In this document: positions 1 through 64,000 of the stretch, one piece after another
How positions within the stretch are numbered: position 1 is the stretch's first letter
Layout of the letters: the number at the start of each line of letters is the position of its first letter
Assembly (NCBI RefSeq): GCF_003334815.1
Contig: NZ_QOWO01000004.1
Direction: 5' to 3' (one strand)
Length of the DNA stretch: 64,000 nt
Source of the DNA: Escherichia coli
GTDB lineage: Bacteria; Pseudomonadota; Gammaproteobacteria; Enterobacterales; Enterobacteriaceae
The notes under the pieces: model-generated
Seen by the model: only the letters and a program-made list of their open reading frames with translations
Told to the model about the DNA's origin: nothing
Databases searched by the model: none
Program-made: the position numbers and the translations under genes

Positions 1-29481: not shown

Positions 29482-30417
29482 TTACTTAAACCATCCAATA
29501 ATAAACAAAACTTTAAAAAGCACATCATCAATGAACTTAACTCTTTTTACATGCCCGGAAAAAACATATCTCAATCTTTTCACAAGGCTTGCTTGAGACT
29601 CTACAAAACCATGACTTATTTCGTATCCTGCTTCTTTCTTATGCATTAAACAATATATGGAGACTAAATCCATTTGAAGCGATAGCAAATGCCTTCCATT
29701 TGACTTATATTTTTTGATCTGTTTAAATCTATTACACAGAATGTTCTTAAGACCAGACTTTATACCTACAACATTATTATCATGCTGCCTATAACTTAGG
29801 TAGCTATTATGGTCATATATTAGGTGGCCAAATGTTCTTGCCAATATTAAAAAAAACCAATCATGCATAACAATACGATTGGCAATATTGACTTCATTAA
29901 TATCCAAGTATAATTTACGTAAAGATTGGTTAAAGACAAAAGTACAACCTGGAGCACAATTCTCAATCAAAATATTGTTTAAAGAAAAATCACTCTGAGA
30001 ATTATAACGACCAATATGATTTAACTCTTTGTCAACATAGTTATATGAGGAGCAATATCCTATTGCTATATCTTGCTTATATTTAATAATCTCAGTTGTA
30101 GCTGCAATCAATTTAAGAGGTTCCCATATATCATCCTGATCGCAAAAAGCGTAATAGTCATAGTCTCCAACATTCTCAACCAACCACAAAAAACTGGCTA
30201 TGACACCAATGTTATCACCCTCATACAAAAATATAGAATCATCCTTTGATATATACTCTTTAATAATTTCACATGTTGAATCAACTGAACCATCATCTCT
30301 TATATGAATATGTAAATCGAAATCTCTATAGCATTTTGTTATTGAGTCCAATTGTTCGCTAATATACTTCTCCCCATTATAACTCGATAATAAAACAGCC
30401 ATGCTTTTTAATTTCAT
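29482..30417 (-). CDS. glycosyltransferase, GT2 family (rhamnosyltransferase-like)
   Basis: N-terminal AVLLSSYNGEKYI...DDGS motif of GT-A enzymes; start placed at the ATG (MKLKSMAVLL) downstream of the tool GTG start. Confidence 0.75.
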   Translation of the reverse strand: MKLKSMAVLLSSYNGEKYISEQLDSITKCYRDFDLHIHIRDDGSVDSTCEIIKEYISKDDSIFLYEGDNIGVIASFLWLVENVGDYDYYAFCDQDDIWEPLKLIAATTEIIKYKQDIAIGYCSSYNYVDKELNHIGRYNSQSDFSLNNILIENCAPGCTFVFNQSLRKLYLDINEVNIANRIVMHDWFFLILARTFGHLIYDHNSYLSYRQHDNNVVGIKSGLKNILCNRFKQIKKYKSNGRHLLSLQMDLVSIYCLMHKKEAGYEISHGFVESQASLVKRLRYVFSGHVKRVKFIDDVLFKVLFIIGWFK

Positions 30418-30483
30418 TTTCCCCACATTATTAATCCCGATTTTGATTTATATACATTAATAGCGCCAAACAATAGCCATAAT

Positions 30484-30595
30484 CGCATATAGCATATAGC
30501 ATATAGCATATAGCATATAGCATATAGCATATAGCATATAGCATATAGCATATAGCATATAGCATATAGCATATAGCATATAGCATATAGCATAT
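30484..30595. repeat. perfect heptanucleotide tandem repeat (AGCATAT), 15 perfect units plus 1 imperfect
   Basis: Counted directly: units begin at 30491 and recur every 7 nt to 30595; lies between the wzy stop (30604-30606) and the downstream GT2 start (30417). Confidence 0.95.
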
Positions 30596-30603
30596 TATTA
30601 TGC

Positions 30604-31647
30604 TTACAATGTCGAATACTCATTTAAAATCTGAAGGTGATATATATTAATATAAAACATAATAAAGCATATTCCTATAACCGCTAGTTTTGCAAACTTT
30701 ATTTGTCTAAAAAGAAGGGGCAAGGATGGTAGTAGAATTATTTCACTAATGGCAAAAAACTCACTAATGCGCAAAGAGAATACTGGCATGGAAGATAATA
30801 TAATAAAAGCAAGCGGAGATAATGAATAAATTTTAATAATAAGCACCTGTTCACGAGGTAAGATTCTTTTCCGTGAAAAAACAAAAGATAATCCAACTAT
30901 AAATAAATGCAATATTTGCATTACAGAAAAAATATTGACAGGAACAAAGTCAGCACCTTGACTTTGGCTAATATAGTCATTAAATTTATATTGTACATAA
31001 GAAGAAGGAATATATTTGAATAATGTTAAGAAATTTATACCGATATAAGAACAACAATATGCCACAATTAATGTCAAATAATAAATAAAGATATATCTTG
31101 AGCTAACTGCATTAGTATCAAATGCGAGAACAATAAAAAACAGCAACGCAGTAATATGAAATGTTGATGCGAGCAAAATCAACATCACAAAACTTATGAT
31201 ATTTTTGTTTTTTGCATATTGTAACACTGAATATAATACTATGGCCCCCGCAACTCCAGCTCGAATCTGAGTCAGATCTTGCAGTATAAATGTATTTGAG
31301 TAATACACAAGTACAGATAGCAGTAAAAATGGTGAGGATTTTTTAATTATATTATATTTTAAGGAGACAGATATCAGCGCAAAAACAATAAAAACAAAAT
31401 AATATCCATTAAATATATTAACAGCAATAAAACTTATTAATTTAAATGATGGCTCTATTGGATAAAATAAGTTATTTGCTGACTCAAAAATTAGCGTAAT
31501 ATAGTTTGTATAATCCCTATCGACAAACTCGCTTCGGAATGCACACATTAAAAGTAAAAAAAACATTATTACTTTTAACACATATTTCTGATTCGGCAGA
31601 AAAGATAGAATAGAAATGCATATAAATATCGTGAGGTATAAAAACAT
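30604..31647 (-). CDS. wzy: O-antigen polymerase Wzy (EpsG-like), 347 aa
   Basis: Highly hydrophobic polytopic protein with about 10 TM segments and no glycosyltransferase motifs, inside an O-antigen cluster. Confidence 0.75.
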   Translation of the reverse strand: MFLYLTIFICISILSFLPNQKYVLKVIMFFLLLMCAFRSEFVDRDYTNYITLIFESANNLFYPIEPSFKLISFIAVNIFNGYYFVFIVFALISVSLKYNIIKKSSPFLLLSVLVYYSNTFILQDLTQIRAGVAGAIVLYSVLQYAKNKNIISFVMLILLASTFHITALLFFIVLAFDTNAVSSRYIFIYYLTLIVAYCCSYIGINFLTLFKYIPSSYVQYKFNDYISQSQGADFVPVNIFSVMQILHLFIVGLSFVFSRKRILPREQVLIIKIYSLSPLAFIILSSMPVFSLRISEFFAISEIILLPSLPLLFRQIKFAKLAVIGICFIMFYINIYHLQILNEYSTL

Positions 31648-31725
31648 TACAATCTCATTTCATGATTAGGTTAAATGGCCATTATAAATTAATGTTTAGT
31701 TTAGTTAACTTTACCAATACGTTTA

Positions 31726-32646
31726 TCAAGAATTTGAGAAGTAACCTTTTCCCATTTTACCTACAACACCATCTTTTATTGCAGTCGCTAACAGCTTGAT
31801 TTTTTTTAACTTTGAAGAAGAATTAAGAGTATGGACAACAATAAATAACGGTAACCGGGTAAATAAATACAATCGATGATTAAATGAAAGTTTATCTTTC
31901 AGAATCAGATAAATTGAATTCCTGACTATAAAATAATGCCTAAAATCACTATGCATTATCACATTTTTACCCAATACTCGTTTTGCTTCATTTCCAATAT
32001 TGTGCATCATGACAATATCAGGTATAATATAAGATTGTAATCCCATCTTCTTCGCGCGTTCGCACCATTCGATATCAACGAAATCTATAAACAACTCCTC
32101 ATCCATAAGCCCGATTTTTTGCAGTACCTCCATTCGAATCAAGCTCCCTGAAGAAATTAGAAAATCTGTTTCAAGTGGATGAACACTATGACACAGCTTG
32201 ATTTTATAAAATGGTCTAATATGAATTGCACCTGTTATCTTTCCAGTTTTTTCATCCTTAAAGGCCGGACCTAAAACAGCAACTTGTTTTCCACTATTTA
32301 GAAGTACACGCTCATTAATTAGCAATGTTTTAATCATTTCTTCCGGAACGATACTGTCTTGATCCAAAAATAAAATATGAGATGCTTTCGATTTTTTGGC
32401 ATAATGAATTCCAATGTTCTGAGCTTTTGCAATGCCTAGATTGTAATTTAGTCGATAATGTTCAATTTTTTCTCCATACGACTCAAACTCAGAATCAGGT
32501 ATTTTTAAATTAGACTCATCTGTGTTGTCGATAAGAATAACCTTGTCTACTTGCATAATTATACTTTTCAGTAATCCATGTATGCGTACAATTTCAGGTC
32601 TGAAAAGGACCACTACTGCAATAATACATTTATCTTGTTCTGTCAT
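31726..32646 (-). CDS. glycosyltransferase, GT2 family (306 aa)
   Basis: GT-A fold signatures including an FLDQDS motif; likely rhamnosyltransferase type. Confidence 0.75.
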   Translation of the reverse strand: MTEQDKCIIAVVVLFRPEIVRIHGLLKSIIMQVDKVILIDNTDESNLKIPDSEFESYGEKIEHYRLNYNLGIAKAQNIGIHYAKKSKASHILFLDQDSIVPEEMIKTLLINERVLLNSGKQVAVLGPAFKDEKTGKITGAIHIRPFYKIKLCHSVHPLETDFLISSGSLIRMEVLQKIGLMDEELFIDFVDIEWCERAKKMGLQSYIIPDIVMMHNIGNEAKRVLGKNVIMHSDFRHYFIVRNSIYLILKDKLSFNHRLYLFTRLPLFIVVHTLNSSSKLKKIKLLATAIKDGVVGKMGKGYFSNS

Positions 32647-32671
32647 GTTTTACCTCAGGGCAAGGTTACTA

Positions 32672-33762
32672 AAGCCCGCGCCCCGCAAGGACTGACGCGA
32701 GCTAGTCTCTGCCATAGATGTTCTTCTCATCTTACGTGTAAACTCTGTCTTAGATACTTTATGCTTCTTCAAAATATTAAGGCGATATGTCTTATGAATT
32801 ATGCCTGGATATAATTCTTATGCATTTCCTCTTCTTATTTTGCTGTCATCTTCATTCATTGCCACATCCAGACACCAGTGCAACTTACTCTCTTGGTGCC
32901 AGTGGTTTCGAATCGCTGATATAATATCTGACCGTCATTTCTGGCTCCTTCTTTTGTTCTGCTATTTTTTACCGAAAGTAGTCTGCCACGCAAAATTTTT
33001 TCAGTCCTTTTCATTCAAATGTGAAATCAATAATTTCATTAGGAATATCTAAACAATATGAAGACGGATTTTTTCTCTGTCGCGACTCTTTCAGTAATTA
33101 CGTAACTGTCATGCTTTGGATTACTTAATTCTTTCAGAAGAAAATTTACTCAAAGGCTTTATTAATCCGCCCCTGATTTCCTTTTACTGCGAATAAATAA
33201 TCGACTCCCTGTTTTTGTATCTTTTCTGCAAAATCATTCTGGCACCCCAGCGCATCAGTTGTAATAATTTTTTTTAATATCTAAATGTTAATTAGTTGAG
33301 GGATAGCTGTAATCTCAGTGGATTTCTCATCTGTCTTGATCTGTCAGAGAACAAGACTGAGCATTGTTGAGAACGCTCTAATGACATGAATCGCTTCTTT
33401 GCGGCGAGTTTTTTCATAAGAGTACCGGAGCGTTTTTCGAACTATAGCAATGACGTCTTTTTCATTTGACGAATGGAAATCCCTCATCCAGTTAATAATG
33501 CACTCGTGAAATTTTGCAGGAGTGATACATGATACAATTCTGGCAATGGTAACGAGAACAGGAATACCATTTTCTAAATCACTATATTACTTAAAAAAAC
33601 AAAATATGTCTCACCAAATCCTCTATATCTTCCGAACCTTCTGTACCAAAAATGACGACACAAATAGTCAACAGTAGTATATATGACAATTTATGTTTCC
33701 CTTTTCAGGCTTGTCTGTAATCGGGGATAATAGAAATATATTCCATCAATTTTTAGTACCAT
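32672..33762 (-). pseudogene. H-repeat (ISAs1-family) transposase, near full-length but inactivated by frameshifts and stops
   Basis: Minus-strand pieces in different frames match the ISAs1/H-rpt transposase along its length: N-terminal [18 protein letters not shown] and [32 protein letters not shown], middle [34 protein letters not shown]-terminal segment shared with 27893-28155. Confidence 0.75.
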
Positions 33763-33995
33763 TCTGCTCCCCTTATTTTAGCAAGAAGCATTTAAATATA
33801 TATAAGCTATGAAAAACAGTTTAAGTAATGAGGAACACCTCAATTATTGAGCATAAAATGCGAACTATTTACTACAAAAAAGCAGCGTTACGTGATCTTT
33901 CCCTGGGAGACGAACCATTATTTTTTCTATCGGAACTATAATCTTTAATATTTCAGAAAATAAGTTAATAGTCACAATAAGCCTTATATAATATA

Positions 33996-35069
33996 TCAAT
34001 TTTCAAATTCCGTATTGGCACCTTTAAAAATATTTATCAATATTACTTTGGATTCTTCGGTTTGAGATTGAAAATGTGCCAGCACTCTATAATTATTCTC
34101 AACTTTTGTGTATAATTCTTCCATTTTAAGAGGACTACAAAGCTCATCAACTTTAATAAATGAATAGCCTAACGAATTGAAATCACCTATATCAGGAGAT
34201 TTAACAACAGGAACAACACCACATTCAAGGTATTCAATTAATTTTGTCGGGCAGGCAACTCTATTTACAACTATGTCATCTCTTAAAACAAACCCCAAAT
34301 GACATTTAGCCATAACGTTAATTACATCCTCTTTTGGCAATGAATCAACTATTATATCAGTAGCATTAAAACAATTTGCAATTCTACTCTTGAATTCATA
34401 AGTTGAATTTTGTGGGAGAAAAAAATTGAATTTGATATTTTTATTATATGTCCGTTTACTTTCCTCTATCATCAAATCAATATTTTGCCAAGCTTGCATG
34501 CCGCCTGCATAAATGAATTCAAACATATTTGAATTCCATTTGTTCTGATCTACATGGATCTTGTTCTTTTCAAAAATCGGCAATACGATAGATCTTTTGT
34601 CCAAACAGATATGGTATTTATCTTCATAAAACTTTTTCATTGATGAAGTAACATGTATTAATTTAAAACACTTTTGTATTGACATCCTCTCGATTATGTT
34701 ATAAACGAATGCATTTGCTCTTTTACCAAGGAAAATCATTTCCTCAGGAACTACCCCGTGTATATCGAGAATGATCTTTTTATAATCACCAAAAGGAAAA
34801 ATTTTCAACATATTATATACTGAGTGAACATATATTATTGTAGCTTTCTTTAAATATTTAGTTATCGTTAGATTATGTAGAAAATAATTTAGGCTCTCTA
34901 CTTTGCAATTATCGTAAACAGAGATTTTTCTTTTTTTATTTTTTTTAAATGATATATTTAAATAAACCCTCTCCTCATTTTTTGTCAAAGAATCTATTGC
35001 AGCAATTCTTTGAAACATACCATCACGAACATTCTCTGCTGTCGGAAAATCTGCTATAAACAAAATCAT
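33996..35069 (-). CDS. glycosyltransferase (GT-B-like C-terminal domain), 357 aa
   Basis: C-terminal PTKLIEYLECGVVPVV resembles the nucleotide-sugar-binding region of GT4-type enzymes; directly downstream of the 2-epimerase gene. Confidence 0.6.
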   Translation of the reverse strand: MILFIADFPTAENVRDGMFQRIAAIDSLTKNEERVYLNISFKKNKKRKISVYDNCKVESLNYFLHNLTITKYLKKATIIYVHSVYNMLKIFPFGDYKKIILDIHGVVPEEMIFLGKRANAFVYNIIERMSIQKCFKLIHVTSSMKKFYEDKYHICLDKRSIVLPIFEKNKIHVDQNKWNSNMFEFIYAGGMQAWQNIDLMIEESKRTYNKNIKFNFFLPQNSTYEFKSRIANCFNATDIIVDSLPKEDVINVMAKCHLGFVLRDDIVVNRVACPTKLIEYLECGVVPVVKSPDIGDFNSLGYSFIKVDELCSPLKMEELYTKVENNYRVLAHFQSQTEESKVILINIFKGANTEFEN

Positions 35070-35134
35070 ATTACACCACTAATCATATTTCAATGCATTT
35101 ATTAAAATTGCTGATGATATTAATAATCAAAATA

Positions 35135-36271
35135 TTATTTGTTTAAATTATACCAATCAGCCATTATATCTATTATTCGTTTAGATGTTTGACCATCACC
35201 GTATGGATTAGAAGCAGTTGACATTTTTTCATATGCGCCTTTATCGGTCAGCAATAGGTCTAATTCATTAAATATTTTATTTTTATCAGTACCTACTAGT
35301 CTGACCGTACCAGCTGCAACAGCTTCCGGTCGCTCTGTAGTGTTTCTTGTAACTAGTACAGGTTTTCCTAAAGATGGTGCTTCTTCTTGTATACCACCGG
35401 AATCAGTCACAATGATATATGCCTTGTCCATTAAATAAACGAATTGCAAATACTCTAATGGTTCGATAAGGTAGATATTACTTATGCCGCTTAGTATGTC
35501 TTTTACCGGTTTCCGAACTGACGGATTAAGATGTACCGGATACACAAAATTATAATCTTTGAATTTCAATGCTGCGTCACGAATTGCGAAACATATATTA
35601 TCAAAACCAATCCCAAAGTTTTCTCTTCTATGACCTGTTATTAATACAATTCCATTAGCTTTGACATCGAATGGTAGAGTTTTCGCTATTTGTATCTGTA
35701 ATTCTGGCCGTGAACGGATTTTGCTAACAATTGCCATAAGTGCATCAATAACCGTATTACCGACAATATGAATATTTTGTTCAGCTACATTTTCTTTTAA
35801 CAAATTTAATTTTGAGGTCTCTGTTGGAGCAAAGTGCAAATCAGTGATAGCCGCCGTAAGTTTACGATTCCCTTCTTCTGGCCAAGGCGAGTATAAGTCT
35901 CCAGTACGGAGACCTGCTTCTACATGACCGATGCTTACTTGATTATAATATGCAGCAAGGGACGCAGCTAAAGTAGTTGTGGTATCCCCATGAACAAGAA
36001 TCATATCGGGTTTATCTGCTGAAAAGATCACATTTAGCTTGTATAAGATAATGCTAGTCAGCGATACAAGTGTTTGTCCCGGCTTCATTACATTTAAATC
36101 GTAGTCCGGTTTAATTTGGAAAAGTTCTAAAACTTGATCGAGCATTTCACGGTGCTGGCCCGTCACACAAACCTTGCAGCAAAATCTATTATCGCCCTTT
36201 AATTTTTCTATTAAGGGAGCCATTTTTATTGCTTCTGGTCGAGTACCAAATATTAAAAATATCTTTTTCAT
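35135..36271 (-). CDS. mnaA: UDP-N-acetylglucosamine 2-epimerase (non-hydrolysing; WecB/MnaA type), 378 aa
   Basis: MKKIFLIFGTRPEAIKMAPL N-terminus and ...HVEAGLRT... motif of the UDP-GlcNAc 2-epimerase family. Confidence 0.85.
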   Translation of the reverse strand: MKKIFLIFGTRPEAIKMAPLIEKLKGDNRFCCKVCVTGQHREMLDQVLELFQIKPDYDLNVMKPGQTLVSLTSIILYKLNVIFSADKPDMILVHGDTTTTLAASLAAYYNQVSIGHVEAGLRTGDLYSPWPEEGNRKLTAAITDLHFAPTETSKLNLLKENVAEQNIHIVGNTVIDALMAIVSKIRSRPELQIQIAKTLPFDVKANGIVLITGHRRENFGIGFDNICFAIRDAALKFKDYNFVYPVHLNPSVRKPVKDILSGISNIYLIEPLEYLQFVYLMDKAYIIVTDSGGIQEEAPSLGKPVLVTRNTTERPEAVAAGTVRLVGTDKNKIFNELDLLLTDKGAYEKMSTASNPYGDGQTSKRIIDIMADWYNLNK

Positions 36272-36282
36272 GTTGAATTTCT

Positions 36283-37560
36283 TTAAATAAGATGTTGATT
36301 TTTGACTTTACTTATATTACTTAGCAACAGTATGCATAAAAGTAGTTCTCCACTTGATATTGCTACCGCTGCACCATAGCCATTATATAAACCGGCAAGT
36401 AATAAAAGAAAAATTACCGTAAAAATAGCAGAATAAATGATACTGCAACTATACATTTTGGCACAACCTGCAGCACTCAGGATTTGAATACCAAGAACAT
36501 TATTTAGAACGCCAAGACACATCCATGGAGCCAATAAGAAGGCAAAAGCCAGAGTTTCTTGTGGTAAATTTACTCTAGGATATATGATCCACCATGCAAG
36601 TATAAAAATCAAACTCACGATCAGACCTAATAGAACTAAGGGACGTCCAGTGCGGATAGCTGACGACATGCCGACATCAAATGATTCCTTAAACTTCCTA
36701 CAACTATGCGGATAAAGTGACTGCGTCAATGGCGAAAATAATGAAACTATAGCTTTAGCTATTCGCTCTACGACTGCATAAATACCTACAACAGATGGTG
36801 TATGGTATATACCAAGAATAAAAACAGCACTGTTTGTTAGCAGTGTTGAGGCAAGTGTTGCTAAAAAATAATCCCATCCTTCCTTAAGGGATACCATCAT
36901 AAATTTTATAGTAGGTAGCATAAAATTTATATATTTTTTTTGAATGATATATATATTAGCATAAACTCCACCAATAAGCACTGGAAACGCTTGGGATAAA
37001 ATAGCAGTACTAATATCACTTTCATTACGAACGAAATATAATACACAGATACATGAGATTATTCGAGATAATATATTAATGACAGCAACTATTTTTAGTT
37101 TTTCTATCCCCTGATAGAACCATAAAGGGTACATCGAATTAGAAAATGCCCATATGAAGGCACTTACAATTATCGTATAATAATTGCTATCATTAACAAA
37201 GACCCTGCATACAATATCTATAATACTAAATAGCAGAAATGTTAAAACAAATTTAACAAAATTAATTGCATAGTATATACGTGATATTTGACAAATATTA
37301 TCTCTACTTTGAGATATAGCTCGACTGGCACTGTAAGCAAATCCATAATCAATGACAACCTGGAAATACGCCATCAATACCAATGCAAATGCATATTTAC
37401 CAAAGCCATCAATGCCCAAGGTTGTTATAAGATGACCTAGCACGATAATTGGTGAAAGATACGCAACACCTTGTGTGCAAAGTAAATATCCAGCATTATA
37501 TATTACATTTTTGTATTCTTTATTTATCAACAAAGAAACCTCTTGCTTAATTTTACTCAC
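36283..37560 (-). CDS. wzx: O-unit flippase Wzx (MOP superfamily), 425 aa
   Basis: About 12 predicted TM segments; position immediately after rmlC. Confidence 0.8.
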   Translation of the reverse strand: MSKIKQEVSLLINKEYKNVIYNAGYLLCTQGVAYLSPIIVLGHLITTLGIDGFGKYAFALVLMAYFQVVIDYGFAYSASRAISQSRDNICQISRIYYAINFVKFVLTFLLFSIIDIVCRVFVNDSNYYTIIVSAFIWAFSNSMYPLWFYQGIEKLKIVAVINILSRIISCICVLYFVRNESDISTAILSQAFPVLIGGVYANIYIIQKKYINFMLPTIKFMMVSLKEGWDYFLATLASTLLTNSAVFILGIYHTPSVVGIYAVVERIAKAIVSLFSPLTQSLYPHSCRKFKESFDVGMSSAIRTGRPLVLLGLIVSLIFILAWWIIYPRVNLPQETLAFAFLLAPWMCLGVLNNVLGIQILSAAGCAKMYSCSIIYSAIFTVIFLLLLAGLYNGYGAAVAISSGELLLCILLLSNISKVKNQHLI

Positions 37561-38090
37561 CTGTAAAGAAATGGTTGCTTAGAGTCTTTCTCTGATACAA
37601 TAGGCTCATTAATTAGTGGCCAATCTATTTTTATATCTGGATCATGCCAGGCCAAACCACGATCACTGGTTGGAGCATAATAATTCGTCGTCTTATACAA
37701 AAACTCTGCCGTTTCACTCAGCACCAAAAACCCATGCGCAAATCCTTCTGGTATCCACAACTGGCGCTTATTCTCAGCAGATAAATTCACCCCAACCCAT
37801 TTGCCAAAAGTTGGTGACGATTTACGAATATCAACCGCTACGTCAAAAACTTCACCAACAACGCAGCGCACCAACTTTCCTTGTGCATAAGGTTCTAACT
37901 GATAATGCAGTCCGCGTAAAACACCTTTACAAGACTTCGAATGGTTATCCTGGACAAATTCAACTTTGCGGCCTACAGCTTCCTCAAAAACCTTCTGGTT
38001 AAAGCTCTCGAAAAAGAAACCGCGCTCGTCACCAAAAACTTTCGGTTCGAAAATTAATACGTCTGGAATCTCTGTTTTAATTACGTTCAT
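37557..38090 (-). CDS. rmlC: dTDP-4-dehydrorhamnose 3,5-epimerase
   Basis: Cupin-fold RmlC motifs (RGLHYQ, WIPEGFAHGF). Confidence 0.9.
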   Translation of the reverse strand: MNVIKTEIPDVLIFEPKVFGDERGFFFESFNQKVFEEAVGRKVEFVQDNHSKSCKGVLRGLHYQLEPYAQGKLVRCVVGEVFDVAVDIRKSSPTFGKWVGVNLSAENKRQLWIPEGFAHGFLVLSETAEFLYKTTNYYAPTSDRGLAWHDPDIKIDWPLINEPIVSEKDSKQPFLYR

Positions 38091-38094
38091 TTTA

Positions 38095-38973
38095 TTAATA
38101 ACCTTTAATCATTTTTAGCAGGTACTGACCATAAGCATTTTTCTTCAACGGTTCAGCTAATATTTTCACCTGCTCAGCATTGATAAACCCTTTACGGTAA
38201 GCAATTTCTTCTGGACAGGAAACTTTCAACCCTTGACGCTCTTCAATTGTAGCAATGAAGTTGCTTGCCTCAATCAGGCTTTGATGTGTCCCCGTGTCTA
38301 ACCATGCATATCCACGTCCCATCATGGCAACAGATAAACGCCCTTGTTCCATGTAGATACGGTTAATATCGGTAATTTCCAGTTCACCGCGGGCAGAAGG
38401 CTTAAGATTTTTCGCCATTTCTACAACGTCGTTATCATAGAAATAAAGCCCAGTTACCGCATAATTACTTTTTGGCTGTAGCGGTTTTTCTTCCAGGCTA
38501 ATTGCCGTACCGTTTTTATCAAACTCAACGACACCATAGCGTTCAGGATCATTAACGTGATAGGCAAACACCGTTGCACCACTTTCTTTGTTAACAGCGG
38601 CATCCATTAACTTCGGCAGATCGTGACCGTAAAAAATATTATCACCAAGAACCAAAGCACAATCATCACCACCGATAAATTCTTCACCGATGATAAATGC
38701 TTGCGCAAGACCATCTGGACTTGGTTGCACTTTGTACTGAAGATTCAGGCCCCACTGGCTCCCGTCACCCAACAGTTGTTGAAAACGAGGAGTATCCTGT
38801 GGCGTACTTATAATTAGAATATCGCGAATACCCGCCAACATCAGTGTAGAGAGCGGATAATAGATCATCGGTTTATCATAAATAGGTAATAGCTGTTTAC
38901 TGACAGCCATAGTCACAGGATAAAGACGTGTACCAGAACCACCCGCTAAAATAATACCTTTACGCGTTTTCAT
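38095..38973 (-). CDS. rmlA: glucose-1-phosphate thymidylyltransferase
   Basis: [14 protein letters not shown] nucleotidyltransferase motif; 292 aa. Confidence 0.95.
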
Positions 38974-39030
38974 TCCATCATTCCTTTTAATTCATCTTGT
39001 TCCACCATCACGAACAAGATACAAAAACTA

Positions 39031-39930
39031 TTAAATTGCTGTAGTCGTAAATAATTCGTTGAGCATGCGTTTCACACCAACCTGCCAGTCAGGCAAAACA
39101 AGCGCAAAGTTCTGCTGAAATTTTTCTGTATTAAGGCGAGAGTTATGCGGACGACGAGCTGGTGTAGGATAGGCTGTTGTTGATACTGCGTTGAGCTTGT
39201 TGAGTGCAAGGGGAATGCCTGCTTTGCGCGCCTCTTCAAAAACCAGCGCAGCATAATCGTGCCAGGTTGTGGTACCACTGGCTACCAGATGGTACAAGCC
39301 TGCGACTTCTGGTTTATTCAGTGCCACACGAATTGCATGTGCCGTACAATCAGCCAGCAGTTCAGCACCTGTTGGCGCACCAAACTGATCATTAATAACG
39401 GCTAATTCTTCACGCTCTTTTGCCAGACGCAACATCGTTTTGGCGAAGTTATTTCCTTTACCTGCATAGACCCAGCTGGTACGGAAAATTAGGTGCTTCG
39501 CACAATGCTCTTGTAATGCTTTTTCTCCAGCTAACTTGGTTTCACCGTAAACATTTAGCGGTGCGGTTGCATCCGCCTCCTGCCATGGTATTTCACCGGT
39601 CCCCGGAAATACGTAGTCAGTTGAGTAATGAATTACCCAGGCCCCAACTTCATTAGCCGCTTTTGCAATTGATTCAACGCTGGTCGCATTGAGTAATTGT
39701 GCAAATTCGGGTTCTGACTCAGCCTTATCTACTGCGGTATGAGCCGCAGCATTAACAATAACATCAGGGCGAATTTTTTTGACGGTTTCAGCTACACCTT
39801 CAGGATTACTAAAATCACCACAATAATCAGTGGAGTGAACATCAAGAGCAATCAAATTACCCAAAGGTGCCAGAGCACGCTGTAGTTCCCAACCGACCTG
39901 CCCTGTTTTGCCGAAAAGGAGAATATTCAT
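39031..39930 (-). CDS. rmlD: dTDP-4-dehydrorhamnose reductase
   Basis: 299 aa short-chain reductase; [13 protein letters not shown]. Confidence 0.95.
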   Translation of the reverse strand: MNILLFGKTGQVGWELQRALAPLGNLIALDVHSTDYCGDFSNPEGVAETVKKIRPDVIVNAAAHTAVDKAESEPEFAQLLNATSVESIAKAANEVGAWVIHYSTDYVFPGTGEIPWQEADATAPLNVYGETKLAGEKALQEHCAKHLIFRTSWVYAGKGNNFAKTMLRLAKEREELAVINDQFGAPTGAELLADCTAHAIRVALNKPEVAGLYHLVASGTTTWHDYAALVFEEARKAGIPLALNKLNAVSTTAYPTPARRPHNSRLNTEKFQQNFALVLPDWQVGVKRMLNELFTTTAI

Positions 39931-41015
39931 TACTGGCGGCCCTCATAGTTCTGTTCAATCCACGATTGATAAGCACCACTTTTCACATTATCAACCCATT
40001 TTGTATTGGACAGGTACCATTCCACCGTTTTACGAATCCCGCTCTCAAACGTTTCCTGCGGTTTCCAGCCCAATTCGCGGCTAATCTTCTCTGCATCAAT
40101 CGCATAACGGCGATCGTGTCCCGGGCGATCGGCAACATAAGTAATTTGCTCACGGTAAGATTTCTCTTTCGGTACAATCTCATCCAACAAATCACAAATA
40201 GTGAGCACTACATCGATGTTTTTCTTTTCGTTGTGTCCACCAATGTTATAAGTTTCACCCGCTTTACCTTCGGTTACGACGATATATAACGCACGCGCAT
40301 GATCTTCAACATACAGCCAGTCACGAATTTGATCCCCTTTGCCATAAATAGGTAATGCCTTACCTTCCAGAGCATTAAGAATTACTAGTGGAATCAATTT
40401 TTCCGGAAAGTGATAAGGACCGTAGTTATTCGAACAGTTAGTCACAATGGTCGGTAAACCATAGGTACGTTTCCACGCACGGACTAAATGATCGCTGGAT
40501 GCTTTTGATGCGGAATAAGGACTACTAGGCGCGTAAGCTGTCGTCTCAGTAAAGAGGGGTAATTGTTCTTTATTATTTACTTCGTCAGGATGAGGCAGAT
40601 CGCCATAGACTTCGTCAGTAGAAATATGATGAAAACGGAAGCTATTTTTCTTGTCGCCATCAAGAGCAGACCAGTAATTGCGAGCCGCTTCCAAAAGGAC
40701 ATAAGTACCAACAATATTGGTTTCAATAAATGCCGCAGGGCCTGTAATTGAACGATCCACATGGCTTTCAGCAGCCAGGTGCATCACTGCATCCGGCTGA
40801 TGCTGAGCAAAAATCCGCGCCATTGCAGCAGCATCGCAAATATCCGCATGTTCAAAAACATAGCGTTCAGAATCAGAAACATCAGCAAGTGATTCCAGGT
40901 TTCCGGCGTACGTTAATTTATCGACATTAACAACACTATCCTGCGTATTATTTATAATGTGACGAACTACTGCAGAACCAATAAATCCTGCGCCACCAGT
41001 AACAAGTATCTTCAC
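39930..41015 (-). CDS. rmlB: dTDP-glucose 4,6-dehydratase
   Basis: 361 aa; [14 protein letters not shown]ossmann motif and YSASK catalytic motif. Confidence 0.95.
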
Positions 41016-41089
41016 TTTTTTATTCCATATTACTTCAGAGCATGCTGTGAAATTAGCGGCTCTTAGTTTGATTAATAGAGGTATTAATG

Positions 41090-41101
41090 CACGCTACCGC
41101 C
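41090..41101 (-). promoter_or_regulatory. ops element (GGCGGTAGCGTG) within the JUMPstart sequence upstream of rmlB
   Basis: Exact 12-nt ops motif on the minus strand about 75 nt upstream of the rmlB start; this is the RfaH recruitment site class. Confidence 0.85.
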
Positions 41102-41386
41102 CCTGGCTTTACAGCTACCAGAGCACTGCATGCATGCCTACGATGTAGCGAGCGTTACCCACTCGCGCTTAACCCGAAAAATTCAAACGCTAATTGTCTT
41201 ACCAATTCGCCCTGGAAACAAGGAAAATCCTGGAAAACTTTGACTAAAATCCTATTGCTAACTCGTTGTTATTCTGATTGTTTATATAAAACAACGGCAG
41301 GAATATTCGCAACAAATTACTTTCGCCACGAATCTTCACTGCCGTTATAATTTTCTTATCAACCGTTACATCCGGTCAGATTTTCA

Positions 41387-42280
41387 TTATTCGCTTAACA
41401 GTTTCTCAATACCTTTACGGAACTTCGCCCCTTCTTTCAGGTTGCGTAGTCCATACTTCACAAATGCCTGCATATAGCCCATTTTTTTACCGCAGTCGTA
41501 GCTGTCACCAGTCATCAGCATTGCATCAACAGACTGTTTTTTCGCCAGTTCGGCAATGGCATCTGTCAGTTGGATACGTCCCCATGCACCTGGCTGAGTG
41601 CGTTCAAGTTCCGGCCAAATATCTGCAGAAAGCACATAGCGACCAACGGCCATGATGTCTGAGTCCAGCGTCTGCGGCTGATCCGGTTTTTCGATAAATT
41701 CAACAATGCGGCTGACTTTACCTTCACGATCCAGTGGTTCTTTGGTCTGAATAACGGAGTATTCAGAGAGGTCACCCGGCATACGTTTTGCCAGCACCTG
41801 GCTACGGCCCGTTTCATTGAAACGCGCAATCATGGCAGCAAGGTTGTAACGCAGCGGATCGGCACTGGCGTCGTCGATCACAACGTCTGGCAGCACCACG
41901 ACAAATGGGTTGTCACCAATGGCGGGTCGTGCACACAAAATGGAGTGACCTAAACCTAAAGGTTCGCCCTGACGTACGTTCATAATGGTCACGCCCGGCG
42001 GGCAGATGGACTGAACTTCCGCCAGTAGTTGACGCTTCACGCGCAGTTCAAGAAGAGATTCTAATTCATAAGAGGTGTCGAAGTGGTTTTCGACCGCGTT
42101 CTTGGACGCGTGAGTTACCAGGAGGATTTCTTTGATACCTGCAGCCACAATCTCGTCAACAATGTACTGAATCATTGGCTTGTCGACGATCGGTAGCATC
42201 TCTTTGGGAATCGCCTTAGTGGCAGGCAACATATGCATCCCAAGACCCGCTACAGGAATAACTGCTTTTAAATTCGTCAT
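41387..42280 (-). CDS. galF: UTP-glucose-1-phosphate uridylyltransferase paralog GalF
   Basis: Start at [30 protein letters not shown]; 297 aa. Confidence 0.9.
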
Positions 42281-42454
42281 TATTTCATCCACCTGTAAAA
42301 TGGTTGCTGAATTATAGCTTGTTCGATTTTTTTCGCCAGCATCAATTACCCTGAATTGATTACTGAATTACTTGTGATGTTACGCCGCTTCGTTGTGGAT
42401 TGCAGTAGCATTGTTCCTAAGTATGGCTCCATTTTTCCAGGAATGGTCGCAAAT

Positions 42455-43849
42455 CTACTCCCTCCGTTCCGGCAATCTAAAGTTAATCTTTTCCACATTA
42501 ACAATATGGTGATTAATCCTGTCGATATCGACGGAGCTTTGCCCTCTTTCATTCACCGCATGAACATTTGCAAGAGACAGCAGTGTTTCTTTTTTCGCCA
42601 TAAAGACGCCGCGAACGTCTTTGCGCATGTCGAAGTTCATGCTCAATGCGGGACCAACTGAGGATTCCTGCATCACTTTGATATTACGCATAAAAAGATG
42701 TTGCGGTTTATTGTGAAGCTCCAGCGAGGCACGCTTCATCTCAATGTTAGTCAGTGCCACAAAGGAGGCAGCATTCCCGGCGGAGATTTGGATGCCGCGC
42801 AATTTATAAGCAAGATGGGTGTTATCCAGTTGAATATTATTCACTCGGAAATTTTGCGGTATCGAGAGATATTTGCCTTTAATTACCCCATAGCCGATTA
42901 ACATCCCGGCGCTATTAATCATTTCAATATTATCAATCACGAAATTGTCACAACCATAAATAGCGACTGTGGCGTTATCTATGCCTGCTTTCTTACTGAA
43001 ATCCGGCGTGATATTGCGGGCTTTGATATTACGGATAACAAAATGTTTGCCATTTTCAACATGGATCAACTGCCGACAATCCGATCCCGTGATATTTGCC
43101 ACGACAAAGTTTTTCACTGCCTGGTCTTCCGGGTAGTTATTATCATAAGTACTCCCCGCAAGGCCTATGCCAATGCCCCAGTTGATTTTGCCATTAGTAC
43201 AGTTGATGCGCTCGATGACATGGTCGGAGATCAAAATATCACGGTCGTTAATCGCCACGTTCCATTCAATGGCGTCGCCCTGTAAATCACTAAATTTACA
43301 GTTGGTGATGTTGGCACCGATAATCTGGTTATGAAATCCCTGGCGTAAGATGGCGTAATTAGCGTGGCTGACAGTGAGGTTATCGATGGTCAGGTTGCGC
43401 ATGACCCGTTTGTTTTTGCCGCCGATATAAATCTGCGTTACCGGACCAAAGCCGCTCATCGCCAGCCCTTTGATGGTGCAGTCAGAACCACGCACATCCA
43501 GGGTGATGTTATGCATACTGCCGCCCTCCTCCCCTGTCACCTGGCTGCCGTCCTGTAAGACAAATCGCCCTCTGCCGTTGCCGCGCAGGCTTCCAAGGAT
43601 GTGTAACGTTTTACCTGCAGGAATGAAGATGCCGGTGTTGATATTGTCACAAACGAATCCGGCAGGCACGACGACCGTATGCCCTTCGCTGAAGGCTTGT
43701 TTAAATGAGGCGATCCAGTCGTGTGGGTTGTAGTCGTTAATGTTAACGCTTTGTCTGGCGCGAAGTGCGCGAGCGAAAGGGGTATGGAGGAAGGCAAGCG
43801 CGGAGCTTGCCGTCAGGAAGGTGCGTCGGGAGAGTTTTTTAAATGGCAT
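42455..43849 (-). CDS. wcaM: colanic acid biosynthesis protein WcaM
   Basis: 464 aa with Tat-like signal ([15 protein letters not shown]) and beta-helix-like repeats; last gene of the wca cluster. Confidence 0.9.
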
Positions 43850-43859
43850 GCGTTCTCCT

Positions 43860-45080
43860 CTATAAAGCCTGCAACAAGCTGGCGAGTTCCCGATTAATCA
43901 CCTGCTGGTTAAAATCGTGTTCGACTTTTTCGCGAGCACGTTTGACAACCGGAGCCAGTTCGTCGGTGTCCAGTTGGCTAAACGCCGCCAGTCGTTGCGC
44001 CAGTGCGCGAGCATCGTTCTCAGGCACCAGCCAGCCGGATTTATCGGCCTCCACCAGTTCCGGTATTCCGCTATGCAGAGTAGAAACCACCGGAATGCCG
44101 ACCGCCATCGCTTCCATCAGCGCCACCGGAATGCCTTCCATATCGCCATCCGCGCCCGTTACCGATGGCAACAGGAAGACATCCGCGTCGTCGAGCATCG
44201 CTTTCACTTCGTGGCTCGGTTTAAAGCCCGGCATCTCTACCACATCTTCCAGTTGATATTGTTCGATGAGGGTACGCAGGCGTCGTTCCCACGGGCCAAT
44301 GCCGAGGATGCGATAGCGAAATGCCACGCCCTGCTCTTTCAGCTGACGGCAGGCTTCAATCGCCACATGCAGGCCTTTTTTCTCGGTTAAGCGTGCGACA
44401 GATATGATTTCCAGCGGCGTTGCGGGCGCTTTCACCGGACGCGGGCTAAAGCGCGTCATGTCCACGCCCATGCGCGATACGGCGATTTTTTCCCTCGGGC
44501 AGCCCATTTTTTGCAGCCTTCCGGCCCACAGATCGCTTATCGGTAGCATCAGGTCGCCACGGCGAAACAGTTGTTGATATTCGGGGGTGTAGTGGTTGAG
44601 CACTTCCCGACTGGAGATATCAATGCCGTGGAAAATGGTGGCAATTTTGCCGCGAATGACACCCAGTTCCCGTAGTTTTGCTGCGGTTACCCCCGCAGGG
44701 CCAAAATGAGCGATGAACACATCGGCATGAAACGGTGTTGCGACCTGGCCGCAAATGGCAGACAAAATCAGGTTCCGCGACTCGGCACCATAGCGTTTGA
44801 GGTTGAGCGCCTGCCAAGTATTTTTACGATGAATGCCGCGTAACGTCTGGCTGGCGCGGTGGCGCAGCTTCGCCACTTTGCCCGTAGGTTCGTCCTGTAA
44901 CCAATGGGTTCTGGCGGCAAGGTTATATTTCGTCCATGCCGCGTGGGTGTTTTGTGTGTCGCCTTTTTGCAGCGCGACAATCTCTACCTCAAATCCCATA
45001 TCAATAAACGCGGTAATTTGGTTGAGAACGAAGGTTTCCGACGACAGCGGAAATTTCAGTAAAAAGAAGCCGACCTTCAT
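43860..45080 (-). CDS. wcaL: colanic acid glycosyltransferase WcaL (GT4)
   Basis: 406 aa; conserved wca gene order. Confidence 0.9.
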
Positions 45081-46357
45081 TTCGCCTCCCCGATGCGCTC
45101 AAGCACAGACTGCACCATCTGCATTCCCGTCTGACGCTCACGACTGACGGCTTCACTAAGTCGCGCGTTCAGCGCCGGAAGCTGGCCCAAGGTATCCGCA
45201 ACCATCACTTGCAGGCTGCCGTCTAATAAATGACGGATATCAATCGCCATATCTGGTAGCCCCAACTGCTGCATAATTCCGGCGGATTTATGCTCATAGT
45301 TGATGGCAATTGCCGGAGTGGCAAAGTTCATTGAGATAATGGCGGAGTGCAGGCGCGTACCGACGGTGAGTTCACAGGCACCGAGAATTTTGCCCATTTC
45401 CAGATCGTTGAGTTCATCCATCACTACGTGGTAACGGGCAGGCTCGCTGATGTGCTGGCGCAGATTGAGCGCCACCATGCGGTCGTCTTTGTTATAGCTG
45501 TCGATACCCGTACAGGTGGAGAGCGCAATCACCTGATACCCTTCATCGAGAATGCGATTGACCACCCCGGCAAAGGCTTTTTCATACGCTTGTTGAGTGG
45601 TGCCGAGACGTTTGTCGAACGGTGCCAGTTCGCGCAGGGTAATGGCCACCGTTTTCTGTTGTGCGGCAACGTCCAGCCAGTGTTGAACGGCATAGCTGGC
45701 GGTGAAATCTTCGGTGTGGTGATCGACCAGCCACGCGGTATCGACGCCATGTTCCACTTTTGCGGTGGTGATATTGCTGTGTTTCATCAGATCAAGGCTG
45801 ACCGATTCGCGCAGGATCAGCGCGTCGCAGTGACCAAAAACGTAGTTCGCCAGTTGGTTAAATTGCTCATCCTGGAAGGGGCCAACACTGTGACCAATCA
45901 TAAACAGCGGCTTTTTCGCCATAAACGTGCAAAGCGCATGTTCAAACTGCGGCACGCCGTAGAGATCGACAAAAAACGATCCGCCGACCTGGATAATGGC
46001 GTCGTAACCTGACAGCAGGCGCACGAAGTCGGTGAATCCCTGGGCGATGGCGATATTACGCAGCTTGCCAGTGTCGGTGACGCGTGAGAGCAATACCTGA
46101 TGCTGGTAGCGGCGACGGAGGACTTTTTTAACGCGCCCGACAACGCCCGCCGCGCTGTTGTGTTGTTTCATTTGCAGGAACAGCGGATCGCCCATTACCG
46201 GGCGGTTGAGCAGCCAGGAAGAACTGACCGGATAGCGGCTCATGACGTCCACTTCGGCATGTGGATTGAGGATGTTGATGGCATCAAGTAAGCCGCGCAA
46301 GATGGCGCTGTCGCCGCGATTGCCGCAAGTGTGGTTGCCCAGAATAAGTAATTTCAT
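45077..46357 (-). CDS. wcaK: colanic acid pyruvyl transferase WcaK
   Basis: 426 aa; polysaccharide pyruvyl transferase family. Confidence 0.9.
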   Translation of the reverse strand: MKLLILGNHTCGNRGDSAILRGLLDAINILNPHAEVDVMSRYPVSSSWLLNRPVMGDPLFLQMKQHNSAAGVVGRVKKVLRRRYQHQVLLSRVTDTGKLRNIAIAQGFTDFVRLLSGYDAIIQVGGSFFVDLYGVPQFEHALCTFMAKKPLFMIGHSVGPFQDEQFNQLANYVFGHCDALILRESVSLDLMKHSNITTAKVEHGVDTAWLVDHHTEDFTASYAVQHWLDVAAQQKTVAITLRELAPFDKRLGTTQQAYEKAFAGVVNRILDEGYQVIALSTCTGIDSYNKDDRMVALNLRQHISEPARYHVVMDELNDLEMGKILGACELTVGTRLHSAIISMNFATPAIAINYEHKSAGIMQQLGLPDMAIDIRHLLDGSLQVMVADTLGQLPALNARLSEAVSRERQTGMQMVQSVLERIGEAK

Positions 46358-46418
46358 TTTTTCCTCATAAATTTGATGCCAGGTGAGGCTGTGTTTGTTG
46401 TGTTCATTGCCGTTTTTT

Positions 46419-46607
46419 GCCTGATGCGACGCTGGCGCGTCTTATCAGGCCTACAAGACCCGAGCACAGAACCGTAGACCGGATAAGGCGTTCACGCCGC
46501 ATCCGGCATTCAGTGCCTGATGCGACGCTGACGCGTCTTATCAGGCCTACAGGTCCCGAGCACAGAACCGTAGGATGGATAAGGCGTTTTACGCCGCATC
46601 CGGCAAC
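46419..46607. repeat. REP/BIME cluster (at least two REP units) between wzxC and wcaK
   Basis: Repeated gcctgatgcgacgctggcgcgtcttatcaggcctac and ggataaggcgtt(c/t)acgccgcatccggca units. Confidence 0.85.
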
Positions 46608-46632
46608 CGTTGTCGGAACCGAAAACAGCAAC

Positions 46633-48111
46633 TCACCCCGCCCGTAAAAGCATTTTCATTTTTTCGCTGCGACAAAACTGACGCTTCACTTCCACCACCA
46701 GCGGATGGCGCGACAGCACAATCATCACCACAAACGCCAGAACGCCCGCGGCTATTTGCACCGCCAGCAGCATCCCCAGCGCCAGTTGCCCTTTCAGCAC
46801 AATGCCCAGCGCATAACTGACCACCAGCGTCGGCAGCGAGAGATAAAACGGCAGCCATAAACTCAGGATGTACTGGCGATAACTGGAACCAAGAACCGGT
46901 TTAATCATCACGAAGTAACTCAGAATGGTGTTGATAATCTGTACCAACAGGAAGCCGAGCGTGACGCCAATTGCGCCCGCCATCTGCCCACCTATAACAA
47001 TCGCCGGAATAAACAGAAAGGTTTTGAATACGTTGAATTTAAAGCTGATATCGACCCGCGCTTTCGCCATCAGCAGCGAACCAATCGGGTTACCTACGGA
47101 ACGCAGCAGACCCACCACACACAGCAATTGCAGCACCGGAATAATGCTGTTCCACTTCTCACCAAAGACCAGCGGTACAAAGTTATTCGACACCACCATC
47201 AGCCCCAGCAGCGCCGGAAAGTTGATAATCCCAACTACCGACAGCAGCTTGTAGAAGTTAACGCGCAGCTTTTCGGTGTCGTCCTGAATTTTGGCAAACG
47301 CCGGAAACAACACGCGGGTGATGATCGGGTTCAGCTTCATCGGCGGCACAACGGCCACGTTGTAAGCCAGGTTGTAGCCCCCTGCCACGCCCGCGCCGAG
47401 AATACGCGCCAGCACCAGCGTTGAAAGGTTGGTATTGAGATAGTTGATGATGCTGTCCGCCGTCAGCCAGGCACCAAAGCGTAAGTTCGGTGCCACCGAC
47501 GCCAGCGAGAAATGCAGACCGGGGCGATAAATTTTGCGGCCAAAGTAGCCAAACAGCAGCGTTCTCACCGCACTATTGACCAGATAACCGAGGATCGCGG
47601 TCATCGCCAGCGGCCAGAAATGGGCGCTAACCACCGTAAAAGTGAAGCCCGCCAGTACCGCGCTGGTTTCGATCATGCCGATTTTGTTGAACTCCAGCTC
47701 CTTTTGCATCAACGCGCGGAACTGCTGCCCCTGGGGGATCACCACAAACGCCAGCGACAATGTTTTAATCAACGGTGCCAGGTCCGGGTTATTCAGCACG
47801 TCGCCGATGAGATCACTCAACAAAAACACCGCCAGACACACCACAAGCCCCAGCCCGACGTTCAGCCAGTACAGCGTGGTGAGTTCAAGGTGGCTGATTT
47901 CTTTTCGCTGAATAATCGAGTTAGCGATACCGAAGTCAGAAAGCGTATCTGCCAGCGCGATGATCACCAGCGACACGGTAAGCAAACCGAACTGGTGGTT
48001 GTCGATAATCCGCGCCAGCACGGTCATCTGCACCAGCCCGAGGCCGATGATGATCACCGTGGCAACCGCCGACCACTTCGCGCCGCTGATGGTTTTTTCA
48101 CGTAAGCTCAT
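46633..48111 (-). CDS. wzxC: colanic acid repeat-unit flippase WzxC
   Basis: 492 aa polytopic MOP-family protein. Confidence 0.9.
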   Translation of the reverse strand: MSLREKTISGAKWSAVATVIIIGLGLVQMTVLARIIDNHQFGLLTVSLVIIALADTLSDFGIANSIIQRKEISHLELTTLYWLNVGLGLVVCLAVFLLSDLIGDVLNNPDLAPLIKTLSLAFVVIPQGQQFRALMQKELEFNKIGMIETSAVLAGFTFTVVSAHFWPLAMTAILGYLVNSAVRTLLFGYFGRKIYRPGLHFSLASVAPNLRFGAWLTADSIINYLNTNLSTLVLARILGAGVAGGYNLAYNVAVVPPMKLNPIITRVLFPAFAKIQDDTEKLRVNFYKLLSVVGIINFPALLGLMVVSNNFVPLVFGEKWNSIIPVLQLLCVVGLLRSVGNPIGSLLMAKARVDISFKFNVFKTFLFIPAIVIGGQMAGAIGVTLGFLLVQIINTILSYFVMIKPVLGSSYRQYILSLWLPFYLSLPTLVVSYALGIVLKGQLALGMLLAVQIAAGVLAFVVMIVLSRHPLVVEVKRQFCRSEKMKMLLRAG

Positions 48112-48112
48112 A

Positions 48113-49507
48113 TCAATATGCCGCTTTGTTAACGAAACCTTTGAACACCGTCAGGAAAACGATTTTGATATCGAACCAGACGCTCCATTCGCGGATGTAC
48201 TCAAGGTCGAACTCGACGCGTTTTTCCATTTTCTCCAGCGTGTCGGTTTCGCCGCGCCAGCCGTTAATCTGCGCCCAGCCGGTAATGCCCGGTTTCACTT
48301 TATGGCGCAGCATGTAGCCTTCAATGAGCTGGCGATACTGTTCGTTATGCGCTACTGCGTGCGGACGTGGACCGACAATCGACATCCCCCCGGTCAGCAC
48401 ATTGATAAACTGCGGTAATTCGTCCAGCGAGGTGCGGCGCAGAAAGTTCCCCACTTTAGTGACGCGCGGATCGTTCTGCGTCGCCTGGGTCACCACTTTG
48501 TCGTTCTCCATCACTTTCATGGAACGGAACTTCCACACTTTGATCGGCTTGCCATCCATGCCGTAGCGAGTCTGGCGGAAAATAACCGGCCCTGGTGAAC
48601 TGAGTTTTACCGCCAGCGCAATACAGCACAGCACCGGGGAGATCAGCAGCAAGATCAGCGTCGCCAGCACAATGTCTTCCGCACGTTTTAGCAGGCGGTT
48701 AACCCCGGAAAGCGGCGTGTCATACAGCGGCACCACCGGAACGCCGTTCATCTCTTCGAGACGTGAATGGAGAATATTGAAGGTAAAGACATCGGGGATC
48801 AGCAGCACCGAACAGGTGGTGTCCGCCAGTTGATGGACCAGTTTTTTCACTCGCGCGCCGTCGCACATTTGCATCGCGATATAGACGTTATGAATCTTGC
48901 CCGCTTTAGCATCCTCGACCAGCTGTTGCAGATTGCCCGCCCAGTCGTTAGAAACGCCGCCCGGTTTCGGGTCGTGGTAAACGCCCACCACTTCAAACCC
49001 TAACCACGGCTGATTACGGAAGCTCTCCATCAGCATTTGTCCGGCGGCTAAATCCCCCGCCACCGCGACCATGCGCTTGTTATAGCCATGATTACGCAGC
49101 CAGCCCGCCCCAATGCGAATACATGAACGGCAAACCACCAGTCCGATACTGGTCAGCCCATACCACGCCAGCCAGATTTTCAGTTGCGTGTCGAAATCAT
49201 TGTTGAACGCCACCAGTCCGGCGCTGAAAATCACGCTTAAGGTCCAGTTTTGTAGCAACAGGGCAAATTCTGTCGCTGCCCGAACACCGCGCCATGAGCG
49301 ATAAAAATCGGTGATGCCGCCCAGCATCTGGAACACCACCAGCGTAATCAACGCCACCAACAGGTGCATGTAGAGGAATGACAGTCCGCTCACTTCGCAA
49401 ACCAGCCATAGTCCGGCAAACATGATGGTGATATCTGAAAAGCGTTGCACCATAGAGATTAACGATGCATTGGTTTTCGCTCGCTCGCGCTTTTTTAGAT
49501 TTGTCAT
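48113..49507 (-). CDS. wcaJ: UDP-glucose:undecaprenyl-phosphate glucose-1-phosphate transferase WcaJ
   Basis: 464 aa; polyprenyl-phosphate hexose-1-P transferase C-terminal domain. Confidence 0.9.
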   Translation of the reverse strand: MTNLKKRERAKTNASLISMVQRFSDITIMFAGLWLVCEVSGLSFLYMHLLVALITLVVFQMLGGITDFYRSWRGVRAATEFALLLQNWTLSVIFSAGLVAFNNDFDTQLKIWLAWYGLTSIGLVVCRSCIRIGAGWLRNHGYNKRMVAVAGDLAAGQMLMESFRNQPWLGFEVVGVYHDPKPGGVSNDWAGNLQQLVEDAKAGKIHNVYIAMQMCDGARVKKLVHQLADTTCSVLLIPDVFTFNILHSRLEEMNGVPVVPLYDTPLSGVNRLLKRAEDIVLATLILLLISPVLCCIALAVKLSSPGPVIFRQTRYGMDGKPIKVWKFRSMKVMENDKVVTQATQNDPRVTKVGNFLRRTSLDELPQFINVLTGGMSIVGPRPHAVAHNEQYRQLIEGYMLRHKVKPGITGWAQINGWRGETDTLEKMEKRVEFDLEYIREWSVWFDIKIVFLTVFKGFVNKAAY

Positions 49508-49519
49508 CGTTGTTCCTGT

Positions 49520-49635
49520 TCTATTGTCGCCTCGCCCCTCACCCCGGCCCTCTCCCCAAAGGGGCGAGGGGGAGAAGAAAGTTCCGTGCTCACTTCTCTC
49601 CGCAGGCAGTAGAGCGTCAGGGTGAGGGGGAAAGT
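49520..49635. repeat. GC-rich structured intergenic element with inverted repeats (class undetermined)
   Basis: gcccctcaccc ... gggtgaggggg inverted repeat with an internal ctcccc/aaaggggcgaggggga palindrome, between the cpsG stop and the wcaJ start. Confidence 0.4.
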
Positions 49636-49642
49636 AATGACA

Positions 49643-51013
49643 TTACTCGTTCAGCAACGTCAGCAGAGTTCGCGTTCGCGCTTCCATCAGCGGTACATCA
49701 CCGCGCGATTCCACATTCAACCGCACCACCGGTTCGGTGTTGGAGGAGCGCAGGTTAAAGCGCCAGTCGGCAAAGGTCATGCTGATACCATCGGTGCGAT
49801 CCACCGCCAGCGCCTCACGGCTAAAGTGCTGTTCCACGCGGTTAATCGCCTCAACGGGTTGCGCCAGTTTGCTGTTGATCTCACCGCTTGCCGGAAACGC
49901 CGCCATCCGGTCGCGCACCAGTTCGCCCAGCGTTTTTCCTTTCAGGCACACCAGTTCGGCGACCAGCAGCCATGGGATCATGCCGCTGTCGCAGTAAGCG
50001 AAATCACGGAAGTAATGGTGGGCGCTCATTTCGCCACCGTAGATGGCGTCTTCCTTGCGCATACGTTCTTTAATAAAGGCGTGTCCGGTTTTCGACATTA
50101 CCGGGGTGCCGCCTGCGGCAGTCACCACATCAACGGTATTCCAGGAGAGACGAGGATCGTGGATGATCTTCGCGCCGGGATTTTTTTCGAGGAACGCTTC
50201 TGCCAGCAGGCCGACAATGTAGTAGCCCTCAATAAACTGCCCTTTTTCGTCAAACAGGAAGCAGCGGTCAAAATCGCCATCAAAGGCAATGCCCATATCC
50301 GCGCCGTGTTTGATGACCGCATTGCGGGTGTCGTCGCGGCATTCCGGCAGTAGTGGGTTAGGAATACCGTTGGGGAAATTGCCGTCCGGCGTGTTGTGCA
50401 CTTTGATTAATTCCACGGGTGCGCCGAGGGCTTTAAAGCGGGCTTCAATGGCGTCCACCACCGGACCCGCTGCGCCGTTCCCGGAGTTGATCACCAGCTT
50501 GAGCGGCGTGAGGTTTTTGACGTTGATATAACCGAACAGGTGATCAACGTAAGCGTCACGCAGGTTGATTTGCTGATAGCGACCGCGTTTGGTTTCATCG
50601 ACGGGAGGAAAGTCGTTGGCTTCAGCCAGACGCTGGACGTCGCGCAGTCCGGTATCTCCGCTGATCGGGCGAGCCCCCTCGCGAACCAGCTTCATGCCGT
50701 TATAATCCATCGGATTATGGCTGGCGGTAACTTCAATGCCGCCATCCACGCCGAGATGGAACGTGGCGAAATAGATCTCTTCGGTGCCGGACATACCAAT
50801 ATCCAGCACGTCAACGCCCGCATCCTGTAAACCTTTTGCCAGCGCCAGTTTTAAGGTTTCGCTGGTGAGACGGACATCACCGCCTAACACAATGGTTTTC
50901 GGTTTGAGAAATTCGCCATAAGCGCGACCAATGCGCCAGGCAATATCTTCATTCAATTCTTCGCCTAATTTCCCGCGAATATCATAGGCTTTAAAGCAGG
51001 TTAATTTTTTCAT
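49643..51013 (-). CDS. cpsG: phosphomannomutase
   Basis: Start at [15 protein letters not shown]; 456 aa. Confidence 0.9.
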
Positions 51014-51102
51014 ATCGTTACCCTTTTTCAGGCAATAGTTGGCCCTGACCGAAGCGGCCAATTTTATTTTTGTCGTTATTTACACCGCGGTTTCGCATTC
51101 AT

Positions 51103-51203
<101 letters not shown>

Positions 51204-51205
51204 GT

Positions 51206-52642
51206 TTACACTCGTCCGTAGCGATCCGCGAAGCGCACCACATCATCCTCTTCGAGATAAGAGCCGGAGCGCACTTCAATTAAATCGAGCGGAATTTTCC
51301 CCGGGTTTTCCAGGCAGTGCGTCGCCCCCAGCGGAATATAAATGGACTCGTTTTCACCAAGCAGTTTGATATCACCGTCAATGGTGACTTTTGCCGTTCC
51401 CGCAACCACCACCCAGTGTTCCGCGCGGTGATGGTGCATCTGTACCGACAAGCCCTCGCCCGGTTTCACGGTGATGCGTTTCACCTGGTAGCGGTCGCCC
51501 GCGTCGATAGAGTCATATTTGCCCCACGGACGATACACTTCGCGATGCACCCGATGCTCATGGCGACCATCGGCTTTGATCTGCTCGACCACTTTTTTCA
51601 CATCCTGCACCGCGTTACGGTCGGCAATCAGCACCGCATCTTTGGTCTGCACCACTACCAGATCTTTCACCCCGACGGTGGTGACCAGGCCAGATTCGGC
51701 GTACACATAGCTGTTTTCAGTTTTGTGATTAATCACATCTCCGTGGCAAACGTTGCCCTCGGCGGTGTGGGCGCTAATTTCCCATAATGAGGACCAGGAG
51801 CCGACATCGCTCCAGCCCGCATCCATCGGTACCACAACGGCATCTGCCGTACGTTCCATGACCGCGTAATCCACCGACTCTTCCGGGCAGGCGAGAAACG
51901 CTTCTTCATCCACACGAATAAAATCAAGATCCGGATCGACGGAGCTCATCGCTTTTTCACAGGCATCGAGAATATCCGGGCGATATTTTTTCAGTTCTTC
52001 GAGATAGCGTCCGGCGCGGAACAGGAACATGCCGCTGTTCCAGTAATATTCGCCGCTTGCCACATAGGCCTGAGCGGTTTCAAGATTCGGTTTTTCGACA
52101 AACTGCGCCACTTCAAAGGCCACCGTATCCTGCTCACCCGCAGACACTTCACCGCGACGAATATAGCCATAACCGGTTTCTGGTAGATCCGGCACAATGC
52201 CAAAGGTCACCAGCTTGCCCGCTTCGGCATATGGCATGGCATTACGCACGGCGGCACGGAACGCGTCTTCATCGGCAATCACATGATCCGCCGCCAATAC
52301 CAGCATTAACGGGTCGCTCTCCGGGCTATGACGTTTTGCCGCCAGCGCCGCCAACGCAATGGCAGGTGCAGTGTTACGCCCTGCAGGTTCGAGAATAATG
52401 TTCTCGGTGAGTTTGTTCAGTTGACGCAGCTGTTCCGCGACAATAAAGCGGTGCTGCTCATTGCAAATCACCACCGGGCTTTCGCACTCCACGCCGTTTA
52501 GGCGGCAGATGGTGGTTTGCAGCATGGTGAGATCGCCTTTCAGGCATAAAAACTGCTTGGGATAAAGTACGCGGGAAAGCGGCCATAAGCGGCTACCGGA
52601 GCCACCTGCCATCACAACTGGATAGAGTTTCGACTGCGCCAT
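51206..52642 (-). CDS. cpsB: mannose-1-phosphate guanylyltransferase
   Basis: 478 aa; nucleotidyltransferase N-terminus and cupin C-terminus. Confidence 0.9.
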
Positions 52643-52644
52643 AA

Positions 52645-53868
52645 TTATCCCCGAATATCATTTATAAATTGACGTAACACGTTCTCTTTATCGAGCGTGC
52701 GTTCGGCATATTCACGTGCCACCGTGTTGTGTTTGGGCAGCAGGAGCGCCTGACGGATCCCCGCCACCAGCGCCTCGACCGATTCCGGTTCTACGCAAAC
52801 CGCAATGCCCGGAAAGGTTTCGCAAAGCTGCCCCAGTTCTGTGTGGGCTTCTGCGGTAATCACCGCGTTACCGCCTACCGCCAGAATATTGGTCAGTTTC
52901 GACGGCAATACGGCATCTGCCGCGCCGCGTTTTTGCACCACCAGATGGCAATCGCCCATCTTCAGCAGTGCGGGTAAAGCGTCATACGATTGCAGCGGGA
53001 AAAATTGCATGTTGCGCAGTCCACGCTGCTGCGCCATTTTTTCCAGCCGCGCTTTGCCGCCGCCTTGCCCGACAATGGCAAAAATCAGCGGTTCATCGCG
53101 CAGGCGATCGGCAGCTTCAATAACGTTTTCCAGCCCCTGCTTTTCACCAATATTGCCGGAGTAAAGAATGATTTTTTTGTTATCCGGCAGGCCAAGCTGG
53201 TTACGAAGGGCATCAACATCGGCATCTGCAACATGCTGAAAACGGGCAATTTCCGACCAGTTGGGGAAGAAAATGACGTTTTCCGCCGCCACGCCTTTTT
53301 CGATGGCTTTATTCATCATCGAACGCGAAATCGTGGAGACGTTATCGACGTTATGCAATCCGCTACGTTCGAACGCCGTTGCCAGCTGTGCCACTTTGCC
53401 GCCTTTGCCTTTTCCGGCAAGGCCCAGCCCCAGCATGGCGTCCACTTCGTAATCCTGAATATGCAGCACGGTACGCGCACCAGAGAGTTTCGCCAGCAGG
53501 CGCATTCCCGGCGTGCAAAACAGCGTTGGCACCACGCCGATAATGCGATCCGGCTTCCAGCGACGTTGCGCCATCAGAGGAAAGAAACTGCTGACGGCAA
53601 AACTGCTGAGATGTAACAGGCGTTTCAGGGTGCTCGGCTGTTTTGGCACGTACAGCGGGCAGCGCCACACCGTGGCGGCCCCCTCTTCTCGTTTGTAGCG
53701 CCAGGCGGAATAGTTCTCGCCCACCTGCCACTGCGGGTAGTAAGGCGGTGCGGTAATAACCCGCACCTCATGACCTTGTGCCGCCAGCCATTCCACCATC
53801 TCGCCGGTGTATTTGCCGATACCGGTTAACTCCGGCGAGTAGTTAATGCCGTAGACCAGTATTTTCAT
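52645..53868 (-). CDS. wcaI: colanic acid glycosyltransferase WcaI (GT4)
   Basis: 407 aa. Confidence 0.9.
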
Positions 53869-54344
53869 AATCCGGGTACTCCGGCACGCTTCTCAGCGAG
53901 AAAATAGGCGCGGCTGTTAGCGTGAACATCGTTACTGGCGAGCAGCGCGTCCGGCGTCAGCCAGCGGTAATCGTCATGCTGCTCATCCGGCAGTATCAGA
54001 TCTTCTTCAGCGACTCTGAAGCGAAAACCGAGCACCACATAGTGAGTGGTGAAATCCGTGCCGGAGAAGTTATCGTCATAAAAGTGCTGCCAGACACCGT
54101 AAAACTGGCCTGCTGTTATCGGCAGACGCAGCCCCAGTTCCGCCATCGTCAGCCGCTCGAATGCGGCTTCCAGCGTTTCGTCTTTCTGCACGCGCCCTCC
54201 CGGCACAAACCAGTAACCCTGCGCCGGGCGGTTGGTTCTTTTGCCAAGCAGAAACTCGCCGCGACTGTTCTCGACAATAAAGTCGAGAGAGACAAGCGGG
54301 GTGGAGCGCACTACCGTGGCAAAGTCTTCCTGACGTAAAAACAT
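53865..54344 (-). CDS. gmm: GDP-mannose mannosyl hydrolase (Nudix)
   Basis: 159 aa from MFLRQEDF; Nudix box present; tandem ATG ATG at the start. Confidence 0.9.
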
Positions 54345-54346
54345 CA

Positions 54347-55312
54347 TTACCCCCGAAAGCGGTCTTGATTCTCAAGGAACCACTGGTAAGTGCTGGCAAG
54401 GCCCGCTTCCAGTGAGATTTCGTGATACCAGCCAAGCTGATGCAGGCGCGTCACATCCAGCAGTTTGCGCGGCGTACCATCCGGTTTGCTGGCATCAAAA
54501 ACCACCCGACCTTTGTAACCCACCACTTTGGCGATGGTTTGCGCCAGCTCGCGGATAGTGCAGTCAACGCCCGTGCCGACGTTAATGTGCGACAGCATCG
54601 GCTGGGTGTTCTCCAGCCAGACTTCGTGCGCCAGCTCCATGACATGAATGCTCGCCGCCGCCATATCATCGACGTGCAGGAATTCACGCATCGGTGTACC
54701 GCTGCCCCATACCACCACGTCCGGTGCATTCTGTGCCGTCGCCTCGTGGAAGCGACGCAGCAATGCAGGGATCACATGCGAATTACTCGGGTGGAAGTTG
54801 TCATGCGGGCCATACAGGTTGGTCGGCATGACTGAGCGGTAATCGCGTCCGTACTGGCGGTTGTATGATTCGCACAGTTTGATCCCGGCGATTTTGGCAA
54901 TGGCGTAAGGCTCGTTGGTCGGCTCCAGCGTGCCCTGCAATAACTCGCTTTCTGCCATCGGCTGTTTTGCCAGTTTCGGGTAGATACAGGACGATCCAAG
55001 AAACAGCAGTTTGTTCACGTCGTTCTGATGCGCGGCGTGAATGATGTTGCTCTCAATCATCATGTTCTGGTAGATGAAATCCGCCGGATAGGTGTTGTTG
55101 GCAACAATGCCGCCCACTTTCGCCGCCGCCAGATAGACCTGGTCAATGCGTTCGCTGGCAAAGAAATCATGCACCGCGCGGCTGTCCAGCAGGTTCAGCT
55201 CGTCGCGGGTGCGTAATACCAGTTCCACATCACCGCGCTGTTCGAGCTGCCGCCTGATGGCAGAACCGACCATCCCACGATGGCCAGCGATAAAAATGCG
55301 TTGTTTACTCAT
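54347..55312 (-). CDS. fcl: GDP-L-fucose synthase
   Basis: 321 aa; [19 protein letters not shown]. Confidence 0.95.
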
Positions 55313-55314
55313 GC

Positions 55315-56436
55315 TTATGACTCCAGCGCGATCGCCACGTCGTAGCCGTGAGATTTCAGCAGAGAGTGTTTTTTCGCCGCTTCGAGGTCATTAGCCACCA
55401 TTTCAGACACCATCTCTCTGAGGGTGATTTCCGGTTTCCAGCCCAGTTTTTCGTGCGCTTTGGTCGGGTCGCCGAGCAGCGTTTCAACTTCTGCCGGACG
55501 GAAGTAACGCGGGTCAACGGCGATAATCACATCGCCCGGTTTAACGCCCGGCGCGTCATGCCCGGTGACGGAAACCACAATGCCCTTCTCTTCAACGCCC
55601 GTGCCTTCAAAGCGCAGTTTGATGCCCAGCTGTGCTGCCGCCATTTCCACGAACTGACGCACGGAGTACTGAACGCCGGTCGCGATAACGAAATCTTCCG
55701 GCTGTTCCTGTTGCAGCATCATCCACTGCATTTTTACGTAGTCTTTGGCATGGCCCCAGTCACGCAGGGAATCCATATTGCCGAGGTACAGGCACGACTC
55801 CAGCCCCTGGGCGATATTGGCGATTGCGCGGGTGATTTTGCGGGTAACGAAGGTTTCGCCGCGGCGCGGGGATTCATGGTTGAAGAGAATACCGTTACAG
55901 GCGTACATGCCGTAGGATTCGCGGTAGTTAACGGTGATCCAGTAGGCGTACAGTTTGGCGACAGCATACGGAGAGCGTGGGTAGAACGGCGTGGTTTCTT
56001 TCTGCGGAATTTCCTGCACCAGACCATACAGTTCAGAGGTGGAAGCCTGATAGAAACGGGTTTTCTTTTCCAGACCGAGGAAGCGGATCGCCTCGAGCAG
56101 GCGCAGCGTACCCATCGCATCGACGTCTGCGGTATATTCCGGTGACTCAAAAGAAACCGCAACGTGGCTCATTGCGCCCAGGTTGTAAACTTCATCCGGC
56201 TGCACTTCACGCAAAATGCGTGTCAGGTTGGAGGTATCACTCAGGTCGCCATAATGCAGATGGAATTTCGGGGTGCAGGTGTGCGGATCCTGATAAATGT
56301 GATCCACGCGCTCGGTGTTGAATGACGATGCACGACGCTTAATACCATGCACCTCGTAACCTTTTTCCAGCAGAAACTCTGCCAGGTAAGAACCGTCTTG
56401 TCCGGTTACACCGGTGATGAGAGCGACTTTTGACAT
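55315..56436 (-). CDS. gmd: GDP-mannose 4,6-dehydratase
   Basis: 373 aa; [23 protein letters not shown]. Confidence 0.95.
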
Positions 56437-56462
56437 GTCTTATTCCTCTGTATTTTTTGAAT

Positions 56463-57011
56463 TTATTCAGTTTCAACGCGTTCGCGTATCACCACTGCGG
56501 GATTCCCCCGGCAAACCACATTTGCCGGAAGCGTTTTAAAAACACTGCTTCGTGCACCCACGACAGTGCCGTCGCCAATCGTGACGCCAGGGGCAACAAA
56601 AACATCGGTTGCCAGCCAGCATTTCTCGCCAATCACAATAGGCGTAGCATTAATGGTGAAATGTTGACTTGCATGGTCGTGGCTACCGGTGCATAAATAA
56701 CTTTTTTGCGATATCACCGAATGTGCGCCAATGGTTATTTCACCGAGGGTATATAAATTGACGTCATCGCCGACCCACGCGTAATCACCTAAGGTTAATT
56801 TCCACGGATAGGTAATTTTTACTGACGGACGAATAACTACGTTTTTTCCTATTTTTGCGCCGAATAAACGTAATAAAAATGCCCGCCAGCGATACAATAC
56901 TTGTGGCGACCAGGCAAATATTGTTGCCTGTACTGCCCACCATAATTGCACTTTAATAGCGTTGCCGCCCCGGAACCCTTTCGGCACCGAGAAACCGCTT
57001 AAATCTTGCAT
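56463..57011 (-). CDS. wcaF: colanic acid acetyltransferase WcaF (hexapeptide-repeat)
   Basis: 182 aa; left-handed beta-helix acyltransferase repeats. Confidence 0.9.
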   Translation of the reverse strand: MQDLSGFSVPKGFRGGNAIKVQLWWAVQATIFAWSPQVLYRWRAFLLRLFGAKIGKNVVIRPSVKITYPWKLTLGDYAWVGDDVNLYTLGEITIGAHSVISQKSYLCTGSHDHASQHFTINATPIVIGEKCWLATDVFVAPGVTIGDGTVVGARSSVFKTLPANVVCRGNPAVVIRERVETE

Positions 57012-57026
57012 CGTTTTCCCTTATAT

Positions 57027-57773
57027 TCAGCTTTTGTTATATAAGGCTTTCGTCTTTGAGGTAGTACGTTGGCGTAAATGCCAGGATAATTCTGCCCAGA
57101 AGCCAGGCACATGTAATATTTGCCGTTGGACTTTTTTGGCGTCAGCACACAATTCCATATTATTGGTGGTTGATACCCCACCCATGGAAAATTCAGACAC
57201 CAGGCCATTGAGTTTTTTAAATGCATAACCGGCTTTATACATTTTAGCCGCCAGCGCGTAATCGGAAGATACTTTATATTCCAGGTCATAACGCCATTTT
57301 TTCAAGCCGGATACCGGGAAAAATATCGCCTGATGGCTGGCGGGCAGGCTGTGATAAATATACCAGCCCGGTTTGGCGCTACGTTTAATTTTATGCCCGT
57401 CGCCAAAATCCAGCAGCGCATCGCCGGTGATCATCATGTTATCTTTTTGCATTTTTAACTTACGGACAAAATTTGCGGCATCCTGATGAAAAATATCGCC
57501 CGAATTGAGAAACAACGCGAACTTGCCTTGTGCCATCGTAATGCCTTTGTTCATGGCGTCGTAGATACCGTTATCTGGCTCGCTGACAAAGCGTAGGTTA
57601 TAGATACCATTGAGATTTTCCAGATACTCACGGGTGCCGTCATTGGAACCGCCATCGACAACAATCCATTCGAAGCTGATATCGTCCGCCTGCGCCAGAT
57701 GCGCCAGCGAGGCATGTGTTTTGACTATCCCTTCGAGGTTACGAAACGCGACAGTGATTATGCTAAGCAACAT
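57027..57773 (-). CDS. wcaE: colanic acid glycosyltransferase WcaE (GT2)
   Basis: 248 aa. Confidence 0.9.
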
Positions 57774-57783
57774 GTTCTTATTC

Positions 57784-59001
57784 TTACCTCGTAATATTTA
57801 ACGCTTTTCGCAAAATAAACGGACAGACGATTAAAAATGCATATTCCGGGCTAAATATCGAACCGGTAAAAAACAGCGATACCGGAGTAAAAAGATATAA
57901 TTGCACGCGAAAATTGCGGTTATCACCAAAAGCGTTGATCATCATTTTTATCACTTTCCCCATGTACCACAGCGATAAAAACACTGCGAACCAGGAAAAA
58001 TAAATAATCAGCAGATACAAACCATTGTCTATGGTTTTTCCGACATCCGCACCGTTAAATATTCCGAATGATGCGACGTATTCATAAAGTGAGCCAAATC
58101 TGACTACACCGTCAATATGGGTCAAAGAATAACCGACCATCACCAGCGGACCGACAATACGATAATACGATGACGATCCTTCCGTACCTAAATCGCCCAG
58201 ACGGGTGGAAATATAAGGAAACGCGATTACCACACCAACCAGGAATACAGCCAGAGAAATCAATGCCAACGGTAACTTTTTCTTAATCGCCTCTTTATTC
58301 AGATATTGAAATGCCCACTCCAGCAAATAAAACAGGATAAAGGTCATAACCCCTGAAAACGATCCGGATAATATTATCCCTGCGAGAATCATAGCATCGG
58401 TTTTAGGCGTTTTGATACCAAACTGTTTGATGCTGAGCCAAATTGAGATTAATGCCAGAGCGAAAAATGCCGGTTCGAAATAAAGTGCTGTCGTGCGCTT
58501 GCCGCCGAATTTAATGAAATTCAGTACATAGCTGTTGCTGTAAATCAGATATTTCGAAATCGACTCCATAATACTGCTGCCACCGGTGAGGATAATTTGC
58601 GCCATCTCCACCGCCGCCAGCGCCACCACCAGCCCGACCACCAGATAAAAGAAACGTAATATCTTGCGATGGTTGTGTGGCGAAATCGTTTTAAAGCGAA
58701 TACTCCACACCATGCCAATAATGATCACAATATAGACAAACAGCATGGTTGATGTGACGTATTTACTGGCATCCAACGACTGACCAAACAGATAGTTGAA
58801 CGCCGTGAGTCCCGCACCAATCCCTAAGGCAATCATCAATTTTTTAACGCTGATGCGTTCTAAAAACAGCAGTAACAAGACAGGTAAAAAAGTGACGATA
58901 GTGATGGGGAAACTTTCACCAAGCTGGGCGATTTTGACGTTAACCAGCAGGTAGATCAGCGGCAGCAGCAGGTAGCTACAGATTCTGATAGAAGTTGACA
59001 T
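57784..59001 (-). CDS. wcaD: colanic acid polymerase WcaD
   Basis: Start assigned at [15 protein letters not shown] (405 aa); polytopic membrane protein; the tool ORF extends 24 codons upstream into wcaC. Confidence 0.85.
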
Positions 59002-60193
59002 ACTCCTCCAGCATCTGTTGTCCACTGTAGGCGGCGCGGCTGCGTTGGCTGAACTCAGCCAGCGTGGTACCAAATATCGCCTGCGCGATTTCCGGTTTGC
59101 TTAACTGGACCAGTTGCAGCACGTCTTCTTCGCTGACAGTTTTACCTCCGGATTTTTGCAGCACTTCCCGCGCCGCATCGCTATGGGTGGCGATCACCGG
59201 CACACCAATCGATAGCGCCTCACACAAAATCAGCGGGTAGTTATCGACACGAGAACTGAACACCAGCGCATCCATCTGATTGAGCGCGCTCATCAACTTG
59301 CGCTTGTCAGTTTCAAAGCCGTGATTAACCACGTTGCCAGCGGTGAACGGCGAGAACTTACCAAAGGTATGCAGTTCGATTTTGTCGCCCAGCGCCATCA
59401 TCTCACGCACCAGTTGCTGGTTAGTTTTGCCGTCGTAACGCAGGTCATGCGCCACCACCGCGATTTTCGGCTTGCCCTGGGTTTCGCGCACCGGAGGCAG
59501 ATCCGCCAGAATCGCTTCGGTTGCCATATCAATGCCATTATTGATAATCCGGCAACGCCCTGGACCGTACAGGCTATTGAAAGCATCAGCCACATGCTGG
59601 CTGGGGGAAATAAACTGACAGCCCAGCGCCAGCATCTCACGAAATAACTGGCGTTTGCCCGCCACCAGCTGGTGCGCGCGATCAATCTTCACCGGCGGAT
59701 AGTTATTTAAGGTCGGGCATTTCTGGCAACCCGTTTTCCAGCCTTCGCAACCGTCGGTAAAGGCGCAGCGCCCGGTTACACTCCAGTGATCGTGCAGCGT
59801 CCAGACCACAGTGACGTCCGGTTTATGGTTTTTCACTTTTTCGCAAAAGCGCACCACGCTCTTAAGATTTAGCCAGTAGCTGTGCAGCACATGAAAATGC
59901 AGGACCACCGGACCCGGTGTGCGAGTAATGGTGCGATATAACTCATTGAAATTGCCAAACAGATCGCGATTAAACAGACGAAACAGTGCAATGTTCGCCA
60001 TCGCGGTCATCCGCGGCGTATGTTTGATTACCTGCGGATAGTTTTGATGGCTGACGCTCTCTTTGCCGCCTTTGCCGTAACCGTAGACAAAATGTGACGC
60101 CAGCCCCTGTTGCAGCGCACGCTGATGGAGATCTAACGCCACACCTGCTGCCCCGCCTTCCGCCAGTCGCACATTAAATTGCAAAATATTCAT
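58976..60193 (-). CDS. wcaC: colanic acid glycosyltransferase WcaC (GT4)
   Basis: 405 aa. Confidence 0.9.
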   Translation of the reverse strand: MNILQFNVRLAEGGAAGVALDLHQRALQQGLASHFVYGYGKGGKESVSHQNYPQVIKHTPRMTAMANIALFRLFNRDLFGNFNELYRTITRTPGPVVLHFHVLHSYWLNLKSVVRFCEKVKNHKPDVTVVWTLHDHWSVTGRCAFTDGCEGWKTGCQKCPTLNNYPPVKIDRAHQLVAGKRQLFREMLALGCQFISPSQHVADAFNSLYGPGRCRIINNGIDMATEAILADLPPVRETQGKPKIAVVAHDLRYDGKTNQQLVREMMALGDKIELHTFGKFSPFTAGNVVNHGFETDKRKLMSALNQMDALVFSSRVDNYPLILCEALSIGVPVIATHSDAAREVLQKSGGKTVSEEDVLQLVQLSKPEIAQAIFGTTLAEFSQRSRAAYSGQQMLEEYVNFYQNL

Positions 60194-60678
60194 TTAATTA
60201 CCTTCACTCGCGCTTTTTCTCCCACCACCAGCGCGTTGTCCGGGACAGAGTCGAGCACCACGCTGCCCGCACCCACGGTGACGTTGTTACCAAGCGTGAT
60301 ATCACCAAGAATAATGACGTTGGCACCGAGTTCGACGCCGTTGCCAATGTGTGGACATGCCATGTTATCGGCACCACGATTGCCGATAGTGACGCCGTGG
60401 CGAATGGTGAAATCATCCCCCGCCACCACGTTTTTATTGATCACTACGGCGTAACCGTGATGGATAGTAAAGCGGCGGCCAATGGTCGCGGCGGCCTGGA
60501 TTTCATAACCGAAAAAGCATTCGGTGATAATGCGATACAGCACCAGCAGCGGGGCCGCCCACAGATTGTTGAGGACGTTCTTTTTGCGCCACACCGAACA
60601 AAAATGAGCGACGCGATAGGCAAGTACCATGCAGCACGGGCGTAAACTCCAGCTGTTGGCGCGCAGATCTTCCAGCAT
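60190..60678 (-). CDS. wcaB: colanic acid acetyltransferase WcaB
   Basis: 162 aa serine-acetyltransferase-like hexapeptide protein. Confidence 0.9.
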   Translation of the reverse strand: MLEDLRANSWSLRPCCMVLAYRVAHFCSVWRKKNVLNNLWAAPLLVLYRIITECFFGYEIQAAATIGRRFTIHHGYAVVINKNVVAGDDFTIRHGVTIGNRGADNMACPHIGNGVELGANVIILGDITLGNNVTVGAGSVVLDSVPDNALVVGEKARVKVIK

Positions 60679-60680
60679 CT

Positions 60681-61520
60681 TTAGCGCCCCCGAATACCAT
60701 CAGCCAGACGTTTGCCGTTACGCACCGACAGCAGCGTCAACAAGGTGCGCCAGGTCATACGTTTATTGCGGATCTGGTAGAGGGTAAACAGCTGATATTT
60801 TTTACTGGCGCGGTCGAATTTGTCTTTGTGCTTGCGGTAAAAGTGGAAGTACCCGGAGAATTTTTTCGGTGACGAGGTGATCTGCATTTCACCGTGATTG
60901 ATATGCAGGATCTGCGTCGCCTCTTCCACTTTCCACGGTTCGCCATACTCCACCACCATCCGCAGGAAGATGTCGTAATCCTGTGCCGCTTTCAGTTCGG
61001 TATCGAACAAACACTCTTTGAAACGCCACGCCCAGGTAAAGACCTGATTGCCAATGATATTGCGTTTATAGAACAGGCGGCGTGAATACGGCGATTTGGG
61101 ATACAGCGGCAAACTTGCTGGTTGGGAATAGACTTCGCCCTGGCAAACGTAGTCGTTAGCGTACAAAAAGGCGTGAGTGACCAGTTGCTGTTTATGGGCG
61201 AGGAAGACGCTCAGACGGTTGGGTGTCCATTCATCATCATCATCGATCCCGGTGATGTATTCCCCTTGCGCCAGCATAATCGCCTGGTTACGTACCGCGC
61301 ACGCCCCGCTGTTAATATCGTTGTGAATGTAGGTAATACGCGGATCGTTGAGGGCGGTGACGTACTGTTGCAGTTGTTCCCAGGAGGTGGAGCAATCATC
61401 CACGATGATCATCTCCCAGTTGCTGTAGTCCTGGCGCAGGACCGATTTTATCGCCCGAATCGCCAGTTGTTGGCGGTTCCAGGTTGGCATATAGATTGAG
61501 ATCAGCGGATTATCTTTCAT
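60681..61520 (-). CDS. wcaA: colanic acid glycosyltransferase WcaA (GT2)
   Basis: 279 aa; N-terminal ISIYMPTWNR...DDCS GT-A motif. Confidence 0.9.
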   Translation of the reverse strand: MKDNPLISIYMPTWNRQQLAIRAIKSVLRQDYSNWEMIIVDDCSTSWEQLQQYVTALNDPRITYIHNDINSGACAVRNQAIMLAQGEYITGIDDDDEWTPNRLSVFLAHKQQLVTHAFLYANDYVCQGEVYSQPASLPLYPKSPYSRRLFYKRNIIGNQVFTWAWRFKECLFDTELKAAQDYDIFLRMVVEYGEPWKVEEATQILHINHGEMQITSSPKKFSGYFHFYRKHKDKFDRASKKYQLFTLYQIRNKRMTWRTLLTLLSVRNGKRLADGIRGR

Positions 61521-61583
61521 AGGTTGTTCTCCCGGAGTGTCGAGATGTTCTGCCGGTTTATAAGCTTGTTTACGGGTTCTGTT

Positions 61584-61693
61584 GCCGGATGCGGCGTGAG
61601 CGCCTTATCCGGCCTACGGAGCTGGTTTGCTTGCCGGATGCGGCGTGAAGGTAGGTCGGATAAGATGCGTCAGCATCGCATCCGACAGCGGAT
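61584..61693. repeat. REP element(s) between wzc and wcaA
   Basis: gccggatgcggcgtgagcgccttatccggcctac-type units. Confidence 0.8.
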
Positions 61694-61697
61694 GTCG

Positions 61698-63860
61698 TTA
61701 TTTCGCATCCGACTTATATTCGTATTCGTAATAGCCATAATCCTGATACGCGCTGGCGCGGCGGAAGATGGAGTTCAGAATCACCCCTTTCACCGGAATA
61801 CCGTTTTGCTCAAAGCGGCTCAGACTGGTTTCCACTTCTTTCAAGGTGTTGACCGCATAACGCGCCACCATTAACGTGGTTCCGACATGACGACCAACAA
61901 TTGCCGCATCGGTCACTGCCAGAATCGGCGGCGTATCAATCAACACCAGGTCATAGTTTTTACTCGCCCAGTTCACCAGTTCGGCAAAGCGTTCGCTCAT
62001 CAACAGTTCAGAAGGATTTGGCGGCACCTGACCGCGCGGGATCAGGTCAAATTTGGCAATAGAGGTCGGTTTAGCAGCGGTAGTAATATCGCCCTGACCA
62101 ATCAGAATTTCCGACAGGCCATTAACGTTATTAGTGCCCAGCAGCTCGTGGGTGTAGCCTTTGCGCATATCGCAGTCGATCAACAACACCCGTTTATTGG
62201 TCTGGCTGATCACCGCCGCCAGGTTGGCGCAGACAAAGGTTTTACCGATTGACGGGCTAACCCCGGTCATCATCAACACATTGTTCTGTGCCTGCATCAT
62301 CGCGAAGTGCAAACTGGTACGCAGACTGCGGATGGCTTCAATCGCCAGATCGGTTGGATTCCCCATCGCCAGTAGCTGGCTCTGTTTATAGCGTTTAATC
62401 CCTTTGATGGTTTTGACGCTATCGCGCGCTTTCTGCCATTCCGACAGCGGGATGCTGGCATAGACGCTGATACCGTGTTCTTCCAGCACCTGCGGGCTTT
62501 CGATGCCGCGATTAAACAACGAGCGCAGCAGCACACCCACGATAGAAAGCATCAGGCCAAGGATAATCGCGCCGAGGATAATCAGCCCTTTCTTCGGTTT
62601 CAGCACGCCAGGCTGGGTGATTGCCGGGTCAACAATGCGCACATCGCCGACGGTGCTGGCTTCGGTGATTTTCAGCTCCTGCTCTTTATTCAGCAGTTGC
62701 ATATAGACCTGCTGACCAGACTCGACATCGCGGGTCAGGCGCACAATCTCCTGCTGGGTTTTCGGCATCGCCGTTACGCGACCGTTAAGTTTGGCTTTCT
62801 CTTCTTCCAGCGCCTGACGTTTCTCCAGCAGCGTGCGGTACGCCGGGTGAACTTTGGTGTACAGCTTGGAGATTTCCGCCTCTTTAAAGGTCAGTTCGTT
62901 CAACTGCGCGTCGATGTTCACCATCGAATCGAGCACCGCTTTCGCTTCCAGCGGCAGATCAACAGAATCTTTATCCTGACGGAAGGCATTCAGTTTGTTT
63001 TCGGCAACATCGAGGCGGCTACGTACTTCCGGTAACTGTTGCGCGAGGAAAGCGAGGCTTTTCGACGCTTCCGCCGATTTGCGCTCAATATTTTGTTCCT
63101 GATAGTTACGGGCGATGCTGTTAAGAATGTCGCGGATCTGTTCGCGATCTTCACCGGTATAAGTCAGGCTCAGTACGCCTGCGTCTTTGCCGTTCTCCGT
63201 TACCGTCAGGCTGTTTTGCAGTTGGTTGATCATCCCCAACGTGGAGTATTTGGTGACGGTAAACTCACTGCCCGGGCGGGCGTGAATGGCTTCAACCATC
63301 AGCGTGACGCCTTCTTTTTTCAGCATCTGGCCCGCTTGCCCACGGGCGCTAAAGCCGCCATCACTGCTCAGGGTGTAGTTTTTATTGTCCAGCACATTAA
63401 GCGTAAACACCTGGTCCGCCATCTCTTTCGGGCGGTTAAAGGTGGTCACTTTCACCGTCTCGTTCTGACGTCCCATCAAACGATCCCAGCCCGCACCGAA
63501 AATCGGGAACGTGTTTTTGCTCACCGCAATATCGAGGTCGAGATCGTCCACCGTTTTACCAAGCACCAGGCGCGAACGAATCAACTGGATCTCGGCGTCC
63601 GATGCAGGCGGTTTGTTGGCTAATGCCGAACCAATGTCCTGCACTAACGAATTGCCGCTGTTTTGCTCGATTTGTACCAGTGCGTCGGCACTATAAATCG
63701 GCGTGGCGAAGAAGGTGTAAACCACGGCACAGAGGGCAAATACAGCGGTGATGCCAATCACCCACCAGCGCGCTTCAATGACGGTGCCGACCAGGCGACC
63801 AATATCGATTTCATCACTGCCCGTTACCGGAGCGGCATGTTGTTTTACTTTTTCTGTCAT
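61698..63860 (-). CDS. wzc: tyrosine autokinase / polysaccharide co-polymerase Wzc
   Basis: Start at MTEKVKQHAAP (720 aa); Walker A region and C-terminal tyrosine-rich tail YQDYGYYEYEYKSDAK. Confidence 0.95.
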   Translation of the reverse strand: MTEKVKQHAAPVTGSDEIDIGRLVGTVIEARWWVIGITAVFALCAVVYTFFATPIYSADALVQIEQNSGNSLVQDIGSALANKPPASDAEIQLIRSRLVLGKTVDDLDLDIAVSKNTFPIFGAGWDRLMGRQNETVKVTTFNRPKEMADQVFTLNVLDNKNYTLSSDGGFSARGQAGQMLKKEGVTLMVEAIHARPGSEFTVTKYSTLGMINQLQNSLTVTENGKDAGVLSLTYTGEDREQIRDILNSIARNYQEQNIERKSAEASKSLAFLAQQLPEVRSRLDVAENKLNAFRQDKDSVDLPLEAKAVLDSMVNIDAQLNELTFKEAEISKLYTKVHPAYRTLLEKRQALEEEKAKLNGRVTAMPKTQQEIVRLTRDVESGQQVYMQLLNKEQELKITEASTVGDVRIVDPAITQPGVLKPKKGLIILGAIILGLMLSIVGVLLRSLFNRGIESPQVLEEHGISVYASIPLSEWQKARDSVKTIKGIKRYKQSQLLAMGNPTDLAIEAIRSLRTSLHFAMMQAQNNVLMMTGVSPSIGKTFVCANLAAVISQTNKRVLLIDCDMRKGYTHELLGTNNVNGLSEILIGQGDITTAAKPTSIAKFDLIPRGQVPPNPSELLMSERFAELVNWASKNYDLVLIDTPPILAVTDAAIVGRHVGTTLMVARYAVNTLKEVETSLSRFEQNGIPVKGVILNSIFRRASAYQDYGYYEYEYKSDAK

Positions 63861-63862
63861 TC

Positions 63863-64000
63863 TTATACCTGCTCTGCGTTCAATGCCTGCGCCCACTGGC
63901 GGGCAGACCGTTCAAGTAATGTGTACACCGCTGCAAACGTTTCCCGGCTTTTGCGATACGGATCGGGGATTTCACATTCGTTATCCCAGTGACCAAACAG
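63863..64000 (-). CDS. wzb: low-MW protein-tyrosine phosphatase Wzb, C-terminal 45 codons only (gene runs off the window)
   Basis: Minus-strand translation ...LFGHWDNECEIPDPYRKSRETFAAVYTLLERSARQWAQALNAEQV with stop at 63863-63865, 2 nt before the wzc start. Confidence 0.85.
   Translation of the reverse strand: MFGHWDNECEIPDPYRKSRETFAAVYTLLERSARQWAQALNAEQV

Follow-up and report, generated by a model that had tools for sequence, protein, structure and literature searches.

Between the O-antigen polymerase gene wzy and a glycosyltransferase gene, inside the O-antigen cluster of an Escherichia coli contig, lies a perfect heptanucleotide tandem array that is a genuine hypermutable VNTR. It is real, differs in length among isolates in steps of whole units, and has an ancestral proto-repeat in related clusters; among 24 distinct assemblies with the cluster, we found 14 alleles ranging from 3 to ~39 units. 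The reading that we favor, and hold to be reasonably probable, is that of a near-neutral slipped-strand microsatellite in the untranslated gap of an operon of the RfaH/ops type. Its mechanism, involving slippage and mismatch repair, transcription through the array, and its near-neutrality are what we infer from these observations. As a VNTR locus the array is new, and its position is both unusual and of practical relevance.

Sequence and setting of the array

Our analysis covered a 64-kb stretch of DNA (the window), which is the first 64 kb of draft contig QOWO01000004.1 (GCA_003334815.1); three loci of that contig match it exactly at the same coordinates. Tandem Repeats Finder detected the array (Table 1) with a period of 7, 15.9 copies, 100% matches, 0% indels, and a score of 222; the runner-up short-period array in the window scored 42. 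Read on the plus strand, the letters are GCATAT followed by 15 copies of AGCATAT, corresponding to a unit of GCATATA on this strand and of TATATGC (UAUAUGC in RNA) on the transcribed minus strand. A three-unit probe gave 14 overlapping matches in the array compared to 0 in 100 dinucleotide-preserving shuffles.

A prior sequence-only reading had reported a perfect 7-mer array between wzy and a glycosyltransferase gene, which both Tandem Repeats Finder and the raw sequence confirm. It had placed the array at 30484–30595; the right end is correct, but the left end starts one base too far to the left, as position 30484 is a C. The distances given to the neighboring genes are accurate. The TAA stop of wzy lies at 30606–30604 and the array ends at 30595, leaving the 8 nt that had been noted, and the "about 70 nt" to the next glycosyltransferase start is 67 nt when measured to the ATG called by PGAP. 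The array is also intergenic as described, and gain or loss of units leaves the frames of wzy and the glycosyltransferase gene intact because the array is outside both.

Table 1. Coordinates in the window of the array, its spacers, and associated features
Feature	Position	Strand	Basis
wzy, O-antigen polymerase, EpsG family, PF14897, 347 aa, upstream of the array	31647..30604	-	ORF, Pfam
8-nt unique spacer, wzy stop to array, GCATAATA on the transcribed strand	30596..30603	-	sequence
Heptanucleotide VNTR, (TATATGC)n	30485..30595	-	Tandem Repeats Finder, direct reading, shuffles, 24 assemblies
67-nt unique spacer, array to glycosyltransferase ATG	30418..30484	-	sequence
GT2-family glycosyltransferase, 311 aa from ATG, PF00535, downstream of the array	29482..30417	-	PGAP annotation of identical loci, Pfam
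69-aa ORF (YMLYAIC)n across the array; TGA overlaps the glycosyltransferase ATG (ATGA)	30414..30623	-	ORF list
ops element, GGCGGTAGCGTG, upstream of rfbB	41090..41101	-	sole exact match in the window

The short spacer 3′ of wzy is unchanged in 24/24 assemblies, where it served as the left anchor. The longer one contains a Shine–Dalgarno-like GGGGA 4 nt before the glycosyltransferase ATG and is conserved in O10 genomes, which do not have the array. PGAP assigns the glycosyltransferase start to 30417–30415, and an alternative GTG is present at 30426; NCBIfam GT2 matches to this protein are weak. The homologue of wzy in O10 genomes, with ~90% nucleotide identity, is annotated as "O10 family O-antigen polymerase". 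The wzy product encoded in the window has the same sequence as UniProt A0A1S6PTG4 ("O-antigen polymerase"), an entry that may derive from the study of the O1 non-A strain A47.

The window contains yee genes, his, wzzB–ugd–gnd, the O-antigen cluster, galF, and colanic acid genes. The O-antigen cluster occupies positions 26191–41015 on the minus strand. Its 5′ part comprises rfbBDAC, wzx, wecB/mnaA, a gene for a 357-aa protein, and then an ISAs1 pseudogene; the middle holds a rhamnosyltransferase-type GT2 gene, wzy, the array, GT2, and GT4; and an ISAs1 fragment and an LTA-synthase/sulfatase-family gene form the end, followed by gnd. The GT2–wzy–GT2–GT4 module and the last gene share 87–94% nucleotide identity with the O10 cluster. 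The 5′ half differs from O10, and no other part of the cluster resembles it. The entire cluster is AT-rich (28–36% GC throughout), and the composition of the array is not special in this respect.

From galF to gnd, the annotated gene content and order match the description of the O1 non-A A47 cluster (PMC5293828). Delannoy et al. (2017) described the cluster of strain A47 (KY115226) as a three-module mosaic, consisting of an O1-variant module, an O10-like module with a wzy 89% identical to that of O10, and an O2 wekS-like last gene (PMC5293828). The cluster in the window appears to fit this mosaic type, as judged against the published description of KY115226: the two have in common the order rmlBDAC–wzx–mnaA/wecB–GT, four O10-like genes including wzy, a wekS-like gene, and, by that description, a wzy module ~89–94% identical to O10. 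In the main text of the A47 paper, the words "repeat", "tandem", and "ISAs1" are absent (PMC5293828). One partial member of the cluster is labeled "Escherichia coli O1". Papers with "OgN" names were of no help in assigning the O genotype, as they matched O100-series names and not O10. With its exact wzy protein on 127 publicly available contigs and in 206 assembly-index blocks, the A47-type O genotype is not rare.

An ISAs1 transposase pseudogene (~32669–33746) and an ISAs1 fragment (~28015–28158), both on the minus strand, are located at the two mosaic module junctions, which suggests that the O-antigen mosaic may have been put together by IS elements. ISAs1 copies adjoin the LTA-synthase-family gene in the O10 cluster, too. 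This gene, the last of the cluster (26191–27819, minus strand), belongs to the LTA synthase/sulfatase family, is wekS-like, and shows weak similarity to phosphoglycerol transferases. It has been called as 465, 498, 502, 539, and 542 aa in different isolates, and its start or 5′ region seems to vary between them. In GCA_000460715.1, an IS1 element (locus L019, 5028–5725) interrupts the GT4 glycosyltransferase gene that follows the array, and this isolate is probably a rough (O-antigen-negative) variant as a result.

ops/JUMPStart confers RfaH dependence on an operon. The window contains 1 exact match to the ops element, compared to 0.04 expected by chance. Because this single element lies upstream of rfbB, the whole cluster would be transcribed as one RfaH-type unit, with the array read through as part of it.

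Variation among isolates and origin of the repeat

The locus is present at ≥98% identity in 9 of 5,426 complete E. coli genomes, and its O10 version (~91%) is present in 18. Exact protein matches to wzy, GT2, and the rhamnosyltransferase brought in further assemblies. In the resulting 24 assemblies, which are of mixed quality, we counted 3, 3, 4, 4, 4, 5, 7, 7, 7, 8, 8, 9, 11, 11, 15, 15, 16, 17, 17, 21, 21, 23, 32, and ~39 full units; the values for G5, N18-04097, and GCA_050625915.1 come from error-prone long-read assemblies, and some others come from short-read drafts. Arrays that exceed the reads are under-sampled in short-read drafts, and another three draft contigs terminate within the array or right at its edge (among the contigs that break here are L020/L040 in GCA_030001115.1 and L041 in GCA_050546345.1).

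The arrays are perfect in 22/24 assemblies. A single variant unit, TGTATGC, occurs in the array of strain 2018-02-2CC, and three aberrant units occur in that of N18-04097, an error-rich long-read assembly. In every assembly but N18-04097, the array length is exactly 5 + 7n nt. Two records of strain 2018-02-2CC, both consensus assemblies, have spans of the same length.

Differences in copy number are found between otherwise identical sequences. In seven other assemblies, which carry 7–21 units, 2.1 kb of flanking sequence is the same as in the window. Alleles of 3, 4, and 5 units show zero substitutions among them in 5.4 kb of flanks, as do alleles of 15 and 7 units when compared with each other. 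Because some alleles thus share 2–5 kb of identical flanks, the array gains and loses whole units, single-unit steps included, far faster than its flanks acquire substitutions. The strain-to-strain variation envisaged in the sequence-only reading, which had called for a comparison of copy number across related isolates, is borne out by this comparison; one copy number common to all related isolates was not observed in the 24 assemblies. The locus has the features of a VNTR, namely head-to-tail units of high identity, whole-unit differences between conserved flanks, and a proto-repeat.

This proto-repeat is seen in the O10 genomes (n = 18), which share the module at ~91% identity. The orthologous site, between the same flanks, contains a degenerate two-unit sequence, AATATGTTATATATGA; the proto-repeat at the array position, ATATGTTATATATGA, can be written ATATGTT-ATATATG-A. 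The gap between wzy and the glycosyltransferase gene is 88 nt in O10 and ~100 to 360 nt in clusters with arrays. The two units in O10 reveal where the repeat came from and in which direction it changed, by expansion within the A47-type lineage. As for the earlier proposal of a recent expansion by slipped-strand mispairing, whole-unit change and the O10 proto-repeat both speak for the expansion, with slippage as the presumed mechanism.

We propose that slipped-strand mispairing enlarged a degenerate two-unit proto-repeat in the AT-rich gap between wzy and the glycosyltransferase gene of an O10-like module. E. coli mismatch repair corrects 7-nt loops inefficiently. Because a 7-nt loop is too large for efficient correction, such loops would escape repair, and units would come and go at a much higher rate than that of point mutation. 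The array would be transcribed within a long ops/RfaH-type mRNA, outside any real reading frame, and the downstream gene would retain its own 67-nt leader and ribosome-binding site. For these reasons, drift in copy number may be nearly neutral, altering expression of the downstream glycosyltransferases slightly at most, and the array may persist because length changes in this gap cost little. The lack of constraint in the 24 assemblies is what suggests neutrality. Arguing against it, a longer untranslated gap could change polarity, mRNA decay, or ribosome traffic, and the long imperfect self-hairpin predicted at high copy number might be an RNase target.

The same heptamer array (≥4 units) also occurs elsewhere, as an exact four-unit probe found 12 stretches among 100,044 species genomes. 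These TATATGC stretches (loci L042–L053; e.g., Vibrio sagamiensis, L050, 2465–2548) are intergenic, contain 4–12 units, and belong to unrelated bacteria. A conserved element outside this locus was rejected as an interpretation, the 12 arrays being short, sporadic in unrelated taxa, and not in a common gene context.

Alternative explanations and tests for a function

The strongest competitor to near-neutral drift, which we nevertheless consider unlikely, is that the array is a contingency SSR whose length sets the output of GT2, GT4, and the wekS-like gene relative to Wzy. Length would take effect by way of polarity or of the processing or stability of the RNA between the cistrons. A parallel would be the (ATCTTTC)n SSR in the 5′-UTR of hmw1A/hmw2A of Haemophilus influenzae, in which more repeats mean lower expression (PMC12721329; PMC2651432). 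In that system, a G-rich arm pairs with ten repeats to form a hairpin that is cleaved by RNase III and sets adhesin expression (PMC12721329). Like the hmw repeat, the array has a 7-base unit that would be transcribed and untranslated, is located ~70–100 nt directly upstream of a gene for a surface structure (here a surface polysaccharide), and is highly mutable, with a copy range of 3 to ~39 similar to the 11–63 of hmw (PMC12721329). LPS genes are, moreover, classic SSR targets in other species (PMC2651432). Self-pairing of the array RNA is predicted as well, in the form of 6-bp A–U/G·U helices separated by C·C mismatches, with ~−1.85 kcal/mol per unit, so that stability rises with n.

Several features distinguish the array from the hmw repeat, however. 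The hmw promoter lies just upstream of its repeat, whereas the array separates two cistrons of a long operon; a scan for sigma-70-like promoters detected none within the array, beside it, or elsewhere between wzy and the glycosyltransferase gene, and the region contains fewer promoter-like sites than its shuffles (13 vs 17.6), leading us to reject an internal promoter. A structured RNA was likewise rejected: no Rfam family matches the array region, its RNA folds with a minimum free energy weaker than that of dinucleotide shuffles (z = +1.79), and no complementary non-repeat arm comparable to the hmw G-rich arm is present within ±200 nt of the array. In hmw, the natural minimum is 11 units in 102 loci (PMC12721329), but alleles of the array go down to 3, and in the 24 assemblies no length was favored and no lower limit was seen.

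The predicted effect on translation initiation is also flat. The glycosyltransferase gene keeps its leader and Shine–Dalgarno sequence, and in a ViennaRNA partition function model of 16 repeat numbers, the mean unpaired probability of the ribosome-binding region (−14 to +5) is 0.34–0.40 for 0–39 units, with no trend, which speaks weakly against an hmw-like inverse relation of expression to repeat number. We therefore rejected an effect of the array on this ribosome-binding site. The O10 module, in addition, works without any array, and SSR-based switches are missing from the E. coli examples in a review of phase variation (PMC11868660). Taken with the absence of a promoter, the weak fold, and the lack of a length preference, these predictions do not support the modulation of the downstream GT2 by copy number that had been suggested from the sequence. 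A more specific version, in which the SSR tunes the Wzy:glycosyltransferase ratio via RNA processing or polarity and hence the amount or chain-length pattern of O-antigen, seems to us more doubtful still.

Rho termination would offer little further scope for an effect of length. The primary binding site of Rho favors YC dinucleotides, and YC-free RNA is a poor site for Rho loading. By reading of the sequence, the unit UAUAUGC contains no YC; the array would thus add little Rho-binding potential, and the operon also carries ops.

Established SSR contingency loci include those of LPS/LOS genes, such as the lic genes of H. influenzae with their tetranucleotide repeats (PMC2651432). The array is similar in being a hypermutable repeat tied to surface-glycan genes. 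In lic-type loci, however, the repeats lie within frames or between promoter elements and act as on/off switches, whereas the array lies outside genes and conserved frames, has no promoter match, and shows no modulo-3 pattern. The 24 assemblies show no frame or length constraint on the array.

An element acting at the level of DNA, with phased TATA-rich units serving as an internal promoter, as a platform for H-NS or another protein, or as an unwinding or bent segment, is a very improbable explanation. The units do contain TGCTATAT, a weak extended −10-like string, three of them span 21 bp or two helical turns, and the cluster is AT-rich. The promoter scan is nevertheless empty in the array, no known binding motif was identified in it, and the whole cluster is equally AT-rich.

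We give even less credence to a translated repeat, in which initiation at the AUG at 30623 or at the AUG in each unit would produce a (YMLYAIC)n peptide coupled to the glycosyltransferase, with copy number modulo 3 as the switch. Three ORFs cross the array, which is stop-free in all frames and has one AUG per unit, and the 69-aa ORF among them ends as ATGA on the glycosyltransferase start. This ORF begins at an AUG inside the end of wzy and is closed after 13 codons in O10, and we found no Shine–Dalgarno sequence before any of its AUGs on reading the sequence. The copy numbers of the 24 assemblies divide 8/7/9 among the residues modulo 3, so the frame is not conserved, and with ≥3 units, AUGs are present in all frames, such that copy number modulo 3 would be no switch for internal starts. 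On these grounds, we rejected the ORF as a gene or translational coupler and judge it to be a by-product of the stop-free repeat.

Finally, the idea of an assembly or sequencing artefact, raised by the draft status of the window's WGS contig and by the draft contigs that break at the array, carries next to no weight and can be set aside, as 24 independent assemblies, among them closed long-read chromosomes of isolates from several countries and hosts, have the array at one common site, and as arrays of 26–33 nt are shorter than a final assembly k-mer and so are not collapse products.

Relation to known VNTRs and relevance

MLVA typing of E. coli O157 and Salmonella already makes use of VNTRs with many copies of a 6–7-bp unit. 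The statement in the sequence-only reading that such an array is very unusual for an enterobacterial chromosome is fair for E. coli K-12-like genomes. To our knowledge, the locus is absent from published MLVA schemes, and the literature searched yielded no relevant account of a VNTR or heptanucleotide repeat located in the O-antigen cluster of E. coli. Like the VNTRs of this type, which include the STTR loci of Salmonella Typhimurium (PMC5183578), the array consists of short perfect head-to-tail units in up to tens of copies, has many alleles in close isolates, and turns over units much faster than it acquires point mutations; most such loci have no demonstrated function. It differs from them in being confined to one O-antigen genotype rather than species-wide and in its place within the O-antigen operon, where it separates wzy from a glycosyltransferase gene.

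The array is one of few long, perfect, highly polymorphic microsatellites of the E. coli chromosome, and it resides in a serogroup-defining locus. For O1 non-A (A47-type) strains, it provides a ready sub-typing marker of high resolution. Short-read assemblies break or are truncated at it, inside the O-antigen cluster, which can disturb in silico serotyping. Should copy number affect the downstream glycosyltransferases, E. coli would be added to the species in which SSRs vary LPS, although the evidence does not point in this direction. Such an effect would give the O1 non-A lineage heritable, rapidly reversible surface variation under phage or immune pressure and would be a rare case of SSR contingency in E. 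coli, acting between cistrons and not at a promoter or in a frame. A demonstrated regulatory role would be noteworthy because the E. coli examples in the review of phase variation are all invertible-element or methylation switches, none of them SSR-based (PMC11868660).

Two further features of the window lie outside the O-antigen cluster. At 46418–46605, between wcaK and wzxC in the colanic acid cluster, a 96-bp unit is repeated 1.9 times with 91% identity and looks like REP/BIME palindromic units. A 3.3-kb segment at 634–3903, in the yeeS–cbtA prophage-remnant region, is missing from strain 2018-02-2CC; it carries IS21-family istA/istB (1900–3557) and a fragment of an IS110-family transposase gene (1173–1562).

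Follow-up and report, generated by a model that had tools for sequence, protein, structure and literature searches.

The 371-nt spacer between galF and rmlB in this Escherichia coli contig (41016-41386, from the galF stop at 41387 to the rmlB GTG at 41015) is, judged by its conservation, the canonical species-wide E. coli O-antigen (rfb) leader, and it has all of the sequence features that define a JUMPstart/ops leader. Our analysis makes it highly likely that the leader element functions in loading RfaH, and probable that the whole O-antigen cluster behind it is one transcription unit whose distal genes need RfaH; the combined description, a canonical rfb leader that would load RfaH and on whose read-through the distal genes would depend, is very likely right. 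Coordinates refer to the window, i.e. the whole 64,000-nt stretch of DNA that was analysed, and the features of the spacer and its upstream flank are as follows.

41387-42292, minus strand: galF, the upstream flanking gene (NCBIfam TIGR01105 GalF, 685 bits; RefSeq annotation of the identical locus)
41285-41346, minus strand: hairpin followed by GUUUUAUA past galF, a putative galF terminator
41193-41237, minus strand: block of invariant alignment columns with a candidate sigma-70 promoter
41016-41188, minus strand: predicted untranslated leader RNA, placed from the promoter block and the rmlB start
41090-41128, minus strand: JUMPstart element, 39 nt (Rfam RF01707 covariance model)
41121-41117 / 41107-41103, minus strand: 5-bp JUMPstart stem (Rfam)
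41090-41101, minus strand: ops dodecamer GGCGGTAGCGTG, an exact match on the non-template strand
41091, minus strand: predicted ops pause position U11, within ops

The ops dodecamer has a single match in the 64-kb window with up to one mismatch allowed (0.17 expected by chance), and it is identical to the ops12 oligonucleotide of the RfaH:ops structural study (PMC5995543). In that study ops12 is the RfaH recognition sequence, with G4, G5, A7 and G8 essential and T11-G12 driving the pause (PMC5995543); here the GGCGGTAG core and the T11-G12 pause dinucleotide are both present, on the strand shared with all of the cluster genes. The Rfam JUMPstart model, called independently of the sequence-only reading of this DNA, matches over its full length (model positions 1-38 of 38) scoring 60 bits where the gathering threshold is 35, with E = 2.6e-11 calculated over the entire window. 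The 39-mer itself, CAGTGCTCTGGTAGCTGTAAAGCCAGGGGCGGTAGCGTG, lies in non-coding DNA just 5' of the first polysaccharide-cluster gene, ends 74 nt upstream of the rmlB GTG, has the same sequence and the same placement in all nine genomes that carry the cluster, and is identical in the K-12 leader. The sequence-only reading had placed an exact ops dodecamer upstream of rmlB, and both the motif search and Rfam bear this out; the region that it marked as the JUMPstart/ops region, 41040-41386, covers nearly the entire spacer, and one point alone has to be amended, the feature and the cluster both being minus-strand.

Could such a match be due to chance, or be a relic without function? Two additional GGCGGTAG 8-mers do occur in the window, at 6195-6202 and at 52875-52882 (the second inside wcaI), in line with the 1.3 expected by chance. 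Both, however, are in coding DNA and lack the T11-G12 pause dinucleotide, and in strain CFT073 ops-like sites within coding regions are without RfaH binding (PMC9765446). The full 12-mer of the spacer instead sits inside a 60-bit JUMPstart, at a conserved position, and is invariant across divergent leaders, so that chance or a dead relic is effectively refuted as an explanation.

Two further details of the element were seen along the way. On its 3' side the Rfam stem ends at 41103, 12 nt before U11 (41091), a spacing close to that of hairpin-stabilised pauses. One aligned leader, that of strain 09A19CPO009 (NZ_CM148343.1), has GGCGGTAGCATT in place of GGCGGTAGCGTG (alignment columns 296-308), which makes it a natural O-antigen leader without the ops T11-G12 pause dinucleotide.

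Megablast matched the 371-nt spacer in 3707 of 5426 complete E. coli genomes and at least 80% of it in 3271 of the 5426, with most matches 95-99% identical. Against a K-12 derivative the identity is 95.4% across 99% of the spacer, and against CFT073 it is 98.3% over query positions 1-298, i.e. from the galF stop to the last ops base. It is because of this near-identity to experimentally tested leaders that RfaH control of the leader can be proposed here. The regulator would be at hand: rfaH (located in K-12) is found at a coverage of at least 80% in 5426 of 5426 complete E. coli genomes, including all nine with the cluster, its locus lying outside the window. We aligned six divergent leaders, which precede rmlB, a GT4 gene or the wzx of O6 or O43. 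In those with a first gene other than rmlB (CFT073 O6, O43 and the GT4-first leader), similarity to the window ends at the last ops base (41089/41090), and JUMPstart thus forms the 5' boundary at which the variable O-antigen region recombines.

Across the six leaders there are two invariant blocks, one being JUMPstart/ops and the other 41237-41193. The latter contains TTGTTT-17 nt-GACAAT (41221-41193, minus strand), a pattern unique in the window, and in CFT073 a sigma-70 ChIP peak and a predicted start site lie upstream of ops (PMC9765446). From the position and conservation of this block, the promoter of the O-antigen operon is most probably located there, within the spacer, rather than being the galF promoter. 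The O7 wb* study published by Marolda and Valvano in 1998 reportedly found a 173-nt untranslated leader; if that length is transferred to this locus, as we assume it can be, transcription would start near 41188, a few bases past GACAAT.

A different promoter has been catalogued by genomic SELEX for RpoD in the K-12 rfbBDACX spacer, namely TTCACA-18-TGGAAT (PMC3946193), and this pair is present in the window as well, uniquely, at 41051-41022. As it lies downstream of ops, its use would mean that most rmlB transcripts bypass ops and that JUMPstart is irrelevant to them. We regard this as highly improbable. Initiation would fall on or beside the rmlB GTG (41015) and leave neither a leader nor a ribosome-binding site, the pair is absent from aligned leaders in which the first gene is not rmlB (e.g. 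CFT073 and O43), and the CFT073 sigma-70 peak and predicted start are upstream of ops (PMC9765446). As the catalogue's table presents them, moreover, the hexamers seem, on our own interpretation, to have been chosen through a sequence match inside the spacer that was bound (PMC3946193). TTCACA-18-TGGAAT is probably a mis-assigned hexamer pair within a spacer that does bind RNA polymerase, and the invariant block upstream of ops stays the preferred promoter candidate.

Directly past the galF stop, the ViennaRNA-based scan for hairpins with U-tracts found a 54-nt hairpin (41346-41293, -27 kcal/mol) followed by GUUUUAUA. The same helix is recovered in the fold of the whole spacer, whose z-score of -4.25 it largely drives, and of the six aligned leaders five have the hairpin, with substitutions. 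Its probable role is that of a galF terminator, insulating galF from the O-antigen promoter. Since the promoter most likely lies in the spacer downstream of this hairpin, the operon is probably not co-transcribed with galF, and the statement in the sequence-only reading that the cluster is 'transcribed from the galF side' is right as a direction, the genes and ops all being on the minus strand. The predicted 173-nt leader RNA, in turn, folds with a stability not above that of shuffled sequences (z = -1.46), for which reason we claim no RNA structure in it beyond the 5-bp Rfam stem. An 87-aa plus-strand ORF antisense to the leader (41087-41350) was dismissed as a mechanical ORF.

Downstream of the leader, 12 cluster genes and then gnd are all encoded on the minus strand. 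Gene order was taken from the RefSeq annotation of a 99.9%-identical copy (NZ_AP021896) together with NCBIfam, and the list below also gives the insertion-sequence (IS) remnants, the repeat array and the first terminator past the cluster.

39930-41015, minus strand: rmlB (rfbB), NCBIfam equivalog, RefSeq rfbBDAC, GTG start
39031-39930, minus strand: rmlD (rfbD), NCBIfam equivalog, RefSeq rfbBDAC
38095-38973, minus strand: rmlA (rfbA), NCBIfam equivalog, RefSeq rfbBDAC
37557-38090, minus strand: rmlC (rfbC), NCBIfam equivalog, RefSeq rfbBDAC
36283-37560, minus strand: flippase-family wzx (RefSeq)
35135-36271, minus strand: wecB (RefSeq; TIGR00236, 503 bits)
33996-35069, minus strand: orf7, 357-aa hypothetical protein or glycosyltransferase (RefSeq)
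32656-33905, minus strand (operon orientation): degraded near-full-length ISAs1 (H-repeat), RefSeq 'ISAs1 family transposase, frameshifted; internal stop'
31726-32646, minus strand: GT2 rhamnosyltransferase (RefSeq, NCBIfam)
30604-31647, minus strand: EpsG-family wzy (RefSeq)
30485-30595, minus strand: heptamer array (TATATGC)n, given as the transcribed-strand unit, in the wzy-GT2 gap (TRF)
29482-30417/30426, minus strand: second GT2 (RefSeq, NCBIfam)
28342-29472, minus strand: GT4 (RefSeq, NCBIfam)
27893-28163, minus strand: short ISAs1 fragment (RefSeq partial ISAs1 pseudogene)
26191-27819, minus strand: LTA-synthase/sulfatase-family ORF, last cluster gene (RefSeq 'LTA synthase family protein')
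24647-26053, minus strand: gnd (NCBIfam), followed by ugd and wzzB
24622-24594, minus strand: first canonical hairpin and U-tract downstream of the cluster, after gnd

The order along the minus strand is thus rfbBDAC, wzx, wecB, the 357-aa gene, ISAs1, GT2, wzy, GT2, GT4, the ISAs1 fragment, the LTA-synthase-like gene, gnd, ugd and wzzB. Intergenic gaps from rmlB to the LTA-synthase-like ORF measure -4 to 78 nt, with the exception of three long untranslated gaps of 1349 nt (the ISAs1 pseudogene), 186 nt (the heptamer array) and 522-642 nt (the ISAs1 fragment, the length depending on the start chosen for the LTA-synthase-like gene). The earlier picture of genes running on one strand with short gaps down to the sulfatase-family ORF, interrupted by two H-repeat remnants and a heptamer array, therefore holds. 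GC content is 28-36% across 26-38 kb as against 44-51% in the flanks. Even at E = 10, wzx, wzy and orf7 have no NCBIfam match, and together with the generic RefSeq names of wzx and wzy this points to an O type without a name in NCBIfam/RefSeq. The LTA-synthase/sulfatase-family ORF has weak NCBIfam matches to phosphoglycerol transferases.

Some variation in the annotation of the cluster should be recorded. The longest LTA-synthase-like ORF in the window is 542 aa, and its start varies in RefSeq among near-identical genomes (27699 or others), giving coding sequences of 1491, 1497, 1509 and 1620 nt; between these starts there is a weak hairpin and U-tract (27712-27697). In strains N18-04097 and G5, two of the nine, many cluster genes are frameshifted, which may reflect either faulty assembly or genuine decay of the cluster, and G5 has an additional IS5 insertion in rfbD. 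Outside the cluster, a convergent his operon starts at 14808, and Rfam matches above their gathering scores were also found for the His operon leader (14808-14931, plus strand), the algC RNA motif upstream of cpsG/manB in the colanic-acid cluster (51018-51067, minus strand), the REP-derived naRNA4 (46477-46547, plus strand) and STnc240 (12436-12510, minus strand).

The first ISAs1 remnant is 81.7% identical over 1299 nt to ISEc1 of an O10 strain, and at 32656-33905 there is no minus-strand ORF of at least 70 aa. The second ISAs1 match, the short fragment, repeats the 3' part of the first remnant in direct orientation (families D2-D4, 75-84% identity) and is 87.9% identical over 149 nt to ISEc1 in the same O10 strain.

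The heptamer array is the most unusual feature near the leader. It follows wzy and precedes the final two glycosyltransferase genes and the LTA-synthase-like gene, and has a period of 7 with 15.9 copies at 100% matches by TRF, 15 of them full copies. Elsewhere among the nine genomes it numbers 7, 9, 15 (with one variant unit), 16, 17, 21, 21 and ∼37 copies in clusters that are otherwise 99-100% identical, with invariant flanks to the array, and it is absent from the homologous wzy-GT2 gap of O10, in which the surrounding genes are ∼90% identical. The array is intergenic, so a shift of reading frame is impossible, and its length range of 49-259 bp rules out a promoter-spacing switch; with both excluded, any effect of the heptamers would have to act through the transcript. 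No promoter-like site spans the array in the minus-strand promoter scan, and the array was rejected as a source of -10/-35 hexamers after a hand check gave a poor -35 match at any spacing and the scan reported no minus-strand site. That it is a contingency locus, its length tuning downstream expression via RNA structure, RNA stability or polarity, we consider a very long shot. If true, it would provide heritable, reversible variation in O-antigen completion; E. coli is not known for repeat-driven phase variation of its O antigen.

We searched the minus strand from 42400 to 21900 for hairpins with U-tracts. Clear examples occur past galF (the -27 kcal/mol hairpin above), past gnd, and past wzzB (22090-22057, -24 kcal/mol), and between the leader and gnd this minus-strand scan found no strong hairpin with a U-tract, only weak or ORF-internal candidates. 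The best hairpins in the gaps reach -8 to -14 kcal/mol and have poor U-tracts. In a generic scan for promoters and terminators, the cluster was not enriched in either. The cluster spans ∼15 kb, and its low-GC composition is typical of H-NS-bound, RfaH-dependent loci. In CFT073 ChIP-seq detects RfaH from the one ops of the leader onwards and throughout the O-antigen unit, and without rfaH the occupancy of RNA polymerase falls to near background distally, with traveling ratios of 0.1-0.34 versus wild type (PMC9765446); according to a review, RfaH at ops is needed by both the waaQ and the rfb operon (PMC8745692). On these grounds we infer that the distal genes of the window cluster depend on RfaH read-through, which is the best-supported reading of the locus.

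The main competitor to this reading grants that ops loads RfaH and supposes that the genes past the IS remnants are driven mainly by internal promoters, whether in AT-rich DNA, at the ends of ISAs1 or close to the heptamers, so that the cluster would consist of several transcription units with largely RfaH-independent distal genes. Minus-strand sigma-70-like hexamers are indeed found just upstream of wzy (31708-31681) and just past GT4 (28268-28241), both with 10 of 12 matches, as well as in the first ISAs1 remnant (33291-33264), and some distal expression could accordingly be RfaH-independent. Cryptic promoters are also common in H-NS-silenced, AT-rich genes (PMC9765446), and the block between the two ISAs1 remnants resembles an imported module. 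Promoter-like sites are not enriched, however (60 versus 68.3 +/- 9.0 in shuffles), the module boundaries are without a terminator, and in CFT073 hardly any polymerase reaches the distal genes once RfaH is removed (PMC9765446). Weighing these points, we think it unlikely that internal promoters supply most of the distal expression. A related expectation of the sequence-only reading was that distal expression depends on antiterminated read-through across the remnants and the array; the untranslated gaps have C/G ratios of 0.63-0.79, i.e. G above C, and as these are not obvious Rho-loading sites, polarity at the IS remnants may be weaker than was assumed there.

In the preferred reading, with a single unit under RfaH, a sigma-70 promoter in the galF-rmlB spacer (candidate TTGTTT-17-GACAAT, 41221-41193) would start minus-strand transcription, and RNA polymerase would pause ∼85-100 nt later at ops (41101-41090). 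There the non-template strand of ops would form a small hairpin and recruit RfaH, which would then be retained on the polymerase, excluding NusG, suppressing pausing and recruiting ribosomes. Polymerase-bound RfaH would suppress Rho- and H-NS-dependent termination and so allow one transcript to extend over ∼15 kb of low-GC cluster as far as the LTA-synthase-like gene and probably gnd as well. This long transcript would have to cross the untranslated gaps of 1349 nt (ISAs1), 186 nt (heptamers) and 522-642 nt (ISAs1 fragment).

JUMPstart/ops and RfaH have been described upstream of O-antigen clusters since the 1990s, and the system has been verified genome-wide by ChIP. The leader studied here is a member of this long-known system and no variant of it, so the finding is real but already known and offers nothing new on mechanism. 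Its value is mainly for annotation, as it settles in which direction the cluster runs (minus strand), where its 5' boundary lies (the last ops base) and by what logic it is regulated, and marks the window as E. coli. A more modest point is that 1.35 kb plus ∼0.6 kb of untranslated IS debris lies within an operon that is intact in several strains, so that the extent to which RfaH shields untranslated RNA from Rho and H-NS could reasonably be studied in this natural case.

Among the closest known systems, the K-12 galF-rfbB leader shares the 39-nt JUMPstart, ops12, the promoter-like block, the rmlB-proximal part and the first genes rfbBDAC. It differs in the serotype-specific genes downstream, the two ISAs1 remnants and the heptamer array belonging to the window cluster; the K-12 O-antigen cluster carries an IS5 in wbbL. 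For O7, the wb* study is said to have placed the promoter in the galF-rmlB spacer and to have found a leader with JUMPstart/ops and stem-loops as well as RfaH-dependent expression. The O7 leader is reported to have ∼173 nt with stem-loops, whereas the fold of the leader here is not significantly above shuffles. The 'wzx' unit of CFT073 (O6), a verified RfaH target, has in common with the window an ops a few tens of nucleotides before the first ORF and low-GC downstream genes, but its ops-to-start distance is 58 nt versus 74 nt here (the range given for CFT073 being 40-67 nt; PMC9765446), and homology to it stops right after ops because its first gene is wzx, not rmlB. The more distant waaQ (rfa), hlyCABD, kps, tra and wza-wcaM systems have the same ops core and loading mechanism but different promoters, leaders and cargo (PMC5995543, PMC9765446, PMC8745692). 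In the neighbouring colanic-acid cluster, wzc is at 61698-63896 and the wza JUMPstart falls outside the window, past its end.

The relationship to O10 concerns the cargo rather than the leader. Positions 26000-41400 of the window were compared with the O10 cluster of strain CX21, and the two share rmlBDAC (92%), the GT2-wzy-GT2-GT4 block (89-92%) and the 3' part of the sulfatase-family gene (93%). O10 differs in having rffA, its own wzx and an acyltransferase, in not sharing the wzx-wecB-orf7 segment of the window cluster, and in lacking both the heptamer array and an ISAs1 at the left junction; next to ISEc1/IS1 it has a truncated sulfatase-family gene, whereas that of the window is intact. 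From this pattern of shared and unshared segments, the window cluster is a mosaic relative of the O10 cluster, and the position of the degraded ISAs1 exactly at the left junction of the shared block suggests that the mosaic was assembled by IS-mediated events.

Follow-up and report, generated by a model that had tools for sequence, protein, structure and literature searches.

The GC-rich palindrome between cpsG and wcaJ in the colanic acid (wca) operon examined here is almost certainly an inverted dimer of BoxC, the repeat also known as PIT and TMECO, made of one intact unit and one decayed unit. This family is an already known one rather than a new one, and presence in some strains and absence from others is known behavior of BoxC. 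As to identity the finding is closed, the element being one more copy of a repeat already catalogued. The reading that we favor joins this identity to a role as a REP-like stem-loop in the wca transcript, and we give the two taken jointly a probability of roughly 0.6.

The element was analyzed within a window of 64 kb, the whole stretch of DNA under study. The element proper occupies approximately 49534–49630 and lies wholly inside the cpsG–wcaJ spacer, which is part of the wca operon transcript (Table 1). An earlier note on this DNA, made from the letters alone, had sited it between these two colanic acid genes; both are on the minus strand, and open reading frames and RefSeq annotation agree on the placement. 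The outer stem of the element begins 12–13 nt 3′ of the cpsG stop codon, and the wcaJ ribosome-binding region, 27 nt downstream of the structure, is unpaired in the predicted fold.

Table 1. Features of the cpsG–wcaJ junction and REP elements at other wca junctions, by position in the 64-kb window.
Feature	Position	Strand	Description and basis
cpsG–wcaJ intercistronic spacer, long allele	49508..49642	-	135 nt; ORFs and RefSeq annotation of identical junctions
cpsG (phosphomannomutase)	49643..51013	-	Stop codon 49643-49645 from ORF; start inferred from the 1,371-nt RefSeq cpsG
wcaJ (undecaprenyl-phosphate glucose phosphotransferase)	48113..49507	-	Start 49507; ORF and RefSeq annotation
Outer stem, 5′ arm	49619..49630	-	CCCCUCACCCUG in transcript; 12-bp stem closing the whole structure; MFE and inverted repeat
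Outer stem, 3′ arm	49534..49545	-	CGGGGUGAGGGG in transcript; MFE and inverted repeat
Intact BoxC/PIT/TMECO core	49535..49570	-	CCCTCGCCCCTTTGGGGAGAGGGCCGGGGTGAGGGG; type B, one stem mismatch; consensus match
Block 1, C-rich stem	49562..49570	-	CCCTCGCCC; read against published motif
Block 2, first G-rich stem	49548..49556	-	GGGAGAGGG; Watson-Crick partner of block 1; sequence and fold
Block 3, second G-rich stem	49536..49544	-	GGGTGAGGG; potential triplex third strand, also outer-stem 3′ arm
Classical BoxC unit (core and ~20 nt spacer)	49534..49589	.	56 nt common to dispersed E. coli copies; blastn
Inter-unit spacer	49571..49592	-	GCACGG core common to other dimers (Kluyvera, Lelliottia, Buttiauxella, K-12 lldD–trmL and yagE); alignment
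Degenerate inverted second unit, type-A-like	49593..49630	+	CTTCTCTCC GCAGGC AGTAGAGCG TCA GGGTGAGGG GG; alignment
REP, wzxC–wcaK junction	46474..46507	-	REP consensus
REP, cpsB–cpsG junction	51151..51184	-	REP consensus
REP, wcaA–wzc junction	61584..61617	+	REP consensus

Both inverted repeats that the earlier note had described are present. The outer one (gcccctcaccc at 49534–49544 with gggtgaggggg at 49620–49630) extends in an inverted-repeat search to arms of 19 nt (49535–49553 and 49611–49629) that are 84% complementary, and the inner one (ctcccc at 49552–49557 with ggggag at 49569–49574) to arms of 7 nt that are 100% complementary (49551–49557 and 49569–49575). The energetically preferred inner register differs from this, pairing CCCTCTCCCC (49548–49557) with GGGGCGAGGG (49561–49570) with one mismatch. 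When the minus-strand RNA was folded, as the note had proposed, the minimum free energy (MFE) was −59 kcal/mol, compared with −45.4 ± 3.6 kcal/mol in dinucleotide shuffles (z = −3.76; one of 200 shuffles was equally stable), which is structure beyond chance. The nested palindrome is thereby confirmed as real. In the predicted MFE structure the RNA adopts a closed three-way arrangement, with a 12-bp outer stem around two inner hairpins, one formed by CCCUCGCCCC and GGGGAGAGGG and a weaker one formed by the inter-unit spacer, and the final 17 nt of the spacer transcript, which hold the wcaJ ribosome-binding region, are left unpaired.

BoxC, found in E. coli and other Proteobacteria, is a palindromic repeat that is GC-rich and non-coding. 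It was named in the 1990s, described as PIT (potential intrastrand triplex) by Hoyne and Maher (2000, 2002) and renamed TMECO by Holder et al. (2015), so that the three names denote one element (PMC4666352). The published TMECO consensus, CCCTCNCCC N3-6 GGGNGAGGG N3 GGGNGAGGG (PMC4666352), has a single match in the window, at 49536–49570 on the minus strand, with 0.00 matches expected from shuffles; this is the only BoxC copy in the 64 kb. With the next G, these 36 nt are identical to TMECO no. 3 of MG1655 at the yagE locus, one of the 23 copies listed for K-12 and a type B copy with one stem mismatch (PMC4666352, Table 1). We also used the 135-nt spacer as a blastn query against 5,426 complete E. 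coli genomes. A 56-nt alignment (query positions 27–82, window positions 49534–49589) is 91.1% identical to the K-12 yagE-locus copy, whose locus sequence was read directly, and a BoxC unit is described as ~56 bp (51–59 bp), of which the original MG1655 record annotates 33 copies (PMC5172473).

The search for other copies that the earlier note had called for found matches to the core in 4,611 of the 5,426 genomes, in 28,083 places with a median of 6 and a maximum of 15 per genome. All but 15 of these places (28,068) are chromosomal, and genomes whose 135-nt spacer equals that of the window have 11 core places each. The site is strictly intergenic, which is a trait of BoxC. The note had made its reading depend on further copies and on conservation of the paired bases in other strains, and both copies and kept pairing were found. 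Its suggestion of a different small repeat family is right in that the family is other than REP, and wrong insofar as it implied novelty, BoxC/PIT/TMECO having been described already. Its other suggestion, an RNA structure that influences segmental mRNA stability, agrees with the tentative role discussed below, and the note's interpretation is supported in part.

Inverted pairs of BoxC join one type-A unit (TTA loop) to one type-B unit (CCG loop), and a decayed version of this arrangement may be present here. The right unit is type B; the left, second unit (49593–49630) has TCA where type A has TTA, and its blocks 1 and 2 are degenerate. Its third block alone is intact, it fails the strict TMECO motif and it is ~76% identical to consensus by our own count. 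In an alignment with intact dimers from Kluyvera, Lelliottia, Buttiauxella and the K-12 lldD–trmL spacer, it corresponds to their inverted type-A unit column by column. At the left-unit position, the type-A TTA loop is found in strains SW071610 and NCTC9040. In the portion of the published 56-genome TMECO catalogue supplement that was available, the terms wcaJ, cpsG, manB and colanic gave no match, and in the available portion of its Table S8 coordinates near this site were not found for O55:H7 CB9615, whose copy fails the strict pattern because its third block carries GGGTGCGGG.

The full 135-nt spacer, here termed the long allele, occurs in 509 of the 5,426 complete genomes, always at cpsG–wcaJ, and ~89% of E. 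coli strains are without a BoxC dimer at this junction. In the comparison with K-12 recommended in the earlier note, the K-12 spacer is 54 nt, 81 nt shorter than that of the window, and the dimer is absent. In K-12 and O157:H7 alike, this 54-nt spacer contains just a 9-bp hairpin, CCCTTACCC-CACTGC-GGGTAAGGG, and the majority of strains have a spacer of this short form. Strains with the long allele include O55:H7 CB9615, O145:H28, O39:NM and O102:H6. Among eight long alleles that sample the whole identity range, the differences are substitutions and 1-nt indels, chiefly in C and G runs, and these changes are mostly non-compensatory decay. An example of decay of the element in situ is E. coli E69 (CP089930.1, spacer 2374–2500), in which a 7-nt deletion takes most of the third G-block (GGGGTGAGGGGCGAGG to GGGGTGAGG) and a substitution has occurred in the opposite arm too.

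Strains of the CFT073, UTI89, S88 and 536-like types, which we take to be phylogroup B2, are at the low end of TMECO copy number. This number, which spans 1–30 in E. coli, follows lineage, with 1–2 copies in the strains just named, 10–11 in O157/O55 and 20–30 in K-12, B, W and O104-, O26- and O111-type strains (PMC4666352, Table S1). Frequent intergenic change at TMECO loci is also published, as is a "palindrome effect" at inverted dimers, whereby part of both units is missing and a stem-loop is left. The polymorphism of long and short alleles matches this known indel and "palindrome effect" behavior of BoxC.

K-12, O157 and E. whittamii have identical short alleles, and those of Salmonella arizonae and Citrobacter amalonaticus/sedlakii differ little from them. 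Because it is common to E. whittamii, Salmonella arizonae and Citrobacter, the short hairpin looks ancestral for this clade rather than the product of recurrent deletion, as far as these sequences allow. The long-allele arms CCCCCTCACCC and GGGGTGAGGGG correspond to the short-hairpin arms CCCTTACCC and GGGTAAGGG, so that the long allele looks like the short hairpin with its loop exchanged for ~85 nt. Decay of the left unit argues against a recent insertion of a consensus dimer, and the data are compatible with insertion, gene conversion and introgression as the origin of the long form. The O55:H7 strain CB9615 (NC_013941.1, 2577249–2577519) carries the long allele with GGGTGCGGG as its third block, and O157:H7 carries the short hairpin allele. 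This pair fits a replacement proximal to the O-antigen locus during the O55-to-O157 switch, with its boundary at or beyond the spacer.

To place the junction in a wider context, loci were fetched by WcaJ from 80 species, most of them Enterobacteriaceae, with one genome per species, and the cpsG–wcaJ spacers were extracted, which gave 71 distinct spacers from ~75 Enterobacteriaceae species. Although their sequences are very divergent, 69 of the 71 contain a GC-rich helix (6 bp or more, of which 4 or more are G-C pairs). The helix starts at a median of 10 nt 3′ of the cpsG stop codon (within 15 nt in 53 of the 69) and ends at a median of 23 nt before the wcaJ ATG. A stable helix 4–15 nt after the cpsG stop is found across most of the sampled Enterobacteriaceae, and folding z scores are below −2 in 58 of the 71 spacers, with a median of −3.1. 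What fills the position varies. Simple hairpins are seen in E. whittamii, Salmonella arizonae, Citrobacter, Leclercia, Lelliottia and Kosakonia. Enterobacter, Kluyvera, Lelliottia, Buttiauxella, Superficieibacter and others have either long hairpins of two blocks or spacer-containing BoxC dimers. The hairpin is retained in Salmonella arizonae, and the strict TMECO motif is reported to be absent from Salmonella (PMC4666352). At the same junction in Cedecea colo and C. sulfonylureivorans, palindromes of a REP-like type (GTAGGGCGGATAAGC...GCCATCCGCC) were noticed by eye only. What may be new in this analysis is that a stem-loop position after cpsG is kept across genera and occupied interchangeably by hairpins, BoxC or REP-like elements.

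Conservation of the pairing was assessed by aligning 16 spacers of the Escherichia, Salmonella and Citrobacter types with MAFFT; RNAalifold predicts the same 10-pair helix for them. Standard pairs fill 97.3% of the cells of this helix, and compensatory changes occur at two of its pairs (C-G to U-A in 5 sequences and G-C to A-U in 7). None of 500 shuffles reached the observed pairing or covariation score, and slid partners pair at 46–65%. Between-sequence identity is 81–85% in the arms, 44% in the loop and 64–69% in the flanking spacers. The independent compensatory events are few, about two or three, and such changes could also arise by hairpin-templated (quasipalindrome) mutation without selection. 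A comparison of sense and antisense folds of the 71 spacers did not demonstrate selection on the sense RNA: G-U pairs numbered 171 and 150, respectively, which is not significant, and the sense fold was more stable by 1.5 kcal/mol (p = 0.003) on sequences that are related and therefore non-independent.

A few of the fetched loci deserve separate mention. The record CACSKA010000001.1, titled Chryseobacterium sp. 18061, has a wcaJ of enterobacterial type (81% identity) with the usual hairpin and ribosome-binding site, and is probably a mislabelled or contaminated assembly. The junction in a locus labelled as an uncultured Raoultella MAG is that typical of the Citrobacter freundii complex. In Citrobacter youngae CCUG 30791 and Citrobacter sp. 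Cu233, AT-rich sequence (AAATCTATTATTCATTTCTGTTAAC...) lies upstream of the hairpin and relaxing the ORF criterion revealed no long cpsG frame; the gene may be disrupted in these two strains, or replaced.

Other junctions of the operon harbor palindromic repeats as well. The REP consensus occurs at three sites in the window (Table 1), and the same three wca sites have been reported as REP-bearing and indel-prone in O157 strains (Iguchi et al., PMC3158064). A fuzzy TMECO search of 474 kb of wca loci returned 69 matches, all at three operon junctions, namely cpsG–wcaJ (42 in 26 loci), wzxC–wcaK and cpsB–cpsG. The latter two are occupied by REPs in this window and by BoxC dimers in other genera. 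Orthology of the dimers across genera, which had been considered on the basis of their common "minus then plus" order, was dropped, the same order being usual at wzxC–wcaK.

By analogy with REP, an intercistronic RNA stem-loop in the wca transcript is the most likely mechanism, although we hold it tentatively and at somewhat short of even odds. This role is suggested because the structure begins 12–13 nt 3′ of the cpsG stop codon and keeps the ribosome-binding site of wcaJ free. REPs and other hairpins between cistrons have two established effects on RNA: they block 3′-to-5′ exonucleases and so stabilize the upstream segment (the malE–malF model; PMC5927463), and within 15 nt of a stop codon they stall the terminating ribosome (Liang, Rudd and Deutscher, 2015, as summarized in PMC12306157). 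We propose that the polycistronic wca transcript would fold at the dimer into the closed three-way structure, and that the dimer would do the job done in K-12 by the simple hairpin and at neighboring wca junctions by REP/BoxC palindromes. The stem-loop would block 3′-to-5′ exonucleases and stabilize the upstream GDP-sugar gene segment ending in cpsG; a helix within 15 nt of the cpsG stop might stall terminating ribosomes; and the structure would leave the wcaJ ribosome-binding site free. The parts specific to BoxC, the third block and the second unit, appear dispensable, because ~89% of strains do without the dimer. Polymorphism of the site would be explained by triplex- and hairpin-prone DNA, as a side-effect and not as the function.

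The positions of BoxC in K-12 bear on the same question. By our own count from Table S2 of the catalogue, 18 K-12 BoxC loci comprise 9 co-directional, 7 convergent and 2 divergent gene pairs; 16 of the 18 are downstream of a gene end, often 11–23 nt away, and one is inside the pst operon. It may also be that spacers after stop codons are permissive and that palindromic repeats simply build up there. A stronger proposal is that the stem-loop after cpsG is a selected feature, for which BoxC dimers, hairpins and REP-like palindromes are interchangeable fillers, with BoxC acting on RNA as REP does. We regard this as rather unlikely. If true, BoxC would set the ratio of the GDP-sugar genes to wcaJ/wzxC through an exonuclease block or ribosome stalling at the stop, and this would be the first function for BoxC, to which published studies assign none.

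The competing explanation that weighs most in our assessment is that the element is a neutral passenger, a selfish or accidental BoxC copy with no role, while the hairpins of other species are decayed remnants of an ancient insertion whose pairing was kept by hairpin-templated (quasipalindrome) correction instead of selection. Three published studies have found no function for BoxC, copy number varies from 1 to 30 among E. coli strains, the dimer is absent from 89% of them and long alleles decay by non-compensatory changes, all as such a passenger would have it. The short hairpins also resemble single BoxC blocks (CCCTTACCC compared with CCCTCACCC, and CCCCTCTCCC with CCCTCTCCC), and deletions that leave a stem-loop are already described at BoxC dimers. 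A passenger accounts less well for a helix that recurs in 69 of 71 spacers, across many genera, with its spacing to the stop codon and the ribosome-binding site held constant, or for arms whose conservation exceeds that of the loop and flanking spacer. The hairpin persists, moreover, in Salmonella arizonae, from whose genus the strict motif is reported absent, and the REP-like palindromes of Cedecea at the same site argue for a stem-loop requirement over shared descent. On balance we consider the passenger reading somewhat unlikely. An improbable reading moves the action to the DNA: non-B DNA, whether an intrastrand purine-motif triplex, a cruciform or a G-quadruplex on the G-rich sense strand, would stall replication or repair and create a hotspot of indels and recombination beside the O-antigen locus. 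The site has two very different alleles and small indels in its G and C runs, the sense strand has four G-runs (GGGGAGAGGGCCGGGGTGAGGGG), and O55:H7 carries the long allele where its relative O157:H7 carries the short one. TMECO loci are also more variable than control loci, and oligonucleotides of the type-B-mismatch class, not necessarily of exactly this 36-nt sequence, gave triplex CD and NMR signals in vitro; no triplex signals were obtained in duplex DNA (PMC4666352). In vivo DMS footprinting of the K-12 copy with the same 36 nt (6′ site, TMECO no. 3) likewise left a stable triplex unsupported (PMC4666352). The short allele, being old and common to several species, is not a product of recurrent deletion, and instability accounts for the polymorphism, not for the retention of the helix. 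The triplex-forming property is likely a cause of instability and not the function.

Two further classes of explanation can be set aside with greater confidence. A very stable hairpin between two cistrons could be a transcriptional signal, either an internal terminator or attenuator after cpsG or a wcaJ promoter. This is very improbable and largely refuted: an intrinsic (Rho-independent) terminator was rejected, as the stem is followed by CGAGGCGACAAUAGAAC and no U-tract, and a promoter and terminator pattern scan found no terminator and no sigma-70 promoter at the element. In earlier tests, as summarized in PMC4666352, PIT elements acted neither as promoters nor as terminators and left RNA polymerase unaffected. 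Elsewhere the terminator scan marked one weak terminator-like hairpin inside wcaJ. A weak terminator-like hairpin also lies over the cpsG stop codon (49638–49662, minus strand), with 10 pairs of which only 3 are G-C, followed by TTACTTTCCC; it is probably due to chance, and its T-rich tail is confined to the long allele. The strong predicted structure could also be that of a curated structured RNA (a riboswitch, sRNA or leader) or of a REP/BIME element, to which we give next to no weight. Rfam covariance models run over 49000–50200 at a permissive E-value brought no family close (E > 1), with best scores of 12.7–16 bits against gathering thresholds of 40–71 and E ≥ 1.1, and the matches, to eukaryotic lncRNA or snoRNA models below those thresholds, were rejected as chance. 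The REP consensus GCCGGATGCGGCGTRAACGCCTTATCCGGCCTAC, allowing up to 3 mismatches, has no match at 49508–49642 and is present at the three other sites in the window, in line with the earlier remark that the element does not match the REP units elsewhere in the cluster.

We return to the BoxC dimer as a possible REP-like stem-loop, and to what it may be useful for. E. coli strains with the long or the short allele form a natural test bed for an RNA-level role of BoxC. The wca genes are poorly expressed under laboratory conditions. The alternation of BoxC and REP at the same operon junctions, together with the kept helix, is a modest comparative addition. In addition, the junction adjoins the O-antigen recombination hotspot, and an unstable palindrome at this position could mark the boundaries of serotype switches such as that from O55:H7 to O157:H7.

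Among known systems, the closest is BoxC/PIT/TMECO itself, with which the element shares the 36-nt core of K-12 copy no. 3, the 56-nt unit, an intergenic chromosomal site just after a stop codon, the inverted dimer of a type-B and a type-A-like unit and variable presence among strains. It differs in that its second unit is degenerate and off consensus, and K-12 is without the element at this locus. The K-12 dimer 17/18 in the lldD–trmL spacer is built alike, having an inverted type-A unit, a spacer and a type-B-mismatch unit with the GGGTGAGGG blocks outermost; it starts 11 nt after a stop codon and shows the "palindrome effect" in 10 strains. Unlike the element described here, both of its units are intact, its spacer is longer and its position is operon-terminal, not internal. 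REP/BIME elements, such as that of malE–malF, are likewise dispersed GC-rich palindromes in transcribed spacers after stop codons and occupy adjacent wca junctions, whereas their sequence is unrelated to that of the element, and RNA-level effects are established for REP and inferred for BoxC. We know of no dedicated transposase (RAYT) for BoxC. Finally, Dar and Sorek (2018; PMC5927463) used measured decay and 3′ ends to define protective 3′ structures at the borders of operon segments that decay at different rates. Most of these structures lie inside the downstream coding region, unlike the element; in common with it, they place a stable structure at a cistron boundary that is conserved across Enterobacteriaceae.
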